From the IMG/VR virus record IMGVR_UViG_3300048854_000273, positions 43,413 through 107,412 of that record: DNA of 64,000 nt; one strand, given 5' to 3'. The position numbers and the translations under genes are program-made. This document shows positions 1 to 64,000 of the stretch, one piece after another. How positions within the stretch are numbered: the first letter of the stretch is position 1; the number at the start of each line of letters is the position of its first letter. Source of the stretch: a virus. Taxonomy: Duplodnaviria > Heunggongvirae > Uroviricota > Caudoviricetes. The notes under the pieces were generated by a model, which was given only the letters and a program-made list of their open reading frames with translations, had not been told where the DNA came from and made no database searches.

Positions 1-635
1 TCGTCATCCCCTTCGTCGACCACGTCGTCATCAAGGTCGCTGACGTCTTCCTCGTTATCTGGCAGATCGTCCAGCTCGCTCTCGTCGCGCTCCCGAAGTG
101 CCTCGATCTGCTCGGCCGTGAGTTCGCTGATGACCAGCTCCGGCATGCCGTCTTCATCCATGCCGTCGTCCTTGTCGAGACCCAGCACGGCCCAGCGCTC
201 CTCGCGCGCCTTTTTCAGCACGGTCATGGCCGCGTCGAGCGACTTCAGGTTGTTCAGGACGGTGGAAAATGCGTGTCCCGCGGCCTTCGCCTGCAGGATT
301 TCGTTCCAAGAGAGCTTCGCGAGGCCCGAGGCCATCTTGTAGTGCTCCTCCTTGGTCTCCTTTATCCGGGCGGCCAGCACTGTCGCGTCGTCGATCGCTG
401 CTTTTTTGACTTCCGCCTTCACGGCAGCCGCGTGTTCTTCCTTACGGCAGCCGCGAACGGTGCCTTTGGCCTTGAAGTGGGTCGAGAAAGCGGACTTGTG
501 CTTGCCAAAACGGGTGGCGAGATCAACGAGCGTGACTTCACCCGACTCCCATAGCGCCTCGGCCTCCGCCCATTGCTTCGGGGTGAGGCGGGCGTGCTTG
601 CTCTTGGGTGCTACTGGTGCCGGAGCCTTCGTCAC
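1..635 (-). CDS. partial CDS running off window start; HTH-like DNA-binding protein, GTG start (633-635) after AAGGA RBS
   Basis: minus-strand translation VTKAPAPVAPKSKHARLTPKQWAEAEALWESGEVTLVDLATRFGKHKSAF... then acidic C-tail; absent from ORF track because non-ATG start and truncated. Confidence 0.45.
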   Translation of the reverse strand, partial: MTKAPAPVAPKSKHARLTPKQWAEAEALWESGEVTLVDLATRFGKHKSAFSTHFKAKGTVRGCRKEEHAAAVKAEVKKAAIDDATVLAARIKETKEEHYKMASGLAKLSWNEILQAKAAGHAFSTVLNNLKSLDAAMTVLKKAREERWAVLGLDKDDGMDEDGMPELVISELTAEQIEALRERDESELDDLPDNEEDVSDLDDDVVDEGDD

Positions 636-661
636 TGCCAATCCTTCTGGTTCGTTTTTTC

Positions 662-690
662 AAAAAAAAAGGGCGCGGAGGTTGGCGCCC
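662..690 (-). terminator. rho-independent-type hairpin GGGCGC..GCGCCC followed by U9 on minus strand
   Basis: stem 671-676/685-690, A9 at 662-670 on plus strand (U-run on minus transcript); lies between motif 752-765 and GTG start at 635. Confidence 0.5.
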
Positions 691-751
691 ATTCGGAGAC
701 AGAAAAACGAATCAGGGCTCCAATGTAGCCGCGGCCGCGGCATTTGTCAAC

Positions 752-765
752 AGTCAGTTTTGACT
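752..765 (+). promoter_or_regulatory. motif AGTCAGTTTTGACT
   Basis: overlaps the stop codon of 754..1146; followed 62 bp downstream (minus sense) by hairpin 662-690. Confidence 0.6.
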
Positions 766-1146
766 GTCCTCTCGCACAGCAATAAGCAATGCCGTCGCGC
801 GGGCAAGGTTTTCGTCAGATTGCGCAGACGTCTCCCTGGGTGTGCCATCGAGTTCGAAGCGACACACCCATCCCCCGCCCGGTTCGGGCATCACAGAGTG
901 CGGGATTTCGCGCTTAGCGAGCGCTTCTAGCGTGAGAGTCTCGCGTTCGCTGAACCGGGGTGCTGTAACCCAGTTGGTTTCGTCGGGATGGATGCCATTT
1001 TCCCAGCACTTGATGAGACCATCCTGGATTTCGACGAGGTAGCCGAGCGCAACCGCGATGGCTGCATCGAGCCTCAGTCTGTCTCTATCCACGGGGTCAG
1101 CCCAAGTTGGGTCCGCCTCGCATTCCCGGTATTCTTTATCTTTCAT
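754..1146 (-). CDS. hypothetical protein (130 aa)
   Basis: ORF with coding-like composition; last gene of minus-strand operon. Confidence 0.45.
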   Translation of the reverse strand: MKDKEYRECEADPTWADPVDRDRLRLDAAIAVALGYLVEIQDGLIKCWENGIHPDETNWVTAPRFSERETLTLEALAKREIPHSVMPEPGGGWVCRFELDGTPRETSAQSDENLARATALLIAVREDSQN

Positions 1147-1216
1147 TCTTTGTTTCTTTATTACTTATTACTTAATCTATACGGGAACGACTTGGGAGCC
1201 CAAGTGCGGACCCAAG

Positions 1217-1543
1217 TCAGGAACCCTCGAAAATCTCGTCGAGGAGTGAGTCTTCTTCTGAAGCAATGAATGCCGGACCCGGAGATGTCACGGGCGAGAC
1301 GACATAGCCGCGGCCTTCCTTCGTGATCGAGATCAGCACCCGCTTGCGGTCCCGGCGCTTCTCGGCCCCAGTCTTCTCAATGAGCCCATGCTTGATGAGA
1401 GCGCGGATCGAAAACTGGATAGACGCCTTCGTGGTCTCGTAGTTGATTCGCTCGATGACCTGGTCGAGATCGCACGCGGAGCCATCCGGGTTAGCCGCGG
1501 TAATCACGCGCAGCAGCTCGATCTGTTTGGTGGTCAGGTGCAT
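1217..1543 (-). CDS. MarR-type winged-helix transcriptional regulator
   Basis: IQFSIRALIKHGLIEKTGAEKRRDRKRVLISITKEGRGY resembles MarR wHTH recognition helix and wing. Confidence 0.55.
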   Translation of the reverse strand: MHLTTKQIELLRVITAANPDGSACDLDQVIERINYETTKASIQFSIRALIKHGLIEKTGAEKRRDRKRVLISITKEGRGYVVSPVTSPGPAFIASEEDSLLDEIFEGS

Positions 1544-2465
1544 TAAACGGTCCCCGCGAGCTTTGAGAGGTCGAGCGGCGCGTCCACCGGCTGGTTGTCA
1601 TACGCGAGCAGCGGAACGCGAGCGGGCAGCTCCCGCGGTGCTCCGAGATCGACGTCATAGTCCGGGTTGAGGTAGACGCCGTAGAGCGGGCTGGCGAAGA
1701 CCAGTTGCTGAAGTTGCTTGAGCAGCCAGCCCACTTCCATACCCTCAATGCGCTCCTGGGCGTCAAAGCGCTTGTTGCCCGACTTCTCGCGGCTCGAGTT
1801 GCGGAAATAAAAGGCCCGCAGCTCAGCCACACACTTCCCGCGGATGTGCGCGGGCATGGCGTTGATTTCTTCCATCACGCCGACATAGTCGGACGGCACC
1901 GATTCGAACCAGCGCCGGAACAGTTCGAGGCCCGATTTGTATTTGGCACTGGGCCGCGGCCGCACAAACCGCACACCCGCCTTGGCCGCGAATGGGTTGA
2001 ACTTCGACATGGACGACTGGAACTCCACGATGCTCGAGCCCGACAGGCGCATCATGAGGTTCTGCATCCGGTAAGCGATGCCGGCCCCGCGATACATGGT
2101 GTCCAGCACCAGGCGGCTGTTCGTGCAGGCGTTGTCGTTCAGCCAGTTCATCCGATACTTGTTGATGAGCTTGGTGTCCATCCCGTTCTGGTTGGGGCGC
2201 AGATGCTTGAACACTTCGTTGCGGCCCGAGGACAGCGCGGAGGACACCGTCATGACGCCCACTCCGATGGTCTGGTCGCGCAGCACGCACCGATAGAAAT
2301 TCGGCCCGAACGGCAGGTTCTCGGCTTTGTAGTGCAGCTCATGCAGCAGATCCCAGTCCGCCTTGGTGCCGCGTTCGACGTAAATCTCGGGCAGCAGTGA
2401 CAGGCTCACGCGGCCGACGTCGTGCCGCTCGATCAGGACGTCGGGGTTGTCAACGACGATCGCCA
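1543..2465 (-). CDS. hypothetical protein (~307 aa; start taken at MAIVVDNPDV)
   Basis: long ORF; upstream in-frame extension is Arg-rich and overlaps the neighbouring membrane-protein gene. Confidence 0.45.
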
Positions 2466-2734
2466 TTGCGTTTGCTTTCCATAAACCGTTGATAGAACCA
2501 GATGCTGGTTGCGATGCCTGAGCAGCCGCCGGCAGCGCTCGCGAGAAACGCATAGAGCGATCCTGACGCTGCCGCGTGGGCAAAGGTGAACTGACCCACG
2601 CTGATCCCGAAGGACGTCACCACGGACGCGAAATAGCGCCCCTGATTGACGTTCTTCGACTGCACACCGAGAAGAAACACCGACCCGAATGATGCGGCGA
2701 AAAGAATGAGCAGCGTGAGCCAGGTCATTCGCAT
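2450..2734 (-). CDS. small membrane protein (2 predicted TM segments)
   Basis: MRMTWLTLLILFAASFGSVFLLG... hydrophobic; ORF-track version 2450..3040 carries a spurious Arg-rich N-terminal extension. Confidence 0.45.
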   Translation of the reverse strand: MRMTWLTLLILFAASFGSVFLLGVQSKNVNQGRYFASVVTSFGISVGQFTFAHAAASGSLYAFLASAAGGCSGIATSIWFYQRFMESKRNGDRR

Positions 2735-3063
2735 GCCCGCGCGGCGGCTGAGAGCTCGGCCATCGACACGGACGACGCCGCGGTGCTCGCCAGCGTCGTA
2801 GTGTTTATGCAGGTGGGGCCGCCGATTACGCCCGTGAAACCGCCGGGTGTGAGGCCGATACCGACACCTCGCAGGTAGCCGTCGGGGCTGACCATTAGCG
2901 AGTCCTGCACCGTCTTCGGTCGATCGGCGGCCGGCTGCTTCTGTGCCGGCGCTGCGCCCACCTGACTCAGCTTGTCCCGAAGCTGTTCGCGCACGTCCAT
3001 GTTGATATCGGCGCCGCCGTCGAGGAACCCTTCGAGCCACCAGATGAATTGTTCGGGCGTCAT
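2725..3063 (-). CDS. hypothetical protein (112 aa)
   Basis: MTPEQFIWWLEGFLDGGADINMDVREQLRDKL...; ATGA start/stop coupling with the upstream small ORF. Confidence 0.45.
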   Translation of the reverse strand: MTPEQFIWWLEGFLDGGADINMDVREQLRDKLSQVGAAPAQKQPAADRPKTVQDSLMVSPDGYLRGVGIGLTPGGFTGVIGGPTCINTTTLASTAASSVSMAELSAAARACE

Positions 3064-3236
3064 ACGGCGTTCACCAGGATCGTGGTTGCGTTGGCGATGT
3101 CCAGATCGGACACACCACCGGTCGGCGGCAGGTCGTCATCGTCCCGGCGGTCCTTGCTGTCGACCATCTTGACGATCAGCGCCCAGAAAGCGAGCAGGCC
3201 GATGATGATCAGAGGCAGGGTCAGGCAAAGGTCCAT
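3060..3236 (-). CDS. small membrane protein (58 aa), not in ORF track (<60 aa)
   Basis: MDLCLTLPLIIIGLLAFWALIVKMVDSKDRRDDDDLPPTGG...; stop TGA overlaps next ATG; start 2 nt after thioredoxin stop. Confidence 0.4.
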   Translation of the reverse strand: MDLCLTLPLIIIGLLAFWALIVKMVDSKDRRDDDDLPPTGGVSDLDIANATTILVNAV

Positions 3237-3237
3237 G

Positions 3238-3588
3238 TCAGAACTCCAGTTTGAGTGCGGACTCGCCGAGTCCGAGTTCGCCGAAATACTCTTTCAGCGC
3301 GGCTTCGGTGCGGTCGCCCGAGAAGCGGCCCTTGGGCAGCCCGCCGTCGAGGGTGATGACTGTCGGAACCGCGCGCACGCCAAAGAGACCGGCCAGTTCC
3401 GGCTGATCACCGGCATCGACCACGGCGAGCGTGAAGCCCCACTCGTCGGCGAGTTTCGCGAGCTTGGGCTTGAGCTGCCTGCACGGGCCGCACCACGAGG
3501 CCGTGAAAACCACGACCACGGGCTCCTGCTGCGACTTTTCAGTGACGAAGTGGTCGAACGTTTCCTTCGTCGGGTTAATGACCGGCAT
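3238..3588 (-). CDS. trx: thioredoxin
   Basis: WCGPC active-site motif (ASWCGPCRQLKP) and thioredoxin fold spacing; start taken at MPVINPTKE. Confidence 0.85.
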   Translation of the reverse strand: MPVINPTKETFDHFVTEKSQQEPVVVVFTASWCGPCRQLKPKLAKLADEWGFTLAVVDAGDQPELAGLFGVRAVPTVITLDGGLPKGRFSGDRTEAALKEYFGELGLGESALKLEF

Positions 3589-4237
3589 CTTTGTATCCTT
3601 CGGGGGTGTAGGCGACCTCGATCTTTTCGCGGTAGCGCTTCTCGATGTAGACGGAAGGCGCCAAGTCCGCGCGCAGGTCGAGGTGAGTGGTAGCGACAAG
3701 CAGCGTCGCGCCGGCGGTGCGGGCGACCTTCTGCATGTTGAAAGCAATGACGCGGGCAGTGTCCCGGTCGACCACGGCGAGAAACTCGTCGGCAACCCAG
3801 ACCTTGGCGTTCGCTTCGATCAGCTTGGCGAGACGGAACCGGTAGCGCTGCCCGTCCGACAGCTCGGCGGGCTTGCGAATGAACAGGTAGGCGTCGTTCA
3901 GGCCCGCGATCGACAGGTATTTCAGCGCGTCGTTGGTGTCGGTGCCGATCTGGTTGATGAGCGGGCAGTCCTGGAACTGGATCTCATCGATATCGCACAC
4001 GGCGTCGCCGGCGGCCTTCATCTGCGCCTTCAGCTCTCGCAGGACTGTGGACTTTCCCGAGCCGGACTGGCCGGTCACGTAGACCACATCTCCCTGCTCG
4101 ATATCGATTGCCTGGTTGTCGAAAACGACGAATTCCTTGTCGTCCAGACCCAGCCCGAACGCTTCGGCGATCTCCAGCACGCGGTCGGTGCGCTCAACCG
4201 TCGCCGTGAAGCGCTTGTTCACCATGTATTGAGTCAT
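3575..4237 (-). CDS. ABC-transporter-type ATP-binding domain protein (stand-alone NBD)
   Basis: Walker A GQSGSGKST, ABC signature LSDGQRYRFRLA, Walker B VWVADEF, H-loop TTHLD; start taken at MTQYMVNKRF. Confidence 0.65.
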   Translation of the reverse strand: MTQYMVNKRFTATVERTDRVLEIAEAFGLGLDDKEFVVFDNQAIDIEQGDVVYVTGQSGSGKSTVLRELKAQMKAAGDAVCDIDEIQFQDCPLINQIGTDTNDALKYLSIAGLNDAYLFIRKPAELSDGQRYRFRLAKLIEANAKVWVADEFLAVVDRDTARVIAFNMQKVARTAGATLLVATTHLDLRADLAPSVYIEKRYREKIEVAYTPEGYKDAGH

Positions 4238-4557
4238 GCCGCAGCCTGCCTGTTGATCGACACCCACCAGACCATCGCATTGGGGTTGTCCTGCCATAGC
4301 AAACAGAGGCCGCGGGCGCCGAACAGCGTGAAGTCCTCTTCGTCGTTCTCGTCGCCCAGATCGAAGTAGTAGTGGATCGCGTGCATGGCCTCGTGCAGGA
4401 ACGTGTCCGCGAGATTCTGTGCGGTCTGGTCCGGCGCCACACGAATCTTGTGGTTCATCGGGTTCATGTGGCCGAACGAGCGCGAGGCGGTTGAGTCGCC
4501 GGCGTCCTCGATCTCCACCGCAAAGCGGAAGTGGCCGATCTTCAGCGATTTGGGCAT
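4234..4557 (-). CDS. HExxH zinc-metallopeptidase-like small protein
   Basis: FLHEAMHAIHYY motif; start taken at MPKSLKIGHF; the upstream part of the ORF-track frame is low-complexity. Confidence 0.45.
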   Translation of the reverse strand: MPKSLKIGHFRFAVEIEDAGDSTASRSFGHMNPMNHKIRVAPDQTAQNLADTFLHEAMHAIHYYFDLGDENDEEDFTLFGARGLCLLWQDNPNAMVWWVSINRQAAA

Positions 4558-4583
4558 ACCCCTGTAGGGGTCGTCCGCGCGCT

Positions 4584-4721
4584 TCAGTCGTCCGGCGTGA
4601 GAATCAGCGCGAGCAACACCAGTTCGTCGGCCGTCAGCTCGACTGGCTCGCGACGCCACGCCCACACGGCCGCCAGAGCGGCCAGAACCAGAAGTGTCAC
4701 CAGCAGCATTGGAATCGTCAT
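4584..4721 (-). CDS. very small membrane protein (45 aa)
   Basis: MTIPMLLVTLLVLAALAAVWAWRREPVELTADELVLLALILTPDD; alternative frame inside ORF-track 4234..4764. Confidence 0.3.
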   Translation of the reverse strand: MTIPMLLVTLLVLAALAAVWAWRREPVELTADELVLLALILTPDD

Positions 4722-4760
4722 CGCGGTCCTCGATTACGGCTTTGGGGTGGGTAAAGGTCT

Positions 4761-5411
4761 TCATGCGCTTGTCACTTCCTTTGCGTGAGCAACCAGCGCG
4801 TCGGCGCCGGTCAAACCTGTCTGGGATTCGATCGTTGCCATGAAGCGCGCAAGGTGACGCTCATCGCGGCCCGCGATGCTCTTGAAGCCCAGCACCTTGT
4901 CGAGCCGCACATCACGCGAATCGGTTTCCTCGACTGCCTTGGTTGCCGACTGAGCCTGCTCACGCACGACCACGTTCAGATCCTCGACGAACGGTGCGTC
5001 GTTGATTTCGCCCAGGTCCGCGGTCATGAACTCCAGCTCCTTCGCGTCGAAGATGCCTTCGAGGCTGACTTCAAGCGAGGCCAGTTCTTCCTGAAGCAGG
5101 CGCGCGTCGATCTCCGAGATCGCAACGCGGTTGTCGGCCAGACGCAGCGCCTTGGCTTCTTCCTTCGAGAGGTCATCGCGGACCACGACCGGAACGTGCT
5201 TCAGCACAGGTTCAAGTAGCGATGCGAGGCGCCGGCCGTGACCCGCGATGATCGTGCCGTCGGCTTCCGTGACGATCGCCGTGGTCCAGCCGAACGTGTC
5301 GATGGACTTTCTGATCTTGGCGATCTGCGCGGCGTCGTGGATCTTCGCGTTGCCCGCGTAGGGCTTCAGGAAGTCGATCGGCTTCAGTTGTGGCTTGAAT
5401 TCTTGACTCAT
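4761..5411 (-). CDS. ParB-like nuclease domain protein
   Basis: ParB/Srx N-terminal motif TIIAGHGRRLA. Confidence 0.65.
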   Translation of the reverse strand: MSQEFKPQLKPIDFLKPYAGNAKIHDAAQIAKIRKSIDTFGWTTAIVTEADGTIIAGHGRRLASLLEPVLKHVPVVVRDDLSKEEAKALRLADNRVAISEIDARLLQEELASLEVSLEGIFDAKELEFMTADLGEINDAPFVEDLNVVVREQAQSATKAVEETDSRDVRLDKVLGFKSIAGRDERHLARFMATIESQTGLTGADALVAHAKEVTSA

Positions 5412-5599
5412 GCTGCGACGGGCTCCAACCAGATCGTGTCTTCGTTTTCGGCCTTGTCGATCGCCTGCAGCTTGCGCAGGTCTTCGTCATAGCCATCGTC
5501 TTCGCCGTTGTGCTCGTAGTTCGAGCCCTCGTCGCAAGTTCTGCACTGGAACGGGTCGTATTCCAGATTCAGGCAGGTTCGGCAGAAAGCGAATTTCAT
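5408..5599 (-). CDS. small Cys-rich (zinc-ribbon-like) protein
   Basis: CRTC...CRTC pairs. Confidence 0.4.
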   Translation of the reverse strand: MKFAFCRTCLNLEYDPFQCRTCDEGSNYEHNGEDDGYDEDLRKLQAIDKAENEDTIWLEPVAA

Positions 5600-5600
5600 G

Positions 5601-5987
5601 TCAGACGATCACCCAGTCTTCAGCCAGCATGTCGGTCTGAGTTGGCACCCACGGGACTAACTTGTCGTCGGTTGTCTTGATGCAGACCCAGGGCAGCTCC
5701 GGCAGCTCGCCACCCTTACTGCTCGTCAGCAAGCAGCCCTGTGGGTCAAAAATTTCGAGCCACATGCCCTTGCCGTTCCATCCCGCGCGCGCGACTCGCT
5801 GGTCTAGCTTCACCGCGTCAATCGCTAGTCCAAACGTGAGACCATCAGCGGCGCGATAGGCTTTGTGGAACGTGTCAGCAGGTGACCAGCTCATGTAGCC
5901 GTCCTCGTATTGAACGGTGTAACCGTCGACGCCCTCACGGGCCTGCGGCTGTGCCTGGACGATCTTTGTGCCGATATAGCGCTTCAT
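5601..5987 (-). CDS. DUF2829-like protein
   Basis: ARAGWNGKGMWLEI matches the conserved GWNGKGM core of the phage-associated DUF2829 family (from memory). Confidence 0.5.
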   Translation of the reverse strand: MKRYIGTKIVQAQPQAREGVDGYTVQYEDGYMSWSPADTFHKAYRAADGLTFGLAIDAVKLDQRVARAGWNGKGMWLEIFDPQGCLLTSSKGGELPELPWVCIKTTDDKLVPWVPTQTDMLAEDWVIV

Positions 5988-6004
5988 GCGTCTATCCTTT
6001 AACC

Positions 6005-6018
6005 AGTCAGTATTGACT
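6005..6018 (+). promoter_or_regulatory. motif AGTCAGTATTGACT
   Basis: 17 nt upstream of the ATG of 5601..5987. Confidence 0.6.
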
Positions 6019-6021
6019 GTT

Positions 6022-6669
6022 TTAATGCGTAAGCAGATGGACCAGCGCGTTGCCAGCGTTGGTCAGGGAGTCGTCTTCGGTGAACCGCTGGGCCTTCATC
6101 GTGGACTCGATCAACTCCGTGATGGTGCTGACGTCCTCGACCGGAACCTTGAAGCGCATCACCTGGTGGGTCTGAACCGCCTTCTCTTTCGGGAGAACGC
6201 TCGGGCTCCCGTCATCGTCCGGTATGTCTAAATCATCCAGCGCTATATTTACTGACGAGAAGATCGACGCGAAATCAGCGTCGGTGTAGGGCATGAAGCT
6301 CGCGAGGTCATCGGGTGAGCCCAGACCTTCCAGAAGCTCCGCCAGGCGCAACGTGTCGTCGTTGCCGTAGCGGCCGTTGTCGACCAGGCTGATCTCTTTT
6401 GCCCGCTTGTCGTCAATGCGACCGAGGTTCGTCACCGGCACCTGCGATAGCTTCAAACGGATCGCTGCATCGCGCCGGTGTGCGCCGCCCAGGATCTCCA
6501 GTGAGCCGTCATCCAGTTCGCGAACGATGATCGGCTTGAAGAGGCCCAGGCGCGTGATGGACGCGTCAATCTTGGCCTCGTTCTCGGGGCTGACCACGTT
6601 CGTGTTCCAGCCGTTGTGCTTCAATCGCTCGGGCGCGATCTGCACCGACTGGAATGGGGTTTTGCTCAT
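6022..6669 (-). CDS. ParB-like nuclease domain protein
   Basis: LEILGGAHRRDAAIRL ParB-type motif; AGGA RBS; motif 6690-6703 lies 20 nt upstream. Confidence 0.65.
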   Translation of the reverse strand: MSKTPFQSVQIAPERLKHNGWNTNVVSPENEAKIDASITRLGLFKPIIVRELDDGSLEILGGAHRRDAAIRLKLSQVPVTNLGRIDDKRAKEISLVDNGRYGNDDTLRLAELLEGLGSPDDLASFMPYTDADFASIFSSVNIALDDLDIPDDDGSPSVLPKEKAVQTHQVMRFKVPVEDVSTITELIESTMKAQRFTEDDSLTNAGNALVHLLTH

Positions 6670-6689
6670 GAGGTTCCTGATAATTTGAT

Positions 6690-6703
6690 AGTCAGTTTTG
6701 ACT
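6690..6703 (+). promoter_or_regulatory. motif AGTCAGTTTTGACT in divergent region
   Basis: 20 nt upstream of 6022..6669 start and 37 nt upstream of helicase ATG. Confidence 0.6.
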
Positions 6704-6740
6704 TATACTACGCCTAACTTATCGATATGGCAACCAAGCT

Positions 6741-8297
6741 ATGACACGCGTCACGATCGCTTACAACGCCACCACCGCAAAGCTCCATGAGCCGGATCGT
6801 GCGATCAAGCTCGAAGTCCAGCGGCTGATCTCCTACAAGGTGTCGGGGGCGGACAAGACCGACGCATTCAAGCGCGGCGGCTGGGATGGCCGCAGCTCGT
6901 TCTTCGACTTCAGGAAGGGCACCTTCCCCGCCGGCTTCGTGCATCTTGTGACGGCGGGTCTGCGGCGCGCGGGGCATGAGGTGCTGCATGCGGCACGACC
7001 CGCACCCGAGCCGCTCGGGCCGTCCAAGCCGAAGATCGACAGCTTTCCCGACGACCCCCGCTACGACTATCAGCCCGAAGTGGTCGAGCGGCTCGTCAAG
7101 CATCGCCAGATCATCGCGCAGATCGCAACCGGCGGCGGCAAGTCCCGGATCGCGCGGCTTGCCTTCGCCCGTATCCGCCGCCCCACCCTGTTTCTGACGA
7201 CGCGCTCGATCCTCATGTATCAGATGAAGGACGCATTCGAAGAGATGGGCGTGAAGTGCTCGGTGCTTGGCGACGGTCAGTTCGGAACGGTCTCAGTCGA
7301 TGCCGACGGTGTCGAACGTCATTCTGTGAAGATGATGAGCGTTGGCATGGTTCAGACGCTCGTCTCGCGTCTTGCAGAACCGTGCCCGGATGATGACGTC
7401 GAAAAGCAGAACGAGCAGACACGCATCAGGAACAAGACGATCGCGTTGCTGGAAAAGTTCGAGTTCGTGATCGGCGAGGAAGCTCACGAGGCTGGCGGCA
7501 ACAGCTATTACGAGATCCTGCGCCACTGCAAGAACGCGCATTACCGCCTGGCCCTGACAGCGACGCCTTTCATGAAGGACGACGAGGAGTCGAACATGCG
7601 CCTGATGGCCGCGTTCGGCCCGATCGGTATCAAGATCAGCGAGAAGATGCTGATCGACCGCGGCATCCTGGCCACCCCCTGCTTCAAATACATCGAATTG
7701 CAGAACAAGCCGGCCAAGCTGTTCCGTGGCACCACCTGGCAAGCCGCCTATCGTCTGGGCATCGTGGACAACGCCGAGCGCAACGCTCATACCGTCTACG
7801 AGGCTCGCCGGGCGGCTGCGTTGAAGCAGCCGGTGATGATCCTGGTGCAGCAGACGCGCCACGGTGAGCTTTTACGGGAACAACTCGCCGCAAAGGGCGT
7901 GCGCGTTGAGTTTCTGCAGGGCGAAAACAAGCCGAAAGAGCGTAAAACCGCACTTGGCAAGCTCGCGAATGGCGAAACCGAGGTTCTGATCGGCACCACC
8001 ATCCTGGACGTCGGCGTGGACGTGCCGGCCGTTGGTTTGGTGATTCTTGCCGGCGGTGGAAAAGCGGAAGTTGCGCTTCGCCAGCGCATCGGACGCGGTG
8101 CCCGAGCGAAAAAGAAAGGCCCAAACCGGTTTCTGGTTGTGGACTTCAATGATCCGTGGAACTCGCACACTAAGGAGCATGCCCTGCAGCGCCGCGCGAT
8201 CGTTGATTCGACGCCGGGTTTCGCGGAGAACGTGTTGCCGGCTGGCGCCGACTTCGACTTCGTCAAACTCGGGTTTGCGACTCGCAAGGCTGCCTGA
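6741..8297 (+). CDS. superfamily-2 DNA helicase (DEAH-type, UvsW-like)
   Basis: Walker A IATGGGKSRIA, DEAH-like GEEAHE, motif III LTATPF, motif V LIGTTILDVGVDVP, motif VI QRIGRGAR. Confidence 0.85.
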   Translation: MTRVTIAYNATTAKLHEPDRAIKLEVQRLISYKVSGADKTDAFKRGGWDGRSSFFDFRKGTFPAGFVHLVTAGLRRAGHEVLHAARPAPEPLGPSKPKIDSFPDDPRYDYQPEVVERLVKHRQIIAQIATGGGKSRIARLAFARIRRPTLFLTTRSILMYQMKDAFEEMGVKCSVLGDGQFGTVSVDADGVERHSVKMMSVGMVQTLVSRLAEPCPDDDVEKQNEQTRIRNKTIALLEKFEFVIGEEAHEAGGNSYYEILRHCKNAHYRLALTATPFMKDDEESNMRLMAAFGPIGIKISEKMLIDRGILATPCFKYIELQNKPAKLFRGTTWQAAYRLGIVDNAERNAHTVYEARRAAALKQPVMILVQQTRHGELLREQLAAKGVRVEFLQGENKPKERKTALGKLANGETEVLIGTTILDVGVDVPAVGLVILAGGGKAEVALRQRIGRGARAKKKGPNRFLVVDFNDPWNSHTKEHALQRRAIVDSTPGFAENVLPAGADFDFVKLGFATRKAA

Positions 8298-8313
8298 AAC
8301 GTGCTACTTTGAT

Positions 8314-8327
8314 AGTCATTACTGACT
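8314..8327 (+). promoter_or_regulatory. motif variant AGTCATTACTGACT
   Basis: 12 nt upstream of ATG 8340. Confidence 0.45.
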
Positions 8328-8339
8328 ATGGAGCATTCA

Positions 8340-8530
8340 TGAAGCACGCCCTGATCCTGAACGTGATGATCGTCCTGGCCGTGGTGCTGGCGATCGTCGT
8401 TTCGCGCAGCCCGGTGCCGCTATTCGCGCTGTTCATGCTGCGGGAGTTTCCGTATGCGCTGATGGTGCCGCAGCCGCAGGTAGCGACCGATGACGGCGAG
8501 CCCCGGATCGGATTCACCGCCGCCGTCTAG
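8340..8530 (+). CDS. small membrane protein
   Basis: MKHALILNVMIVLAVVLAIVVSRSP... with GGAG RBS; motif variant 12 nt upstream. Confidence 0.4.
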
Positions 8531-8593
8531 TTGACCTGATCTGACAAATGCTTTGCCGTAAAATGGGTGCCCCTCACGGGCACCCCACTTTCG

Positions 8594-8633
8594 TTAGAAG
8601 AAAAAACGTCGTGACTATAATTTGCATGCAAAT
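8594..8633 (+). promoter_or_regulatory. sigma70-like promoter TTAGAA-16-TATAAT overlapped by perfect palindrome ATTTGCATGCAAAT (8620-8633) and GCAAAT repeats
   Basis: -35 at 8594-8599, -10 at 8616-8621, GGAG RBS at 8654, ATG at 8666. Confidence 0.5.
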
Positions 8634-8665
8634 GCAAATGCACGTTTTTCAATGGAGCATTATAG

Positions 8666-8935
8666 ATGGATCAGGACAAACAAACGCGCTACACGGTCGT
8701 CGTCGGTAAGCTCGCGCAGTCGCGACTCGCATCGATCGCCAAGCAGTTCAAGATCAGCCAGGGCGCCGTCATGGAGGTGATGATCGAGAACGTGGATGTC
8801 CAGGCGCTCGAGGAGCAGTTCAAGGCCCGGCGCGAGCTAAAGGTCCAGAGTCGCGGCAGCAAAAGCGAACTGATGAACACTCTCAAGGCTCTCACGCCCG
8901 AGCAGCGGGCCTATCTGGAAAGCCTGAAGGGGTAA
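8666..8935 (+). CDS. hypothetical protein (89 aa)
   Basis: clean ORF behind the sigma70-like promoter and RBS. Confidence 0.5.
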   Translation: MDQDKQTRYTVVVGKLAQSRLASIAKQFKISQGAVMEVMIENVDVQALEEQFKARRELKVQSRGSKSELMNTLKALTPEQRAYLESLKG

Positions 8936-8938
8936 AGC

Positions 8939-9319
8939 GTGCGTGCGCTGGTCTGTGGAGGTCGCGACTTTGTCGACCAGACATTTTGTAACTGGGCGCT
9001 CGACGCAATTCACTCACGGCGACCCATCACGCTTCTGATGGAGGGCGGAGCCCGCGGCGGCGATCGCTGTGCCCGGAACTGGGCAATCTCCCGCGGCGTC
9101 ACATATCGCACCTTCGACGCGGACTGGACAAGATACCGGCATCGCGCCGGCCCCATCCGAAACCAGCAGATGCTCGATGAAGGCTGCCCCGATCTCACGA
9201 TCGCCTTGCCAGGCGGCAAGGGCACGACCGACATGGTGCTGAAGTCACGGGCGGCTGGCGTAACGGTCAAGACACTCTGGCACCTCTACGAGTCCTATAA
9301 GACCGCAATGATTGCCTGA
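8939..9319 (+). CDS. DUF2493 / SLOG-family (YspA-like) protein
   Basis: MRALVCGGRDF...GGARGGDRCARNWA...GPIRNQQML...ALPGGKGTTDMV matches the DUF2493 pattern (from memory). Confidence 0.55.
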   Translation: MRALVCGGRDFVDQTFCNWALDAIHSRRPITLLMEGGARGGDRCARNWAISRGVTYRTFDADWTRYRHRAGPIRNQQMLDEGCPDLTIALPGGKGTTDMVLKSRAAGVTVKTLWHLYESYKTAMIA

Positions 9320-9354
9320 CCGACGTATCCTAGAGCGACACACAGGAGGTCGCC

Positions 9355-9549
9355 ATGATGAACGACAAGGAGTGGCAGGAAAAGGTCGTCGAGCGCGCGG
9401 AGACGTTCTGCCCGGAGTGTGGCTCGACGAACCTGACGATGGGGGCCTGTGCGATCGGCGCATGGACGGTCCACCAGGAATACGTCTGCAACGCCTGCCA
9501 GTTCGAATTCAAGGCGCTGTTCGGTCTGATCGGCGCCTACCCCACCTGA
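9355..9549 (+). CDS. small zinc-ribbon protein
   Basis: CPECGS...CNACQFEF. Confidence 0.45.
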   Translation: MMNDKEWQEKVVERAETFCPECGSTNLTMGACAIGAWTVHQEYVCNACQFEFKALFGLIGAYPT

Positions 9550-9550
9550 C

Positions 9551-9995
9551 TCAGAACTGCTCGTTCAGAAACGGCGCGAAGTGGTTCTGCACGTCCGTGA
9601 TGCGATTAAAGCACGGCCAGTATGCCTGGCCCTGCCCGCCTGACGATGACGCATACATGCCCCGGCACACGCCTTCGAGGGTAATCGTCGCGCCTGCCCC
9701 TGCATCGAGGTAGGTCGCGCGGAACGACGCCTCGCCGGTATGTGCGGGCAGATAGGTCTCGACCGCCGTGTCATCGGAGCGGCGCACCCGCATATCCGAG
9801 TTCTGTTCGACAAAGACCTTTGTGAGGCGCCACGTCTTCGCACACGCCGCTGCATCGGTGCAGGTGATGGTTGCCCGCTTCTGGATCACGGCAAGCGCCT
9901 GCTCGGCGTCGGTGTAATCCTTCTCTGTTTTGGCTTGCTCCGCCGGCGACGCGCAGCCTATGAGTGCGAGCGCAGCGAGCCCGATGACGATGGTC
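9551..9995 (-). CDS. lipoprotein (148 aa)
   Basis: MKATIVIGLAALALIGCASP signal peptide with LIGC lipobox; start taken at internal Met. Confidence 0.55.
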
Positions 9996-10153
9996 GCTTT
10001 CATGGTGTCGTTCTCCCCCGTTTTTGACGGTCGGATTATAGACAGCCTCAGCGCCGAAATGGGCAAGGTGTAAGGATTGCCCAACACCTACCCAACTATG
10101 GGGCGCGAGCGATTCGGGGTGGCTGTCTATATTCATTCGGTTACGACTGAATA

Positions 10154-10658
10154 TGAGGGCAGCATGATCGAAGAATGGCGGGATGTGGTGGGCGCAGCGG
10201 GTCTTTACGAGGTGTCGAACCTTGGGCGAGTGCGGAAGGACGGCGGTCGCGTCATGGCGACTCAGCGGGTCTCCAAAGACGACGCTCATCGACGGGCGCG
10301 CCTGACCATTGCCGATAAGCGCGTGAAGCGACTGGTTCACGTTCTTGTTCTGGAAGCGTTTGTCGGGCCGCGGCCGCTCGGAATGGAAAGTTGTCATGAC
10401 GACGACGACCCCGAAAACAACGCTCTCTCGAACCTGCGATGGGACACCTCGCTCGGGAACAAGCAGGACGCTCAGCGGAACGGTCGCACGGCTCGGGGTG
10501 AGCGCATTGCACAATCAACCCTCACAGAGGCTCAGGTGCGAAAGATCAAGTCGGCGGCCGGCAAGAGCGAGCGTGAACTGGCTCGTGAATTCGGCGTCAC
10601 GCGCGGGGCAATTCAGGGCGTGAAGCGCGGCACCACGTGGGCGTGGCTGGAAGTATAA
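10154..10658 (+). CDS. HNH homing endonuclease (NUMOD4 + HNH + C-terminal HTH)
   Basis: YEVSNLGRVR (NUMOD4), CHDDDDPENNALSNLRWDT (HNH), ...LAREFGVTRGAIQ (HTH); GAGGG RBS. Confidence 0.75.
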
Positions 10659-10986
10659 GGAGAGGGGCTCCTGGGCGGCCTGGATCTGTAAGGATGCGTC
10701 CTGGGGACCGGAAGTTCCACAAGGGAGGGCCATCAGCTCGACCGGGATTTTCTAGGACTTCGACTCTCCCGGTGGACGCGAATCGTCCGCGTCCAGTCAG
10801 CGCACGACAGCGCGCGCTATCGTGTTGTGTGTCGTGCGGTTCGCAATGCGTTTGCAGTCACGCGAGACCGCTTGTAACGCGCTATCGTGCGCATATGAAT
10901 ACAGACACAGCAGACCGCATGCGATCAGCAACAGAGACACGATCAGCAACAAATCGAACATACAACCCTCTCGAATGAGAACTGAG

Positions 10987-11002
10987 CGTTTCACGTGAAA
11001 CA
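10987..11002. promoter_or_regulatory. canonical parS centromere-like site CGTTTCACGTGAAACA
   Basis: 15/16 match to the chromosomal parS consensus TGTTTCACGTGAAACA; perfect 14-bp palindrome GTTTCACGTGAAAC. Confidence 0.6.
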
Positions 11003-11015
11003 CTCAGTTTTGACT
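11002..11015 (+). promoter_or_regulatory. motif ACTCAGTTTTGACT abutting parS
   Basis: read directly. Confidence 0.55.
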
Positions 11016-11023
11016 ATCTCTAG

Positions 11024-11770
11024 TTACACAGAAAAGAGCGCTTGCACTTTCTTAGCTGCGTTCGACTCAGTGAGCGTGATTGAGTCGTCTTTACGACCCT
11101 TCACGACGTTGCAAATGTTCATAAAGCGCAACATTTGACGCGTGCTAGATGCTTGCGTGCTTGCGGTTGACGGTTCGCACATTTTGAAGCTGCGCACCGC
11201 TTCGGTTTGCATATCTTCACTAAAGACAACTTTATTTGAGAGCGAGATTTGCGAACCGCGATTAGACAGCGCTTGCAACTTCGTCAGATTACGCAGAATA
11301 GCGACCGTGTAACCGTCAAATACTGACGTCATACCGCATGCGAGAGCAAACACCGCTTTACGGATCTTTTGCGCTGCATAGATAGCGATGTAGTCGTGTG
11401 CGCGTGCATCGCTAATGGCGTATTGGCGCGACAGCGCTTCAAAGTCAATTTCAAGCTCAATGCAACGCTCAATAGCGATCAGAGCATTACGACCGCTCAA
11501 AGCGCTCAATTCAGCGTTCATGTTCTTTTTGAAGTTATCGGACGGTGCATTCACAATGCGCGTTTTGATCGATTCGAGAATCAGCGTTTGCATGCGAACC
11601 GCTTTATCTGCATTCGATTCAGTTTGAACCGGTGCAGCGCTTTCAATCGTCGTTTCGACTGCGAGCGCTTCAACCGTTTGCACTTCGTCTCGCGTGAGCG
11701 TTTCGACAGCTTGAACCGGTGCGTTCTTACGTGCGCGCTTTGCTTTCGTGACGTTTGCTTGTGCGTTCAT
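11024..11770 (-). CDS. hypothetical protein (248 aa) in a low-GC island
   Basis: ORF with distinctly lower GC than neighbours; flanked by parS (10987) and a half-parS TGTTTCACGTG (11783-11793). Confidence 0.5.
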   Translation of the reverse strand: MNAQANVTKAKRARKNAPVQAVETLTRDEVQTVEALAVETTIESAAPVQTESNADKAVRMQTLILESIKTRIVNAPSDNFKKNMNAELSALSGRNALIAIERCIELEIDFEALSRQYAISDARAHDYIAIYAAQKIRKAVFALACGMTSVFDGYTVAILRNLTKLQALSNRGSQISLSNKVVFSEDMQTEAVRSFKMCEPSTASTQASSTRQMLRFMNICNVVKGRKDDSITLTESNAAKKVQALFSV

Positions 11771-11800
11771 TTTTCGACTCTCAAAGTGTGTTGTGTTTCA

Positions 11801-11814
11801 CGTGTCAGACAGTC
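11801..11814 (+). promoter_or_regulatory. motif AGTCAGTTTTTACT
   Basis: 30 nt upstream of 11024..11770 start; preceded by half-parS. Confidence 0.55.
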
Positions 11815-11982
11815 AGTTTTTACTGTCTGTCTCGCTACAACGTTGCAGCGAGTAGAGACAGTATGACGACATATGAAACACATGTAAATATCTTTCGCAC
11901 GTATTTTCTAGAGTCGTTACTGGAGTTGTTTTTGCGCGGAACCGCTTGCAGGGCCGCTCGGGCGGGTGTAGTGGCGAGGGCT

Positions 11983-12058
11983 GGATGAGGACGCTCCTCA
12001 GTCAGGCGGGTGGATGAGGATGATCCTTGTCCTAGGGCGTGGATGAGGACGCTCCTCA
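11983..12058 (+). repeat. three direct repeats GGATGAGGA(CGCTCCTCA) at 11983, 12012, 12041 (exact 29-bp period)
   Basis: read directly; non-coding stretch that also contains CCTAGG x3. Confidence 0.6.
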
Positions 12059-12182
12059 CCCTGAGCCGCCCTAGGCCACGCCACGACCTCGGGTAACGGC
12101 CTAGGAGCTTCCCCAAGGGCGGCCTTAAAAATCCCGAAAGCGTGTCGGCGGCCTCTCCCGTTCCGACACCCTGGCCCTACCC

Positions 12183-12368
12183 TCAATACGCCTCCATCAC
12201 ACCCAGACGGCCGTTGGTGCGGATCTGGGCACGCAGGTGGTTGATCTCGGCCTCCTCCTGCTGCATCTCCAGCCAGTCGATCAACTGGTGCGGCTTCATT
12301 CCGCGGTATTGGGTGATCGACGGCTCGGCAGCTTCAGTGTGGATTTCGACAGGGCGGAGGTTCATGGT
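12183..12368 (-). CDS. small hypothetical protein (~61 aa)
   Basis: MRTTMNLRPVEIHTEAAEPSITQYRGMKPHQLIDWLEMQQEEAEINHLRAQIR; motif 11 nt upstream. Confidence 0.35.
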   Translation of the reverse strand, partial: TMNLRPVEIHTEAAEPSITQYRGMKPHQLIDWLEMQQEEAEINHLRAQIRTNGRLGVMEAY

Positions 12369-12379
12369 AGTTCTCATTT

Positions 12380-12393
12380 CAGGGTTTAAGTCA
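12380..12393 (+). promoter_or_regulatory. motif AGTCAGTTTTGACT
   Basis: 11 nt upstream of ATG 12368. Confidence 0.6.
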
Positions 12394-12554
12394 GTTTTGA
12401 CTGTATGTGGTGATACGGAATTAACGGGTAGCCATGCGGAAGATGCCGTAGGCCGTCTTGTAGGCTTCGCGGGGCGAAGCACCGGCCCGGCGAGCTCCGA
12501 GATACGCGTCACGCTCGATGGGTCGCAGCGAGCGAAAGGCAGCAGCAAGGGCGC

Positions 12555-12714
12555 TCATGCGTGCTCTCCCGGTGTGCGGTGTGCGTCACCCTGCACCCGT
12601 TTGATGACCCAGAGCAGCCCGTCGATTGCCTTGACCCAGGCGAAGGTGATCACGGCACCGGCGAGGATGACGAGAAGGAACGCGCAGATCCACTGCAGGA
12701 GGTCTTCGTTGTTC
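12555..12714 (-). CDS. small membrane protein (~53 aa)
   Basis: MNNEDLLQWICAFLLVILAGAVITFAWVKAIDGLLWVIKRV. Confidence 0.35.
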
Positions 12715-12735
12715 ATGGCGTGTGTTTCGCTGTTG

Positions 12736-12781
12736 TGTGAGCGATCAGTATCTCGACCGCTCACAGGGCTTGTGGTGGGTA
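12736..12781 (-). promoter_or_regulatory. hairpin TGTGAGCG-n14-CGCTCACA followed by CAGGGCTTGTGGTGGGTA (copy 1 of paired element)
   Basis: 8-bp perfect inverted repeat immediately 3' of the stop of 12783..13124. Confidence 0.5.
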
Positions 12782-12782
12782 G

Positions 12783-13124
12783 TTAAGCGGCGCTCAGTTC
12801 GGGGATCAGCATCGGCAGGCTGGTGACGCACTCGGGGTCGCATTGCAGGGCAAACGCGTCGGCAAGGGGCACACCGCGGCGACGAAAGGCGTTCAACGTG
12901 GCACTGACGCAGGCTTCGAGGTGCTGGGCATCGCGGTAGCGATCACAGACGGGCATAAAGGACTCGACCGTGAGGGCGCTACCGTCAAGCGTGAGCTTTC
13001 CAATGCGCTGGCCCTGCGCGTCATTGACGACGAGCACACAGGCACCGTTCGTGCGCTGATGCAGGCGGTAAAGACGGGTGCGGTGAGTGCGGTAGGCTGC
13101 GCGCTGTGCGGGGGTCGTTGTCAT
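12783..13124 (-). CDS. hypothetical protein (113 aa)
   Basis: ORF with coding-like composition. Confidence 0.45.
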   Translation of the reverse strand: MTTTPAQRAAYRTHRTRLYRLHQRTNGACVLVVNDAQGQRIGKLTLDGSALTVESFMPVCDRYRDAQHLEACVSATLNAFRRRGVPLADAFALQCDPECVTSLPMLIPELSAA

Positions 13125-13148
13125 CGTGTGTCTGCGTCGTTTGTTAAG

Positions 13149-13192
13149 TGAGATTGCAGTGTCGCAATCTCATACAGGGCATGTGGTGGGTA
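13149..13192 (-). promoter_or_regulatory. hairpin TGAGATTGC-n6-GCAATCTCA followed by CAGGGCATGTGGTGGGTA (copy 2 of paired element)
   Basis: 9-bp perfect inverted repeat immediately 3' of the stop of 13205..13399; 18-mer 17/18 identical to copy 1. Confidence 0.5.
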
Positions 13193-13204
13193 TCGGCTCG
13201 GCTC

Positions 13205-13399
13205 TCAGGCGAGGGCGTGCAACTGGACTTCGTAGCTGCGGCCGATCATGGCGACCGGGTCGTCGACGTCGGCTTCGAGCGGGATCAGGACGGCGGGGAT
13301 CGCAGCTTCGGAAGGCAGGTCAGCGGGGAACGGGTAGGTCACGTCGCACACGAAGGTGTCGGTGGAGATGTCGTAGTCTTTGATCTTGATGGTCAGCAT
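13205..13399 (-). CDS. small hypothetical protein (64 aa)
   Basis: ORF; motif 13441-13454 lies 41 nt upstream. Confidence 0.4.
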   Translation of the reverse strand: MLTIKIKDYDISTDTFVCDVTYPFPADLPSEAAIPAVLIPLEADVDDPVAMIGRSYEVQLHALA

Positions 13400-13440
13400 T
13401 TCTGTTCTCGGTTGCGTCGCACGTCGCGACAGACATCATT

Positions 13441-13454
13441 ATTCAGTTTTGACT
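13441..13454 (+). promoter_or_regulatory. motif ATTCAGTTTTGACT
   Basis: 41 nt upstream of ATG 13399. Confidence 0.5.
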
Positions 13455-13499
13455 GTGGCTTTACTGTGGGAATCGGCTCGGCGTTTCCCTAGCTCCCTC

Positions 13500-13730
13500 T
13501 CCGTCGGCCTAGGACGATCCCCTTGGCCAGCTCCTGCATTCCCTCACCCTGACACCCGAGCCGGCCTAGGCTCATCACCAAAGGGCGGCCTAGGTCACCT
13601 CCCGATCCGCCCTCGGAAACGTCATAAGGGTGTCGGCCGCGGCTCCCGTTGCCTTGGTGCTCGGCCTAGGGCGAACCCCGTGGAGTCTTCTGAAACTTGG
13701 GTAGGTGTGTCGGCGACGGCGCCCGTTCTT
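13500..13730. repeat. non-coding repeat cluster: CGGCCTAGG x4 (13508, 13565, 13589, 13665) plus GTGTCGGC..CTCCCGTT x2 (13630-13650, 13707-13727)
   Basis: read directly; no convincing ORF. Confidence 0.55.
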
Positions 13731-14016
13731 ATACTTCCCATACAGCTACAATTCGACTAATGAAGGGGTTGGGTTGAAGCTCAGCGCAGATGTAATGGAA
13801 GCAACGATCATCAGTAGCTAGGCTCTCAACTCCAGTGGCCCCTCACTGTCTCCAGGCTCATCACCCGTCAACCCTTTCTCGCTACGTTCATGCCTTCCGT
13901 TCTGTCCGTCAGGCAACCGGCCCCCTTCAATGCCGGCATCGCTTCTGTCCTGTTTTCTTCCCGACGACCCAGGCAGGGGTCTCATAGTCTTGGAGCGGGG
14001 AGTGCTCTTGCAGCGG

Positions 14017-14030
14017 TAGGGATCATACTC
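14017..14030 (+). promoter_or_regulatory. motif ACTCAGTTTTGACT
   Basis: in the non-coding region 13760-14190. Confidence 0.5.
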
Positions 14031-14195
14031 AGTTTTGACTGTTGTCGTCAATGCAGGTTGGGAGGCAATGTGTAAGTGTTGGCGGGCGCGCAACGATTTT
14101 CGTCGCTGTATAGCTATACCGCCTCCCCTCTCCCCGCACCTTTACGTCTTATCCTTTCCATACCGTAAGCCGCACCCCTTGCCGGAGCCACTGCT

Positions 14196-14540
14196 ATGGA
14201 CTGGATATACATCTCCTACGTCGTCATGATCGCCGGCTTACTGGGGCTGATCTGGTCTACGTGGCAGCGTAGGGTGCGCTTTGCGGTTTATCACAGCATT
14301 CCTCCCCACCCGAATAAGGTGCCCAAGTCAGATGAGCTTGCCGATCTGAAACCCGAGCTGGCGGGGTCGCCTACTGTCGGGGATCGCGGAACAATTGCGA
14401 TGAGGATCTTCCTGACGGTCCTGGTAGCCATCGCCGCTCTCTACGGTATCTTCCTCGCCCACGATAGTGACCCTGCTGTAAAGGAATGGTCCTTCGGGGC
14501 TATCGGCACTCTGCTCGGCTTCTGGCTTAGACGGGATTGA
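14196..14540 (+). CDS. membrane protein (114 aa)
   Basis: two or three hydrophobic segments, high GC3. Confidence 0.4.
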   Translation: MDWIYISYVVMIAGLLGLIWSTWQRRVRFAVYHSIPPHPNKVPKSDELADLKPELAGSPTVGDRGTIAMRIFLTVLVAIAALYGIFLAHDSDPAVKEWSFGAIGTLLGFWLRRD

Positions 14541-14544
14541 GCGC

Positions 14545-14805
14545 TTACCAGCTCCCCTCACACCCTGTGGGTTCGTCCAGCCCCGGATCGAGGTATCTGA
14601 TCAGGCTGAAGTCGAATGGCTCGAACCCTGTGCCGATGATCATCTCGTCTGTCCAGTCTCGGTTCTCCAGTCCAGTGCCCCTGCGAAAGTCTCGGTCCCT
14701 TACCCAGCCTTCTGCCCAGTCCTTCCCTCTGCGGCTCCACTGGATCTCGAACCACTCAGCATTCTTGCGGCCGGTAACGCGGATCTTCACTGTGTTGCCC
14801 ATCAC
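14545..14805 (-). CDS. hypothetical protein (86 aa), C-terminus ...CEGSW
   Basis: ORF; ATGA overlap with the upstream gene. Confidence 0.45.
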   Translation of the reverse strand: MMGNTVKIRVTGRKNAEWFEIQWSRRGKDWAEGWVRDRDFRRGTGLENRDWTDEMIIGTGFEPFDFSLIRYLDPGLDEPTGCEGSW

Positions 14806-15047
14806 CAGGTCTCGCCGGCTGACTGCGGAATGTCCTTCGCGCCTGACTTGATCAATACGGCTCGGGAGACGTCGCTCATCCGGTGCCGGGTTCGACCTTC
14901 CATACTGTCGTCGCGGGAGCCTACGCGGACGTGGAATCCCTCGATCCGCATTTCTTCGCCTTCGGTGGTGTCGGGGTCGCCGTCGTATGCCATGACGATG
15001 TATTCGTCCTCGTTGCTGTCGTAACCGATGATCTCGATTGTTGCCAT
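14802..15047 (-). CDS. hypothetical acidic protein (81 aa), C-terminus ...AGETW
   Basis: ORF. Confidence 0.45.
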   Translation of the reverse strand: MATIEIIGYDSNEDEYIVMAYDGDPDTTEGEEMRIEGFHVRVGSRDDSMEGRTRHRMSDVSRAVLIKSGAKDIPQSAGETW

Positions 15048-15392
15048 TGGATTGCTCTCGCTATGTGTTGTCTGATTCTCTCGCGCGACTCATGGAATGT
15101 CTTCGGGGACCGGGATGGCTTCGACGCGTTTAAAGACGTTTTGAGCGGTCGGGCTCTTTAGATGCGCAGAGTCACGTCGAGCGTCTTTGTCGCGGTTTCT
15201 GACGCGTTCTAGACGGTTCCTGACGTGCTTTGTCTTGTTCGGTTCAGTGCTGCGATGCTTACTCAACCGGGCGTTGAGGTAGCTTATACATCGGGGCGGG
15301 TTGGCCTTATAGGGCGAGCCACGGTTTGTTGTTTACATTCAAAGACTTAGATCGTGCGGCCTAGGGCTCACGCCTTGGACGGCTAATTCAAC

Positions 15393-15415
15393 AAAAAGGC
15401 GCCATTTCTGGCGCC
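15393..15415 (-). terminator. rho-independent terminator GGCGCCA-tttc-TGGCGCC plus U5 (minus strand) after mazF
   Basis: perfect 7-bp stem; A5 on the plus strand precedes the stem. Confidence 0.6.
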
Positions 15416-15422
15416 CTTCGAA

Positions 15423-15761
15423 TCACAGATCGAGGATCATTTTCACCGCAAATTTAGCGGCATCAAGTTCTTCCTCTGTAGCCCGCTCCCCGTTGAACTT
15501 GAACTCCCTCGCCTTGAAGGAAAGCGTGGTTATCTGGTCGACAAGGGCAACGCCTGGACGTGCGAGACTGGACAGCGGAATCTCCGTCTCCCACCCGCGC
15601 ACCGTGGAGGTGATTGGCAGCCCAATGATCCGGCCGGTCAGTTCGTTTATGTCCTGCGGACTGAGCACTACAACGGCTCGATACCCGTCCTGTTCGTTAC
15701 CCTTGCTCGGCCCGATGTAGAGCCGAATAATGTCGCCAGCTTCCGGTATTCCGTTTTGCAT
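15423..15761 (-). CDS. mazF: MazF/PemK-family endoribonuclease toxin
   Basis: GDIIRLYIGPSKGNEQDGYRAVVVLSP...GVALVDQITTLSFKAR aligns with E. coli MazF (DLIWVDFDPTKGSEQAGHRPAVVLSP...GVALADQVKSIAWRAR). Confidence 0.8.
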   Translation of the reverse strand: MQNGIPEAGDIIRLYIGPSKGNEQDGYRAVVVLSPQDINELTGRIIGLPITSTVRGWETEIPLSSLARPGVALVDQITTLSFKAREFKFNGERATEEELDAAKFAVKMILDL

Positions 15762-15767
15762 TCGTAT

Positions 15768-16055
15768 TTACCATTTGTCGAATCGCGTTGGATCGTCGGA
15801 ACCCCCGAGTTCCGAACCCTGCGGCTCGCCAAAGTCGATCGTCTCATGCGGCACAAGCTGGCGATCACGGAGCTGCTGCAAATACCGCTCGCGTGAGAAC
15901 CTCCTAATTGCCTTGTGCGGACGGATCAATACCTTCCCGTCCTGCACTTCGACGTCTACCTCCTGACCCTCCGAGAACGCCACCTCACCGGCGACGCTCG
16001 CGGGAATCCGAACCGCAAGGCTATTACCCCAACGCTTCAGGGTTTGAATAGCCAT
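15768..16055 (-). CDS. mazE: MazE-type antitoxin (AbrB/SpoVT fold)
   Basis: MAIQTLKRWGNSLAVRIPASVA vs E. coli MazE VKRWGNSPAVRIPATLM; C-terminus DFGEPQ...RFDKW vs DWGEPKDKEVW. Confidence 0.75.
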   Translation of the reverse strand: MAIQTLKRWGNSLAVRIPASVAGEVAFSEGQEVDVEVQDGKVLIRPHKAIRRFSRERYLQQLRDRQLVPHETIDFGEPQGSELGGSDDPTRFDKW

Positions 16056-16166
16056 CAAACTCTCTCCATCAGTGACGCGACCGGGAGGAGCCCGGTTCCC
16101 CTTCGTCTTCGATCCCTCAGCACACACGTAAGGAAGCTACGTGTCATTTTTTTATGTTTATACATC

Positions 16167-16222
16167 GTTGATACAAGACCGATCATATACTTCGTTCGCA
16201 GGCGTGTCAACGTTGTATCAAC
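16167..16222 (-). promoter_or_regulatory. AT-rich mazEF promoter/operator region with inverted repeat GTTGATACAA ... TTGTATCAAC
   Basis: 10-bp arms at 16167-16176 and 16213-16222, upstream of mazE. Confidence 0.45.
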
Positions 16223-16281
16223 ATTGCCCAGGCGCCACCCTTCCCCTAGGCTACCACTGTATATCCATACAGCCCTAAGCC

Positions 16282-16557
16282 ATGCCCCTACCCAACTACT
16301 CCACCCCAACCATCAACGAGTTGCGGGCCTTGTGGCGCCTCCACGACGACCACGACATTCGTCGGCTCATTCTCGAAATCCAGCACCTGCGCGAGGTCCA
16401 GGAGGAAATCGAGTATCTGCGCTCTGTAACCGAGCGCGCGTGGAAGGCTGAGAACCTCGGCACGCTGGTCGCGCTTGAAAAGCTCCGCGTGCTGATGCAG
16501 TCGGAGCGTTCGAGACTGGGCATCCTGTCCGGGTTGCCGCCGACGCCGAAAGAATGA
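16282..16557 (+). CDS. hypothetical coiled-coil protein (91 aa)
   Basis: high GC3, non-repetitive sequence. Confidence 0.4.
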   Translation: MPLPNYSTPTINELRALWRLHDDHDIRRLILEIQHLREVQEEIEYLRSVTERAWKAENLGTLVALEKLRVLMQSERSRLGILSGLPPTPKE

Positions 16558-16558
16558 G

Positions 16559-16828
16559 CTACCACGTGCCGGCGTCCGGGTATCCAGCCGGCAACTCGAT
16601 CCTCTGCCTGGCGGTCGTGTAGAGCGCGTCAGCGACAGTCGAGCGGATTGCCGCGGATTCGCCATCCAGCTCCGCACAGACAAACCGCCGGGTTGCATAC
16701 AGGGACAGCTCCCTGCCTTCGCTGTCGAGCCATGCATTGAAGCGGTCGATCATTTCGTCGGTGATCCCGTCGAACTCGTCCATCACCAGCTCCCCAGGTC
16801 CGGGTAGCGCGGCGGGCGGGGCGGGCAC
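16559..16828 (-). CDS. hypothetical protein, C-terminus ...YPDAGTW
   Basis: ORF; C-terminal tail paralogous to the next gene. Confidence 0.4.
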   Translation of the reverse strand: MPAPPAALPGPGELVMDEFDGITDEMIDRFNAWLDSEGRELSLYATRRFVCAELDGESAAIRSTVADALYTTARQRIELPAGYPDAGTW

Positions 16829-17001
16829 AGCGACGACATGAGGCTGTAGGCCACGTTGTCGATCATCACGTAGCTCTCGCCTTCCATCTGCCTGCGCACA
16901 TAGTCGCGGGCCGCATCCATCACGTTTGCCCGTAGGTGGCGCCGGCGATGCTGCTCATAGCCATCGATCATGCTTTCGGCGATTTCCTCCCATTCAGTCA
17001 T
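16783..17001 (-). CDS. hypothetical protein, C-terminus ...YPDLGSW
   Basis: ORF. Confidence 0.45.
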   Translation of the reverse strand: MTEWEEIAESMIDGYEQHRRRHLRANVMDAARDYVRRQMEGESYVMIDNVAYSLMSSLCPPRPPRYPDLGSW

Positions 17002-17345
17002 GGCTTGTGCTCTGAGATCGAGTCGATTCGGTGGCTGACACTGACGGGCAACTCGGCCATCGTTGTCGCCTTCTTGCGGCCGCGCGGTTTAGGCGACTGC
17101 TTTTCTGGCATCGCCATGCTCACCGCGACACGCGCCTCAAGTGCTTTCGACCTGTGATAGTCCCGCGCGCCGTCATGGTCGTAAGGGAACAGGGTGTAGA
17201 GCGTGTTCGGGTCCGGCAGCAGGGCGACGTCGAGGACTAGGGTCATCGAGCCGTTCTCGTTGCACCAGAGTGCGCCGATCTTGCCCGAGCGCGCTTCCGT
17301 CACCTTGTTGAGCGCTTTGAGGATGAAGTCGGGGCTGCGGCTCAC
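16998..17345 (-). CDS. hypothetical protein (115 aa)
   Basis: ORF. Confidence 0.45.
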   Translation of the reverse strand: MSRSPDFILKALNKVTEARSGKIGALWCNENGSMTLVLDVALLPDPNTLYTLFPYDHDGARDYHRSKALEARVAVSMAMPEKQSPKPRGRKKATTMAELPVSVSHRIDSISEHKP

Positions 17346-17599
17346 AGCTTCGGCTCCCGCGCACGCATCATGGCGTCCGCCATCCGGTAGGCGAGCGCCG
17401 CGTATTCATCGACGTTCAGGGCGCTTCCCGGCAGCGTTCCGGTGATTGCCGCAATCGCGAACTTGTCGCGCAGCTTCTGGCGGGCGTCGAGCAGGTCACG
17501 AGTGGCGTGCATGTTCTCGCGCACGTATTCCACCGCGTCGCGGGTGTTGCAGCCGGCATTAATCAGCAGGTTCTTGACCTGAGTGTGGTCGAGTGGCAT
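17342..17599 (-). CDS. hypothetical protein (start taken at MPLDHTQ)
   Basis: ORF; N-terminal extension in the track is Gly/Arg-rich. Confidence 0.4.
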   Translation of the reverse strand: MPLDHTQVKNLLINAGCNTRDAVEYVRENMHATRDLLDARQKLRDKFAIAAITGTLPGSALNVDEYAALAYRMADAMMRAREPKL

Positions 17600-17904
17600 C
17601 AGTCCTCTCCCCGGTTTTTGCGATCCTCGTCGTCCAGGTCCACGTCCAGCACATTCCACAGTTCGACCGAGCACTCCTCGATCTCTAAACCCGCCGGCGA
17701 TACTCCAGGGTCCAGCAGTTGCTGGATGCAGTTTTCGAAATTGGGGCTACCATCTTCTTCCGTCAGATCCTCGCGCGCCGCTGGCTCATTCACGTAGAAC
17801 GGCCGACCATCGGGCCCAGGCAGCATCGCGCTTGCGACGGCCGCCTCCAGCATTGCCTTCTCGTCGACCACCTTGACGGTCATCGTTATGTCGAACGTCC
17901 GCAT
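17599..17904 (-). CDS. hypothetical acidic protein (101 aa)
   Basis: ORF. Confidence 0.45.
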   Translation of the reverse strand: MRTFDITMTVKVVDEKAMLEAAVASAMLPGPDGRPFYVNEPAAREDLTEEDGSPNFENCIQQLLDPGVSPAGLEIEECSVELWNVLDVDLDDEDRKNRGED

Positions 17905-17922
17905 TCACTCCTCCATTGAAAA

Positions 17923-17991
17923 CTCATGGCTGGCGTCTACCGTTTCGCCACCGACAGACGCCAGCCATGAGGGCACTGCCGAAGCAGTGCC
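17923..17991 (-). promoter_or_regulatory. tandem hairpins: 16-bp stem CTCATGGCTGGCGTCT/AGACGCCAGCCATGAG then GGCACTG/CAGTGCC
   Basis: between genes 18001..18519 and 17599..17904; on the minus transcript the large hairpin is followed by UUUU. Confidence 0.45.
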
Positions 17992-18000
17992 GGTCCCGAG

Positions 18001-18519
18001 TTAGTGAGTGGTCGGATGGGTCTTGCCCGCGTGCTCGCGGATCGCGTTGAAGATCGCCTCAGCGAACTCTTCCGGGCTGGCATCGGCCCGCATGCTGATG
18101 CTGCCGATCGGCACGAACTTGAAGCCAAGCGTTTCGTGCGAGCTTGCCGGCTGCTCGGCCATGCCCTTCAGTTCCGCGAAGCCGGCCTCGTCGCGCTGCT
18201 CGGAGAATGAGCGCACGGCCGCCTCCTGGTTAGCGCGACGCTCGTTGAGGAATTCCTGGATGGTCTGCGGGCTCGGCGCGGGATTGACTGGCTCGCGGCT
18301 AGTCATCTCCAGGCGTTCGACTTCGATGCCCAACGCCTCACGCACGGATGCATCAATAGTGCCCACCCCTTCAGCCAGCATGGCGATGTGTTGGAGCGAC
18401 AGCGTGGCCTTGCCAGTCATCACGGCTTCGAGCGCGAGCGACGCAACGACGCCGTTCAGGCTTTTCGTGGCTACGCTCAGGTTCGTCAGGATGGGCGCGT
18501 TCGAGATCGTTTTGCTCAT
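18001..18519 (-). CDS. hypothetical protein (172 aa)
   Basis: ORF. Confidence 0.5.
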   Translation of the reverse strand: MSKTISNAPILTNLSVATKSLNGVVASLALEAVMTGKATLSLQHIAMLAEGVGTIDASVREALGIEVERLEMTSREPVNPAPSPQTIQEFLNERRANQEAAVRSFSEQRDEAGFAELKGMAEQPASSHETLGFKFVPIGSISMRADASPEEFAEAIFNAIREHAGKTHPTTH

Positions 18520-18605
18520 GTGGTGGTGCTCCTTGTAAGTTGCGCTTCGTTGCGCGGTTTCGATATGTGTATTGTCGCGAGCAGTTCGCGGGGTTAGTCG
18601 GTGGG

Positions 18606-18803
18606 TTAGTCGGTTCCCGACGCGTTACCCTTGCTCGACGGCGACAGGACGTAGCCGCCTCGCCGATCCTTTGCCTCCATAGCTTCTGCAAGGCTGGCGA
18701 ACCGCTCGACGCAGGCGTGGTGATCCAGGCCATCCTCGACGAGCGTCCACTTCGTTTCGTGCCAGAGCCGGACAGGCGCCTGTTGCTGGTGCCAAGTGCT
18801 CAT
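18606..18803 (-). CDS. small hypothetical protein (start taken at MSTWHQQQ)
   Basis: ORF. Confidence 0.35.
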   Translation of the reverse strand: MSTWHQQQAPVRLWHETKWTLVEDGLDHHACVERFASLAEAMEAKDRRGGYVLSPSSKGNASGTD

Positions 18804-19087
18804 TGCGCCGCCATGAAGACCCACCAGTTGCCTTCTTCCTTCGTGATGCCGTAGGCAGTGGCGTCCTGGATATTGCTGAAGGGGCCGATGACCTCAAAGC
18901 CTTCGAGGATGGGATCGCCGCGCAGCAGGAAGGCGCGGCCGTCGCGGTCCTCGATGCCGCCTTCCGGCGTGGCGATTTCAATGACCTCCGGGCCATCGAT
19001 CCCGTCCTTCTCGGCGTGGGCGATCGGCCCAGTGATGGTGAAGCCGCCGCTGAAGGTGCCTTCAACGATTAGGTAAAGTTTTTCCAT
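18800..19087 (-). CDS. hypothetical protein (95 aa)
   Basis: ORF. Confidence 0.45.
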   Translation of the reverse strand: MEKLYLIVEGTFSGGFTITGPIAHAEKDGIDGPEVIEIATPEGGIEDRDGRAFLLRGDPILEGFEVIGPFSNIQDATAYGITKEEGNWWVFMAAQ

Positions 19088-19182
19088 GACTGCCTCTGTT
19101 ATTCATCAAACCACTCGATCTGACACCACAGGACTTCCGCCAAAGTGATGAACACCACCTCGTCAGTCTCCCGCCCGCGTTC

Positions 19183-19347
19183 CTAGACGACCAGCCCAAT
19201 GCCGCCGTCGACCAACGCCGTTGCGTGGTCGCTCAACACGGTGCCCACGATCTTGCGACCGTAGCGGATGGTGACATTCAAGCAGAACGCCCGGTCGGCG
19301 TTGCCTTCACGCTCCGTATGCCGCAAGGCGGCGAGGACTGCGCTCAT
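19183..19347 (-). CDS. small protein (54 aa), not in ORF track
   Basis: MSAVLAALRHTEREGNADRAFCLNVTIRYGRKIVGTVLSDHATALVDGGIGLVV; GAGGT RBS 5 nt upstream. Confidence 0.35.
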   Translation of the reverse strand: MSAVLAALRHTEREGNADRAFCLNVTIRYGRKIVGTVLSDHATALVDGGIGLVV

Positions 19348-19417
19348 TTCTACCTCTACGTGTTATTTTCGACATATTTATTTGTCGTAACGAATGTGGA
19401 ATGGATGCGGGAATAAT

Positions 19418-19431
19418 ACTCAGTTTTTACT
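19418..19431 (+). promoter_or_regulatory. motif ACTCAGTTTTTACT
   Basis: AT-rich divergent region 19350-19630. Confidence 0.5.
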
Positions 19432-19540
19432 ATTCTTAGCAAGAGCATAGGCCATCTTATCTTTCGAAATCATGCAGTTTTGTTGCCTTTAAGCTGAACA
19501 CCGTGGTCCCGCTTGGTGCGACGATCTTCGCACGCTAGTG

Positions 19541-19554
19541 TGTCAGTATTGACT
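19541..19554 (+). promoter_or_regulatory. motif TGTCAGTATTGACT
   Basis: 76 nt upstream of the (+) ATG at 19631. Confidence 0.5.
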
Positions 19555-19630
19555 GATCGATAATTTGCGCATACCGATCATTCTGTGATACGTCCTCCCT
19601 GCTACACTTCGGTTTTCCGAGGAGGATGTA

Positions 19631-19942
19631 ATGAGCTGGAACATTTATAAGATTGCACGGCCGTCCAACGAGCTTAATTGGCTGCGCACGTCGACAGAGG
19701 TGATTGAACGCGCAGCCGCGGATCGCGATTTTCTGGTTGCGATTGTTGAGGCTGAGTTGGATGCAGCATTTGCTGCTGCTAAAGAGGCAGGTTGGGACGG
19801 ACAAATGGACGAGGAGCCTCACGCCTTCGTGCTTCCCGCGTCGGACGAGTTCAGGTTTGGTTTTGTATGGACCTGCACAGATATCGAGCGACCGCTGATC
19901 GTGGCTTCGCCACTCCCCCTTCCCTGGCTGGAGAATCTCTAA
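19631..19942 (+). CDS. hypothetical protein (103 aa); paralog of next gene
   Basis: MSWNIYKIARP... vs MAWHIYRMPLG...; GAGGAGGA RBS. Confidence 0.5.
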   Translation: MSWNIYKIARPSNELNWLRTSTEVIERAAADRDFLVAIVEAELDAAFAAAKEAGWDGQMDEEPHAFVLPASDEFRFGFVWTCTDIERPLIVASPLPLPWLENL

Positions 19943-20235
19943 TGGCGTGGCACATTTATCGCATGCCATTGGGCGCGTTCACGCAGGTTGTGGGCGCTTA
20001 TCAAGGCGCCTGGTCGCCGCCCCTGCAGGATACGTTTGAGCAGGCCATTGTCGCGGCGTCGCACCACCACGTGGAAGTTGATCCGAGTGCCAACGCGCAG
20101 ATCGTTCCAGTGGTTGATCTGGATGACAGCCGATTGACCATGTTTGTCACGACCGACACCAAGGGTCGCCAAGTCATGATGTCGGAGAACGATTTGCCCT
20201 CTTTCGCTGCTTTCAAGGTTGGCGTGTCGTTCTGA
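19942..20235 (+). CDS. hypothetical protein (97 aa); TAATG coupling to previous gene
   Basis: start taken at MAWHIYRM. Confidence 0.5.
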   Translation: MAWHIYRMPLGAFTQVVGAYQGAWSPPLQDTFEQAIVAASHHHVEVDPSANAQIVPVVDLDDSRLTMFVTTDTKGRQVMMSENDLPSFAAFKVGVSF

Positions 20236-20253
20236 CCTAGGCCGGCGCTGTGC

Positions 20254-20281
20254 AAAAAAAAAGGGGCGACCGAAGTCGCCC
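20254..20281 (-). terminator. hairpin GGGCGAC-cgaa-GTCGCCC with A9/U9 run (minus-strand terminator)
   Basis: A9 at 20254-20262 then stem 20264-20281. Confidence 0.5.
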
Positions 20282-20346
20282 TAAACGTAAAACACACACT
20301 TCGGAGTTGCAACCTGCGGACGCCAACTCCTACGCCTTATGTCCTG

Positions 20347-20688
20347 TTACCAGCGCACACCCGTCGGCGTGCTGGGTTTGTCACCACCCACAACCGCAAC
20401 CGCCTCCGGGGTAAGCAGGCTCGGCGCCACGCGCCACTTTGCCGTCTCAAGCTGATTGCCGTCCGGGCCAATCTCGGTGCAGTTGGCGGTTTTGACGTTG
20501 ATCTTGTCCACGACCACCATCACCTTGCGGCCGTTGCGATTCACGAACCAGGCCTTGCCACCGATCCGCAGCCGTGAGCCCGCCTCCATCTGCTTCTGGG
20601 ACTGGCGGTAGCGCAACACGGACACGATGTGGGTATTCATGTCGCGAAGGGTTTCGGTCGAGAGGGCGTTGAGTTTCGAAAGATCCAT
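20347..20688 (-). CDS. hypothetical protein (start taken at MDLSKLNAL)
   Basis: ORF; direct repeat CCGGCTGTCA x2 at 20723-20746 upstream. Confidence 0.45.
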   Translation of the reverse strand: MDLSKLNALSTETLRDMNTHIVSVLRYRQSQKQMEAGSRLRIGGKAWFVNRNGRKVMVVVDKINVKTANCTEIGPDGNQLETAKWRVAPSLLTPEAVAVVGGDKPSTPTGVRW

Positions 20689-20781
20689 GATTGCCTCGAA
20701 AAGCGATTGTTCAATATGGAAGCCGGCTGTCAACAACCGGCTGTCAGATTGAGGGAGGGCTTGCGCCCTCCACCCACCGCA

Positions 20782-21747
20782 TTAGAGGCCGAGTTCCAAC
20801 TTCGCCTTTGCGAGAATCAGGCTGTCCGGGTTCGCGATCATGCGGCCCTTCTCGCGCTTGGTGACCCGCAGCATCGGCAGGAGCATGAACATCTGGTTGG
20901 CTTGCGAGGCAGCCGTGCCCTTGCTATACGGCTTGGCAAGCAGGTTCTGCTGCAGGTTGCCCTTCTCACCCGACGTGATCTCTCCGTCCTTCGCCAGCAC
21001 CTCGAACGTGCGCTTCATCACCTCGTTAAGCGATCCGCCGTTCTTCAGCCAGCCGAACAGTTGCACGGCCTTCTCCGACACCTTCTTGGCGAGACCGTCG
21101 ATCTCGGCAAGCACCGCGTCCTGCTTCGCCTTCAGTGCTGCTTCGTCGAGCTCCGCGTCGGCCAGCTCCAGCACCAAGAACTCGCTGGCCTTCTCGCCCA
21201 GCTTCGAGGCAACCTTCTGCGACTTGGAGAGCACGACGTGACGCTCGCTCGGGTCAGCTTTCGGGCGGCCTTTGCCCTTCTTTTCGCCCGCCTCGCTGGC
21301 TTCGCTCGGCTTGTCGGCTTCGCTGCCCGACGCATGAGCGCCCTGTTCCGCATACGCTTTCGCGGTGGCTTCGGCAATCGCCGCTTGAAGCGCGACGTCA
21401 TCGAAGTCGGCATCCGGGATCGGGCGGTGCTTCACTGGCGCGGCGTCGACCGGGGTGGCGTCAGTCGGCGCGACTTCTACCGGCAGCTCGGCAAGCGCCG
21501 CGTCCAGCTCGGCTTCAACGGCAATCTCTGCGGCTGCGGCTTCGACGACAGGCTCGATGGCGGCTTCAATTGCCGGCTCGATGATCGCCTCTTCCAGAAT
21601 CTCGTCGGGTGCTGCGCCGATCGTCACTTCACCGCCGTCGTCCAGCTCCAGCAGCAGATCGTTCAGAACTGCGTTTTCATCCACCGTGCCGGCGCTCAGC
21701 GCTTCCACGACCGTTGCCATCTTCACTGCATTGGTTTTGCGTGCCAT
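20782..21747 (-). CDS. hypothetical protein with Ala/Glu-rich acidic N-terminal half (start taken at MARKTNAVKM)
   Basis: ORF. Confidence 0.5.
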   Translation of the reverse strand: MARKTNAVKMATVVEALSAGTVDENAVLNDLLLELDDGGEVTIGAAPDEILEEAIIEPAIEAAIEPVVEAAAAEIAVEAELDAALAELPVEVAPTDATPVDAAPVKHRPIPDADFDDVALQAAIAEATAKAYAEQGAHASGSEADKPSEASEAGEKKGKGRPKADPSERHVVLSKSQKVASKLGEKASEFLVLELADAELDEAALKAKQDAVLAEIDGLAKKVSEKAVQLFGWLKNGGSLNEVMKRTFEVLAKDGEITSGEKGNLQQNLLAKPYSKGTAASQANQMFMLLPMLRVTKREKGRMIANPDSLILAKAKLELGL

Positions 21748-22048
21748 TTTTGAATCTCCGAATGTATGAAAAAAGTGTGTTATCGCTGCAACGTTTCTAA
21801 TGCTACGGATCAATCAGAGGATTTAAAACTGACTGCTTAAAAGTTCCCGCTGACCGTCTTTTGCTGCTGTCTCGCGTTCGTTGCTGCGATGTATGAATAT
21901 TAAAGATTGACTGTTGGAGTCGTGGTGGGCAACGGCAAGGAAATGCAGGCGCTTTTCGGTGAATGAGCGAGCGCGTGCGGCGCGCGCGAATAGCACGCGT
22001 GGTGAGGGGTGTGGTCAGGCTAGAATGGGCGCTTTTAAGGAGACCAAG

Positions 22049-22279
22049 ATGAAATACAACTACACCTTTTTCCTTCGGAAGAACCCCGGAGTCGATCAAG
22101 AGATTTGCTCAGTTGACACGCCGGCGCCGCTGCCTCATTTGGCGGTGGGTCAAAAGGTTCTGATCGGGCCGGACGACGTCAATCTGGGTTTCTACATGGT
22201 TCGAGAAATCATGACGGTCACCTACCCCGGCGCCGACGCTATTGGCGCTAGCGTAATGGTCGACGAGGCGTTGAAATAA
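22049..22279 (+). CDS. small protein in a low-GC island (76 aa)
   Basis: AAGGAG RBS; followed by a terminator-like hairpin. Confidence 0.5.
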   Translation: MKYNYTFFLRKNPGVDQEICSVDTPAPLPHLAVGQKVLIGPDDVNLGFYMVREIMTVTYPGADAIGASVMVDEALK

Positions 22280-22302
22280 AAAAGCGCCCGAAGGCGCCTT
22301 TA
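22277..22302 (+). terminator. hairpin GCGCC-cgaa-GGCGC flanked by an A-run and CTTT
   Basis: read directly. Confidence 0.45.
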
Positions 22303-22303
22303 G

Positions 22304-23218
22304 TTACTGCAGCCCGATCGCCTTTCGGTAGGCGATCAGATCGAGGGGTTTGCGGCCAACGTCCTTGGCCTTCTCGTAGCGCAGGTCCGGGTTCTTGAGC
22401 CACGCCTCGACGACGCCCAGGACCACGTCACGGATTTTCTTCTGTGACGTGCCGTTACCCCAGCCGTCCTGCTTCATCACCAGCAGCCACTGCGCGAGCC
22501 CTTCGACCGCGTCATAGCCGCTCTCGCCCTTGGTGCCGCGGCCCTCGACGAACGCTCGCCAGAACCCAAGCACCGGCTCGCCATGCTTGCGATACGTGAT
22601 CAGGAAGATGGACGTAACCGGGTTGATAAACTGCGTGCGCTTCACGTCCAGCTCGTCCAGCGCCATTAGCTCCGTCGCCCAGAAGCCTGCGCGCTCACCT
22701 CGGTCGGTGATGGCCGCGGGTGTGATCGGCGTGAGTGCGGCCGAGAACCGCATGTCCTTGCAGTAGCTGGACTGGAACTCGAGCCCGAGCATGCGGCACG
22801 CGCCATAGACCTTGTCCGTTACAGTCTCCACAGCTGCCGCGCTGTCGTAGAACGAGTAGAGGGTGCGGGCGTGGGCCAGGTTCTCCACTTTGTGGACCGT
22901 GACTAGCAGCTTGTCTGGTGCCGGCGCGCGTCCCTCACGCCAGAGCAGATCGCGGCTGTGGCCGTTGATCTTGACGAGCGATCCGTCCGGCAGGCGTGCG
23001 GCGTGGACCTCGCGGTGCGGCGAAGCGTAGGTCTGCATGTGCCTCTCGATCCGACCTGCATGCTTCTCTGTGTCACGCTGGACGTCGATCGCCGCGACGG
23101 TTGCCCATTCGGCGGGCGTCATCAGCAGGATTTCCAGATCCTCGGGGATCGCATTACTGTGGAGTTTTACGCCAGCCGACGTCGGCTGCACTGAAACTAG
23201 GGTGTGCTTAATGTTCAT
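22304..23218 (-). CDS. hypothetical protein (304 aa)
   Basis: ORF with coding-like composition. Confidence 0.5.
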   Translation of the reverse strand: MNIKHTLVSVQPTSAGVKLHSNAIPEDLEILLMTPAEWATVAAIDVQRDTEKHAGRIERHMQTYASPHREVHAARLPDGSLVKINGHSRDLLWREGRAPAPDKLLVTVHKVENLAHARTLYSFYDSAAAVETVTDKVYGACRMLGLEFQSSYCKDMRFSAALTPITPAAITDRGERAGFWATELMALDELDVKRTQFINPVTSIFLITYRKHGEPVLGFWRAFVEGRGTKGESGYDAVEGLAQWLLVMKQDGWGNGTSQKKIRDVVLGVVEAWLKNPDLRYEKAKDVGRKPLDLIAYRKAIGLQ

Positions 23219-23374
23219 TGGATAGTCCTCAAATGGCCTAATCGGCCTGCACGCGCGGCCGCATAGAAAGTGTAGTGGCCTTGGGATTTAAGACTACCAG
23301 GATCGTGGCACAAAGGCACGCCATACAAAGGGAAAAGGCCGAGGGGTAACGCCAAGGACGGCCGAGGGAGCAGC

Positions 23375-23412
23375 CTTAAAACCCGATAGAAGTGTCGGCC
23401 GCCGCTCCCGTT
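23375..23412. repeat. copy of CCTTAAAA..GTGTCGGCCGCCGCTCCCGTT element (compare 12123-12162)
   Basis: read directly; non-coding stretch 23220-23430. Confidence 0.5.
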
Positions 23413-23431
23413 TCCAGGAGCAGCGTTGACA

Positions 23432-23620
23432 TTATCCTTCCGACTTCATGTGGCCGTTCTCGATCAGCCACTCTTCAATGTCGCCCTCCGCCGTCGAACA
23501 GGCGCGCCGATAGGAGGCGAACGAGTCGTCTCCAAAGCGGCGCGTGTGCATCAGATTGCTCTTGAGCCGCTTCAGGAGCTCGACGGCGCTTTTTTTGAGT
23601 TCGTCGTCCGGCATCACCAA
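23432..23620 (-). CDS. small hypothetical protein
   Basis: ORF. Confidence 0.4.
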   Translation of the reverse strand: MVMPDDELKKSAVELLKRLKSNLMHTRRFGDDSFASYRRACSTAEGDIEEWLIENGHMKSEG

Positions 23621-24063
23621 GCTCCTACATCGTCGTCCACTTCAGTGGTCGGCCGGTTCGGGTCATCCGGCACCGCCGGCACCAAGACGTTGCCCTCCTC
23701 GACCAGCTCCTCCTCGCCGGTGACGCCGTTCGTCTCCATGTGGCTTTCGGTCCAGTCGACGAGGAACTTCTCGTATGCCTTCAGCGCTTCGCTCTCTTCC
23801 GAGAACGTCTTGCCGTGCATGATCGGGTCTTCACGCGTGACGCCTGAGCTGTCGTAGTTCCAGACACTGATCATGAAAAGTGCCCACGTGTCGCGCCACG
23901 AATTAGTCGGGTCCGTGACACGGCCAGTCCATTCCAGCGTCACGCGCACGCTGCCGTTGTCGAACTCCTTGAGCATCGTGTAGGCCGCGTCTGCACGCTT
24001 TGCCTTCCACAGATCCTTCGAAATCGCGTCGCCTTCGCGATCGTAGTAGCCAATCTTTGCCAT
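23614..24063 (-). CDS. hypothetical protein, C-terminus ...DDDVGAW
   Basis: ORF. Confidence 0.45.
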   Translation of the reverse strand: MAKIGYYDREGDAISKDLWKAKRADAAYTMLKEFDNGSVRVTLEWTGRVTDPTNSWRDTWALFMISVWNYDSSGVTREDPIMHGKTFSEESEALKAYEKFLVDWTESHMETNGVTGEEELVEEGNVLVPAVPDDPNRPTTEVDDDVGAW

Positions 24064-24064
24064 C

Positions 24065-24379
24065 TCAGTCCTGTTCCTTTAGCCAGTTAAATCGCGTCGG
24101 CTTGCCGGCCAGAATCGCCTCGAATTCGCCAATGTCATCCCACCAGGAATGCATCGAGCCAACCTTTCCGGCATGCTGCCGCATCATCTTCGTGGCTGCC
24201 TTCAACGCGTTCTGCAGGCGCAGCACGTGGTCGTAGGCCGCGACGCGTTCAAGCGGCAGATCGTGGCGTTCCAGCAGCACGCGGGCGCGGCGCACCTGAT
24301 CCGCGTGGTTCGCCTTCCAATGATCGCGCTCCTTTATGAGCGAAACGACCCGCTGCTCTAGCTCCTCGATCCGGTTCAT
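24065..24379 (-). CDS. hypothetical protein (start taken at MNRIEELEQ)
   Basis: ORF. Confidence 0.45.
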   Translation of the reverse strand: MNRIEELEQRVVSLIKERDHWKANHADQVRRARVLLERHDLPLERVAAYDHVLRLQNALKAATKMMRQHAGKVGSMHSWWDDIGEFEAILAGKPTRFNWLKEQD

Positions 24380-24469
24380 CACTCCACCCCAAGATACTGG
24401 GCCGACAGGCGGAGGACTTCCTCCGTTGACAGTTCCGTGTGCTGCATGCAGGCGTCCGCAGGCGCTTCG
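24380..24469 (-). CDS. possible tiny Cys-containing ORF (coordinates approximate)
   Basis: MFFEAPADACMQHTELSTEEVLRLSAQYLGVE; TGATG coupling to the downstream gene; weak RBS. Confidence 0.2.
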
Positions 24470-24548
24470 AAGAACATTTCGCAATGTCCCGGCTCCGCCT
24501 GTCTCGCGCGGCGATAGCCACACGTGCTGCAATTATTTGGATTGGTTT

Positions 24549-24770
24549 TCAAATGACCTCCACTGTTGCTACTGCTGTTTTTTGAATAAAGACCTGTCGC
24601 GCTTTGCCGCCGCCGACGGTCGTGCAGGCGACTTCCATCATCAGGCAGTCACCGCAGTCCTGTTCGAGCTTGCCGAGCAGCTTTTCGCCGCTGAACAGTT
24701 GGATATGCAGGCGGGGCTTCTGCCCGACCGGCACGCGGGCATACCGGAGCGCGAGGCTGACTGCGTTCAA
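24549..24770 (-). CDS. small hypothetical protein
   Basis: ORF. Confidence 0.4.
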   Translation of the reverse strand: MNAVSLALRYARVPVGQKPRLHIQLFSGEKLLGKLEQDCGDCLMMEVACTTVGGGKARQVFIQKTAVATVEVI

Positions 24771-25162
24771 AGCCCCTCCTCGCTGATTGCGGCGTTGATC
24801 GCGGCCGCATACCCACCGCTTGCGATGACAAGCGCCGCGTCCTTGCGGAATCCGCCGCGCGGAACCACAGGAGCCGCAGTCGGCGCCTCGATCACTTCGA
24901 ACTCGTGCGCCGCCGTGCTTCCTTCATTCGAGCGGAAGCGGGTGAGGCTGATCACACGCAGGGTCTGCCGGTAATAGCCGAGCGGCAGCGCCTCGAGCCA
25001 GGCTTCAATCTGCTCCTCAGTGGCACTGGTGCGCGCCGCGTTGAGGACCGGGTTCATGATCCGGTCCATCGTTCTGAAAAGATCCTCGCGCTCCTCAAAG
25101 GACTTGAACTGGAGCTGCTCGGTCGAGAGATGGACGACACGGAGTTGCGGAAGCGTCAGCAT
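24767..25162 (-). CDS. hypothetical protein (start taken at MLTLPQL)
   Basis: ORF. Confidence 0.45.
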   Translation of the reverse strand: MLTLPQLRVVHLSTEQLQFKSFEEREDLFRTMDRIMNPVLNAARTSATEEQIEAWLEALPLGYYRQTLRVISLTRFRSNEGSTAAHEFEVIEAPTAAPVVPRGGFRKDAALVIASGGYAAAINAAISEEGL

Positions 25163-25164
25163 GC

Positions 25165-25635
25165 TCACTCCCCCGAGACCGGAAAATGCCACGCGCCAGA
25201 GTGTTCGGTGGCGGGATTCGGGTAGTTCTTCGTGGTCAGCAGTTTGCGCATCCGGTCGGCGAACTCGTCAAGGCTACGAGCGCCGCACCCCAAGCCAGAA
25301 AGGTGGTCGAAATCGCTCTGGATCACACGGGCAAGACCCGGTTCCAGTCCGGTCATGGCGTGGAAATTCTCGCGTCCGATAACTCGCGCCAAGTCAGCGG
25401 TATCGCCGCCTAGCTTGCGACGCGATGCAACATGGTCCAGTTGCTCGTCCGTGAAGAAAGTGCCGATTGCGCACATGCAGGAAGTGCCGTCCCGGCGCTT
25501 GCAGCGATATGTGGCATGTGCAGCCGCACTGATCCGACCGGTGTCCAGATCCTGCAGGATCTTTTTGATGGCGTCGTGCTTCGTGGCCGGCACGATGTGA
25601 CCGTTGATGTTGATGACGTTGTAAGCGCGGGGCAT
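25165..25635 (-). CDS. hypothetical protein (start taken at MPRAYNV)
   Basis: ORF. Confidence 0.45.
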   Translation of the reverse strand: MPRAYNVININGHIVPATKHDAIKKILQDLDTGRISAAAHATYRCKRRDGTSCMCAIGTFFTDEQLDHVASRRKLGGDTADLARVIGRENFHAMTGLEPGLARVIQSDFDHLSGLGCGARSLDEFADRMRKLLTTKNYPNPATEHSGAWHFPVSGE

Positions 25636-25859
25636 GTGCCTCTCCGTGTTTGATTGCGTTGATGTAATTGTCTCGACCCGACGATGGGGAAACTGCGGGA
25701 ACACGCGCTCCCGGAATGGGTTGCCGCTTACTGCAATCTGTTCGTGTAGCGAGCGATCGACAGGTCGTTTTGGGTCTTCATGTCGGCGATCGGATCGGAG
25801 ATCACCAGCGAGCCATCTGAGGGGCGCACCATCAGGTTTGCGCTGTGAATGTCCAACGC

Positions 25860-26369
25860 TCAGCCAGCATCGATCCTGTGGACGAAGTCGTGCAGATCGC
25901 CAAAGGCGAATTGCAGTGAATCAGGCAGGCTCTCGTCCTGCGACAGCTCCTCGATTGCAAGACACAGAGCTTGGCGCGTGCTGACGCCACCGAATGAGCG
26001 GGTCATCATGTGATGTGACGTATGCTTCGTGGTGCGCTTGGCAATTTTTCGGGCAAGGCTGCGCAGCTCTCCCGTTTTCGGCAGCTTCTCCAGCTTCTCG
26101 CACTCGAACAGATAAAGCGGCTCGCCCCAGACCTCGCCCACCTCACCGTGGTTGTAGACCATGCGGGTGAAGTGATCGCCCTTCAGCCCCATCACGACGT
26201 CGCAGGCCATCGAATAGGCGTGCTTGTCGAGCGTGAGCTTGAGGACGGTTTTGTCGTTGTCGAATACAGCCGAAAATGCACCGCGCGCCATGACCTTTTT
26301 ACCGATGATTGCTTCGTGTTGGCGGGCAGCCTTGACGCCCGCATCGCTCAAACGTAGAGCCTTAAACAT
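25860..26369 (-). CDS. hypothetical protein (169 aa)
   Basis: GGAGGTG RBS; motif 27 nt upstream. Confidence 0.5.
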   Translation of the reverse strand: MFKALRLSDAGVKAARQHEAIIGKKVMARGAFSAVFDNDKTVLKLTLDKHAYSMACDVVMGLKGDHFTRMVYNHGEVGEVWGEPLYLFECEKLEKLPKTGELRSLARKIAKRTTKHTSHHMMTRSFGGVSTRQALCLAIEELSQDESLPDSLQFAFGDLHDFVHRIDAG

Positions 26370-26396
26370 TGCACCTCCAGAACGACTTGCTTAGAT

Positions 26397-26410
26397 AGTC
26401 AATTGTGACT
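26397..26410 (+). promoter_or_regulatory. motif AGTCAATTGTGACT
   Basis: 27 nt upstream of ATG 26369. Confidence 0.55.
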
Positions 26411-26429
26411 GTCTGAGTCTGGATAGTAT

Positions 26430-26443
26430 AGTCAGTTTTTACT
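26430..26443 (+). promoter_or_regulatory. motif AGTCAGTTTTTACT
   Basis: second copy in the same divergent region. Confidence 0.55.
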
Positions 26444-26581
26444 ATCATTAAACACGGTTTTTCGCGCGCCGTTGCTCTGCTGCGACTACTGACGTCAACC
26501 GCTTGATGTGGCGGGCTTAGAACGCGCTATGATCGCGCTCCAGAGACCGTGAAATTATCAAAACAGAGCATCGGGGAAAAT

Positions 26582-26959
26582 ATGAGAAAGATCGCTTTGG
26601 CAATGGCATTGCTGACTAGTGCTGCGACGGCGAGCGCTACGGATTGGACACTCCTAGGTAGGAGCGACAACAGCGTTCTCTACGTCGCGATGGACAAGCT
26701 CGAATATCGAGGCAACACGGTCGTATTTTGGGACAAGCAGATATATGGAAAACCCGTAACTATCGGCCCTTACACGTATCTATATTCAGTCGCAAAGGAA
26801 GAACTTTCATGCACCGAGAGTAAATTTCGGTCCCTGACGACTTCCATCTATTCGGCGGCTGGCGAAGTTCAGAGCACGTTTAATACAACCAACTGGTTCG
26901 ACATTCCGCCAGACACAATGATGGAAAAGGTTGCCACTACCCTGTGTCGGCCACAGTAA
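26582..26959 (+). CDS. secreted protein (signal peptide), paralog A, low GC
   Basis: MRKIALAMALLTSAATASATDWTLL... Confidence 0.55.
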   Translation: MRKIALAMALLTSAATASATDWTLLGRSDNSVLYVAMDKLEYRGNTVVFWDKQIYGKPVTIGPYTYLYSVAKEELSCTESKFRSLTTSIYSAAGEVQSTFNTTNWFDIPPDTMMEKVATTLCRPQ

Positions 26960-26970
26960 GGAGGGGGGTG

Positions 26971-27354
26971 ATGAAAAGGCAAGCTCTCGGGCTAGCGTTG
27001 CTTGGCTTTGTTGGGTTCGCCCATGCGACCGACTGGATGCTTTATGCCAAGACCGACAATGTGTCGGTATTCGTGGCCGCCGATCGAATTACTCGCGAAG
27101 ACAAATACGCGGAAACATGGCAAAAATGGGTCTTTAATAAGCCGCAAAGCTATAACGGCAAGGCCTACAACTATTCCATAGAGCAAGTCAGCGTCTACTG
27201 TGACGCGGCTGGCTACTCAACTCGCGTTCATGCCGTGACTACCTATAAAACGAAAGGGCAGCCCGTCGCTTCTGCTACTGCGGCTGGCGAATGGACAACA
27301 GTGATCCCGGATTCCATCGGCGAGGCGGTGGCTATGGCTATCTGCAAGCAATAA
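26971..27354 (+). CDS. secreted protein (signal peptide), paralog B, low GC
   Basis: MKRQALGLALLGFVGFAHATDWMLY...; AAGGAGGGGGG RBS. Confidence 0.55.
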   Translation: MKRQALGLALLGFVGFAHATDWMLYAKTDNVSVFVAADRITREDKYAETWQKWVFNKPQSYNGKAYNYSIEQVSVYCDAAGYSTRVHAVTTYKTKGQPVASATAAGEWTTVIPDSIGEAVAMAICKQ

Positions 27355-27383
27355 AAAAGAAGGGCGACTCATCGTTCGCCCTT
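27353..27383 (+). terminator. hairpin GGGCGA..TCGCCC with A-run before and TTT after (bidirectional-type)
   Basis: read directly after the paralog pair. Confidence 0.5.
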
Positions 27384-27420
27384 TAAACACACGCCGTCTT
27401 GCGACAGCGTCCAGCTTTCT

Positions 27421-27618
27421 TCACTTCGGCAGACAGACCGCCTTGACGCGAGGAATATGGAGTAGGCCTTCCTCTTTTGCCTGCTCGATGATCGCGTTGC
27501 GCGCTTCCTGCCCCGCCTTCATACACGTCAGGAAAGACCCGAATTCTTGCATCTTGGTCGTTGAACGAATGTCGGGCGTCAAACATAGCACGGTCAGAAT
27601 CAGGACGTAGGCTTGCAT
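27421..27618 (-). CDS. small hypothetical protein (start taken at MQAYVLIL)
   Basis: ORF. Confidence 0.35.
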   Translation of the reverse strand: MQAYVLILTVLCLTPDIRSTTKMQEFGSFLTCMKAGQEARNAIIEQAKEEGLLHIPRVKAVCLPK

Positions 27619-27884
27619 TGCGCCTCCAGCTCGGCGATCCGCGCCTTCAACTGCTCGTTTTCCTTCTTGAGGTTCGTCACGTAGTTGCCGTAGCCGCCTG
27701 TGACGCGGCCGCACTCAGGGCTGCCGCAGATGAAGTCGCAGGTTTCCCACAACGTGCCGTTCGTCTGCACTTCCTTGCTGCGCAAATCCTTCTTCGAGAA
27801 CTGACGCCAGAGTCTGCTCGGCGCCGTGATGATGGTTTGCACCATGATCCGGCCTTCCGAACCGCAGTGAGGGCATTTAAGCAT
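27600..27884 (-). CDS. zinc-ribbon protein with C-terminal coiled coil
   Basis: MLKCPHCGSEG...CDFICGSPEC...LKKENEQLKARIAELEAQ. Confidence 0.45.
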   Translation of the reverse strand: MLKCPHCGSEGRIMVQTIITAPSRLWRQFSKKDLRSKEVQTNGTLWETCDFICGSPECGRVTGGYGNYVTNLKKENEQLKARIAELEAQCKPTS

Positions 27885-28083
27885 CCGCCCCTCCACGCTT
27901 GCTATAGCCGAATGCGAAGCACCACTTGCCGACAATCAAACGCCAGAAGGACTCGCCCTGCCCGTTGACGACACGTGCGAGGCCAAACGCGTGATACTGT
28001 CGGCTGCACGCGCCATCTTTCGGGCTGACTTTGCGGTCATACCACCGTCGTGCGCCACCGTGTCCGTGTGCCTTCCTGATGAT
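27877..28083 (-). CDS. small hypothetical protein (ATGA coupling)
   Basis: MIIRKAHGHGGARRWYDRKVSPKDGACSRQYHAF... Confidence 0.4.
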   Translation of the reverse strand: MIRKAHGHGGARRWYDRKVSPKDGACSRQYHAFGLARVVNGQGESFWRLIVGKWCFAFGYSKRGGADA

Positions 28084-28502
28084 CATTGGACACCGCCCTT
28101 CGCGACCAGGAAAACGGCCAGCAGAAGCGCGAACGATAGGGCAGCCGACAGATCCACTCGCTTCGCCCATAGCCGAGCCTTCAGCTTCCTGATTTCCGAC
28201 TCCTTGATGGCGAACCACTGCTCGCGGGTTGCCAGGTAGCCGCAGTCGTCCGGTGTTGCTCGGCGAAACGTGCCGACATTTAGGGAGCTTCCCAGCCCGA
28301 CGCGGGCGGACTCACCCGGCCGGTTGTTCAGCGATACACCACCTACAAAGTCACCGATGTGCGGGTTATTGACCATCAGCAGATCGCCAACGTGCTGCGA
28401 TTGCTTATCCGGGGCATGCCGGAAAAAGGCGATTTCCGTTGCGACGATCTGGTCGCCCGCTTTCAATTCGCGTCGCAATGCTTCGCCGTCCGTTTTGCTC
28501 AT
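28083..28502 (-). CDS. hypothetical protein with C-terminal TM segment (start taken at MSKTDGE)
   Basis: ORF; ORF-track N-terminal extension is Arg/Gln-rich. Confidence 0.45.
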   Translation of the reverse strand: MSKTDGEALRRELKAGDQIVATEIAFFRHAPDKQSQHVGDLLMVNNPHIGDFVGGVSLNNRPGESARVGLGSSLNVGTFRRATPDDCGYLATREQWFAIKESEIRKLKARLWAKRVDLSAALSFALLLAVFLVAKGGVQ

Positions 28503-28717
28503 TGCGAGACCTCCTTGAGTGGAATGCCGAAGAACGCGGACGCCTGCTCCGCAGTCCAGCGGTTGCGATCTTCGCGACCTTCGAGCTTCTTCCTGTCGTT
28601 CTCGCAAGCGTGGTAGATCTTCGTGGCGAGATTGATCTTGCCGTCGACCAGAGCCTGGTGCATCTGGCTGCCGGGCGCGGCCCACGTGTCCTTGAACTTG
28701 ATGGATTTGCTGTTCAT
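28499..28717 (-). CDS. small hypothetical protein (start taken at MNSKSIKF)
   Basis: ORF. Confidence 0.45.
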   Translation of the reverse strand: MNSKSIKFKDTWAAPGSQMHQALVDGKINLATKIYHACENDRKKLEGREDRNRWTAEQASAFFGIPLKEVSQ

Positions 28718-29088
28718 GCCAGCACCTTTTCGACCAACGCTGACGCTGCATCGTAGCTCTCGTCCGACACGTAGCTCAGTTCGCCATAGCCGCTGACCGA
28801 GTAGCCGATCAGTTGCGCGAACTGAGCCCGGTCCTCGTCCGTGAAGTCCTGCATGCCGATCTGGCTGAGGTTGATGCCGCCATTGTCGAGCAGGTAGCGC
28901 ACGATCGGGTTCGCCTTGAAACGGACGGCGCCGTGTTCGTCCTTGACAACTGGCTGCATCGGCAGCGGCGGCACCGCACCGCGGCGTTCCCAACCGTCAC
29001 CGAATGCCGCACGTAGCACCGTCGAACCGTAAAGACCGTCCTTGCGTAGGTCGGCGACCCACTGTTCAATCGCTTCGTCTTTGGTCAT
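28714..29088 (-). CDS. hypothetical protein (124 aa)
   Basis: ORF. Confidence 0.45.
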   Translation of the reverse strand: MTKDEAIEQWVADLRKDGLYGSTVLRAAFGDGWERRGAVPPLPMQPVVKDEHGAVRFKANPIVRYLLDNGGINLSQIGMQDFTDEDRAQFAQLIGYSVSGYGELSYVSDESYDAASALVEKVLA

Positions 29089-29498
29089 GACCTTCCCTTC
29101 GCGCTTAACGGCGCCGCCGGCGCGTCTTGCCAGTGCGTGACAAAGCTCTCACGCGTGCCGTGAACTCGCCAGAAGCGCTTTTCGTGGTCGTAGAAGCCAA
29201 GACGGATACCCCAACCGCCGCCCTTTCGTGCTTCGTTGTCGAGCAGCCCGCAGTGACCGTTGAGGAACACAATGACTTCACGCTCGTCGTTCGGCACCTC
29301 GACGTCCGCGTCGGTCCAGCCCTCCTTCGGCGCGGCGGGAGTGCCAATCAAAGCGCGCGATTGCTCCTTCGCCAGCTCGAACACCTTCTTCAGCATGTCC
29401 GAGTCGAACATGGTCCGCTCCTTCACGTGCATGATGAGGAAGGTCGGATCGCAGCGCTCGATGAACTCCAGCTCCTTGCGTTGTTCGGGCGTCATCAT
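29085..29498 (-). CDS. hypothetical protein (137 aa)
   Basis: ORF. Confidence 0.45.
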   Translation of the reverse strand: MMTPEQRKELEFIERCDPTFLIMHVKERTMFDSDMLKKVFELAKEQSRALIGTPAAPKEGWTDADVEVPNDEREVIVFLNGHCGLLDNEARKGGGWGIRLGFYDHEKRFWRVHGTRESFVTHWQDAPAAPLSAKGRS

Positions 29499-29926
29499 GT
29501 CGGCTCTCCTTCCGGCGTCGGCACGAAAAGCGGGTCGGCACCGATGTAGCAGTCGTCAGGCGCGTCGGGCCACTCGCGGCGACACGCTTCGAAGTTGCCT
29601 TCGTTCCAGCATTCGAGGAATTGCAAACCGTCGTCGCCATGACCCGCATCGATCGCATATTGGATCGCTGCGACGGCGGGGTTCGTCTGCGCCTCCGCAC
29701 TGAGCATCTCCAGCGCTTCGTCCATAGCCTTCTTCGCCATGCACGTGTCCACCGTCGCGGCGACGGTGTGCTGCTTGCTTCCGAGTCGAACCGCGGCCGC
29801 TTCCAGCATCGTGCGGGCATGACCACCGACACCGTGCGGAACTAGCGCGCCCTTCGCGTCCAGATCGAGCAGCGCTGCGATAGCGCTGATCAGTTTGGCG
29901 TTGTCGCCCTTGAATTGATCTTTCAT
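29495..29926 (-). CDS. hypothetical protein (143 aa)
   Basis: ORF. Confidence 0.45.
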   Translation of the reverse strand: MKDQFKGDNAKLISAIAALLDLDAKGALVPHGVGGHARTMLEAAAVRLGSKQHTVAATVDTCMAKKAMDEALEMLSAEAQTNPAVAAIQYAIDAGHGDDGLQFLECWNEGNFEACRREWPDAPDDCYIGADPLFVPTPEGEPT

Positions 29927-29935
29927 CCTCGCCTC

Positions 29936-30034
29936 TTACGGAATGCATAAATCGTGACCGCCATCGTCGCTACCGCTCCAACAATGACGCCGGTGAAAAA
30001 GACCTCGACCACGTGGCCGAGCGTGCAAAACATC
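29936..30034 (-). CDS. possible tiny membrane peptide (32 aa)
   Basis: MFCTLGHVVEVFFTGVIVGAVATMAVTIYAFR. Confidence 0.25.
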   Translation of the reverse strand, partial: DVLHARPRGRGLFHRRHCWSGSDDGGHDLCIP

Positions 30035-30039
30035 GTCAA

Positions 30040-30399
30040 TTACTGTTCCTCGAATCGTTGCCAGCCAGTGAGACAGACCTTTCCCAAACTCGGGTCGCCG
30101 TCCTGAATGATCTTTTGCAGCCCCTCGATATCCTCGACGCCCGCGATCGGACGCTCCCGCAACATTGCGACCCATCCGCTACCGTTCCGGGTGGGACTGG
30201 AGAACGAATAGGAGACGAAATAAAGCGTGCGCGTCTCGCTCTCGACCGGCGTCTCTGCGCCCTGAACGCCCTTGAGGTGTTTCCACGCCTCGTAGGCAAA
30301 CGTCCGCGAGTATTCAGTGCCGCCCGATCGCATGAACTGCCCGTGATCGAGCCACCACTTATCGAAGTCGGGCAGATCGGTTTTCGTCCAGCCGCTCAC
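30040..30399 (-). CDS. hypothetical protein (119 aa)
   Basis: ORF. Confidence 0.45.
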   Translation of the reverse strand: MSGWTKTDLPDFDKWWLDHGQFMRSGGTEYSRTFAYEAWKHLKGVQGAETPVESETRTLYFVSYSFSSPTRNGSGWVAMLRERPIAGVEDIEGLQKIIQDGDPSLGKVCLTGWQRFEEQ

Positions 30400-30977
30400 G
30401 CTGCCAGTCCCATCGCACTCACGCGATCACGGAACGCTTCGGGCAGCACCCAGACACCGCGCTTCAGCGCCTCGAAGAAACAGGCCATCATCCGTTCGAC
30501 GTCATACTCGGCTGCGTGAGCGGCCGCCAGGTCATACGGAATGCCGAGTGCGAAGCAAAGCTCGCCAAGACGCGGGTATTTGCCGTCAGGACAGGCCCAA
30601 CGCGACTCGCTCATGGTGTCCCAGCCATCGACGTCGGGAATCGGCACACCGGCCTCCGTGAACTCAGAGATCAGAAACTCCAGATCGAACGCGATGTTGT
30701 GGGCGATGATCAGGTGGCTCTCGCTCACGCGGCGATGCACTTCCGGCGCGATATCGCGGAATTTGGGCTTGCCAACGAGGTCCGAGTAGGCGATGCCGTG
30801 AACCTCCTGGGCGCCGGCACTGATCGCGCGCTCCGGGTCCACGCGCTCGACGTATTTGTCGACCAGCCTGGCCGTCGCGAAGTCGTAGGTCAGCAGAGCG
30901 ATTTCGATGATCTTGTCGCCCCTCTCCACGCTCACGCCTGTGGTCTCGGTGTCGAAGCCCGTAACGAGAATGGTCAT
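30396..30977 (-). CDS. DnaQ-like 3'-5' exonuclease (DEDDh proofreading family)
   Basis: Exo I FDTETTG, Exo II HNIAFDLEFL, Exo III HAAEYDVE. Confidence 0.8.
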   Translation of the reverse strand: MTILVTGFDTETTGVSVERGDKIIEIALLTYDFATARLVDKYVERVDPERAISAGAQEVHGIAYSDLVGKPKFRDIAPEVHRRVSESHLIIAHNIAFDLEFLISEFTEAGVPIPDVDGWDTMSESRWACPDGKYPRLGELCFALGIPYDLAAAHAAEYDVERMMACFFEALKRGVWVLPEAFRDRVSAMGLAA

Positions 30978-31366
30978 GCCGCCACCGCTTTCGCTTTCGC
31001 GATTTCTGCCTGCAACTTCAGGACGTAATCCTTCACCTGACCGCCGTCGTGCTCCTCTTTCTGCCCCAAGTTCAGCAGATAGGCGCCTTCCGGCAGCTCG
31101 CGTCGATTGACGAGATCCTGGAATGCGATGCTCGGTCGGATCAGGCCGGTGATCGCGGACAACTCGTCTTGCAGCTCCTTCGCCTCCAGCTCCGACAGAT
31201 CACCCTGCACGAAGCGACCCACTTGCTTGAGCGATTCCTGTCCACGACCCGCGACCGCGAGATACAGGCCTTCCTTCTTGTGGACCTTGCGCAGCAACGC
31301 CTCGACGTCATCGATCTGCACCTGTAAAGCCTTGACCACCTTCGTTTCGATCAGCAACGTTGCCAT
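30974..31366 (-). CDS. hypothetical protein (start at MATLLIETK with AAGGAG RBS)
   Basis: ORF; 30-bp perfect inverted repeat containing the motif lies 43 nt upstream. Confidence 0.5.
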   Translation of the reverse strand: MATLLIETKVVKALQVQIDDVEALLRKVHKKEGLYLAVAGRGQESLKQVGRFVQGDLSELEAKELQDELSAITGLIRPSIAFQDLVNRRELPEGAYLLNLGQKEEHDGGQVKDYVLKLQAEIAKAKAVAA

Positions 31367-31400
31367 CGATTTCTCCTTCAACGGGTTGAACACTTAAACT

Positions 31401-31430
31401 AGATACATAGTCAGTTTTGACTATGTATCT
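31401..31430 (+). promoter_or_regulatory. motif AGTCAGTTTTGACT (31409-31422) embedded in a 13-bp-arm perfect inverted repeat AGATACATAGTCA/TGACTATGTATCT
   Basis: read directly; 43 nt upstream of ATG 31366. Confidence 0.65.
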
Positions 31431-31462
31431 ATGTTAAAAGCTCAACACTGGAATGTGTTCGG

Positions 31463-32290
31463 CTACTTGATGTTCAGCATCGTGTTGCCACTCTGGCCGA
31501 TCACCATCGTGCAATGCTCGTTCGAGGCACACGACTGCAACGCGAGGTTGTATTCGTGCTGAAGGAATGCGGGCGTCAACGTTTTCTGGAGCTGGTCGTT
31601 GGCATTCGCCTGGCCCTCTGCGCGAATCTTGGCGATCTCGGCGTCCTTGTGCGCGACCTGGGCCTGGTTTTCCTTCTGCGCCAGTTGCTGCTGGGCGAGC
31701 ACGGTCTGCTGGATAGCCTGGTCGATGGTCGGGTCCGTCTGGATCTTTCGCACGACCACGCGAGTGACAACGAAGGTGCCCTTCACGGATGGATCGGCAT
31801 CGAGCGCGGCCTGTGTGGCGGCCTTAATATCGACTTCCAGATCGGCGCGCTTCTGGTTCAGGTCCAGGCTGTCGAACTTGGGCACCGCGTCGTAGATCGC
31901 CGCTTTGGCAAGGTTGGACACGAGGTTGTAGCCGGGTCGATAAAAGTTCTCGCCCTCGATGCCGATCGACTGGCCCGCGTGGGTCGACACATATTTCGCC
32001 ACGGTGCCGGGAACGGCGCGGTAATAGACCGTGACTTCCAGATCCTTCAGCAAGAGCTTGTCCTTCGCGCGCGGCATCAGGTCGTTCAGGTCGATGGACG
32101 TTTCCTTGACCGTGTAGTGGTCGACGTGACTGAACACCGCGACGTAGACGCCCTGACCTTCTTCCTGCTGGCTGACGTCGCCCATCGTGGTGCGCACGCC
32201 GACTTCGCCCGTGTTGATCACGCCACCGCAACCCGAGAGGCCCATCGTCAGTGCCAGCGCCGTGATGGCGCCGAGAAGCAATCGTTTCAT
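31463..32290 (-). CDS. SPFH/band-7 (HflC/prohibitin-like) domain lipoprotein
   Basis: MKRLLLGAITALALTMGLSGCGG lipobox; band-7 core then Gln/Ala-rich coiled coil. Confidence 0.65.
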   Translation of the reverse strand: MKRLLLGAITALALTMGLSGCGGVINTGEVGVRTTMGDVSQQEEGQGVYVAVFSHVDHYTVKETSIDLNDLMPRAKDKLLLKDLEVTVYYRAVPGTVAKYVSTHAGQSIGIEGENFYRPGYNLVSNLAKAAIYDAVPKFDSLDLNQKRADLEVDIKAATQAALDADPSVKGTFVVTRVVVRKIQTDPTIDQAIQQTVLAQQQLAQKENQAQVAHKDAEIAKIRAEGQANANDQLQKTLTPAFLQHEYNLALQSCASNEHCTMVIGQSGNTMLNIK

Positions 32291-32304
32291 GTGTGTCGTT
32301 CCTT

Positions 32305-32502
32305 TTAATGTCGTTCGACCGTAATTGCGAGTGCCAGAATCGTCACGGTCAGACCGATCGAGGCAAGAGCGAGGAAAGCTCTCAAAAGAATTCGACGCAC
32401 CCGCTCGCGGCTCTTGAAGAACGGTGTCGAGGTAGCAAGCCACCCGATGCCGTAGAGCCCGCACGCGAGCAGAAGCGCCACGAAGAAGGCGCGGGCGAGC
32501 AT
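32305..32502 (-). CDS. small membrane protein upstream of the SPFH gene (NfeD-like partner?)
   Basis: two hydrophobic helices; overlaps the SPFH gene start. Confidence 0.4.
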   Translation of the reverse strand: MLARAFFVALLLACGLYGIGWLATSTPFFKSRERVRRILLRAFLALASIGLTVTILALAITVERH

Positions 32503-32505
32503 GGC

Positions 32506-32862
32506 TTACTGGACGGTGACCGGCGGCTGAGCGAGATCAGCAGCCAGTTGCTGAGCCTTTTCTGCGCCAAGCGCTTCCGTCAGGTCCGCGACGAATCCAT
32601 CTGGGTCCGACTTGGCACGTTGCGGCAGAATCGCGCGCAGTTCGTCGGCGTTGTCGAGCAGGAATGCCGCCAGCGTCGCCACCGTGACTTCATCCAGATA
32701 GGCGAGGTGCGGGTTCGGATCGCTCGTGGAGAAGGCTTCGGTGATCAGGTTTTGCAGATCGCTCAAGCGGTCCACGTGCTTCTGATGCTGGTGCGCGGCC
32801 TTCTTGTCGGTGAACACCTGGCCATCGGTGGTTTCGTAGGACGCAACGCGCTTGATCTTCAT
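32506..32862 (-). CDS. hypothetical protein (118 aa)
   Basis: ORF; motif 27 nt upstream. Confidence 0.45.
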   Translation of the reverse strand: MKIKRVASYETTDGQVFTDKKAAHQHQKHVDRLSDLQNLITEAFSTSDPNPHLAYLDEVTVATLAAFLLDNADELRAILPQRAKSDPDGFVADLTEALGAEKAQQLAADLAQPPVTVQ

Positions 32863-32889
32863 GAAAAACTCCTTCGTTTGTTGAATGCT

Positions 32890-32903
32890 AGTCAGTTTTG
32901 ACT
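32890..32903 (+). promoter_or_regulatory. motif AGTCAGTTTTGACT
   Basis: 27 nt upstream of ATG 32862. Confidence 0.6.
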
Positions 32904-32932
32904 GACGCTATTAAAACAAGAAAAAGCAGGGG

Positions 32933-33310
32933 TTACAGCAGAGTTGCAGCGGCGGATTTGACATCGCCGAACTCGATCCGGTTGATATGTGCGAGCGGCA
33001 CATAAAAGCGGCAGCTCGACTTGATCAGATGGCCATTCACCGTTACAGGCGCTTCGCGACCACACAGGACAACGGCGACTTCGTGCTGTGCAGGATCAGC
33101 CGTGCGCTTGACGTTGTAGGTGTCGATCTTGATCACGGCGCCTGCCGGAATGGTGACGTCGTGTGTGGGCTGGTCGTAATAGTCCTTCGTTGCCCGCAGC
33201 TTCAACGCGTTGGACAGCGCCTTGCAGTGCCAGTCCTGCTTGAACGTCAGGTTCCAGTCTGCCGCGAGCGTGAGGCGGGTGCCCGTCGCGGGTATGAAAA
33301 GTCGTGTCAT
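32933..33310 (-). CDS. hypothetical protein (start taken at MTRLFIP)
   Basis: ORF. Confidence 0.45.
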   Translation of the reverse strand: MTRLFIPATGTRLTLAADWNLTFKQDWHCKALSNALKLRATKDYYDQPTHDVTIPAGAVIKIDTYNVKRTADPAQHEVAVVLCGREAPVTVNGHLIKSSCRFYVPLAHINRIEFGDVKSAAATLL

Positions 33311-33750
33311 TGAATTACCACTCCATTGTCCATTGCTGCCTTGATGTTTTCCTCGTAGGCCACGCGCTCGAATGCCTTCTTCATGGCCTTGAGTTGCGTG
33401 AGCGTCGGCTTCACCTTTGCGTTGTGATAGGCGATGCCGTCTAGCCAAGAGCGCAAACGCTTCTCGTCCATTGCGTCGCGGATTCGCGGCGTCATCTTGA
33501 CGAGTTGCAGCCCGTAGCTGCGGCCAACTTCACGCCCATCGGCGCGCCGGAATCGCATTTCCCGGTTGTAATCCGTCTTGCCAATGATCTGCGTGCTCGT
33601 CAGGCGCTCCACCGTGAACAATGTATAGTCGGCATTGCCCGTGATGACCGCGCCCTGTCCCGGTTGCAGTGAGCGCAGCCAAAGGTTGTATTCGCTGCGC
33701 TCTCGCTCCTGTCTTTCGAAATAAGTTTCTTCCATCACCAGCTCCCCCAT
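33307..33750 (-). CDS. hypothetical protein (147 aa)
   Basis: ORF. Confidence 0.45.
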   Translation of the reverse strand: MGELVMEETYFERQERERSEYNLWLRSLQPGQGAVITGNADYTLFTVERLTSTQIIGKTDYNREMRFRRADGREVGRSYGLQLVKMTPRIRDAMDEKRLRSWLDGIAYHNAKVKPTLTQLKAMKKAFERVAYEENIKAAMDNGVVIQ

Positions 33751-34379
33751 CCGTTATCGGTCAGCACTTCCGTGCGTTGCGCGTCCATGCGCTCCTGCTC
33801 GGTCTTCGCGAATTCGGCATCGTCGCGCTCCTTGCGGTGCTCGGGCGTCTCGTTCAGCACCATGTTCGCGGGCTGGAAGTTACCCACAAAGCTCGGGTAA
33901 TAGTCGTCGGTGTTGGAGGTGCCGAACTCGATCACGGTCTTGCCCGTCACCTCATCCACCAGCTCAACGAGGTCGCTTTTGTAATACCCCGCCTCTCCCC
34001 TCCTGCCAGTCACTTTCACCGGCAAGAAGCGGTTCGTGATCTTGGTGCCCTTCGTCAGAGCCAGTCTGTTCAGCGAGGATCTATAGCCATCGCTCGGGTC
34101 TTCGATCGCCGTGTAGCAGTTGCCGTTCAGCACAAACGAGAAGTGGGTGGACTCCTCGCCGGACCCGTAACTAGTCTTCAGACGGACCTGTTCCTGCCCC
34201 ACGCCCGTCAGCTCGAACGTCTTGCCGACAAACCAGTCCAGATCCACCTCGCCTGTGTCTTCGCCCGAGAACGCCGACCGGACTTCGACCTCGTCGTCGA
34301 CCTCCTGCAGCAGTTCAGGTAGTTTCACCTCCGTCAACGTCAGCTTCTTTCCCATTTCCTCATCCATATCGCGCGGCAT
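33735..34379 (-). CDS. hypothetical acidic protein (214 aa), C-terminus ...DNGWGSW
   Basis: ORF. Confidence 0.45.
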   Translation of the reverse strand: MPRDMDEEMGKKLTLTEVKLPELLQEVDDEVEVRSAFSGEDTGEVDLDWFVGKTFELTGVGQEQVRLKTSYGSGEESTHFSFVLNGNCYTAIEDPSDGYRSSLNRLALTKGTKITNRFLPVKVTGRRGEAGYYKSDLVELVDEVTGKTVIEFGTSNTDDYYPSFVGNFQPANMVLNETPEHRKERDDAEFAKTEQERMDAQRTEVLTDNGWGSW

Positions 34380-34391
34380 TACTGTTCACCA

Positions 34392-34814
34392 TCAAAATGG
34401 AGTCAGATCGTCCTCGTCGTTGACGAGCACTGAGTTCGCCGCGTAGACAGCCTTGAACGCTCTGCAAGCAGCCCCGCACGCACGTCCAAACCTGCCAAGT
34501 CGCATCGCTAGCGCTATCTGCCGACGGCGAGCCCATCGCACGATTGCGTAGCTCGAAAGCTGATACTCAATCCATGCAATGGTGTCCTCGTATTCGATGC
34601 CTCCCAAACCTCGCGGCAATTCGCCGGCCCAGATGATCGTGGCCGGGAAAGTGTCTTTCGTGTAGTGGACGAGCAGCGAGCCATCCGTCAGCGTGAAGTC
34701 CCAGGAGCCGTTGATGACGTGCCCGGTGATCTCGCGCCCTTTGACGTTTCGCACTTCACACAACAGGCTGACGTTCTTACCCTTGCCGATCGCGAAGTAG
34801 TCGCCGCGAATCAT
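34392..34814 (-). CDS. hypothetical protein (140 aa)
   Basis: ORF. Confidence 0.45.
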   Translation of the reverse strand: MIRGDYFAIGKGKNVSLLCEVRNVKGREITGHVINGSWDFTLTDGSLLVHYTKDTFPATIIWAGELPRGLGGIEYEDTIAWIEYQLSSYAIVRWARRRQIALAMRLGRFGRACGAACRAFKAVYAANSVLVNDEDDLTPF

Positions 34815-34816
34815 GA

Positions 34817-35440
34817 TTAGGCGACGGCTACCAGACCACCCGAGACAGGCGCACTCTTGATTACGCCGACCTTGATGCCCGCAGCCTTCAGTGCAGCGTT
34901 CAAATCACCCACCGGCAAAGCCGGGAGCATCGGCTTCGGCGCGGTGACTTCAGCCGGCAGGAACCCTTCGACCTCAGGCCACATGTCGATCAGCTTATTG
35001 AGGGACGTGGTCGAGTAGACGGTTCGCTTAAGGCTTGCCTTCAAGTCGCCGACCTTGTTGTCGAGCACGACCTTGTCTTCCATGATTTCTCGGTATTCCG
35101 CGTGGAGCGCGTCGTTGTCGATTGTCAGGCTGCTGCTGCGTCCCGGAAACGGCACAACCCGCGACAGATCCATCGAACTCAGCGAGTCACGGTAATAGCC
35201 AGTCTTCGGATCTTTGAAGGTGATGTGACAAACGTTCGACAGATTCAGGAACTCGTCCGGCGCCAAACGCGCGGCCTTTTCCTGCGCCGGAGACACGACG
35301 AAGCGATAGCACTTGTCGGCCAGCTTTACGAGGCGTTTCTTGTGCTGCTGAAATTCTTTCTCGAAAGCCCCTTTCATGGCGTTTTCGGTGATTTTGTCTC
35401 GCATAAAGTTGGACAGCTTTACATTACTCGTCATAGTCAA
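34817..35440 (-). CDS. hypothetical protein (207 aa)
   Basis: ORF. Confidence 0.45.
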   Translation of the reverse strand: MTMTSNVKLSNFMRDKITENAMKGAFEKEFQQHKKRLVKLADKCYRFVVSPAQEKAARLAPDEFLNLSNVCHITFKDPKTGYYRDSLSSMDLSRVVPFPGRSSSLTIDNDALHAEYREIMEDKVVLDNKVGDLKASLKRTVYSTTSLNKLIDMWPEVEGFLPAEVTAPKPMLPALPVGDLNAALKAAGIKVGVIKSAPVSGGLVAVA

Positions 35441-35871
35441 AACTCCTTGTAGCCGTTTGCCTGCAACGCGCGAGGCACGGCGGTTGAAAAGAATTCCTGG
35501 GCCTTCTTCGTCGAGTCGAGGGTCTTGTCATGGCGCTTTCCGCTCTTGAGAAACGTAATCGCCACATCCTCCTGACCGACGATCCACTCCGCCGTGACCA
35601 GGCGGTCATCGTCCTTATGCGCAAACACGCGCTTGAGAACCAGCGGCTCTTTCGGGCACTGCTCCTGCGCCGCGGTGATCAGGTCGATAAAGTCCTTCTT
35701 CAGCAGGCCCGATACGGTCATGAACAGGACGTCGATGCCGACGCTGAACTGGTCCGCCGTCATGCGTCCCTGATCGACCGAGTAGCACAGCCACTCCAGC
35801 GTTTCGAACGCTTTACGGTCGATCTCTTCCTGGAGGGTTGGAACGTCAGTTTTGACTATCGCAGCACGCAT
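35437..35871 (-). CDS. hypothetical protein (144 aa); motif copy encodes residues IVKTD near the N-terminus
   Basis: AAGAGG RBS 8 nt before the ATG at 35871; alternative start MTADQ at 35763. Confidence 0.4.
   Translation of the reverse strand: MRAAIVKTDVPTLQEEIDRKAFETLEWLCYSVDQGRMTADQFSVGIDVLFMTVSGLLKKDFIDLITAAQEQCPKEPLVLKRVFAHKDDDRLVTAEWIVGQEDVAITFLKSGKRHDKTLDSTKKAQEFFSTAVPRALQANGYKEF
35844..35857 (+). promoter_or_regulatory. motif CGTCAGTTTTGACT (inside the first codons of 35437..35871)
   Basis: read directly. Confidence 0.45.
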
Positions 35872-35943
35872 GCCGAAAACCTCTTAAATGCTCGCGCAAC
35901 GTTGCGCTCAGAAAGAATCTTATAGATTGTCGTCAGGGAAAAC

Positions 35944-35957
35944 AATCAGTTTTGACT
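35944..35957 (+). promoter_or_regulatory. motif AATCAGTTTTGACT
   Basis: 72 nt upstream of ATG 35871. Confidence 0.5.
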
Positions 35958-35980
35958 GTTCCCTGACGATTTACCACAAC

Positions 35981-36610
35981 TCAGTGCAACATCGCACCCG
36001 CTTCGACTTCCGCGTGCATCAGTTGCAGCGTGCGAGCCTCGCCCCGCTTCACCGCATACTCGACCGCCTCGATCCGCTCCTTTAGACCCGTCATCTTGCG
36101 CGGGATGTAGAAGTGGATCGGCTTGACCCTCTCATCCACTGTGAAGCCGAGGATGAGCGAATTCAAATGCTCGATGTAGGCAGCATTTGCGACCGCCTTG
36201 CCCTCCGCCGCGATGATCGGAATACCGGGCTGCACCAGCATCAGAATCCCGAAGCGCCGGTTGGTCACGTCGATGCACTTCTGAACGTAACGCGCAAAGC
36301 GCCCCTGGTCTTCCTCCGCAACTCGGTCGTTGATCGCTTCGGCCATCGTGTAGGCGATCATGTCCAGCGGTGTGCGGTCGGTGATGACGTCCTCACCCGC
36401 ATGCTCACCGTAAATGCGGTCGATACGTTCCAGAATCTTCTCCTGGTGAGCCAACCGCTCGGCGAACGTGTGCTCCCTCGTCAGATCAAAGCCAAGATCG
36501 CGGTTGATGGCGCTGACCGACGTTTCGAGGAACGTGCTGCCGGACTTCAACGCGTAGCCCTTCGCCAGCGTTGTCTTCCCAGTCCGGTGGGCGCCACACA
36601 GACCGATCAT
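35981..36610 (-). CDS. P-loop NTPase, putative (d)NMP/nucleoside kinase-like
   Basis: Walker A GAHRTGKTTLA; start taken at MIGLCGAH; the track's N-terminal extension is Arg-rich. Confidence 0.55.
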   Translation of the reverse strand: MIGLCGAHRTGKTTLAKGYALKSGSTFLETSVSAINRDLGFDLTREHTFAERLAHQEKILERIDRIYGEHAGEDVITDRTPLDMIAYTMAEAINDRVAEEDQGRFARYVQKCIDVTNRRFGILMLVQPGIPIIAAEGKAVANAAYIEHLNSLILGFTVDERVKPIHFYIPRKMTGLKERIEAVEYAVKRGEARTLQLMHAEVEAGAMLH

Positions 36611-37284
36611 TACGCCACCGCTTCCTGAGCCGCGCCTTCTTCCAGCAGCACGCGCTCGGCGACGACGTCGCGATTGACCGCCGCATTCGGGTCGAACGCG
36701 CCTTTCTGATAGCGGCCTGCCTTTTTGTCGTTCAGCTTGTTGATGTTGGCGAAATTGCACTGCTCGCGGGTGTAGCCGAGCACGTCGAGCGCGACCTCGC
36801 CATACCACGACGAGTCGCCCTGTTCTTCCAGCAGGTTGACCTTGTCCACCTGCTGACCCAGTAGCGTCGGCACGATGCCCTCGATGAATTCGCCAGCTTC
36901 AGTGAATTGGCCGATCGCTGCGTGCAGCAGGCGCAGGTCCACGCCGTCCGCGCTGAGACTCTTCGCCACCTCTTCCGGCAGGTTCTGCATGAAGAAGTGA
37001 ACGTCCTGCGGATCGCGGTAGCGACCAGTGCTGACCGGGAATTTCAGCGACTCGGCGGTTGCCTGCACGACGGCGATCGCTTCGAGCATTTTCTTCTGGT
37101 CCATGTCGCGACCGTAGTAGATGGCGCGCTTGACCTGATCGAGCGCTGTGCTTGCGGCGATTGCCATGTTCAGCGCAACCAGCAAGGTGGCCGGGCCGAA
37201 GTTCAGGGCTGTCGGCCGGCTTTCGGTCGAGAGAACGGCGGTGCGGTAGTCGGCGTTGTTCAGGGTGGTTTGTGCTTGCGTCAT
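36610..37284 (-). CDS. MazG-like nucleoside-triphosphate pyrophosphohydrolase
   Basis: AIGQFTEAGEFIEGIV and LLEEQGDSSWYG match the MazG/HisE EExxE and EExGDxxWY motifs (from memory). Confidence 0.55.
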   Translation of the reverse strand: MTQAQTTLNNADYRTAVLSTESRPTALNFGPATLLVALNMAIAASTALDQVKRAIYYGRDMDQKKMLEAIAVVQATAESLKFPVSTGRYRDPQDVHFFMQNLPEEVAKSLSADGVDLRLLHAAIGQFTEAGEFIEGIVPTLLGQQVDKVNLLEEQGDSSWYGEVALDVLGYTREQCNFANINKLNDKKAGRYQKGAFDPNAAVNRDVVAERVLLEEGAAQEAVA

Positions 37285-37304
37285 GTAGTGATACTCCTTC
37301 GGTG

Positions 37305-37637
37305 TTACAGAATGGGTGAAAAGAAATGCGCCAGAAGCGCGGCAATGGCAAAAGAACTGATCGCCGGCATAACTACGTCCAGCACCATGTAGGCTTCCCA
37401 CTGCCAGGGGAACCAGCCCACGGTCCAGGAATCGACGTGACTCTCATCAGCAGCGAGGAAGGCGATTTCCGCTTCCAGCTTCTTGCGGCTCCAATACCAG
37501 ACCACTACCGCCAGCGCTCCGAACCAGAAGCTCTGGCTCAGAAGCGTGACGGGCGTCTGGATCAGGAGCCCCTCAAAGCAGTGCGAGAGGGACATGCGCC
37601 AGCGAGCGCCCTTGATCCAGTTCAGGATCGAATTCAT
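37305..37637 (-). CDS. membrane protein (110 aa)
   Basis: multiple Trp-rich hydrophobic segments. Confidence 0.45.
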   Translation of the reverse strand: MNSILNWIKGARWRMSLSHCFEGLLIQTPVTLLSQSFWFGALAVVVWYWSRKKLEAEIAFLAADESHVDSWTVGWFPWQWEAYMVLDVVMPAISSFAIAALLAHFFSPIL

Positions 37638-37936
37638 GCGGCGAGTCGGACCGGATCAGCAGGAGCTTCGGGTGCCGGCACGGGCGCTTCGGACGGCGTG
37701 CCAACGACTGCGGCGAGCTTGTCGGCAATATCGCTTGCGCGCTGGGCTTCAGCTTCCGAGGCAGCAGCCATTTCGCTGTGCGCCTCGACAGCGGCCTTGT
37801 GTTCGTCGGCCTTCAGTGAGTGATGCTCGGCCACATCCTTCAGCTTCGCGATCGTGTCGTGGAATGCCGACATAACGCCGTCGACGGTCTTGGTCAGGGT
37901 GGGTTCGTTGCCCAGAATGTTCGAAAAGAAGCTCAT
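37634..37936 (-). CDS. hypothetical protein (100 aa)
   Basis: ORF. Confidence 0.45.
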   Translation of the reverse strand: MSFFSNILGNEPTLTKTVDGVMSAFHDTIAKLKDVAEHHSLKADEHKAAVEAHSEMAAASEAEAQRASDIADKLAAVVGTPSEAPVPAPEAPADPVRLAA

Positions 37937-37963
37937 GCCTTTCTCCTTCAGTGTGTGATTGGT

Positions 37964-38140
37964 TCAACCGAAAGTGGCGCGGGTGACGACGCCATTTTCA
38001 ATAGTCAGGTTGCAGCGGTGAAACACGACGTCGGCGGTGATCAGCCCCGCTTTTCCGTCCTGGCTCACGATGCGATAGGTCTTGCCGGCCTGCCGCAATG
38101 CCTTGATCGCTTCCTTCTCGGTCAGCCCGACGAGCTTCAT
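37964..38140 (-). CDS. small hypothetical protein (start taken at MKLVGLTEKE)
   Basis: ORF; ATGA overlap with the thyX stop. Confidence 0.4.
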   Translation of the reverse strand: MKLVGLTEKEAIKALRQAGKTYRIVSQDGKAGLITADVVFHRCNLTIENGVVTRATFG

Positions 38141-39036
38141 GCGGCCGCCTCGAATTCGACGCGTTCGCGGAACTGGCGCCAACCGAAGAAGTTCTTCGAC
38201 TGCGCGGCCGCATGGGCCATCGGATACGCCTGATGCTCTGTCGGCGATGCGTGCAGCGGGCGCGAACCCACCAATCGGTCGTAAAGCTCCAGATCCTTCT
38301 CGATCTGCGGAGCTTGGCCGTCGTGCGTCAGGTAGCTCACGCGGGCGCAGCGGGCCACCGACAGCTTCGCCGCGATCTCCGGCTCCTGCATGTAAATGAG
38401 GCGCTCGTTGTCGCTCACATACGGCAGGTGCCAGTTGAATGCGTCAGTGCGGTCCAGCTTGCGCTGCTCGGGCAAACTGCGGCCCATTGCGGCACTCATT
38501 TGCATCGCAAGTTCGTGGATCTCCGGCTGTGCATCTTCGTGGGCGCGCAGCTCGAAGAAGTTATCCCACTCCGTCGCCGTCACGATGGTCTGCATCCACT
38601 GGAATGGCTCGAGGAGACGGTTGACGACCTGCTTGTGGTAGCCCGCCTTGTTCATGGCTTCCGCCACTTCCGCTGCGCGGTGCGCCGCTTCGATCCACGC
38701 TTCCTGAATCGTGAACTGCTGATCGAAGCCGGTGAACAGGTTGTCGGTCGGCGCGTCCACATTGGCGTATTCGAACAACATGACGGGAGCGTCATGCTCC
38801 TCGCGCGCCTGCATGCCCGGCTGGTTCTTACCCCAGTGGACCGGCATCGCAGGGTCGTTGCGCACCTGCTCGATCATCTTGGCGACCGGAATTGCGCGGC
38901 TCGAGCTGGCATTGCGGCTGAAGACCCGGTGCGTCATCACTTCGCCGTGAATGAATCGCGGATACTTCAACTGGAACGTCGTCAGGCGCTTGCCGGCCGG
39001 GCTGATCGAGTCCTCGATGACTTTTGCGCTGATCAT
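38137..39036 (-). CDS. thyX: FAD-dependent thymidylate synthase ThyX
   Basis: ThyX signature RHRx7S: MTHRVFSRNASSSRAIP. Confidence 0.85.
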   Translation of the reverse strand: MISAKVIEDSISPAGKRLTTFQLKYPRFIHGEVMTHRVFSRNASSSRAIPVAKMIEQVRNDPAMPVHWGKNQPGMQAREEHDAPVMLFEYANVDAPTDNLFTGFDQQFTIQEAWIEAAHRAAEVAEAMNKAGYHKQVVNRLLEPFQWMQTIVTATEWDNFFELRAHEDAQPEIHELAMQMSAAMGRSLPEQRKLDRTDAFNWHLPYVSDNERLIYMQEPEIAAKLSVARCARVSYLTHDGQAPQIEKDLELYDRLVGSRPLHASPTEHQAYPMAHAAAQSKNFFGWRQFRERVEFEAAA

Positions 39037-39584
39037 TACCGGCGTCCTCCAAAGCTCGAACGGCTGCTGTAGCTGCTGCTCGAATAGGAGCTGCGGCTGC
39101 TGTAGCTGCCCGAGTAGGAGGTCGACGGGCGCGACGTGTAGCCCGAATAGGCTGCGCGGCTCGTCGTGCTGCTGTAGGCCGGTGCGGAGTAGCTCGGGCG
39201 GGGCGCGACGACTGGAGCGGCAGCCGTCGTGTTCACCGTCTTGTTGATCGTCACGTTCTTGGTGACGTTCTGAACCACGTTGCGCTGCGGTGTCGGCGCG
39301 CTGTTGATGTAGTGGTGCTCGACGCGCGAGGAACCGCCACCGCTCATCAGGTGACCCATCAGCATGCCGGTCAGGAAACCGTCATGCGCGGGTGCTGCCT
39401 GAACCACGACAGCCGGCGGCGCCGCGTAGATGGGTGCGACGCCTTGAGCCACCATCGGTGCGGCTACTTGCGCCGGCTGCTGCACGTAGGCGACGTCGTC
39501 GTGGCGACTGCACGAAGCAATCACACACAGAACAGCGAATCCACCCAGCGAAGCAATGGCGATGCGTTTCATTTTGGTGTTCAT
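39036..39584 (-). CDS. lipoprotein with Ser/Tyr-rich low-complexity C-terminus
   Basis: MNTKMKRIAIASLGGFAVLCVIASCS lipobox; AGAGGAAA RBS; leader hairpin 39613-39630 between motif and RBS. Confidence 0.5.
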   Translation of the reverse strand: MNTKMKRIAIASLGGFAVLCVIASCSRHDDVAYVQQPAQVAAPMVAQGVAPIYAAPPAVVVQAAPAHDGFLTGMLMGHLMSGGGSSRVEHHYINSAPTPQRNVVQNVTKNVTINKTVNTTAAAPVVAPRPSYSAPAYSSTTSRAAYSGYTSRPSTSYSGSYSSRSSYSSSSYSSRSSFGGRR

Positions 39585-39657
39585 GTTTCCTCTAACGTAA
39601 GGATCGAAACTGCCCCGGTAGCGACCGGGGCTTAGTTACTGCTGACAAATAAATTAT

Positions 39658-39671
39658 AGTCAGTTTTTACT
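39658..39671 (+). promoter_or_regulatory. motif AGTCAGTTTTTACT
   Basis: between the nrdB stop and the lipoprotein gene; followed by leader hairpin 39613-39630. Confidence 0.55.
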
Positions 39672-39699
39672 ATCATTCGACGACAAAATAAACCGGGCT

Positions 39700-40695
39700 T
39701 CAGTCTTCCCAGTCGTCAAGCGTGCCGACGGCGTAATCGCCCACTTTCGCTTCAAAAAAGTTGGACTCTTCGCCTTCGCTGAACTTCTTGAACCACGGCA
39801 CTGGCGACTTCACGCCAGGGAACAGTTCCGGCAACCCGATTTCGTGCGCGTGCTCGTTGGCCGTCGCCTGCAGAAAGCCCGTCACAATTGGCGCGGTGAG
39901 CCCCAGCATGCCCTTGCTGACGCTGTAGGCGCCCCACTTCGCTTCCAGGTCAACGGCGTCGCGCAGCAGGAACTCCGCGTCCCTCCAGAACTGTGCGTCG
40001 TAGAGCTCCGGTCGCTCCCGCCGGTTCGTCTGGTGCATCAGCTTGAACAGCTTCAGGTGGTTCCGCTCGTCCCGGTGAATCAGCTTCACACTGTCAGCGC
40101 TGCCAGTCATTTTTCCGTTACGTGCGAGTGCATAGAACACGAGGAACGCGCTGTAGAAGTAGATCCCCTCCAGAGCGACGTTTGCGACAAGTGAGCGCGC
40201 AAACTGCGCGGGCGTCTGTTCGCCGGCGAGGACGCGCGACTGCTTGAGGATATGTTCGTTCTTGGCCGCCAGCATGCCGTCGCGTTCAAAGCGCATGTAG
40301 ACCGCCATCGGATCAGCCGACACCGTCTCCACCATTTCGCTGTAGGCATCCACGTGCAGCGCCTCCTCGTAGCGCTGGCGCATGATGCACATTTCCACTT
40401 CTGGCGACGTGATGCACGACTCGATGTTCGCGAGGCTGTGGAGCTGGATGCCGTCGAGGTTGGAAGCGAACGACAGGGCGCTGTCGTAGGCGAAACGCTC
40501 ACCCTCGGTCAGGCGGGTGCGGTAGCAGGGGCCGTCCTCGGTCAGATCGGTCTCGTGGAGATCCCAATTGGCCGCCTTCATGGTCTTCCACATGTCGCGC
40601 GCCCACTTGTGCTTGGCGGGCGAGATCGCCATTAGATCCGATCTGGGTCCGAAAGCGAGCCGGCGGTCGTTAATAATCTGGGCGTGGTTACTCAT
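39700..40695 (-). CDS. nrdB: ribonucleotide reductase class I small subunit (R2/NrdB-like)
   Basis: ferritin-like di-iron motifs EEALHVDAYSE, VALEGIYFYSAF, IHRDERNH. Confidence 0.85.
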   Translation of the reverse strand: MSNHAQIINDRRLAFGPRSDLMAISPAKHKWARDMWKTMKAANWDLHETDLTEDGPCYRTRLTEGERFAYDSALSFASNLDGIQLHSLANIESCITSPEVEMCIMRQRYEEALHVDAYSEMVETVSADPMAVYMRFERDGMLAAKNEHILKQSRVLAGEQTPAQFARSLVANVALEGIYFYSAFLVFYALARNGKMTGSADSVKLIHRDERNHLKLFKLMHQTNRRERPELYDAQFWRDAEFLLRDAVDLEAKWGAYSVSKGMLGLTAPIVTGFLQATANEHAHEIGLPELFPGVKSPVPWFKKFSEGEESNFFEAKVGDYAVGTLDDWED

Positions 40696-40982
40696 GCTGC
40701 AGCTCCTGGCTGTGGGGTAATGGCGATCATGGCGTCACGTGCGCGAGCCCCGTGATCAAAGCCCTGATCAGCATAAAAGACGAGGGCGTCACCCATACGC
40801 TGCAACACGCTCATGGGCAGCGTCACGCGCGGATCGCGGATCAGGGGCTCGCCTTTCGGGATAATCTGCTCGCCGCGGGCCGGCGGCTGGGGCGCAGCAG
40901 GGGCGCCGCTATCGAGCGCTTGTGGGTGGCGATCTTCGGCCCTCATCGCGCGCGGCGGGAAGCTCAATACTTTGGCTGACAC
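40692..40982 (-). CDS. hypothetical protein (96 aa), apparent GTG start
   Basis: ORF between nrdA and nrdB; preceded by terminator-like hairpin 40995-41013 and motif 41024-41037. Confidence 0.35.
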   Translation of the reverse strand: MSAKVLSFPPRAMRAEDRHPQALDSGAPAAPQPPARGEQIIPKGEPLIRDPRVTLPMSVLQRMGDALVFYADQGFDHGARARDAMIAITPQPGAAA

Positions 40983-40994
40983 TGTATTCTCCGG

Positions 40995-41013
40995 AAAAAG
41001 CCCCGCACGGGGC
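40995..41013 (-). terminator. hairpin GCCCCG-ca-CGGGGC followed by U5 on the minus strand (downstream of nrdA)
   Basis: read directly; possible attenuator between nrdA and downstream genes. Confidence 0.45.
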
Positions 41014-41023
41014 GGGGGTTTAT

Positions 41024-41037
41024 ACTCAGTTTTGACT
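41024..41037 (+). promoter_or_regulatory. motif ACTCAGTTTTGACT
   Basis: 7 nt after the nrdA stop; followed by hairpin+U5 40995-41013. Confidence 0.55.
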
Positions 41038-41043
41038 GTTTTA

Positions 41044-43305
41044 CTACTGACAGCTTTCGCAGTTGGGGTTGTCGATGGAGCAAAGCGTGACTTCCTGCTC
41101 CATGACGTCCACGACCGGCGTTGCTGCCTGCGGCGCGGTTTCTTCTTTCATCTGGACCGACTCGGTGCGCAGGTAGTAGGTCGTTTTCAGACCTTCCTTC
41201 CACGCCATAATGTAGAGCGCCGAGAGCGCTTTACCCTTGGTGCCGGCCTTGATCCATATGTTGGTCGACTGCGCCTGGTCGATCCACTTCTGACGACGCG
41301 CGGCTGCCTTGACGATCCACTCGGGCGCGACCTCAAAGACCGTCTTGACCTTGTAGCCGGGCGCCGCATGACGCAGGCTCGGTGCGATCACCAGGAACTT
41401 GCCACCCATGTTCTTCTTCGAGTGATGCAGTTCGAAGTTCGGCTCGATGCAGGGCGACACGCCGATGATGTTGCTGATCGTGGCGGTGGGTGCAATCGCC
41501 ATCGTGTTGCTGTTGCGCATGCCGTAGGTCATCACGCGGTGACGCAATTCGTCCCACTGCGAGCCAAGCGTGGTCGACCGATCGCGGGCTGTGTCGATCG
41601 GCAGGATGCCCAGCGACCATTTGGACCCAGCGAACGTGCTGTAGGCGCCACGATCACGTGCCAGGTCGCACGACGCGTGGATCGCCTCATACGAGAGGCG
41701 TTCTAGCAGCAGGTCATTCAGCACGAGACACGATTCTGATTCCCAATCGATGCCCTTTTGCGCCATCAGGTCGCTCAGACCCATTAGACCCAGGCCCACC
41801 GGGCGGTGACGCATGTTGGCGGCCTTTGCGCGGTCGCTCGGGTAGAAGTTAATGTCGATCACATTGTCCAGCATGCGCATCGCCGTTTTCACCACACGGC
41901 TGAACCGTGCCCGTTCATCGAACGGGTTCACCTTGGCGACGTTCACCGAGCCGAGATTGCACACGAACGTTTCCTCGGGCGAGTTGTTCAACGCGATCTC
42001 GGTGCACAGGTTGGTGTTGTGGATCACACCGACATGGCTTTGCGGATTGCGCCGGTTCATTTCGTCCTTGAAGCAGATCCACGGATTGCCTGTTTCGAAC
42101 AGGGCAACCAGCATCTTGCGCCACAGCTCGACCGCCGGGATTTCAGCCACATACTGGCCGGCAGCTTCCAGCTCCTCGTAGCGCTTCTTGAACGCCTCGC
42201 CATAGAGTTCATGCAGTTCCGGGTAGGCGTGCGGATCGAACAGGCGCCACATGCCCTTCTGCTCGACGCGCTCCATGAACAGGTCGGGAATCCAGTTGTT
42301 CGGGAAAATGTCCGGCGTGCGTTCGTGGTCGTCGCCCGTGTTTTTCTTCAGGTCCAGGAACGCGAGGATATCCGGGTGCCAGGTCTCGAGATTCGGCGAG
42401 AACGAGCCCTTGCGCTTGCCACCCTGATTCACTGCCACCGCGGTGTCGTTGTAGACCTTCAGATACGGCACGACGCCCGAACTCTGGCCGTTGGTGCCCT
42501 TGATGTGTGCGCCCTTGCCTCGCACCGGCGTCCAGTCGGTGCCGATGCCGCCCGCGTATTTGGAGAGCAGCGCGCACTCGGTGATCGCGCCATAGATCGA
42601 GTCGAAGGGGTGGTCGCCCGGTTCCGCCACGATCTGGTCGCCCACCATGTTTCCGTAGCAGGACGACATTTGCTGGTGCAGCGTGCCCGAGTTGAACAGC
42701 GTCGGCGTCGAGGACATGAATTCGAACTGCGACAGGACGTTGTAGAACTCGATGGCGCGCAGCGTTGGGTTATCTTCGCGCAGCGCGAGGCCCATCGCGA
42801 CCCGCATGAAGAAGTGCTGCGGCATTTCCATGATGCGGCCGTCCGGCGTCTCACGGATGAAATACCGGTCAGCCAGCGTCTGCAAGCCCAGATAGTCGAA
42901 CTGGTCGTCGCGCTCGGGTTGGATCGCACCTTCAAGTATCCACAGGTCAAATCGCCCGTCGACCAACTCCGGCGTGAGCTTGTCGTAGGCGACCGCATCG
43001 GCGAGGTAGACGTGCAGCGGCGGGTAGTCGATCGAGCCGACCGACTCCTTGAACATCTGCTGTTTAAGCAGGCGCGCGGCGACGTATGTGTAGTCCGGCG
43101 ATTCGAGACTGATCAGGCCGCCCGCCGCGAGGATCGTGGCGCGGTGGATCTGTTCGGTGCTCATGCCGTCGAACAGCATGTCGCCGACACTGGTTTCAAG
43201 TTCGGACTGAGCGACGTCCAGGCCGGAGCAGGCCCAGGCGACACACTTCTGGATTTTGGCGATATCGAGCGGTGCGCGCGATCCGTCGCGCTTTGTGACT
43301 TGCAT
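41044..43305 (-). CDS. nrdA: ribonucleotide reductase class I large subunit (NrdA) with N-terminal ATP-cone
   Basis: ATP-cone MQVTKRDGSRAPLDIAKIQ...; 753 aa; C-terminal CESCQ Cys pair. Confidence 0.9.
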   Translation of the reverse strand: MQVTKRDGSRAPLDIAKIQKCVAWACSGLDVAQSELETSVGDMLFDGMSTEQIHRATILAAGGLISLESPDYTYVAARLLKQQMFKESVGSIDYPPLHVYLADAVAYDKLTPELVDGRFDLWILEGAIQPERDDQFDYLGLQTLADRYFIRETPDGRIMEMPQHFFMRVAMGLALREDNPTLRAIEFYNVLSQFEFMSSTPTLFNSGTLHQQMSSCYGNMVGDQIVAEPGDHPFDSIYGAITECALLSKYAGGIGTDWTPVRGKGAHIKGTNGQSSGVVPYLKVYNDTAVAVNQGGKRKGSFSPNLETWHPDILAFLDLKKNTGDDHERTPDIFPNNWIPDLFMERVEQKGMWRLFDPHAYPELHELYGEAFKKRYEELEAAGQYVAEIPAVELWRKMLVALFETGNPWICFKDEMNRRNPQSHVGVIHNTNLCTEIALNNSPEETFVCNLGSVNVAKVNPFDERARFSRVVKTAMRMLDNVIDINFYPSDRAKAANMRHRPVGLGLMGLSDLMAQKGIDWESESCLVLNDLLLERLSYEAIHASCDLARDRGAYSTFAGSKWSLGILPIDTARDRSTTLGSQWDELRHRVMTYGMRNSNTMAIAPTATISNIIGVSPCIEPNFELHHSKKNMGGKFLVIAPSLRHAAPGYKVKTVFEVAPEWIVKAAARRQKWIDQAQSTNIWIKAGTKGKALSALYIMAWKEGLKTTYYLRTESVQMKEETAPQAATPVVDVMEQEVTLCSIDNPNCESCQ

Positions 43306-43345
43306 GTAATGCCCTTCTGGTTCGGTTGGCGGGGTGAGGATAATA

Positions 43346-43359
43346 AATCAGTTTTGACT
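43346..43359 (+). promoter_or_regulatory. motif AATCAGTTTTGACT
   Basis: 40 nt upstream of the nrdA ATG. Confidence 0.55.
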
Positions 43360-43380
43360 GTTACTCTATATGAGCCGAAA

Positions 43381-43914
43381 TTACCAGGCGTCGCCGGCAG
43401 CAGTCACGGGCTGGTCGCGATTGATCGGTGATGTGCTGACGGGCGCAGGGGACGGCTGCGTCATGTATTGGCTCTGGAAGTCTTCCGGCGACAGATAGCG
43501 CATCGCGTCGGCATCGTGGTTGTGCCAGTCAGTCCAGTCATGGGGCCGGCCCGTCGAGGCGGGATTAGGCACGGCGATCATCTTGACCATGCCGTCCAGA
43601 CCCTTGACCTCTTTCCAGCGCAGCGTGGGCCGCTCCTCATGCGGGCAGGCTTTGGGCGTGGCACACGACGCGTCGAGCGTCGTTTCCATGGTCGCCATGG
43701 AGACATGACGGTCGAGCTTGATCTTGCCGCATTCAACGCAGTCGGCGCAGCCTGCACTGAGCAATGCATCGGCGACTCTCTGCATCTCGCGGCGCTCGCG
43801 CGCAAGGGCGGTTAATCCCAAGGTCTCAACTTGGCTGATCGGCATGCGAAAGCGCGTGTTTTTGAGCAGGGTCTTTTTGCGTTCAGCAATAGAATGATCG
43901 GCGAAGGCGCCCAT
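43381..43914 (-). CDS. hypothetical Cys-rich protein (177 aa)
   Basis: ORF; motif 39 nt upstream. Confidence 0.45.
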   Translation of the reverse strand: MGAFADHSIAERKKTLLKNTRFRMPISQVETLGLTALARERREMQRVADALLSAGCADCVECGKIKLDRHVSMATMETTLDASCATPKACPHEERPTLRWKEVKGLDGMVKMIAVPNPASTGRPHDWTDWHNHDADAMRYLSPEDFQSQYMTQPSPAPVSTSPINRDQPVTAAGDAW

Positions 43915-43953
43915 GAAACTCTCCAGGAAACGAACTGACTACACGCTAAGTAT

Positions 43954-43967
43954 AGTCAGTTTTTACT
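43954..43967 (+). promoter_or_regulatory. motif AGTCAGTTTTTACT
   Basis: 39 nt upstream of ATG 43914. Confidence 0.55.
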
Positions 43968-43987
43968 ATCCTAATAGCTACGGGAAC

Positions 43988-44572
43988 TTAGGCGGCCGCC
44001 CGAAGACCCCGCATTAACGCAATGGCCTGCTTGAGTTGATCCGTTTTCAGGCCAGCCTCGATTGCGCCGATCGCATCTGCCAGATGCTCGTTGGCCGCAA
44101 CCGGCACCATCTGCCCGGCCCGTTTCGTGAGCAGCCAGTTGGCAGTCGGAAACTTATTCATCGCCCACTCGATCATTTCGTCTTTTGTGCCCGACTTGTA
44201 GCCGGTGCCGGCGAGCTTCACCTCCGACGGCGTGACCTGGATGAGCGGGATGGGACATGCCGCCAGGACGCCCACACAGACCCCATACGAGGCCATTGCG
44301 CGCGCCGACTGCGACCCCACGGGAACTTCAGCGATCGCCAGGGTTGCGCCTTTGCAGGCCTCGATCATGCCTTCGTAGAGGGCGCGGGCGCGCTCAAGAT
44401 CCTCCGAGTTCTTGCGCACCGTCTTTTTGAGCTTCTTGTCCTTCTCGTTCTCGGTTTTCACCAGCACCAGCTCGTCCACCATGTAAAGCATGGTGGCGGG
44501 GTCGAGGGTGGCTTTGGCGAAGCCGAAGTTCGAGAGGCTCGGGTCCATACCGATGATTTTCAGGCCGTTCAT
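43988..44572 (-). CDS. RuvC-like Holliday junction resolvase (RNase H fold)
   Basis: LKIIGMDPSLSNFGFA resembles RuvC ILGIDPGSRVTGYGV; start taken at MNGLKII. Confidence 0.5.
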   Translation of the reverse strand: MNGLKIIGMDPSLSNFGFAKATLDPATMLYMVDELVLVKTENEKDKKLKKTVRKNSEDLERARALYEGMIEACKGATLAIAEVPVGSQSARAMASYGVCVGVLAACPIPLIQVTPSEVKLAGTGYKSGTKDEMIEWAMNKFPTANWLLTKRAGQMVPVAANEHLADAIGAIEAGLKTDQLKQAIALMRGLRAAA

Positions 44573-44811
44573 TTGTCCGCATACCCCCAAAGTTCATACA
44601 CTGCCGCGTTGTAGAGTTGCACCTGCCAACCGCGGCCCCGGTAAATGTCCACACCCAGCACCGTGCGGCGCGGGCGTCCTATGCCGACGAGGAAGGAGCG
44701 CTCAACCACGTTGATCGTTACGGCGCCGAACGGAGCCTCGACCAGCACGCATTCCTTGTCGTATTGCGAGGCCTTCCAACCTTCAGGGAGTTCGATCGGG
44801 AGCTTCACCAT
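44569..44811 (-). CDS. hypothetical protein (80 aa)
   Basis: ORF. Confidence 0.4.
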   Translation of the reverse strand: MVKLPIELPEGWKASQYDKECVLVEAPFGAVTINVVERSFLVGIGRPRRTVLGVDIYRGRGWQVQLYNAAVYELWGYADK

Positions 44812-45572
44812 GATCCAAACCCCTCGTATAGCTTCATTGCGCCGGCATTGCGCGCTATTTCGTTCTGCCGTGATGCCTGCGCGGCCAGCTCCTCCTTCTG
44901 CTCGAGGACGTCTTTCAACGTTTCACGCAAATAGGTCGTAAAGCCAGCCCCGAACACTTTCGCGCACTGCTTCTCCGGCACTTCGAGGTATTCGAAGTCG
45001 CTCGGATCGGTCGGCCTGAGCATGATTAGCGTCTGCCCTTTCTTGCCGATATACGCGCTCGATGGCCGGAAATCCTCACCGCCGATGAACGCGGTGTTCC
45101 GATATTCCTTGCCCTTCTTCGTGATCAGCTTCATCGGGGCGGTAAGACTGAACGCCTGCGGCGACTGGGCAAACGCATCGCCGTATTGCGCGACAAGGTC
45201 CGCGAGTTGCGCGTCCATGTCAGTGCCCGCTGGTGCTTCCATGTAGTCCTCCATCTGTTTTGGGGTGAGAGGGGTGTGGGTGTATTGCCGGATCGGATTT
45301 GCGATCGGCTTGGGCTTGCCGTATTTCGGCGGCTTACCCTGCTTGACCAGCAACTCGTCGACGTAGCCTTCATGGCCGCCACCGTGCCGACTCGCGTCCT
45401 CGCTGTTGTAGCCGGTGATCATGAGATCAGCCATCGACGACTTGCCAGCGCGCCGCGGTGTCAAGATCACCTTCTCAATGAGACGCCCCGACGTGTCGTA
45501 GCGGCTTGCGCCGGCGCTCTCGATCAGCTTTTCGAGAACACCAGGCGTCGAGTAGGGCAGCTTAGAAGCCAC
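44805..45572 (-). CDS. hypothetical protein (255 aa), C-terminus ...YEGFGSW
   Basis: ORF. Confidence 0.45.
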   Translation of the reverse strand: MASKLPYSTPGVLEKLIESAGASRYDTSGRLIEKVILTPRRAGKSSMADLMITGYNSEDASRHGGGHEGYVDELLVKQGKPPKYGKPKPIANPIRQYTHTPLTPKQMEDYMEAPAGTDMDAQLADLVAQYGDAFAQSPQAFSLTAPMKLITKKGKEYRNTAFIGGEDFRPSSAYIGKKGQTLIMLRPTDPSDFEYLEVPEKQCAKVFGAGFTTYLRETLKDVLEQKEELAAQASRQNEIARNAGAMKLYEGFGSW

Positions 45573-47508
45573 GTTCCGTCGCTCCGCTGACCTTCGTGAT
45601 GCCGCCGGCCTTCTCGGCCACGATCACGTTGTCAATCCAATCCCCGAGCGCGTTATGGCTGATCACCAGCACCGTGCCGCGCTCGCGTGCCTTGCGTTCA
45701 AGAATAGTCATCAGACGCTCCAGACCGGCGTCATCAAGCGCGTGGTCGATCTCGTCACCGATCCACAGGTTGATCGGCTTCGACGCGCGGGTCGCCACCA
45801 TGTCCTGCAGTGCCATCGACGATGCGACGCGCGCCTTGCGCTTTTCACCGCCCGACAGACCGGCGAAGGACTTCGCGCCCTTGTCGTTCGTGACCTCGAT
45901 GTTGAACTTCTCCTTCAGTTCGCCCTTCGCGGTCTTGGCAAGCGTGTTCCAGGTCGCGTGAATGTTCCCGTCTGCCAGCACGCCCAGGTAATCGCTCGTC
46001 TGGTCGTTCAGGATCGGCGTCACAGTGTCGAGAATGTGGGCGCGCACACCGGCGGGGCCGAACACCTTCACCGCGAGATCGGCCAGCTCCTTCGCCTTGT
46101 CAGACTGGAACAACGCGTCCTCTGCATCGCCGACGCGCTTTTCCACCTTCTCGCGCTTCTCGCGCCGGTCGGCTTCGATCTTGACCCAGGGGTTCTCCGC
46201 TTCCAGGTGGGCCTTCGCCGCCTTCTTCAGCGCGTCGATCTGTGCGGTCAGCGTCGATTGCTGCCGCTTGTATGCGCGAACCGTGTTCAGGGTGGCGTTC
46301 GTCGCGGTCACGTCGCGCGCCACTTCAGATACGTCAGTCATTGACGCTTTGTAAGTTGCGGCGCTCTCTTGCAGCGTTTTGAGTTCTTCCTGTTTTGCGC
46401 GAATCCGACCGACGAGCGGCACCAGTTCGGCCTTCGTTTCGCCGAGTCGCTTGGTGCGGGCCGTCTTCGCCGCTTCGAGGTCGTGTTCGCAATACGCCTT
46501 CCCACACTCGCCACACGGTTTGCCGATCTGCGACTCGATCTCGGCGAGACCCTTCTGCTGCACTTCCAGGTTCCGTTTGCCCGCCGCGAGCGTTGCCATG
46601 TCGGAGGCGATCTCGCGCTCCTTTGCCGACACAGCGGAGTTGCGCACGTCGAGGATCTTCTGCTCGCCCTTTTGCGCATCCAGCTTCGTCTGGAGACCGG
46701 CAATCTTGGTTACGAGGTCCGCCTCGTCCGGTTCGGCACCCAGCAGCGCCCCGACCTTCGCAAGTTCCGCCGTGATCGGAGGCACTTTTGCCAGTTCGGT
46801 GCGCGCTTTGTCCTTGCGTTGCGACTCGAACAGCGCCTTCTGTTCCTCAGCCGCCTTCAGCTCATCCTCACTCGCCGTGAGCGCGGTCTTAGCGTTCGTC
46901 AGCTCGTTGGCCGCGATGTTGCGTGCGCTGTCGGCGTCGAGGGCACGTTTGCGGGCTTCTGCATAGGCTTCGGACAGCACTTCGACGCCGGCCGCTTCCT
47001 CGATCAAGAGCTTGAGTTGCTTGTCGGTCATGCCGGGCAGGTCGGGCATCTTTTCCTGTCCCGCATAGACGGCAGCCGTGAACACCTCCTTTGACGAGCC
47101 GATGATCTTCTCGACCACCTTCTGCGTCTCCTTGTCGGTGCCCTTCGTCAGGTCCAGATTGCCGGTCGGCAGGATCTGCTTGGCGATCAGCGCGTTCTTG
47201 ATCTCCTTCGACTTTCGGCCGCGCGAGATTTCGAACAGATCGGCGCCGTCTTCCACCGTCACGCTCACGTGACAGTCTTTGCCGACCGTTTCGTTGATCA
47301 CGTCGTCGCCTGACACGCCACGTGCGGTTTCGCCGTAAAGCACCCAGAACAGTGCGTCGACGATGGAAGACTTTCCGGCGCCGTTGCTCTTGGCAGAGGG
47401 GTCGTCGTTGTTCACGCCCTGGATGAGAATCAGACCGCGGCTGTCGAGGTCGATCTGCGCCTCACCGATCGTGAGGAAATTCCTGATTGAAAGTCGTTTA
47501 AAGTCCAT
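45562..47508 (-). CDS. sbcC: SbcC/Rad50-like ATPase (T4 gp46-like)
   Basis: Walker A NGAGKSSIVDAL, long coiled coil with zinc-hook CGECGKAYCEHD, signature LSGGEKRKARVA, D-loop LWIGDEIDHALD. Confidence 0.85.
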   Translation of the reverse strand: MDFKRLSIRNFLTIGEAQIDLDSRGLILIQGVNNDDPSAKSNGAGKSSIVDALFWVLYGETARGVSGDDVINETVGKDCHVSVTVEDGADLFEISRGRKSKEIKNALIAKQILPTGNLDLTKGTDKETQKVVEKIIGSSKEVFTAAVYAGQEKMPDLPGMTDKQLKLLIEEAAGVEVLSEAYAEARKRALDADSARNIAANELTNAKTALTASEDELKAAEEQKALFESQRKDKARTELAKVPPITAELAKVGALLGAEPDEADLVTKIAGLQTKLDAQKGEQKILDVRNSAVSAKEREIASDMATLAAGKRNLEVQQKGLAEIESQIGKPCGECGKAYCEHDLEAAKTARTKRLGETKAELVPLVGRIRAKQEELKTLQESAATYKASMTDVSEVARDVTATNATLNTVRAYKRQQSTLTAQIDALKKAAKAHLEAENPWVKIEADRREKREKVEKRVGDAEDALFQSDKAKELADLAVKVFGPAGVRAHILDTVTPILNDQTSDYLGVLADGNIHATWNTLAKTAKGELKEKFNIEVTNDKGAKSFAGLSGGEKRKARVASSMALQDMVATRASKPINLWIGDEIDHALDDAGLERLMTILERKARERGTVLVISHNALGDWIDNVIVAEKAGGITKVSGATERGF

Positions 47509-48573
47509 TTATGCCTCCACCGCACGAACTGAATCGAGGATTGCCTGACATGCCTTCGCGACTTCGGCTTCGCGTGCATGCCCTAGCGTCTTGACGTAAT
47601 CACCCACCGAAGCGTCGAGCGTCGCGCCTGACTTGATTGCCGCTGCTCCGCCACGCGTCGGTGCCGTGGTGTTCTTCTGGACGTTCAACACGACGCCTTT
47701 CGCGCCGGCCTCGATCAGGAACTCGCGCAGCGCGGCGACTTCTTCCATCTTTGCCGTGTGGATGGACGCACGCACGTAATTTCCGTCCACGATCAGCGGC
47801 ACTTCGCTCGGATCGGTCGAACCGTCGATCTCCACGAACTCCGGTGCGTGCGACTTCATCCAGCGCACGTCCGTGTCCGACACGATCAGGAAGCCCGACT
47901 TCGCGCCCACGTCCGACCAGGTCTGCGGGGTAAGCGAGCCGATGCTGTAGACGCCGCCACCGAAGTCCTTGTTATGGTGATAGTGGCCGCAGAAGATGCG
48001 CCGGAAGCCGAGCGACTGGAGATAGCCCGCGTCGAGTCCGTGCGGCGGGATGCCCGCGATCACACCGTCAACCGGCGCGTGAAGCATCAGATCGCAGGCA
48101 CCGCGGTCTGCCGAGTCGATAGACTCGATCTGCTTTTTCAGCCCATCGATCGACGGGTTCCAGGGGATCATGGCAACGTCATCCGACGCAGCGAGTCCGC
48201 CAAAGTTGAAATCGTTGATCACCTTGCAGCCGATGCCTTCGAGCGCTGTAATGGCACTCGACACGCGGTTCGCTTCCTTCGATTCAAGGTCGTGGTTGCC
48301 GGCGAGGATCACGATACGCACGCCGCTGTCGATGATCTTCTTGTAGGTGTCGATCGTCGGATTTAGGACCGACGGCGCGATAGAGCCGCGCACGTGGAAC
48401 AGGTCGCCGCAGTGGTAGATCGTGTCGCCGCCGAGCGTCTGCACGGTAGCCGCGCAACGCAGCGTCTCGTCGAGGATCATCTGCAGACGGGTGTTGATCC
48501 CGCGCTCATTGGTCGTCGCGAACGCGCTCCAATTGTGGTGATGGGTGTCACTGATAATGCCATACGGCTTCAT
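47509..48573 (-). CDS. sbcD: SbcD/Mre11-like nuclease (T4 gp47-like)
   Basis: calcineurin-like phosphoesterase motifs GDLFHVRG, GNHD, GHYHHN; GGAGGAA RBS. Confidence 0.85.
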   Translation of the reverse strand: MKPYGIISDTHHHNWSAFATTNERGINTRLQMILDETLRCAATVQTLGGDTIYHCGDLFHVRGSIAPSVLNPTIDTYKKIIDSGVRIVILAGNHDLESKEANRVSSAITALEGIGCKVINDFNFGGLAASDDVAMIPWNPSIDGLKKQIESIDSADRGACDLMLHAPVDGVIAGIPPHGLDAGYLQSLGFRRIFCGHYHHNKDFGGGVYSIGSLTPQTWSDVGAKSGFLIVSDTDVRWMKSHAPEFVEIDGSTDPSEVPLIVDGNYVRASIHTAKMEEVAALREFLIEAGAKGVVLNVQKNTTAPTRGGAAAIKSGATLDASVGDYVKTLGHAREAEVAKACQAILDSVRAVEA

Positions 48574-48582
48574 GATTCCTCC

Positions 48583-48596
48583 AGTCAGTTTTGACT
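48583..48596 (+). promoter_or_regulatory. motif AGTCAGTTTTGACT forming the whole spacer between the SleB-like stop and the sbcD RBS
   Basis: minus-sense read: TAG-TGTAGAT-AGTCAAAACTGACT-GGAGGAATC-ATG. Confidence 0.65.
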
Positions 48597-48603
48597 ATCT
48601 ACA

Positions 48604-49008
48604 CTATTTGAAAAAGACGTGGTTTCCTGTTGCGTAGACCCGCGTCATGTCCTTGTCCCACACCGGATGCACCCACTTCGTGTGGTAGTAGGTCGCACCC
48701 TGCGTAAAGTCCTGCGCCTTCCCCTTCAGGGTCACATACGCGACCGCGCGGGCCAGTCGCCATGCGTTCTCGTCGCGGGGCAGCGCCTGGTTCGTGATCG
48801 TCCAGCCGTGCTTGTGGCGTTTGACGAGGCCGTTTGTCCATGAGAACTGCTTGGGCGCCATTACTACTCCGCAAACCTTTTTCTGGTCGCCTTCTGCGCG
48901 GTTCATCGTCGTCATTGCGACCGCCAGTTGCCCGGCGACCGGTTCGCCGCGAGCTTCGTGGAAAACGTTTAGTGCGAGACACAGAAAGGCGCTTGCTAGT
49001 AGCATCAA
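48604..49008 (-). CDS. SleB-family cell-wall hydrolase (secreted)
   Basis: signal peptide then ALNVFHEARGEPVAGQLAVAMTTMNR and YYHTKWVHPVW, typical of SleB/Hydrolase_2. Confidence 0.6.
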   Translation of the reverse strand: MMLLASAFLCLALNVFHEARGEPVAGQLAVAMTTMNRAEGDQKKVCGVVMAPKQFSWTNGLVKRHKHGWTITNQALPRDENAWRLARAVAYVTLKGKAQDFTQGATYYHTKWVHPVWDKDMTRVYATGNHVFFK

Positions 49009-49049
49009 AACTCCATCAATTCACTCACAATTGTCATTATACAATCATC

Positions 49050-49063
49050 AGTCAGGGATGACT
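49050..49063 (+). promoter_or_regulatory. motif spacer variant AGTCAGGGATGACT
   Basis: half-sites kept, spacer changed; 41 nt upstream of the SleB-like ATG. Confidence 0.5.
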
Positions 49064-49064
49064 G

Positions 49065-49445
49065 TTATTTCAGTTTCATCGCCGAAGCGATTCCCTTCGT
49101 TGTCTTGCCAGGATTGTGGCGAAAACGAATCAGCGGAAGTCCTCTTTGTCGCGTGTCGCCCCAGTGAGGAAACGAATGAGGATCATCAAAGAAATCTTCA
49201 ACAAGTGTGAGATACAACCTCCACGACTTACCGGTCGTTTTGACGCCGATATACTTGATCCCCTTCAGCCGGCATTCTTCGAGCGTCGCCACGTCGATGC
49301 ACCACGCATTCATCTTGTGGTAAATCTCGCGCGACTTTCGTGAAGCGATGTAGCAGGCGCGGCCACTGTCGAGGTAGTGCCACCACCCATAAAATTTGCC
49401 ATTGCGACTGTGGATGTAGCGGTTCGTCATCAGAAGCCGCCCCAC
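49065..49445 (-). CDS. hypothetical protein (126 aa)
   Basis: ORF. Confidence 0.4.
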   Translation of the reverse strand: MGRLLMTNRYIHSRNGKFYGWWHYLDSGRACYIASRKSREIYHKMNAWCIDVATLEECRLKGIKYIGVKTTGKSWRLYLTLVEDFFDDPHSFPHWGDTRQRGLPLIRFRHNPGKTTKGIASAMKLK

Positions 49446-49762
49446 TCGCCATACTGCTCGGTCTTGTGGACGTCCTCGAGTTCCTCCTCTACCTGCCGGA
49501 GGGTTGCCTCAACACGCTCCTGCCGGCGCGCGCGCTTCGCTGCCTTGCCGACCAGCCTGTCGCGGCGCTTCGTCGCGCCCTTCTCACGCTGCTCCGGTTG
49601 CTCGATATCCTTCTGACCGCCCTTTCCATTGAGCATTCGACCATATCCGGCTTCATAGAAATCCCAACCAGCCCACTCAGATGCCGGAGCCTTCATTGCA
49701 GCGTCCCGCTCACCGCTGATTCGATCCCAGCGATTCCGTTCACGTGAATAGTCTTGACGCAT
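49430..49762 (-). CDS. hypothetical basic protein, C-terminus ...YGEWGGF
   Basis: ORF. Confidence 0.4.
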   Translation of the reverse strand: MRQDYSRERNRWDRISGERDAAMKAPASEWAGWDFYEAGYGRMLNGKGGQKDIEQPEQREKGATKRRDRLVGKAAKRARRQERVEATLRQVEEELEDVHKTEQYGEWGGF

Positions 49763-50121
49763 CAGAACGCTCCCCAGCCCGAATCACTGTAGAGCGCCTC
49801 GCGCTGTGCTTGCTCTTGTTCACGTGCGCGTTTCTCGGCACGCTTCTCTGCGGTGTATTCGTCCGGCAGCAGGTAGGAATAGCGCTCAAGCTCGGGCAGG
49901 TCGATGATCTTGTCGAGAATCGCCGTCATCAGAGGCGCCGAAAAGTTGACGCGGACAGGTCGTTGCGGGTGGTCCGCCACTTCCTTATCGAGCAGCCACA
50001 CGAGGTAGCCGGGCTGCTTTTCCAGCAGATAGGCGACATCCCTTCCCTTGTTCTTGCCGAACGGCACGAAGGAGTCGAGATCGAGGTTGTAGGTCGCGAA
50101 CTTGGTCAAAACGCACCCCAC
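49762..50121 (-). CDS. DUF3820-like (ExoX C-terminal-type KGxxL..YLxWL) protein, C-terminus ...SGWGAF
   Basis: FGKNKGRDVAYLLEKQPGYLVWLL. Confidence 0.5.
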   Translation of the reverse strand: MGCVLTKFATYNLDLDSFVPFGKNKGRDVAYLLEKQPGYLVWLLDKEVADHPQRPVRVNFSAPLMTAILDKIIDLPELERYSYLLPDEYTAEKRAEKRAREQEQAQREALYSDSGWGAF

Positions 50122-50462
50122 TCGCTACCGTAGCCGGCGAATGCGACGGTTGTGGCCTGGGCCATGACCGCTTCGGTAACGACCGCGGCTTCCTCGATCT
50201 GGATCTTGGCTTCGCGCTTCATGGCGGCAAAGTCAGGCGGCGTCTTCGTCCAGTTGCGATACCGGCCGCTACCGTCCTTCTGCACCCAGCGGTCAAGCGC
50301 ATCATTCACGTCCTGATCGAAGAACGCCTGCCGCTTGGTTTTGAGCGTCTCGTCGCGTAGCCAACAAAGGTAGCCAGGCTCGACCGTAATCAGCCGCCCG
50401 ATCTCCTTGTCTTTGTGCTTGCCGAAGTTCAGCTTGTCGCTGCGGCCATTCCCTTCATTCAT
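50106..50462 (-). CDS. DUF3820-like protein (tandem paralog), C-terminus ...SEWGAF
   Basis: FGKHKDKEIGRLITVEPGYLCWL. Confidence 0.5.
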   Translation of the reverse strand: MNEGNGRSDKLNFGKHKDKEIGRLITVEPGYLCWLRDETLKTKRQAFFDQDVNDALDRWVQKDGSGRYRNWTKTPPDFAAMKREAKIQIEEAAVVTEAVMAQATTVAFAGYGSEWGAF

Positions 50463-50809
50463 TCAAGCCTCCGTAGGTAAATCACGGTCGTTTTCTTCGT
50501 GGGCGTCGCAATATGCGGCCCGTTGATCTTTTGCAGCAGCGCATACAGCCGGTCTGCGTTCTGCCCATCCGGCGAGTCCAGCTCCGTATGGTTCGACGCG
50601 GCGTGCTGCGCACACATTTCGGCGAGTCGGCCCACTTCGACCTTCTCGACAACTGCTTTGCCAAACACCTCACGAGCCTTCGAGTCCATCAGGAAGACCT
50701 GCTCGCCCTGTGTCAGGTGCTTGGCGTAGAAGCCGCCAATTCGAAACGTGTTGAATGAACCTTCTGTGCCGACGATCGGCGGGATGAAATCAATAACGCG
50801 CGTAGCCAT
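50459..50809 (-). CDS. hypothetical protein (116 aa)
   Basis: ORF. Confidence 0.45.
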   Translation of the reverse strand: MATRVIDFIPPIVGTEGSFNTFRIGGFYAKHLTQGEQVFLMDSKAREVFGKAVVEKVEVGRLAEMCAQHAASNHTELDSPDGQNADRLYALLQKINGPHIATPTKKTTVIYLRRLE

Positions 50810-50866
50810 CTGAACCCCCTTCTGTTGACGTGTAAGTCAAGTATAGAAAGGGGCCAGAAAGGGCTA

Positions 50867-51943
50867 TCAGGCGGCTGCCGCTACGGGAGCGATGGGTGTT
50901 TCGAACTCGGTTTCGATCGCCTTCGACGGCAGGAACTTCAGCAGTTCGGCGCGGGTGCCTTCTGCATTGATCTTTGCTGCGAGCACCTTCGGCTGATACT
51001 TCTTGCCGTCGATCCAAGTCACCCACGACTTGTCGCCCGTGATCAGCTTGTTCTCGATCAGGAATTCCAGCGTGCTGTATGCCGGGTCGAAGCGGGCCAC
51101 GTCGTTCTCGTCAAACATCATGCGCAGCGCGGCCTTCTTAAAGGGCTTGGTGAGCTTCGACTTGACCACGTGAATCTTCACGTTCTGGCCGATGAACTCC
51201 TTGCCGCCCTTCACTTCGGCCATGATTTTCTCGCGGGCGAGGGACAGACGGGCCGTCGCGTAGAACTCCATCGCGGAACCGCCAGGCGTTGTCGTCGGAT
51301 CGCCGAACATCACGCCGATCTTGGTGCGGATCTGGTTCAGGTAGACCAGCGTCGCGTTGGTATCTTCCGCGTGCTGCGCCATCACCTTGAGCGTCGTGGA
51401 CGTCACGCGCGAGAGCGCCGACGTGTCGTTCATGGTCAGCTCGTCAATGCCGCGTTCCTTGCCCTTGCTGTCGACCAGCATCGACTTTGGGATGGCGGAG
51501 GCGATCGAGTCGGAGATCACGAGGATCGGTGCGTCGGCGGGGATCGCACCCGACGAGCGGATCGCGTGAATCGCCTTCGCGGCGATGGTGTTGCCTTCTT
51601 CCCAGGTGCGCGGCTTAACGTAGATCCAGAAGGGCCGGTCGGTCTTGAGACCAAACTGTTGGGCCAGGCCCACGTCGAAGGAGCGCTCATAGTCAACGAA
51701 GATGGCGCAGCCGCCCATACGCTGGGCTTGCACCATCCATTCGGTCGCCATCGCGGTCTTGCCCGACGAGGAACCGCCGAACACTTCAACCATCCGGCCA
51801 TACGGCAGACCGCCGTCGTAGCGACCCGAGATCGCGTGGTTCAGCGGCGGGTAGCCGGTATCGATGAACTGGGTCACCGCTTGGTCGGCGTGGTTCTCGC
51901 CGATTGCCTTGTCGAGTGCGTCACACAAATCGGCAATGCTCAT
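50867..51943 (-). CDS. recA: RecA-family recombinase (UvsX/RecA-like)
   Basis: Walker A GGSSSGKTAMA; LVYLNQIRTKIGVMFGDPTTTPGGSAMEFYATARLSL aligns with E. coli RecA [37 protein letters not shown]. Confidence 0.85.
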   Translation of the reverse strand: MSIADLCDALDKAIGENHADQAVTQFIDTGYPPLNHAISGRYDGGLPYGRMVEVFGGSSSGKTAMATEWMVQAQRMGGCAIFVDYERSFDVGLAQQFGLKTDRPFWIYVKPRTWEEGNTIAAKAIHAIRSSGAIPADAPILVISDSIASAIPKSMLVDSKGKERGIDELTMNDTSALSRVTSTTLKVMAQHAEDTNATLVYLNQIRTKIGVMFGDPTTTPGGSAMEFYATARLSLAREKIMAEVKGGKEFIGQNVKIHVVKSKLTKPFKKAALRMMFDENDVARFDPAYSTLEFLIENKLITGDKSWVTWIDGKKYQPKVLAAKINAEGTRAELLKFLPSKAIETEFETPIAPVAAAA

Positions 51944-51960
51944 GATGTTTTCCTTGAGAA

Positions 51961-51974
51961 CGTCAGTTTTGACT
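51961..51974 (+). promoter_or_regulatory. motif CGTCAGTTTTGACT
   Basis: 17 nt upstream of the recA ATG. Confidence 0.55.
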
Positions 51975-52027
51975 GTTGCTATGTCTATTGAAACATAACG
52001 ACGAAGGGGTTAAAACGGTGGCTGCTG

Positions 52028-52984
52028 CTATGCCCGAAACGGAGCAGTCCAAGCACGCATGTCGCGCAGGATGCTGAAGAACGAGAGCTCCTCGCAGACC
52101 TCAACGAACTTGTCCTCGTCGAACTTGCCGACGATGACTCGCATGTCCTCGCGCTGCGGCTTCTCAACTTTCAGGAGTTGCATCAGCTTCAGGTTACGGG
52201 CGAAAATCTTGCGGCCTTCAGGCGACGCGAGATTCTTGTGATACTTATATTTCGGGACGAAGTCGCCGCTGTCGACGCGCTTCCAGAAGTTGCGAACCGA
52301 TCCGAACTCGGCAATGAACTCCGGCGCGCGCCCGTCACCGATCCCACCCACGCCGCTGATCACGTCGGACGTATCGCCCACGAGACACTTGCCTTCGAGG
52401 AACGCATACGGTGTCGGGTAGCCGGTCTTGTCCATCAGGTTGGCGAGCGTGAAGCGCTTGTCGTCGTCCCGGTGGTCCTGCCACTCGACGTTGCGGCGAA
52501 CCAGTTGCGCCCAGTCCTCGTCGCCCGTCAGCAGTTCGATCTCATTCTCGGGGTTCTTGGACAGCTCGCCAACGAAGTAGCCCGCCATGTCGTCGGCTTC
52601 GTGCTTCATTGCCGTCACCTGACGAACGCCCAAGTGCTGCAGGGCGCGTTCGATGTAGGGGCGCTGCTTCTTGTAGGACTCGCGCTCGATCACCTTCTTG
52701 GCATCGTTCTCGCGGTTGGACTTATAGAGCGGGTGCAACGCGAAGCGCCATTCCGCACGGCCATCCCACAGCGTCATCGGTGTGTAGTTGGGCCGGCGAC
52801 GAATGGCGTTACGCACCGAGCGGATCGTGCCGAAGATAGCTTGGGTTTCGAGTTCGCCAGAGCGTAGCTTGGTGCCGCGGTGTGCCGCATGCCCCACGCT
52901 ATTGCCGTCGATCAAAAGGGTCTTGCTCACTTCTCTCTCCACGTGGACGAAAAAAGGGCTGGCACCCGAGAGCGCCAGCCCCAA
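52028..52984 (-). CDS. 5'-3' exonuclease / flap endonuclease (Pol I 5'-nuclease, T4 RNase H-like)
   Basis: N-terminal LLIDGNSVGHAAHRG like the Pol I 5'-nuclease domain; acidic metal-binding clusters. Confidence 0.75.
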   Translation of the reverse strand: MGLALSGASPFFVHVEREVSKTLLIDGNSVGHAAHRGTKLRSGELETQAIFGTIRSVRNAIRRRPNYTPMTLWDGRAEWRFALHPLYKSNRENDAKKVIERESYKKQRPYIERALQHLGVRQVTAMKHEADDMAGYFVGELSKNPENEIELLTGDEDWAQLVRRNVEWQDHRDDDKRFTLANLMDKTGYPTPYAFLEGKCLVGDTSDVISGVGGIGDGRAPEFIAEFGSVRNFWKRVDSGDFVPKYKYHKNLASPEGRKIFARNLKLMQLLKVEKPQREDMRVIVGKFDEDKFVEVCEELSFFSILRDMRAWTAPFRA

Positions 52985-53000
52985 GCGGGCCGGTTACTGC

Positions 53001-53840
53001 TTACGTGCCGGTCGCTTCGAGGTCGCCCAACAGATCGTCGAGTTCCTCGTTCAGTGCGACGCTTGCGCCTGCCGGCGTTGCGTCCACCTTCGCGCTGCGT
53101 AGTTCCAGCTCACGCAGTTCGTCATCGCCGTCCAGCTCCGGTGCTGCGAGCGACTTCGGCTTGTCTGCGGACGACGTTGCAGCCGGCAGCAGTCCTGCGA
53201 CCGAGCTGATCGCGGAGATCGCGCGACGGGTTTGCTCCTCGTTTTCCTGGGTGACATACTCATCCAGGTTGTGGAGCTTGCCAGCCGTTCCCGCCGGCAG
53301 CGTGTAGGTCTTCGGCGAAACCTGAACGGTGTATTTCGTGTTCAAGCCCTTGCCGTCACGCTGGATCACCACGATCTGCGGCGCCACCGGATCGAACAGC
53401 TTTTCGCCCCACTCCTCGATCGTGTCCACAAGTTGCGTGAACGCCGACTTGCCGAGTTCGTAGATGACCGGGTCCGCGCCGGTCGGGCCGTCGATATCGA
53501 TGACGTTCAGGACGAAGCCCTGCTTCGACTTCGCACCCTTCAGCAGCTCCACCGTTTCGTCGTCGCTCGTCACGCGCATCGCCTTGTTCAGCGATTCACA
53601 TGCCGCGCACGGTTTGCCGAACGTGGCTTCAGCACACGGAATCACCGCCTGGATTTCGCCGGCGGAATTCTTGATGAAGTGCTGACCCCACTCGTGGAAG
53701 AACTGCTGCTCCTCGCCCTTGCGCCAACCGCCGAGAACAACGATCTTGTTCGTGCCGGGACGCGGCTTGACCGTCTTTTCCTTCGGTTTGAGCGCAGCCT
53801 TCTTGGCTTTCATCAGGCTCATCAGTTTGCTTGTATCCAT
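53001..53840 (-). CDS. T4 gp32-like single-stranded DNA-binding protein (alternative GTG start at 53918)
   Basis: basic N-terminus; zinc ligands H..C-x8-C-x2-C (HEWGQHFIKNSAGEIQAVIPCAEATFGKPCAAC); acidic C-tail LDGDDELRELEL...; AAGGA RBS before the ATG at 53840. Confidence 0.6.
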   Translation of the reverse strand: MDTSKLMSLMKAKKAALKPKEKTVKPRPGTNKIVVLGGWRKGEEQQFFHEWGQHFIKNSAGEIQAVIPCAEATFGKPCAACESLNKAMRVTSDDETVELLKGAKSKQGFVLNVIDIDGPTGADPVIYELGKSAFTQLVDTIEEWGEKLFDPVAPQIVVIQRDGKGLNTKYTVQVSPKTYTLPAGTAGKLHNLDEYVTQENEEQTRRAISAISSVAGLLPAATSSADKPKSLAAPELDGDDELRELELRSAKVDATPAGASVALNEELDDLLGDLEATGT

Positions 53841-53947
53841 CTTTTTTCCTTTTTCCAGTTTTCTTTTGATCGTAGAGAGATGCCTTTTAGACAACGCGGT
53901 GTGGTGCTGATGCTTCACCGCGTCATCGTTTCAGCAAGAAAGATTAT

Positions 53948-53961
53948 AGTCAGTTTTGACT
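53948..53961 (+). promoter_or_regulatory. motif AGTCAGTTTTGACT
   Basis: 29 nt upstream of the GTG at 53918 (107 nt upstream of ATG 53840) of the SSB gene. Confidence 0.6.
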
Positions 53962-53979
53962 ATCCTTCGACAGGCAAAA

Positions 53980-55014
53980 TTACCCGTTTGATACTCGTGC
54001 AGCGTTCACAGCCCGATTTGCCAGATTTTCGCGTTCGGCCTGGGCCGCCATGATGCGTGCCTGTCCCTTGCTCTCGTCGCGGCGATCGGCACCCAACTGG
54101 ATGATCATGTCGCGGCGATCCGACAGCGCGAACACGCAGGACTTCGCCACCGCGGCGATCGATTCAGCCTCGATCACAAGCTGCTTGCCTGCAATCCAGC
54201 GCGGGTCGATCTTGACCATGTTCTCGACAGCCTTCTCGGTCACCTTCTCGCCCGACGTCACGAGCGCCTTGCGATGCTCGTCGTAGATTTTTGCCTCGCG
54301 CACTTCAAAGCGGGTCTTGATGCTTGAGGCCTGCGCTTCCGCACGTGCGGCACGTGCACCGTAAAAAGCACGCAAACTGGCTTGCTGCATCATGCAATCG
54401 TCCAGATTGTTTTCCGTGACCTGCATGTCTGCTTTAAAGCTGTCCACGTCGATGTAGTAGTCGAGCGCAGCCGCTGCTTTCTTCGCCTTCGCGATGGCTG
54501 CGACTTCCTCTTCCTCTATCGATGACTTCGTCGGGGCCGGTGCGGGTGCGGGTGCTACAGGCTCAAGTTCTTCTGCGGGCGGGTGCGGCATCGTCAAGGT
54601 CTCGGCCGGTTCGGTCGATTCTTCGTCCCACGGTGGCGTGGCGGGCGGTGCGACTGTGCCCGATTCGATCTCCGCTTCGAGCGCCGCGAGTTCGTCGTCC
54701 ACGTTCGATTCGTCAGCGACCGGTGCTGCCAGCGGAGTCGGTGCGGGAGCCGCCAGCACGACCGTCGTGCCCTCTTCTTCCAGAACGATCAGATCCTCAT
54801 CCGACAGCGTCAGATCGGCTTCAACCGGGGTAGATGCCGGTGCCTCATCAAGTTCGTCCAGACCTTCCAGCTCGTCACTGGTCGGCTCGGGTGTGGCAAC
54901 GACGGGGGTCTTCTTTGGCGCGGGGGCTGCGGCCGGCACCCCGGTCGCTTCTTCCAGCTCCAGCATCAACGAATCGAGTTCATCATCCGGCACCGGGATT
55001 TCGGGGGTTGTCAT
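53980..55014 (-). CDS. hypothetical protein, acidic Pro/Ala-rich N-terminal half plus conserved C-terminal domain (possible recombination mediator)
   Basis: ORF; GAGGAG RBS; sits between the SSB and dnaE genes. Confidence 0.45.
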   Translation of the reverse strand: MTTPEIPVPDDELDSLMLELEEATGVPAAAPAPKKTPVVATPEPTSDELEGLDELDEAPASTPVEADLTLSDEDLIVLEEEGTTVVLAAPAPTPLAAPVADESNVDDELAALEAEIESGTVAPPATPPWDEESTEPAETLTMPHPPAEELEPVAPAPAPAPTKSSIEEEEVAAIAKAKKAAAALDYYIDVDSFKADMQVTENNLDDCMMQQASLRAFYGARAARAEAQASSIKTRFEVREAKIYDEHRKALVTSGEKVTEKAVENMVKIDPRWIAGKQLVIEAESIAAVAKSCVFALSDRRDMIIQLGADRRDESKGQARIMAAQAERENLANRAVNAARVSNG

Positions 55015-55078
55015 GTCTGCTCCTCAGTAAGAACTGTTCTTCACGCGTCGAGTATAGCGACGCGCGACAGGGTTTTGC

Positions 55079-55092
55079 ACTCAGTTTTGACT
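55079..55092 (+). promoter_or_regulatory. motif ACTCAGTTTTGACT
   Basis: 6 nt after the dnaE stop; followed by hairpin 55044-55064 then GAGGAG RBS of 53980..55014. Confidence 0.55.
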
Positions 55093-55098
55093 ATTGCC

Positions 55099-58000
55099 TC
55101 AGTTAAGACAATCAGCCACCTTTTCAAATACGGCTGCCAGGATCTCGGCCTTCGATGTGTCGAACAGGATCTGCTGCGCGTTAATGCCGCACACGATGCT
55201 CGCGTCCAACGTCTTGTCGAAGATCACCTTGCCGGCGAGTTCGGCCGTGCCGCCCTTGATGCCCGGCACGAAGTGCTTGATCGACGCCGAGCCAAGCGCC
55301 ACGATCACCGCGGGCTTGATCAGCTCCAGCTCGCGCTGAAGGAAGCCCTTGCAGCCGTTGATCTGGGCGTTCGAGAGGAACTTGTCGCTCTTTTTCGCCT
55401 TGACCAGCGACGTGTAATAGCCCTCTGCCGGATTGAGTCCCGCCTGCTTGATCGCTTCCTTGATGAAGTCGGCCGCATCCCCTTCAAGCATCTTGTCGGC
55501 CTTCTCCTCCTGCCAGCTCGGACAGTCGGACACGACCATGAACTTAACCGTGTGCTTGGCTCGCACAGTCGGGTGTGGCTGACCCGCCAGATCGCAGCCC
55601 TCGCAGTTCTTGTATTCCTGCACGAGGCTGATCACCTTTGCACGCAGGAACGTTTCTTTCAGGTCTGTCGTGCGATCGGCCTTCACGCTGTCGATGATGA
55701 GGCCGCCCATCAGTTCGGTCTGTTCACGGCGTCGGTCCGGGTGTCGCGCAGGTTTTGCCCCTGGTTGCAGCGGCACGAGGGCGCCGACTTTATCCAGCCC
55801 ATCGCGGACCTTGCTGTTGACCTTCGAGCCCTTTGCTTCCGTGATGTTCAGGAACTCATCCATGTCCTTGAACGTGCCGCCGTTCTGGCGCCGCAGCTCC
55901 ACAATGCGCAGTGCCGTGTTCTCGGAGATACCCTTCACGGCCGAGAACGGCGCGAGCAGGTGGTTGTCGTCGGGAATCGTGAAGCGCTCGCGCGACAGGT
56001 TGATATCGGGCGGCAGCACTTCGATGCCGAACTCACGCGCTTCCTCAACGAGACTCGGCAGCTTTTCTTCCTTCACGATCGACATGCAGGCGGCGAAGTA
56101 TTCCGCCGGGTAGCGCACGCGCACCCACATCGTCCAGTAGGAGATGAGCGAATACTCCACCGCGTGCGAGCGGTTGAAACCGTAGCCTGCAAAGGCTTCG
56201 ATCTTGTCGAACAGCTTGCCGGCGGGGATTTCGTCCATGCCCGACTTGGCGAGACAGCCGTCGACCCACTTCTGTCGCATTTCGGCCATCTTGTCCTTGT
56301 CCTTCTTGCCCATCGCTTTGCGCAGGTGATCCGCTTCAGCGCGCGTAAAGCCCGCCAGATCGACCGCCACCTGCATGACCTGTTCCTGATAGACGATGAC
56401 GCCGTAGGTGTCCTTTAGCGCCGCCTCCATGTTCGGATGATCGTAGTAGACAGACTTGGCACCTTGCTTGATCTGGATGAAGTCGTCCATCAGCCCCGAG
56501 TCCATTGGACCTGGCCGGTAAAGCGCGGTCGCGGCGGTTACGTCCTCGAACGTGAGCAGCCCACCCATCGCGAGATTGCGCAGCAGTGCCTTCATGCCGC
56601 CCGAGTCGAACTGGAACACGCCGGTTGTGTCACCCTTGCCGAACGCAGCCATAATGTCTGGCTCCTCCAGCGGCAAGTCCAGGTAGTCGATTTTCTTGCC
56701 GTGCCGCTCCCCGATGTAGGTCTTGGCAATCTCCAGCACGTCGAGCGTGGAGAGCCCCAGAATATCCATCTTGACCAGGCCCCAGTCCTCGACGACGCGC
56801 TTGTCCCAGTTCACGACCGGCGACTCGCCGCGCGTTTCAACGACTGCCCGGTTGATCAGCGGCTCGCCTGCGACAACCACACCGGCTGCGTGCTGCCCGA
56901 ACGAACGCATGGCCCCTTCGAGCTTGAGCGCATGGCCCCAGACCTCCGGGTGGGTGTCACGGAACTTCTCCAGGTCAGCAACCGCCTTCGCCGCTTCGGT
57001 GAGCGTGAAGGAGTTGCCGTGCTCTTTCGGCACGAGCTTGGTCGCGGCCAGGTCCAGGTTCGACAGACCCCACACGCGCCCCGTGTCGCGCAGCGCCGAT
57101 GCAGAGGCGAGCGTCGAGAAATTGGAGATGCCGGCGACGCGGTCGGCGCCGTATTTGCCGGTCAGATATTCAATCACCAGATGGCGCTTGCTCGACATGA
57201 AGTCCAGGTCAGCATCGGGCAAATCCAGACGCTCGGGATTGATGAAGCGCTCGAACAGGAGGTTGAAGCGGATCGGATCCACGTCCGTGATGCCGAGCAG
57301 ATACGCAACGAGCGAGCCGCCGACCGAACCGCGGCCTGGCCCGACGATAATGTCGTTCGCCTTCGCCCACATGACAAGGTCTTCGACCAGCAGGAAGTAG
57401 CCGGCGAAGCCCATTTTCTTGAGCACGCCCAACTCATACTGGAGCCGCGTCTTGTATTCAGGCATGAGCGACACGGGCGGCAGATAGCCGAGCACCGGAT
57501 ACGTGAAGCGCCGCTTCCAGCCCTCAATGCACTTCCTGCCAAGCGTGACGAACTCGTTCTCGGCCATTGCGGGCAGCGAGACCGGGTGTTTCTTGAACTC
57601 GTAGCCGCACTTCGCCGCGAGCTTCTCGACGTTGGTCAAGCCAGCCAGCCACAGATGTGGCTCATGCACGCCGTAGAACCGCTTCACGCGTGTGGCGGCC
57701 GCCTTCAGCCGCTCGATGACGTGCTTGGGCTCGGCGAAACCAAAGTCGCGCACGTGCTGGATGGGTCGATACGAGACGTCCATCTTCGTGTTCGACGTCA
57801 CTGCGCCCAGCACGTCCAGGCTGTCCGCGTCGGTGTTCTCGCGATAGAGCGTCGGATAGTTGACGATCGTCTGGACTTCGTGGACGCGCGCGGCCTTCAG
57901 CGCTTCGGCGTTCAGAGTGTCGAATAGCGGCGTGTTGATCGGGACGAGCTCCACCAAAAAGTCGTCCCTGAACGTCATGTTCAGCCGTAGCGCGATATCG

Positions 58001-58464
58001 AACGCTTCCGGGTGGTGGAACAGGTTGAAGAAGTCGCCCGTTGTCACCACGACGCCTTCGAGCTTCAACACGTCCTCGAGCCCGACGCGCGACACGTAGT
58101 AGAAGTAGTCCGGCGAGTTCGCTTTCGACAGCAGCTTGATCAGTCCGGCGACACCGCGCTCGTCCTTCGCATACACCTTCAGGGTGTAGCCGCGGTTCGG
58201 CTTTTCCTTCTCGCCCGACGCCTTCGGCGGCTTGCGGTAGGTGGGATCGTCGACCACGCGCACCGCACATCCGATGATCGGCTTGATGCCGGCTTTCTTC
58301 GCGCGCTGCGAGAAATCGACCATCGCGTGCAGGCTCATTTCATCGACGAGGGCGACGGACTCGTAGCCCAGCTCCTTCGCCTTGCTGACGATATGGTCGA
58401 CCTGCAAGAGTGACTTGCCGATCGAAAAGTCGGAGCGCACCGCGAGGGCATGTCCGAGATTCAT
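55099..58464 (-). CDS. dnaE: DNA polymerase III alpha subunit (DnaE-type, PHP + Pol-beta-like palm)
   Basis: 1121 aa; N-terminal PHP domain; conserved DnaE blocks (GPGRGS, LLFERF, YRPGPM). Confidence 0.9.
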   Translation of the reverse strand: MNLGHALAVRSDFSIGKSLLQVDHIVSKAKELGYESVALVDEMSLHAMVDFSQRAKKAGIKPIIGCAVRVVDDPTYRKPPKASGEKEKPNRGYTLKVYAKDERGVAGLIKLLSKANSPDYFYYVSRVGLEDVLKLEGVVVTTGDFFNLFHHPEAFDIALRLNMTFRDDFLVELVPINTPLFDTLNAEALKAARVHEVQTIVNYPTLYRENTDADSLDVLGAVTSNTKMDVSYRPIQHVRDFGFAEPKHVIERLKAAATRVKRFYGVHEPHLWLAGLTNVEKLAAKCGYEFKKHPVSLPAMAENEFVTLGRKCIEGWKRRFTYPVLGYLPPVSLMPEYKTRLQYELGVLKKMGFAGYFLLVEDLVMWAKANDIIVGPGRGSVGGSLVAYLLGITDVDPIRFNLLFERFINPERLDLPDADLDFMSSKRHLVIEYLTGKYGADRVAGISNFSTLASASALRDTGRVWGLSNLDLAATKLVPKEHGNSFTLTEAAKAVADLEKFRDTHPEVWGHALKLEGAMRSFGQHAAGVVVAGEPLINRAVVETRGESPVVNWDKRVVEDWGLVKMDILGLSTLDVLEIAKTYIGERHGKKIDYLDLPLEEPDIMAAFGKGDTTGVFQFDSGGMKALLRNLAMGGLLTFEDVTAATALYRPGPMDSGLMDDFIQIKQGAKSVYYDHPNMEAALKDTYGVIVYQEQVMQVAVDLAGFTRAEADHLRKAMGKKDKDKMAEMRQKWVDGCLAKSGMDEIPAGKLFDKIEAFAGYGFNRSHAVEYSLISYWTMWVRVRYPAEYFAACMSIVKEEKLPSLVEEAREFGIEVLPPDINLSRERFTIPDDNHLLAPFSAVKGISENTALRIVELRRQNGGTFKDMDEFLNITEAKGSKVNSKVRDGLDKVGALVPLQPGAKPARHPDRRREQTELMGGLIIDSVKADRTTDLKETFLRAKVISLVQEYKNCEGCDLAGQPHPTVRAKHTVKFMVVSDCPSWQEEKADKMLEGDAADFIKEAIKQAGLNPAEGYYTSLVKAKKSDKFLSNAQINGCKGFLQRELELIKPAVIVALGSASIKHFVPGIKGGTAELAGKVIFDKTLDASIVCGINAQQILFDTSKAEILAAVFEKVADCLN

Positions 58465-58501
58465 CGTTTCTCCTTGTGTGATTCGATCAGCGTCTATTGT
58501 T

Positions 58502-59218
58502 TCAAGCAGACGCAGGGGTTAGCGTCAGGACACCGTCGTTTTCGACGGCAATCTCGAAGCGCGTGAAAATCGGCCAAGCCATGCCCACGTGGGACGCGGC
58601 GGTCGAGTCGCCCCAGTCAAGCGCGTTGACCAGGCACTGCTTCAGAGCGCTTCTAGTCGTGCCACCCGCGATGAGTGCGTCACAGATAACGCGCATGAAT
58701 TCTGGCTTGATCTGAGCGAACGGATTCACGCCGGCCGGTAGCTCTTTGCGCATTGCGTCTAGCAAACCGTGCTTGATAAAGCGCAGCGCGTGTTCGGCGG
58801 ATTTCTTCGGCAGGGTCGCGATCAGGGTGGCCTCCGCCTCGCTCACGCCGAAGGTGACGGTCTCCACCTTCGTGCGGCGCTGGACCTGCGCGGGGACGAC
58901 CGGCCTGGCCGGCTGGGCCGCCACCACCTCGTCATCTTCCTGGGCGGCCATCTGTTCGGCCACCGATGGTGAGGTTGTCTGTGCAGCCGGCGTCGTGCGT
59001 TGGATCACCTGCTTCTTGCGGGCGGCCTCGTGCCGACGCAGCAGGTCGCTCACGTTGATCGTGGCCTGGATTGCTTCAAGGGTCTTCACCGAAGCGCCAG
59101 CACAGTCACCAAAGGCGCCACACTGCTGGCACACGCCAGAGTCGTGGCTGAATACGCTAGCAGCAGCAAAGCAGGCCGGTGCGGCGGCAGGTGCGGTGAC
59201 GTTCTCAAACAACTGCAT
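58502..59218 (-). CDS. hypothetical protein with N-terminal H-x4-C-x2-C cluster (possible zinc anti-sigma-like partner)
   Basis: SHDSGVCQQCGAFGDC; immediately downstream of the sigma-factor gene. Confidence 0.4.
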   Translation of the reverse strand: MQLFENVTAPAAAPACFAAASVFSHDSGVCQQCGAFGDCAGASVKTLEAIQATINVSDLLRRHEAARKKQVIQRTTPAAQTTSPSVAEQMAAQEDDEVVAAQPARPVVPAQVQRRTKVETVTFGVSEAEATLIATLPKKSAEHALRFIKHGLLDAMRKELPAGVNPFAQIKPEFMRVICDALIAGGTTRSALKQCLVNALDWGDSTAASHVGMAWPIFTRFEIAVENDGVLTLTPASA

Positions 59219-59227
59219 GGTGATTCC

Positions 59228-59875
59228 TCAAAGAGTGTCGATAATGCGGCGCACTTCCTGGGCCGCTGCTGCCATGTCGCGCGTGCCGACGTCCTTCTTC
59301 ACCAGGCGAATGAACTTGCAGATGAAGCCGATGTTGACGCCGGCGGCGCACCGCGTGCGAATGCCGATGCTGCGGCTGTAATCGCAGTGCGCCTGGTTCT
59401 TCCTGATCTCCTCCAGCAGCGCGGCCGGTGGGCTCACGATCCACTCTACGATCAGCGCCGCGAGCGGGCTCATGCCCTGCACCGCCTTCTCGATCTGGAG
59501 CGCGCACTGTTGCCGGTCCAGAATTTCCTCCGGCGTCATCGCATCGCTCGGGACGGTTTCTAGAAGGTTGGAGCTTTCGTCGTCGCCCATGCCCTCGATG
59601 CTGAACACGCCGTTCTCGCGCTCCTCCTCACTGCTCTCAGCCTTGCGGTTGATGCGGTTGTAGGCTGCGGTGCCGAAATATGTGGTGAAGGCGAAGCCCT
59701 TGCTCGGGTCAAACTTCGCGTGCGCCAGCAGGAAGGCTTCACGAACGTCGGCGAACACGTCGTCGTATTGGGTGGAAGCCTCCAGGTCCAGGAGACGCCC
59801 ATAGCACTTGCGTGCTATCTGGTGGACGAATCCCAGATTCCCCTGGTAGCACTCGACAATGTCGGCGCTATACAT
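59228..59875 (-). CDS. RNA polymerase sigma-70-family factor (regions 2 and 4; ECF-like size)
   Basis: region 2: YQGNLGFVHQIARKCYG...FDPSKGFAFTTYFGTAAYNRINR; C-terminal HTH-like region; 215 aa. Confidence 0.65.
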   Translation of the reverse strand: MYSADIVECYQGNLGFVHQIARKCYGRLLDLEASTQYDDVFADVREAFLLAHAKFDPSKGFAFTTYFGTAAYNRINRKAESSEEERENGVFSIEGMGDDESSNLLETVPSDAMTPEEILDRQQCALQIEKAVQGMSPLAALIVEWIVSPPAALLEEIRKNQAHCDYSRSIGIRTRCAAGVNIGFICKFIRLVKKDVGTRDMAAAAQEVRRIIDTL

Positions 59876-59881
59876 GGTCGA

Positions 59882-61066
59882 TTAAGCCCCGAAGATGCGT
59901 TGCGAGAGGCCGTCGCAGACTTCGCGATCCACTTTCGACAGCTTGTTGATGAAGGACAGTTGCAGCCCCTGGCGCCACGAACCGCGCTTCATGCCAATCT
60001 TTGCCGCATAGATCAGCGTGCGCGGCGAGATCACGTCCGAAATCTTCGCGCCGTCGTAGGCTTCACGAACCAGCGAGGCGAAGTCGACCAGCTTGTCGGC
60101 GTCGTCCGAGTGGAGACCCACACGCTTCTGCAGGATCAGGCTCTCGAAATTTTTCTTCATGTATTGCTTGTGGATGACCATGCCGAAGCGGTCATAGTTG
60201 GCGCTGTTCTGGAGTGACGTGCCCTGATAGAGGCCCGTTTCGTCGCCCGAACCATTGGTGTTGCCGGTCGCGACGAAGCGGAAGTTCGCGTGCGGCTTGA
60301 TGATCCGGTTGGCAGCGTCCGCTTCCTTGATGATCAGCGGCTTGCCTTCGAGAACGGCCTGATACACCGACAGCACAGACGGCAGCGCGAAGTCGTATTC
60401 GTCGGCGGCATAAACCCAGCCGTGCTTCATGGCGAGCGGCAACGGTCCCAGCTCGAACTGGGTCGAGCCATCTTTCACCGTCCACTGCCCCACGATGTGA
60501 CTTTCTTCGGTGTTGACGGTGTGCTGGACGCGCATCGTGGCGCGACCGGTGCGGGCGCAAATCTGGTCATAGAGCTCCGACTTGCCCGATCCCTTGTGGC
60601 CCCAGACATAGCACGGGATGGACATTTCGAGCGCGAGGATCACGTTCTTCAGCTCGTCCACGTCATAAACGTAGTCGTCCGAGATCACCGGCACCATGTC
60701 GGGATCAGCCGGCGTGGCAATCACGCTGATCGGAATCGGCTCTTTCTTCGAGGACAGGGCGGCAGCGACCTTGCCCAGACCAAACACTTCATGGAACGGC
60801 GCCTTCGTCACCGTGCCGGCGGGCATCAGGGCGGTCACGCTGGCAACCGCGGTGCCTGCCATTGCAACGGGGGCGGGGGCAGCCGCCGCGCGCTCTTGAC
60901 GCTTGCGTTCGAGCTGGGCGAGCGCGAGGTCCGAGAGCAACGGCGCAGCGGGGTATTGCGCCTTGTAATCATCCACCGAAACTTCAGGGTGATCGTCCTT
61001 CAGATGCTTCTGCATCACGTGGACCTGCGCACCGCAAATTTCGCACTTGATCTTGGCATCGCTCAT
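59882..61066 (-). CDS. CobS/MoxR-like AAA+ ATPase (AAA_5) with N-terminal zinc finger
   Basis: Walker A GHKGSGKS, Walker B VYAADEYD; N-terminal CEICGAQVHVMQKHLKDDH. Confidence 0.65.
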   Translation of the reverse strand: MSDAKIKCEICGAQVHVMQKHLKDDHPEVSVDDYKAQYPAAPLLSDLALAQLERKRQERAAAAPAPVAMAGTAVASVTALMPAGTVTKAPFHEVFGLGKVAAALSSKKEPIPISVIATPADPDMVPVISDDYVYDVDELKNVILALEMSIPCYVWGHKGSGKSELYDQICARTGRATMRVQHTVNTEESHIVGQWTVKDGSTQFELGPLPLAMKHGWVYAADEYDFALPSVLSVYQAVLEGKPLIIKEADAANRIIKPHANFRFVATGNTNGSGDETGLYQGTSLQNSANYDRFGMVIHKQYMKKNFESLILQKRVGLHSDDADKLVDFASLVREAYDGAKISDVISPRTLIYAAKIGMKRGSWRQGLQLSFINKLSKVDREVCDGLSQRIFGA

Positions 61067-61152
61067 GTTTTTCTCTCCGAGAGTGAGTTATTACTGACTG
61101 CAGCAACGTTGCTGCGATATGAGAATGATAAAGAAGACCGCTCGGGAATACT

Positions 61153-61166
61153 ACTCAGTTTTTACT
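61153..61166 (+). promoter_or_regulatory. motif ACTCAGTTTTTACT
   Basis: between the cobT-like stop and the cobS-like start. Confidence 0.5.
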
Positions 61167-61189
61167 GTTCTCAAGCGGCAAAAAAAATG

Positions 61190-63202
61190 TCAGCCAATCA
61201 GCAGCGAGCGCAACTCCTTCATCACGCGTGAGGGCAGCTCCGACACGTTGTTAATGATCATGTGGCGCTTGTAGAACTGTTTAACGGCCTCAGACTGGAT
61301 GCCAATGCCGACGACGCGCACCCCTGCCTTCTCGATGTTCACCACCGTGTCCTTCAGGTGCTGGAATACCGCCGCACCGCCGCCATCACAGGCGGGTGCG
61401 CCATCGGACAGGACGATCATGATCTTGCCCGCCTCGCGACGCTGCATGAGGCGTCGGGCGGCAATCTCGATGCACTCGCCATCGACGTTATTGCGCAACG
61501 TGTTGCAGTTCGGCAGCCAGCCAAAGCGATTGCGCACTTCGGTGGACTGCATGCGCTCGTTGAAGGATTTCAGGATCGGCATGTAGAGGCTTTCCGTTCG
61601 GCTGAACCGCTTGCCAAGACGCTTCTCCTCCTTCTCCATCTTTTCTTCATCCACGATGTTGCCAGTGGTGAAGCAGATGGTCTCGGACTTGATGTTCAGG
61701 CGATCGAGGACCGAGGCGAGCGCATATCCCGCCTGCGCCGCCGTGTGGATCTTGCTACCCCACATCGAGCCCGACATGTCGATCACCAGCTCCACCGCAA
61801 CATCCTTGCTGGTTGACTCATGCTTTTTTCGGAACACACGCGCGTCGCCTACTGCCAGCCGTGACAGGTTGCCACTGTGCAGACGTCCGGAGCGGCGGCC
61901 GTTCTCCCAGACAGAGAGCGAACGCGCACTGATGGCACGCTCCAGATCCTTCTGGAGTGGCGCGACCATGTGGTCGACCTCGTCACTGAGCTTCTTGGTC
62001 ATTTCTGGCTTGAAGCCGGAACCCAAGTGCAGCGGCTCGATGACGTCGTTGTCCTTCGTGTAGACCAGGTATTGCGCCCCTTTCGCCGCCTCGATCGCGT
62101 CGTTGGTGATCAGACGTGACATGGTTTCGTCAAAGCCGTTGGCGGTTTCCTTGTCGAGAGCGGCGAGAAAACCCGACGAATCACCGGTGTTGACGTCCTC
62201 GTCATCCTCCCCCGACGGCTCATCGTCGTCGGATTCCGACTCAGCATCGTCCTCACCGTCCTCACCTTCTTCATCTTCCTCGCCGGATTTGGCTTCTTCA
62301 CCTTCCCCGCCGGCCCCGCCGCTTTCCTCGCCCTCGCCCTCGCCCTCGCCCTCGCCCTCGCCTTCTTCGGAGCCTGAGCCGGACTTGCCACCCGGCAGAC
62401 CTGCGCCGGATTCCTCCTCGCTCTCCTCGTCGCTTTCTTCCTCCGACTCCGGCTTTGGCCCGCTCTTTCCCATCGACGGCTTGCCGGAGCTTGCCTTCGA
62501 CCGGGATTTGGCTTTCTTAGGCTTCGGAGGCGCGGCACCGCCGCCAGCCCCACCGCTCGTCGCACGACCGAGCGCGGTCATCACTTCCTGTGCGAGCGTC
62601 ACGGCGTCGCCTGTGGTCGGGCAGTTTGCAATCTTGGACGCGAGGTGCTCGATCTTGTCGACCTCGTCGGCGATCGCTTCCTGCATGTCCGGGTGATCAG
62701 TGAGCCACTGCTTGAAAATGTGCTGTCCGGCCATCGCTCGCAGCGCCGGCACCATCACCAATGCCTTGACGCCGTTCACGTCGCCCTTCTTGGCAGCTTC
62801 GCGAATCTGCGGCTTGACGTATTTGTCTAGGAAGAACTGGCCCGTCACGGCAATGTTGTGACCCGAACCCTGGAAGCGCTTGGCCATCTCCCGCTCGATA
62901 CGGGTGTCCTCGATGATGTTGACCATGTTGTGCAGGCTCGGGTCGCGAATCGCGTTCATCGCCTTGAAGTCGGTGAACAGGATATGTGCGACCTCATGGT
63001 CGAGAAAGCCCTGAATTGCCGCGCATAGCTCATCGCTGGCGTTATCCGGCAGATACGGCAGATTGACGTGCGCGGGTTCACCGTTGGCCCCAGGCTGGAC
63101 GTATGCGCTGATGCCGCGCTGCGTGACCGTGATGCCCTTGCCCGCCAGCATCTGCGTAATCGTGACTACCGCCTCACGCAGAACAAATACTCGTTCGTTC
63201 AT
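61190..63202 (-). CDS. CobT-like von Willebrand factor A domain protein with internal acidic (EGEGEG) region
   Basis: C-terminal VWA MIDAS VIDMSGSMWGS; central poly-acidic block; paired with the upstream AAA+ gene. Confidence 0.65.
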   Translation of the reverse strand: MNERVFVLREAVVTITQMLAGKGITVTQRGISAYVQPGANGEPAHVNLPYLPDNASDELCAAIQGFLDHEVAHILFTDFKAMNAIRDPSLHNMVNIIEDTRIEREMAKRFQGSGHNIAVTGQFFLDKYVKPQIREAAKKGDVNGVKALVMVPALRAMAGQHIFKQWLTDHPDMQEAIADEVDKIEHLASKIANCPTTGDAVTLAQEVMTALGRATSGGAGGGAAPPKPKKAKSRSKASSGKPSMGKSGPKPESEEESDEESEEESGAGLPGGKSGSGSEEGEGEGEGEGEGEESGGAGGEGEEAKSGEEDEEGEDGEDDAESESDDDEPSGEDDEDVNTGDSSGFLAALDKETANGFDETMSRLITNDAIEAAKGAQYLVYTKDNDVIEPLHLGSGFKPEMTKKLSDEVDHMVAPLQKDLERAISARSLSVWENGRRSGRLHSGNLSRLAVGDARVFRKKHESTSKDVAVELVIDMSGSMWGSKIHTAAQAGYALASVLDRLNIKSETICFTTGNIVDEEKMEKEEKRLGKRFSRTESLYMPILKSFNERMQSTEVRNRFGWLPNCNTLRNNVDGECIEIAARRLMQRREAGKIMIVLSDGAPACDGGGAAVFQHLKDTVVNIEKAGVRVVGIGIQSEAVKQFYKRHMIINNVSELPSRVMKELRSLLIG

Positions 63203-63220
63203 CCTTGCACCTCACTATGT

Positions 63221-63234
63221 AGTCAAAATTGACT
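63221..63234 (-). promoter_or_regulatory. motif in reverse orientation AGTCAAAATTGACT
   Basis: 18 nt upstream of the cobT-like ATG (63202). Confidence 0.55.
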
Positions 63235-63274
63235 GAATAAGTGAATCATAAACGCGCGCTCACGGGAGCGCAAT

Positions 63275-63288
63275 AGTCAGTTTTGACT
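63275..63288 (+). promoter_or_regulatory. motif AGTCAGTTTTGACT
   Basis: preceded by hairpin GCGCTC-acgg-GAGCGC (63255-63272). Confidence 0.55.
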
Positions 63289-63347
63289 TATCTAAGTGGC
63301 GATAAAAAAGGGCGACTTTCGTCACCCTTTCTCAGGGGCAGCAGGAG

Positions 63348-63575
63348 CTAAGAGAGCATTGCCGCAGTGATGATTACCGCTCCTCCACCGTCAGTGTTGA
63401 CCATCATCAACACCCCGAGAACAGGGTGAATCACTTTACTGATTGATGCTGAGCCCAGATCGATCGCGCCGACCGTCTCGCCTTCGCCGAGGACTTCTGA
63501 AAAGCGATCCAAGTCGACCATCTCACCGAATGCATGTTGTTTTGCACTATTGGCCATAGAACCCACCGTCACCAT
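63348..63575 (-). CDS. small hypothetical protein
   Basis: ORF, weak. Confidence 0.3.
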   Translation of the reverse strand: MVTVGSMANSAKQHAFGEMVDLDRFSEVLGEGETVGAIDLGSASISKVIHPVLGVLMMVNTDGGGAVIITAAMLS

Positions 63576-63626
63576 CTGATTCTCCAGAAACGTCGAACAC
63601 GTTATGTTGTCTTACGCACACATTAT

Positions 63627-63640
63627 AGTCAGTGTTGACT
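63627..63640 (+). promoter_or_regulatory. motif AGTCAGTGTTGACT
   Basis: read directly. Confidence 0.5.
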
Positions 63641-63728
63641 ATCGAAAGCAAATAGCCGAAACCGCTAGACGTCCCGCACCCGGTCGGGCGAGAGTCCTTT
63701 GCCTGCGGCGTAGCTCTTCAAACCATAT

Positions 63729-63742
63729 TGTCAAAATTGACT
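63729..63742 (-). promoter_or_regulatory. motif reverse-orientation variant TGTCAAAATTGACT
   Basis: read directly. Confidence 0.45.
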
Positions 63743-63774
63743 GTTACCCAAGTAATTGGTAGTCTGCGCGTGAC

Positions 63775-63788
63775 AGTCAAGTTTTACT
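63775..63788 (+). promoter_or_regulatory. motif variant AGTCAAGTTTTACT
   Basis: read directly; 75 nt upstream of the (+) gene ATG. Confidence 0.4.
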
Positions 63789-63793
63789 GATTG

Positions 63794-63838
63794 GCGTCTA
63801 TAATCGACGCAAGAAATCAATTGCGGGACGTCCCGCAA
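63794..63838 (+). promoter_or_regulatory. inverted repeat GCGTC-TATAAT-c-GACGC (63794-63810) and 18-bp perfect palindrome TTGCGGGACGTCCCGCAA (63821-63838) upstream of the (+) gene
   Basis: TATAAT at 63799-63804; half-repeat GACGTCCCGCA also at 63668-63678. Confidence 0.5.
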
Positions 63839-63862
63839 GACCCAAACAAGGAGGTTTATAAA

Positions 63863-64000
63863 ATGGTAAAGAAAGATACCGCCATGTCGGTGGCAGACTA
63901 CTTCTCGAATCAGGTCGCAGCCAATCAGAAAACTCTTGCCGGCCTAAGCAATGACATCGGTGGCGCACTCCGACCCAATGTTCTGTCGATGATCTCCAAC
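63863..64000 (+). CDS. partial CDS running off window end (MVKKDTAMSVADYFSNQVAANQ...)
   Basis: strong RBS AAGGAGG 8 nt upstream. Confidence 0.5.
   Translation, partial: MVKKDTAMSVADYFSNQVAANQKTLAGLSNDIGGALRPNVLSMISN

Follow-up and report, generated by a model that had tools for sequence, protein, structure and literature searches.

An intriguing characteristic of this phage is the presence, within an early gene block, of a sigma-factor gene followed directly by a gene for a cysteine-containing protein. This raises the question as to what the second protein does for the first, and which of the two, if either, reads AGTCA-N4-TGACT, a 14-bp palindrome situated ahead of nearly every transcription unit. 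The initial annotation had proposed a phage sigma/anti-sigma pair, with a possible zinc anti-sigma factor, reminiscent of the ZAS kind, as second member and the sigma factor as reader of the genome-wide motif. Its coordinates and sequences for the locus, which lies in the 64,000-nt stretch of DNA analysed here (the window), were correct on re-checking. The five genes of the block all lie on the minus strand:

61190-63202, minus strand: CobT-like VWA protein (Pfam CobT_C, E 2e-42; phrog_1576)
59882-61066, minus strand: CobS-like AAA+ (MoxR-type) ATPase (Pfam AAA_5 and CbbQ_C; phrog_249)
59228-59875, minus strand: sigma-70-family factor, 215 aa (Pfam Sigma70_r2; phrog_351)
58502-59218, minus strand: predicted Cys4 and winged-helix protein, 238 aa, here called the partner (phrog_3616)
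55099-58464, minus strand: DnaE (DNA polymerase III alpha), last gene of the block (Pfam PHP, DNA_pol3_alpha, finger, HHH_6 and UDG, the last a UDG-superfamily domain at the C-terminus)

The CobS-like gene, the product of which scores far under the cut-off for TIGR01650 in an NCBIfam search, is the first of the transcription unit holding the sigma gene, and the sigma gene indeed begins 6 nt past its stop. CobT, CobS, sigma, partner and DnaE form a conserved early block in a family of temperate phages and phage-plasmids (roughly 105-160 kb) whose hosts are Beta- and Alphaproteobacteria and which are carried by Rhizobium, Ensifer, Ralstonia and Paraburkholderia. Most complete contigs measure about 105-122 kb and this phage 157 kb; its host type is Burkholderia/Ralstonia (Burkholderiaceae-type). 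Relatives occur in Paraburkholderia and in Ralstonia pickettii, where CP104381 has the prophage at about 0.99 Mb. The phage collection that we searched holds no isolated phage of this Betaproteobacterial branch, and the sole megablast match of the locus there is a 270-bp stretch of CobS. An Rfam search of the window gave no match.

ORF 59228-59875 is a genuine but divergent sigma-70-family factor. Sigma70_r2 (PF04542) scores 27.8 bits on it (cut-off 24; E 2e-6) and also matches 60 of 60 relatives, which bears out the region 2 described earlier; the protein further matches the sigma-factor family phrog_351 (E 1e-9), and the family profile finds SigA, FliA and RpoS in the PDB (best E 8e-12). With 32.4 bits against a cut-off of 42.9 for TIGR02937 (sigma70-ECF, NCBIfam), the threshold for an ECF (group 4) factor is not reached. 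Two domains can be distinguished:

59615-59854, minus strand: sigma domain 2, residues 8-87, with region 2.2-like DDVFADVREAFLLAHAKFDP and region 2.3/2.4-like GFAFTTYFGTAAYNRINR
59234-59533, minus strand: C-terminal helical domain, residues 115-214, with a sigma4-like fold

The C-terminal helix-turn-helix region claimed previously holds in so far as the structure model confidently predicts a domain of five helices there, but neither Sigma70_r4 nor r4_2 yields a match at E<=1 among 60 relatives, and hhalign aligns the family with E. coli RpoE over region 2 and not region 4. The insertion in this domain, a helix (151-169) with a loop, amounts to about 30 aa, and the last helix bears a conserved R-E-V/I motif. 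The protein combines a canonical core-binding, -10-reading domain 2 with a putative domain 4 that is divergent and insertion-bearing, and presumably steers the host's core RNA polymerase towards promoters of the phage. The sigma factor itself is ordinary: phage sigmas are well known, and orthologues in RHEph10 (gp045), RHph_N1_10, RHph_N1_15 and B1VFA (B1VFA_132) are already annotated 'RNA polymerase sigma factor'. These Rhizobium phage proteins sit in the same CobT-CobS-sigma-hypothetical-DnaE block, are of similar length (about 210-215 aa) and likewise have Pfam region 2 as their only detected domain, whereas their identity to the sigma of this Burkholderiaceae-type phage is 20-28%. A literature search found no functional study of this sigma gene, and the RHEph10 and B1VFA records carry no functional notes.

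The partner is depicted by the structure model and the alignment together as a two-domain protein, a Cys4 metal domain and a winged-helix DNA-binding domain separated by a disordered linker:

59102-59173, minus strand: invariant cluster C16-x13-C30-x2-C33-x5-C39 (invariant alignment columns)
58514-58846, minus strand: C-terminal helical and winged-helix DNA-binding domain, residues 125-235 (predicted fold)

The cluster is preceded by P14 and flanked by F17 and F23, and C-x13-C-x2-C-x5-C occurs in 172 of 186 family sequences, the other 14 being N-terminally truncated; through these four invariant cysteines the N-terminal domain is predicted to hold a metal centre. The C-terminal half is modelled with confidence as a three-helix bundle plus beta-hairpin wing. 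In its putative recognition helix W202, T206, A207 and H210 are near-invariant (LxW..TAASHV), the last three being kept even in Rhizobium phages. The partner matches the uncharacterised phrog_3616 as a full-length profile (E 2.7e-53, residues 8-233), as do 39/39 relatives, and the family comprises 660 cluster representatives at E<=1e-3. An NCBIfam search gave no match, the family profile found in the PDB non-significant ribosomal S27 and RING matches alone (E >0.05), and the two matches of a BFVD fold search are both uncharacterised viral proteins. A tblastn search of the phage collection with the partner was empty because the Rhizobium orthologues are too divergent.

ZAS anti-sigma factors (RsrA, RslA, ChrR) carry HxxxCxxC in their anti-sigma domain (PMC2877774), and the partner resembles them in adjoining its sigma gene downstream and in having a CxxC near the N-terminus. 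The H-x4-C-x2-C cluster on which the ZAS assignment had been based is present as the string SHDSGVCQQCGAFGDC, but what is conserved are the four cysteines: the histidine, 5 residues before the CxxC, occurs in 51 of 172 homologues (30%). At the ZAS position, 4 residues before the CxxC, 113 of 172 sequences have Asp, and the ten commonest residues listed, which cover 169 of the 172, do not include His. With this different spacing, a four-cysteine ligand set, no zf-HC2 match (Pfam) at E<=1 in 39 family members and a winged helix, the partner is not a zinc ZAS anti-sigma factor, and the interpretation as a sigma/anti-sigma pair is borne out in part.

The two genes meet at this junction:

59219-59230, minus strand: sigma/partner junction, a GAGGAA ribosome-binding site (Shine-Dalgarno) running into the TGA stop, with the ATG 9 nt past the stop

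In relatives the genes overlap (ATGA, GTGA, TGATG) or are <=10 nt apart, and the partner lies directly downstream of the sigma gene at 12/12 loci examined. The genes are translationally coupled and co-inherited. This downstream, co-translated arrangement is the classic sigma/anti-sigma layout and, together with the strict co-inheritance and a cysteine-rich, potentially redox-sensitive cluster, could suggest an anti-sigma factor of an undescribed, non-ZAS type, the cysteine domain of which would sequester the sigma until a redox or metal signal sets it free. We consider this unlikely: HxxxCxxC and a zf-HC2 match are absent, the N-terminal model (two long helices and two short ones of 3 and 4 residues) is not a four-helix anti-sigma domain, the partner has no transmembrane or sensor domain, and more than half of it is a conserved winged-helix domain that an anti-sigma factor does not need.

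The order CobS-sigma-partner-DnaE is kept in all loci sampled, homologues down to E 1e-22 included (the linkage to DnaE is seen in 11/12 loci; in the twelfth, the contig, L010, stops about 150 nt past the partner gene). Since the adjacency of CobS and DnaE is equally strict, gene order alone cannot single out the sigma factor as the partner's target. The partner could instead be a replication or DNA-metabolism protein, such as an origin/iteron binder or an Fe-S accessory of DnaE, that would neighbour the sigma gene merely because the whole early block is syntenic, with the sigma working alone. C-x2-C-x5-C [4Fe-4S] sites are common in DNA-processing enzymes (EndoIII, AddB, Cas4), some initiators contain winged helices, the window is devoted entirely to DNA and nucleotide metabolism, and the link to DnaE is as tight as that to the sigma gene. 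On the other hand, the stop/start overlaps are specific to the sigma gene, whereas on the DnaE side, with a distance of 37 nt here, the loci show either a gap, which ranges from 0 to 290 nt, or one more small gene, and the palindrome is scattered before transcription units and does not form origin-like clusters, except in the control region described below. We regard a role in replication as rather unlikely.

With regard to the metal, the C-x2-C-x5-C spacing matches that of [4Fe-4S] regulators such as WhiB and FNR and suggests a [4Fe-4S]-type centre, though zinc would suit four cysteines just as well. In Pfam and PHROGs, the best among the weak matches of the partner family are Wbl families (Pfam Whib: best E 0.024, in 4 of 39 members, not significant), and hhalign against three Wbl sequences places C30, C33 and C39 in register with C37, C40 and C46 of WhiB1 (P 0.0014). 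This match is weak (25 columns, 17% probability), and we treat it as resemblance, not homology. The Wbl transcription factors, [4Fe-4S] proteins found in Actinobacteria and actinophages, bind to region 4 of sigma-A (PMC6282962, PMC6954389); they feature a G[V/I]WGG turn after the last Cys, and the first Cys spacing of WhiB1 is 27 residues, C9 to C37 (PMC6282962). The partner shares with them four invariant cysteines, C-xn-C-x2-C-x5-C, with an identical C-x2-C-x5-C core, aromatic residues beside the first Cys and the genetic association with a sigma factor. It differs in its first Cys spacing of 13 residues, in lacking the turn (0/186 family sequences), in having twice the length, with a winged-helix domain in place of the basic tail, and in its proteobacterial phage setting. 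The layout also recalls FNR, a CRP-family [4Fe-4S] regulator with an N-terminal C-x2-C-x5-C and a C-terminal winged helix that reads a palindrome and contacts sigma. Unlike in FNR, no cNMP-like sensor barrel was detected in the partner (model and Pfam), and the fourth Cys lies upstream of the cluster instead of about 90 residues downstream; the two proteins have no sequence similarity. From the two-part phage promoter systems (T4 gp55 plus gp33, T4 MotA/AsiA, SPO1 gp33/gp34) the present one differs in that its sigma keeps a C-terminal domain. Searches of Pfam, PHROGs, NCBIfam and the PDB matched the partner to neither gp33 nor MotA nor AsiA, and we know of no sliding-clamp link for this system.

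We tentatively propose, as quite possible and as our preferred reading, that the partner is a DNA-binding metallo-cofactor for this sigma. Its cysteine domain would attach it to the sigma or the holoenzyme, much as Wbl proteins dock on sigma-A region 4, and a dimer would bind DNA via the winged helix, acting as activator or repressor, with AGTCA-N4-TGACT as the obvious candidate site. A more specific version is unlikely: the partner would stand for a widespread family, with more than 600 sequence clusters, of sigma-associated iron-sulfur transcription factors of proteobacterial phages, functional analogues or very distant relatives of actinobacterial Wbl, that dock on the divergent region 4 of a dedicated sigma and contribute promoter recognition by a winged helix reading the palindrome.

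The palindrome (AGTCAAAACTGACT) has 35 matches against 3.3 expected. Among the inverted repeats of the window, and of five other loci (L003, L005, L006, L007 and L009), AGTCA-N4-TGACT ranks first or joint first, and B1VFA has the version AGTAA-N4-TTACT. Around the block it occurs as follows:

63576-63861, no strand: divergent control region, flanked on one side by a small conserved gene (63348-63575, minus strand) and on the other by the gene for a CI-like Xre repressor
63277-63288, minus strand: palindrome copy, 74 nt upstream of the CobT start
61155-61166, minus strand: palindrome copy AGTAAAAACTGA, 88 nt upstream of the CobS start
55081-55092, minus strand: palindrome copy just past the DnaE stop, upstream of the next gene

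There are zero copies between CobS and the end of DnaE, and three in the control region (minus-strand 5' ends at 63640, 63742 and 63788). Many copies end 11-30 nt from start codons and must therefore overlap the core promoter or 5' UTR, which suits a repressor or an activator. The arms vary independently, without compensatory change (in one variant, A stands at position 3 and the G at position 10 is unchanged). This makes an RNA hairpin less likely as a reading of the motif, as does the weak folding of many copies (-2.4 to -3.3 kcal/mol). The centre, AAAC, is asymmetric and conserved, and in this phage 25 of 26 copies are co-oriented with the genes, which is unexpected for a plain dimer operator. 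Upstream of the palindrome we found no asymmetric box in the window (10 sites vs 9 in shuffles). In B1VFA, GCGCTATAA lies upstream of the palindrome.

That the sigma holoenzyme itself would read the palindrome as its promoter, as first proposed, we regard as very unlikely. In its favour, the motif has a direction and stands before almost every transcription unit, the sigma gene lies in the first early operon, so that a takeover of all later transcription is conceivable, and a divergent region 4 could go with an unusual promoter architecture. Sigma factors, however, recognise two asymmetric elements, -35 and -10, that lie 16-18 bp from each other, unlike 5-bp inverted arms separated by 4 bp, and a 14-bp palindrome fits a dimeric HTH protein better. 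Moreover, the half-sites stay conserved from Beta- to Alphaproteobacterial phages while sigma identity drops to about 20%, the sole invariant residue of the sigma's putative recognition helix is E207, and the palindrome precedes the sigma's own operon too.

A serious rival reader is the CI-like Xre repressor, the gene for which runs off the window, the lysogeny module being visible at the window edge alone. The palindrome would then be its operator in P1-C1-style dispersed repression, and sigma and partner would read other sequences. The three copies in the divergent region adjoin the repressor gene, the palindrome overlaps TATAAT-like hexamers, and the repressor with its HTH is conserved in every relative keeping the palindrome, Rhizobium phages included. 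Repressor and partner are conserved alike, so the phyletic pattern fails to separate these two candidate readers. The conserved, co-oriented asymmetric centre and the occurrence of the RHEph10 motif before tail genes too argue against the repressor, and the winged-helix partner may be the reader instead; overall, the repressor as reader appears rather unlikely to us.

The new point is not the sigma factor but its fixed companion, a large unannotated family with an Fe-S-type Cys4 site and a winged helix, and a mis-annotation is corrected: a CxxC encoded beside a sigma gene is not enough to call a protein a ZAS anti-sigma factor. If sigma and partner act as a unit, they would constitute a sigma/co-factor system in proteobacterial phages, parallel to WhiB with sigma-A or T4 gp55 with gp33, and would provide a testable handle on the timing of gene expression in these temperate phages and phage-plasmids. 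Should the iron-sulfur reading also be true, phage transcription would hinge on a sigma made up of two proteins, with oxygen, NO or iron as signals to which it may respond.

All five genes that the initial annotation had grouped into one operon were recovered by an ORF check at their stated coordinates on the minus strand, and the sigma gene begins 6 nt downstream of the CobS-like gene, as claimed there. The block and the nearest copies of a palindrome (AGTCA-N4-TGACT) dispersed through the window are laid out as follows:

63277-63288: palindrome copy upstream of CobT
61190-63202, minus strand: CobT-like protein (ORF check)
61155-61166: palindrome copy upstream of CobS
59882-61066, minus strand: CobS-like protein (ORF check)
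59228-59875, minus strand: sigma factor, 215 aa, starting 6 nt past the CobS stop
58502-59218, minus strand: partner protein, 238 aa, starting 9 nt past the sigma stop codon
55099-58464, minus strand: DnaE (ORF check)
55081-55092: palindrome copy just past DnaE

A motif scan of the window found no copy from the CobS start to the DnaE stop. Since copies flank this stretch and none lies inside it, CobS, sigma, partner and DnaE look like a single transcription unit, in which the ribosome-binding site of the partner gene (GAGGAA) overlaps the sigma stop codon. The gene content of the window is confined to DNA and nucleotide metabolism (SbcCD, ribonucleotide reductase, thymidylate synthase, helicase); genes for a gp32-like protein, a 5'-3' exonuclease and RecA are found in relatives and on a contig that encodes an identical sigma protein. 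An identical sigma protein is encoded on a 156,713-bp JGI metagenome contig.

We regard the 215-aa protein as a true member of the sigma-70 family whose domain 4 has diverged. Region 2, recognised in the initial annotation, is matched by Pfam Sigma70_r2 at 27.8 bits, above the curated threshold of 24, and the model also matches 60 of 60 aligned family members (best E 2e-11). Against the PDB, the family profile retrieves SigA, FliA and RpoS chains (down to E 8e-12), in alignments that span KFD-P-x-x-G-x-x-F-x-T-Y, the core of regions 2.2-2.4, and resume at an 'LSP' helix, the counterpart of the region 4.1 start. In the AlphaFold2 model (mean pLDDT 84.5), an N-terminal domain (1-87) is joined through a disordered acidic linker (88-114) to a C-terminal domain of five helices (115-214). 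The C-terminal helix-turn-helix region proposed earlier is only partly borne out, as region 4 is not detectable by sequence: none of the 60 family members matches Sigma70_r4 or r4_2 at E<=1, the hhalign alignment with RpoE ends after region 2, and the NCBIfam sigma70-ECF match is below cut-off and extends only to model position 125 of 165. On visual inspection, a conserved R-E-(V/I) in the last helix recalls the recognition helix T-R-E-R-I-R-Q, and an extra helix and loop (~151-181) are inserted ahead of the putative helix-turn-helix. The sigma factor is of an already known kind and not new, because its orthologues in Rhizobium phages RHEph10 and B1VFA and in the RHph phages are already annotated as sigma factors.

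Relatives occur on contigs of ~105-120 kb and, as part of the chromosome, in Ralstonia pickettii and a Paraburkholderia. In R. pickettii the block adjoins an integrase, an excisionase-like HTH protein and an Xre repressor beside uvrC, and this copy is therefore a prophage. More distant are RHEph10 and B1VFA (115-122 kb), along with numerous replicons of ~115-120 kb from Rhizobium, Ensifer and Sinorhizobium, of which at least one carries a plasmid label. Linkage was sampled at 12 loci, comprising the window, RHEph10, B1VFA, seven contexts with homologues of 38-61% identity and two that match the family profile at only E 1e-22. In 12 of 12, the gene directly ahead of the partner is a Sigma70_r2 gene, and a CobS-like gene lies farther upstream; no gene intervenes at the sigma-partner junction, where stop and start either overlap (ATGA, GTGA, TGATG or 17 nt) or are spaced by 7-10 nt. 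Across this sample, co-occurrence of the two genes is obligatory and translationally coupled. DnaE follows the partner wherever the contig reaches, sometimes after one small ORF. A DNA-binding role for the partner in replication, with no tie to the sigma factor, is an unlikely reading.

Several other features of the block were recorded. The linkage of CobT and CobS to the sigma and DnaE genes is as tight as that of the partner. One relative (L006) carries a GIY-YIG/NUMOD3 homing endonuclease between CobS and sigma (L006 4671-5348); in another (L003) an HNH homing endonuclease interrupts the DnaE gene, and the DnaE gene call of a third (L011) is truncated to 782 aa. DnaE of the window (Pol III alpha) has a C-terminal uracil-DNA-glycosylase-superfamily domain (residues 972-1070). 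The CobS-like AAA+ ATPase begins with a C-x2-C...H-x4-H finger (residues 1-60; window 60887-61066) that weakly matches Ros/MucR (E 0.005), as it does in a distant relative (L010), and the CobT-like VWA protein contains a long acidic, Gly/Ser/Glu-rich low-complexity insert (residues ~225-335; window ~62200-62530) including EEESDEESEEE and GEGEGEGEGE. Just downstream of DnaE (53980-55014), a 344-aa protein is disordered and rich in Pro/Glu/Ala over its N-terminal half and conserved over its C-terminal half (phrog_4969, of unknown function); its position ahead of the gp32-like SSB is kept in all relatives.

The interesting remainder of the locus is the partner, a member of an uncharacterised, widespread Cys4 and winged-helix family locked to the phage sigma factor. 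The family numbers 660 cluster representatives at E<=1e-3 (431 at E<=1e-10), almost uniformly of 170-250 aa, with no fusion to sigma among the 150 best matches listed. We found no functional annotation in the sources searched: PHROG 3616 is of 'unknown function', NCBIfam and PDB gave no match, and a BFVD search returned uncharacterised proteins only. One metagenomic member of 458 aa (P0222) has two tandem Cys4 domains and, after them, ~300 aa of unrelated C-terminal sequence; this architecture shows the Cys domain to be an independent module. In the structure model of the partner (mean pLDDT 82.6), a small N-terminal domain with two long helices surrounds the cysteines (pLDDT 60-90), and a disordered variable linker (~76-115) leads to a very confident C-terminal domain (pLDDT 96-98).

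The initial annotation had found an H-x4-C-x2-C cluster in this protein reminiscent of zinc anti-sigma (ZAS) factors, a group defined by the motif HxxxCxxC (PMC2877774). What is invariant in alignments of 32 and 39 homologues is four cysteines, C16, C30, C33 and C39. C-x(11-14)-C-x2-C-x5-C occurs in 172 of 186 family sequences (exactly x13 in 163 of those 172), and the other 14 are N-terminally truncated. The histidine is present in only 51 of the 172, 5 residues and not 4 ahead of CxxC; at the true ZAS position Asp stands in 113 of 172 and His is not among the ten commonest residues listed. None of 39 family members matches Pfam zf-HC2 at E<=1, and the ZAS interpretation is refuted on these defining features. 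That the partner is an anti-sigma factor of a novel kind strikes us as rather improbable. The cluster also differs from most zinc ribbons, which have a two-knuckle pattern, in that its single CxxC has one isolated cysteine on either side, 13 residues ahead and 5 behind. The C-x2-C-x5-C spacing is found in FNR, EndoIII, AddB and Cas4. It is also the [4Fe-4S] ligand spacing of WhiB-like (Wbl) proteins, e.g. C9, C37, C40 and C46 of WhiB1 (PMC6282962). Among weak matches of family members, WhiB is the most frequent both in Pfam (Whib, 4 of 39 members, best E 0.024) and, independently, in the PHROG library ('WhiB-like' families, 3 of 39 and 2 of 39), and hhalign places C30/C33/C39 in register with C37/C40/C46 of WhiB1 (P 0.0014, probability 17%). 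The likeness is resemblance and not membership, because the second universal signature of Wbl proteins, G[V/I]WGG, occurs in 0 of 186 family sequences, the scores are below significance, and the partner is twice the size of a Wbl and differs in its DNA-binding module.

On the coding (minus) strand the genome-wide motif reads R-A-Y-AGTCAAAACTGA-C-T-a-T, and its 12-mer core is present in 17 perfect copies, with 35 matches at <=2 mismatches vs 3.3 expected:

754-63740: 35 palindrome sites, e.g. 53950-53961, 48585-48596 and 39660-39671

Among the strict copies, 25 of 26 are co-directed with minus-strand genes; the only one on the plus strand stands ahead of a gene on that strand. The motif is an inverted repeat, (AT)AGTCA-N4-TGACT(AT), and neither in the window nor in five Betaproteobacterial relatives is any 5-bp inverted repeat commoner than AGTCA-N4-TGACT. 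Its half-sites are conserved from Ralstonia prophages to Rhizobium phages (TAAGTAA-N4-TTACTTA in B1VFA, A[AG]T[CA]A-N4-T[GT]A[TC]T in RHEph10); the 4-nt centre is fixed as AAAC in the window phage and variable among relatives. Variants in the arms are uncompensated, with A at position 3 in 6 of 26 copies opposite an invariant G10 and AGTAA left arms mixed with TGATT right arms in RHEph10, and many copies are only weakly stable in RNA folding. We therefore read the palindrome as a protein-binding DNA site for a dimer, with degenerate half-sites one helical turn apart. Copies are almost always intergenic and end 11-90 nt ahead of start codons, so they must overlap the core promoter or 5' UTR. 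More than half run into a TATAAT-like hexamer (TGACTATAAT), including, here and in relatives, at the promoter of the first rightward gene beside the CI-like repressor. Tail genes of RHEph10 are also preceded by the motif, which is thus not confined to one temporal class. A dimer-type DNA motif stands at nearly every transcription unit.

As to what reads it, the sigma factor proposed in the initial annotation is a poor candidate and very unlikely to do so itself: an inverted repeat with 4-bp spacing is ill suited to a sigma factor, and the half-sites stay constant while sigma identity drops to ~20%. Good candidates are two conserved HTH proteins, the winged-helix partner and a CI-like Xre repressor encoded at the window's edge:

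63348-63575, minus strand: small conserved gene, divergent from the repressor
~63862 onwards, plus strand: CI-like Xre repressor gene, running off the window

Three palindrome copies, one fused to a perfect TATAAT, lie in the 286-bp stretch between these genes, and 63576-64000 resembles a lysogeny switch. The repressor is conserved in Rhizobium phages too, so phyletic patterns do not separate it from the partner. Ownership of the palindrome by the repressor, which is compatible with other readings, has a modest chance. A simple operator model does not account for the conserved, co-oriented asymmetric centre. Repressor homologues (H20-H24, 'putative repressor') also occur in ~108-kb Escherichia and Klebsiella phage records (Cyrano, CMS-2020a, PhiR41_1), in which tblastn did not detect the sigma gene. 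In B1VFA (1-50000), a strongly conserved asymmetric box, GCGCTATAA, precedes the palindromes by 2-4 nt (18 of 24 sites vs <=11 in shuffles) and is the kind of element that sigma domain 2 would read; an equivalent box is absent from the window. The B1VFA palindromes abut the Shine-Dalgarno sequence, and the arrangement resembles a -10-only promoter with an operator or 5'-UTR element downstream.

The locus pairs a genuine sigma factor with a protein that carries a Cys4 site of Fe-S-type spacing and a winged helix. Wbl proteins, described as confined to Actinobacteria and actinobacterial phages, act by binding region 4 of sigma-A (PMC6282962, PMC6954389, PMC13013590). We tentatively propose, as a plausible reading, that the partner is a DNA-binding metallo-cofactor of the phage sigma factor. 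It would act as Wbl proteins do on sigma-A region 4, or as FNR does at class II promoters, and may itself read the palindrome; through it, phage transcription might be made responsive to redox or iron status.

Follow-up and report, generated by a model that had tools for sequence, protein, structure and literature searches.

A probable immunity-type control region with divergent candidate promoters and two kinds of palindromic site in an uncharacterised lineage of large temperate phages

Phage-plasmids of the SSU5-like and Acinetobacter kinds are frequent in clinical Klebsiella, Salmonella, E. coli and A. baumannii. The SSU5-supergroup has already been linked to the AB-group phage-plasmids of Acinetobacter by a published survey (PMC7969092); it is a survey of groups and does not cover regulation. 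Our search of the literature found no study on regulation in the SSU5-like/Acinetobacter phage-plasmid family, and the motif strings described below returned no text match.

The 64-kb stretch of phage DNA analysed here (the window) carries a minus-strand block encoding a CobT-like VWA protein, a CobS-like AAA_5 ATPase, a sigma-70 region 2 protein (59228–59875), DnaE with a UDG-like domain, and gp32-like, 5'-3' exonuclease and RecA proteins. With the Klebsiella SSU5-like phage pJN2-26 and with Acinetobacter baumannii plasmids of about 105 kb, the window shares CobS, CobT and a small ORF that diverges from a helix-turn-helix (HTH) gene. DnaE, RecA, ligase and other genes are also held in common, as is a homologous palindrome repeated across the genome. 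In contrast, the regulators of those elements are only 30–38% identical to the one encoded here, and the elements are without the GC-rich palindrome and the HTH-PAS gene described below.

No phage record is close to the control region in DNA – a megablast search against 50,697 phage records returned 0 matches. Relatives for comparison came from IMG/VR (L002, at 80% nucleotide identity, L003 and L025), from a locus in the Caballeronia calidae genome (L007), from one metagenome contig (L015) and from contigs encoding six protein homologues (L008 to L014); a metagenome scan and a genome scan each added one locus. Footprints were compared over 12 relatives (10 aligned, plus L015 and L025), with regulator identity down to 47%. 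The contig L008 is 100% identical to positions 62333–64000 of the window and runs 3 kb past its end. A distant relative, L004, whose CobT identity is 33%, lacks motif and regulators alike and is uninformative for this comparison, and two plasmid searches for betaproteobacterial intermediates in Cupriavidus and Thauera brought up Acinetobacter records for the most part and no record from either genus. The host of the window lineage probably belongs to the Burkholderiaceae and the phage is probably a large temperate one; its phage relatives measure 111–113 kb. The window lineage is GC-rich, and most of its members are integrative.

The anatomy of the control region, its conservation and its gene context can be stated directly from these comparisons. 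We put the probability that it is an immunity-type control region of a large temperate phage at roughly 0.85, judging by sequence. As a phage switch it is of an ordinary kind; it is the lineage that is uncharacterised. A first-pass annotation had put a candidate master regulatory switch before the last plus-strand gene of the window. Its regulatory part gains from the HTH regulator gene, from neighbours that are either HTH-PAS, Xis and Int or ParA and Rep, from motif copies over both divergent candidate promoters, and from a GC-rich core that stands out as a footprint. The proposed change from a long minus-strand block to plus-strand transcription held for one monocistronic gene: the next gene lies on the minus strand again, and the convergent genes each have their own terminator.

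The plus-strand gene begins at 63863 and is cut by the window end, so that 63863–64000 comprises the first 46 codons of 132 (full length, P0002). It has the strong ribosome-binding site noted for it before, a Shine-Dalgarno sequence AAGGAGG (63848–63854, plus strand) 8 nt ahead of the ATG. Its product, which could be identified beyond the window end via L008, is predicted to be a 132-aa XRE-like helix-turn-helix regulator made from a monocistronic transcript. HTH_3 (Pfam) matches were seen in five of seven orthologues at 19.1–22.2 bits (E 1.5e-4 to 1.4e-3), below the threshold of 23. The regulator also matches PHROG 8, ‘transcriptional regulator’, at E 1.9e-4, and orthologues from Acinetobacter and Cereibacter are annotated as HTH or XRE regulators in RefSeq/GenBank. 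Searches of its sequence against PDB and NCBIfam gave no match, and its AF2 model is all-helical at low confidence (pLDDT 56).

A strong terminator lies 40 nt past the regulator stop codon. Convergent to the regulator gene is a gene of 215–230 aa with HTH_3 and PAS_3 domains (HTH-PAS), whose own terminator sits in the intervening gap. Past it, L008 shows an HTH_17 excisionase-like gene and then a tyrosine integrase (Phage_integrase). In L009 the sequence continues into the host genes pgsA and uvrC, which identifies that relative as an integrated prophage; in L003 and L025, ParA and a Rep initiator occupy the position of the integration module, which identifies them as phage-plasmids. Domain search found no S24 domain in the regulator or in HTH-PAS.

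On the other side, the first gene of the leftward unit is a 75-aa ORF (63348–63575, minus strand), for which a family search gave no match and no detectable HTH. All relatives that span this place, the Klebsiella and Acinetobacter elements among them, have a small ORF of 66–94 aa there. Its transcript would end at an intrinsic terminator (63304–63330, minus strand) that was found as an inverted repeat, GGGUGAC-GAAA-GUCGCCC followed by UUUUUU. The leftward and rightward units thus each end at their own terminator, and the CobT/CobS/sigma-like/DnaE replication block follows on the left. Between the terminator and that block lie two motif copies, M2 (AGTCAAAACTGACT in minus-strand reading, 63275–63288, canonical orientation) and M1 (AGTCAAAATTGACT, 63221–63234, rare orientation), the latter 19 nt upstream of the start of the CobT-like gene (63202). 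The pair is retained at a spacing of 54–55 bp in L002, L003, L009, L010, L011 and L014. The CobT-like gene has, in M2 and M1, a motif pair of its own. A weak sixth copy lies at 63389, within the 75-aa ORF.

The 287-bp intergenic DNA between the two divergent genes is largely randomised among relatives. Over the 12 relatives only five footprints stand out: the arms of three AGTCA-N4-TGACT copies, CTATAATCGA, and a 14-bp core, GCGGG-N4-CCCGC. Nine or more of 10 relatives retain the blocks GTCA (in motif copy M4), ACAGTCA (in M5), CGTCTATAATCGAC, GCGGGA and GTCCCGC.

We infer that this DNA holds two divergent promoters, each overlapped by a motif copy. The leftward candidate, P_L (63622–63651, minus strand), consists of TTGCTT (63651–63646), an 18-nt spacer and TATAAT (63627–63622). 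Motif copy M3 (63627–63640, minus strand) fills the spacer at about −25 to −12 and abuts the −10, with which it shares its last T; its centre varies, being GTGT in the window versus TCGC in L003. The joint footprint reads CATTATAGTCA...TGACTAT. Every relative in which the region is present retains the P_L −10 and the M3 arms, and CATTATAGTCA is invariant in all nine relatives that span P_L. A generic promoter scan called no canonical promoter on either strand; it missed P_L because the −35 matches at only 3 of 6 positions. The rightward candidate core, P_R (63794–63810, plus strand), has a perfect and conserved −10, TATAAT (63799–63804), with TACAAT, TATACT and TATTAT as variants among relatives. 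No −35 was found for it, GTCAAG at 17 nt matching 2 of 6 positions. Motif copy M5, AGTCA-AGTT-TTACT (63775–63788), lies where that −35 would be expected (about −36 to −23). Its footprint is ACAGTCA...TTACT, with a variable centre and a weakened right arm that is TTACT or TTATT in most relatives and weaker still in L007. M4 (TGTCAAAATTGACT, 63729–63742, plus strand, rare orientation) is always 46 bp upstream of M5.

Other readings of the same DNA were discarded. A second plus-strand promoter, TTGACT(63737)-17-TAGTCT(63760), has a −10 that is not conserved in L009, L003 or L025; by eye, a sigma-54 promoter across TTGGCG... has the wrong spacing and an ECF-type −35/−10 around CGAC has no consistent −35; and the box that a LexA reading calls for is absent.

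Several elements that the first-pass annotation singled out proved accurate as letters and positions and limited in range among relatives. GCGTC-TATAAT-c-GACGC is present at 63794–63810 as described, and the arms of this inverted repeat are absent in L003, L007, L013 and L025; L015 has a different repeat around its −10, TCGACTCG/CGATTCGA. The perfect 18-bp palindrome TTGCGGGACGTCCCGCAA lies at 63821–63838, and of this unit the inner 14 bp (GCGGG-ACGT-CCCGC, 63823–63836) are conserved while the outer TT/AA is clade-specific. The half-site GACGTCCCGCA (63668–63678, plus strand) does recur, at 63827–63837 and inverted at 63822–63832. As a general feature it fails, being confined to the clade of the window: every member of that clade has CGTCCC at −193 to −195 relative to the ATG, and it is absent in L009, L003, L007, L013 and L015. 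In L025, GGGACGTC is found instead, at −104. The annotation's five motif copies, at 63221, 63275, 63627, 63729 and 63775 with the first and fourth in the rare orientation, are likewise as reported, and five copies per 568 bp compare with 0.28 expected (Poisson P about 1e-5).

The full form of the motif is AYAGTCA-AAAC-TGACTRT, of which the window holds 31 copies, 27 of them oriented with transcription; no conserved −35 was found near the window's copies. AGTAA and TGAGT, which are common variants of the arms, show no compensating change in the other arm, and this speaks against a hairpin. From M3 to M5, the arms are retained and the centre drifts. A TAnnnT hexamer is enriched at one position only, directly against the motif, in three lineages. 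The homologous palindrome of the Acinetobacter plasmid, AGTCAGTACTGACT, has 33 copies genome-wide against 2.9 expected, and that of the Klebsiella phage, GGTAAGTACTTACC, has 20 against 2.2. Among the candidate binders tested – the regulator, HTH-PAS and the sigma-like protein – only the family of the regulator was detected in all three lineages; HTH-PAS was not found in the Acinetobacter or Klebsiella elements, nor the sigma-like protein in the Klebsiella phage. On this distribution we assign the motif to the regulator as its most likely binder, with moderate confidence. The recognition helix of the family, PNxLSxI, is unchanged between lineages with AGTCA arms and lineages with GGTAA arms, and since helix and arms do not co-vary we keep the assignment as an inference.

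The GC-rich palindrome differs from the motif in its arms and has the same 5-N4-5 geometry. Assuming a start near 63811, its core occupies about +13 to +26. An 18-bp palindrome is in itself not significant, since at least one perfect example arises in 32% of first-order Markov simulations of a 64-kb window; its weight comes from conservation in relatives. The GCGGG-N4-CCCGC arms are unchanged in 10 of 12 relatives amid flanks saturated with changes, and the centre is ACGT in most relatives, GCGT in L010 and AAGT in L009. The two departures are L015, in which the left arm is mutated and CGTCCCGCA is intact, and L013, in which a 24-nt insertion is present, yet GCGGG, 9 nt and CCCGC are retained. 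Outside the lineage, the exact 18-mer has a sole IMG/VR match, in an unrelated AT-rich contig. Exact recurrence of the 11-mer within ±300 bp has an expectation of about 6e-4; with one mismatch allowed across the whole window, 4 recurrences against 2.5 expected are unremarkable. Two clades carry auxiliary half-sites that differ in location and orientation, against 6e-4 and 0.017 expected by chance. Core and HTH-PAS are found together in nine of the nine lineages that allowed a check of both. In L013 the core is disrupted and HTH-PAS is missing from that position; L007 keeps the core with no HTH-PAS in the 400 bp available downstream, and is either an exception or simply truncated. The Acinetobacter and Klebsiella elements lack both core and HTH-PAS. 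For the palindrome, a function tied to att or to Int/Xis was rejected, since L003 and L025 keep it without Int and Xis. A restriction-modification origin, which had been raised as a way for the palindrome to be uninformative, finds no sign in the window: GACGTC (the AatII site) is not depleted, with 45 sites against 32 ± 6 expected.

We think it probable that the motif copies are operators for a protein. The alternative is that the motif marks phage-specific promoters for recognition – as an activator site, or as a promoter part used with the sigma-like protein – so that the control region would be a promoter cluster rather than a set of repressor sites, much as such elements mark P1 late or T4 middle promoters. 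We regard this as unlikely, though it accounts for a good deal: the motif lies against a −10-like hexamer, a −35 is missing from most of the promoters associated with it, 27 of 31 copies are oriented with transcription, the copies in the Acinetobacter plasmid precede replication, structural and lysis genes alike, and a sigma-70 region 2 protein is encoded in the window. However, TAnnnT stands directly beside the motif in only 25–35% of copies, in the window as in the Acinetobacter plasmid, and the distance from motif to −10 takes values of 0, 8, 10 and 22 nt. One copy even contains the HTH-PAS start codon, downstream of its ribosome-binding site. The Klebsiella phage has the motif, but a sigma-like gene was not detected there; the two-fold symmetry of the motif points to a dimer rather than a sigma factor; and a site centred near −19 is in the typical position of a repressor. 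For the GC-rich core, a role as a DNA operator is finely balanced in our judgement. Across 12 relatives, four of the five stem pairs are without compensatory change, and the one case in which both sides of the fifth pair changed is an alignment shift. The terminator stem 500 bp away does change in the same sequences and therefore serves as an internal control for selection on structure alone. This difference, together with the upstream half-sites and the 5-N4-5 geometry, suggests that an HTH dimer recognises the palindrome as DNA.

The palindrome could instead act as RNA, forming a 5'-leader stem-loop, GCGGG-ACGU-CCCGC, that sets mRNA stability or is bound by an RNA-binding protein, with no DNA operator involved. 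The 70-nt leader is predicted to fold into a hairpin (−15.3 kcal/mol, z-score −2.7) and the consensus structure is a 5-bp stem of −8 kcal/mol. The loop varies (ACGT, GCGT, AAGT), the distance from the −10 is anywhere between 15 and 27 nt, and in L013 the stem survives with a loop of 9 nt; the insertion there preserves the hairpin and not the spacing of the half-sites, which favours a structural reading. ACGT-centred palindromes with different arms are, moreover, enriched between the genes of this phage (5 of the 8 that are at least 14 bp long, P about 4e-5). Set against these points are the 0 compensatory changes beside a terminator stem that turns over, a sixth base pair that is not maintained, a Shine-Dalgarno sequence that the hairpin leaves untouched, and half-sites upstream of the inferred start that would have no role in RNA. 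A hairpin starting about 12 nt from the 5' end is also too far in for a classical 5'-end protector against RNase E and RppH, and no Rfam 15 family matched, the best being SorX at 18.5 bits against a threshold of 46.6 (E 0.13). We rate the leader hairpin as a doubtful reading, somewhat less likely than the phage-promoter reading of the motif. Much further down is the idea that the palindrome is a minus-strand intrinsic terminator or insulator, stopping antisense read-through from the downstream minus-strand genes into the early operon. A generic scan does call a minus-strand 7-bp stem followed by TTGATTTCTT, but the U-rich tail is not conserved (AUGAUGUUG in L009, GAAAGUUUCG in L015) and the gap between the HTH-PAS and regulator genes already contains a terminator for each of them, so this role is most improbable; on the plus strand there is no U tract. 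Equally slight is the chance that palindrome, half-site and TATAAT repeat are functionless accidents or were carried along with a conserved promoter. A third of such windows would be expected to contain an 18-bp palindrome, and the outer bases, the TATAAT repeat and the half-site are not conserved in distant relatives; yet the 14-bp core is one of five footprints in 287 bp despite saturated flanks, and its varying distance to the −10 means that it is conserved separately from the −10 block.

Taking M3, M4 and M5 as operators and the GC-rich core as a second DNA site, we propose the following scheme, in which transcription starts, binding partners and the sign of regulation are those that the sequence suggests. 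Two small monocistronic units would diverge, leftward for the 75-aa ORF and rightward for the 132-aa regulator. M3, M4 and M5 would be bound by a phage-encoded dimeric regulator, most likely the product of the rightward gene, with M3 in the P_L spacer against the −10, M5 over the missing P_R −35, and M4 46 bp further upstream. The same protein may also occupy some 30 more copies at promoters elsewhere in the genome, as P1 C1 does with its dispersed operators. Occupancy would shut the leftward early promoter and, through the weaker M5, limit the regulator's own synthesis. The GC palindrome would be a second, lineage-specific operator, placed downstream of the −10 and upstream of the regulator gene's ribosome-binding site, at which a bound dimer blocks transcription of the regulator; this could add autoregulation or bring in input from HTH-PAS, which has the same phyletic distribution. 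For the composite as a whole – immunity-type region, motif operators and second operator at the GC core – we see an even chance.

The window provides a clean map of a conserved control region in a distant relative of clinically common phage-plasmids, and it names two candidates: an operator repeated across the genome, together with the protein that probably binds it, and a second operator peculiar to the lineage. Such a map, if confirmed, would help to predict immunity groups, induction and copy-number control in the family. More speculatively, and with the odds well against it, phages and phage-plasmids of ~100 kb (SSU5-like, Acinetobacter AB and Burkholderiaceae) might have in common a two-tier lysis-lysogeny switch, in which one small XRE-type regulator polices about 20–30 palindromes that abut promoters throughout the genome and, in the Burkholderiaceae, a PAS-HTH protein sets its level through the GC palindrome. 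If so, the lysogeny decision would respond to a small-molecule or redox signal.

Among well-known systems, the immunity region of lambda is similar in having back-to-back promoters between an HTH regulator gene and an early operon, with several operators – putative ones here – overlapping both promoters and the weaker one at the regulator's own, and in adjoining an integration module (here HTH_17 and integrase). Unlike lambda, the phage has about 31 operator-like copies genome-wide. No S24 peptidase domain was detected in its HTH proteins, and the first leftward gene encodes 75 aa without a detectable HTH, so that nothing Cro-like is seen there. The regulator leader here carries an extra GC palindrome, a further HTH regulator, one with a PAS-like domain, is encoded convergently, and in some relatives ParA and Rep replace the integration module.

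The resemblance to P1 C1 lies in scale and reach: a phage or phage-plasmid of about 100 kb with one site at many promoters, such that a single regulator could silence them all. P1 has asymmetric 17-mers as operators, and its C1 is not known to be a protein of the XRE type, whereas the sites here are two-fold symmetric (5-N4-5); no homology to P1 immunity genes was seen. The GC palindrome, as a putative operator, invites comparison with lac O1, which is the type of a downstream operator: both are palindromic and lie shortly after the start, flanked by the −10 and the ribosome-binding site, and they differ in sequence and protein family. The stoperators of mycobacteriophage L5 are similar in comprising tens of short sites in short intergenic gaps with orientation tied to transcription. 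The L5 sites, bound by gp71, are reportedly asymmetric 13-mers that a monomer occupies to block elongation. In contrast, many of the sites here abut −10 hexamers, which suggests control of initiation.

The lysogeny module is exchangeable at a single position. An excisionase-like gene and an integrase are found there in most relatives, and ParA and a Rep initiator occupy that position in two relatives (module coordinates: 2189-4447 in L008, the locus that is identical to window 62333-64000 and continues past the window end, and 6682-8934, 4470-7708 and 3082-6282 in the related loci L009, L003 and L025). The pair formed by the XRE-like HTH regulator and the convergent HTH-PAS gene is retained with either module type. 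At the HTH-PAS gene, a motif copy (AGTCAAAAATGACT) lies downstream of the ribosome-binding site and contains the start codon (L009 7324-7337; L002 7023-7036; L011 4317-4330), and a second, canonical copy sits ~35 nt upstream of it.

One related locus, L007 (3000-4414; Caballeronia calidae NZ_FCOX02000125.1), contains the regulator gene with its -10, the M5 motif copy and an intact GC core. Beyond about -130 the upstream DNA bears no relation to that of the phage, and the 400 bp available after the regulator gene hold no HTH-PAS gene, so L007 is possibly what remains of a prophage.

The intrinsic terminator 3' of the 75-aa ORF (63304-63330), compared with its counterparts in L002 and L003, provided an internal control for selection on structure only. 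In this alignment (A1) the stem sequence differs among relatives and the shape is retained. Within the 75-aa ORF itself we observed a weak sixth motif copy (CGTCAGTGTTGACC, 63389-63402), the GTCAGT..TGA portion of which is kept in both L002 and L003.

The minus-strand block contains a second case of a -10 hexamer inside a GC-rich inverted repeat (CGCGTCG-CTATACT-CGACGCG, 55045-55063, minus strand), with gene 53980-55014 downstream. In the L003 orthologue (17640-17665) the hexamer is TACAAT, and it too is flanked by a repeat, whose register differs. Elsewhere in this block, a DnaE-type polymerase (55099-58464, minus strand) has a domain of the uracil-DNA glycosylase superfamily at its C terminus (residues 972-1070).

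ACGT-centred palindromes are over-represented in the window: ACGT is the centre of 5 of the 8 perfect palindromes of at least 14 bp, against a 6% background. The positions concerned are 10988, 23173, 35894, 61100 and 63821, and also 31354, 35896 and 61103; among the ACGT-centred perfect palindromes of at least 12 bp, 4 of 6 are intergenic. GCAACGTTGC occurs three times, versus ~0.08 copies expected by a hand estimate from base composition.

A 215-aa minus-strand protein (59228-59875) gave sub-threshold matches to sigma-70 region 2 and ECF-type sigma profiles. We found a homologue of this sigma-like protein in an Acinetobacter plasmid and detected none in a Klebsiella phage.

Copies of the 5-N4-5 palindrome are spread over the whole length of the window (for example at 752, 6005, 6690, 12389, 31409, 48583 and 53948), and homologues of it occur in two distant phage-plasmid groups. 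Neither the window form nor the Acinetobacter or Klebsiella forms had a text match in the literature searched. The Acinetobacter plasmid (L018/L019, CP115646) carries 33 copies of AGTCAGTACTGACT, the Klebsiella SSU5-like phage (L020/L021, MZ779062) carries ~20 copies of GGTAAGTACTTACC, and in both a -10-like hexamer often adjoins the palindrome.
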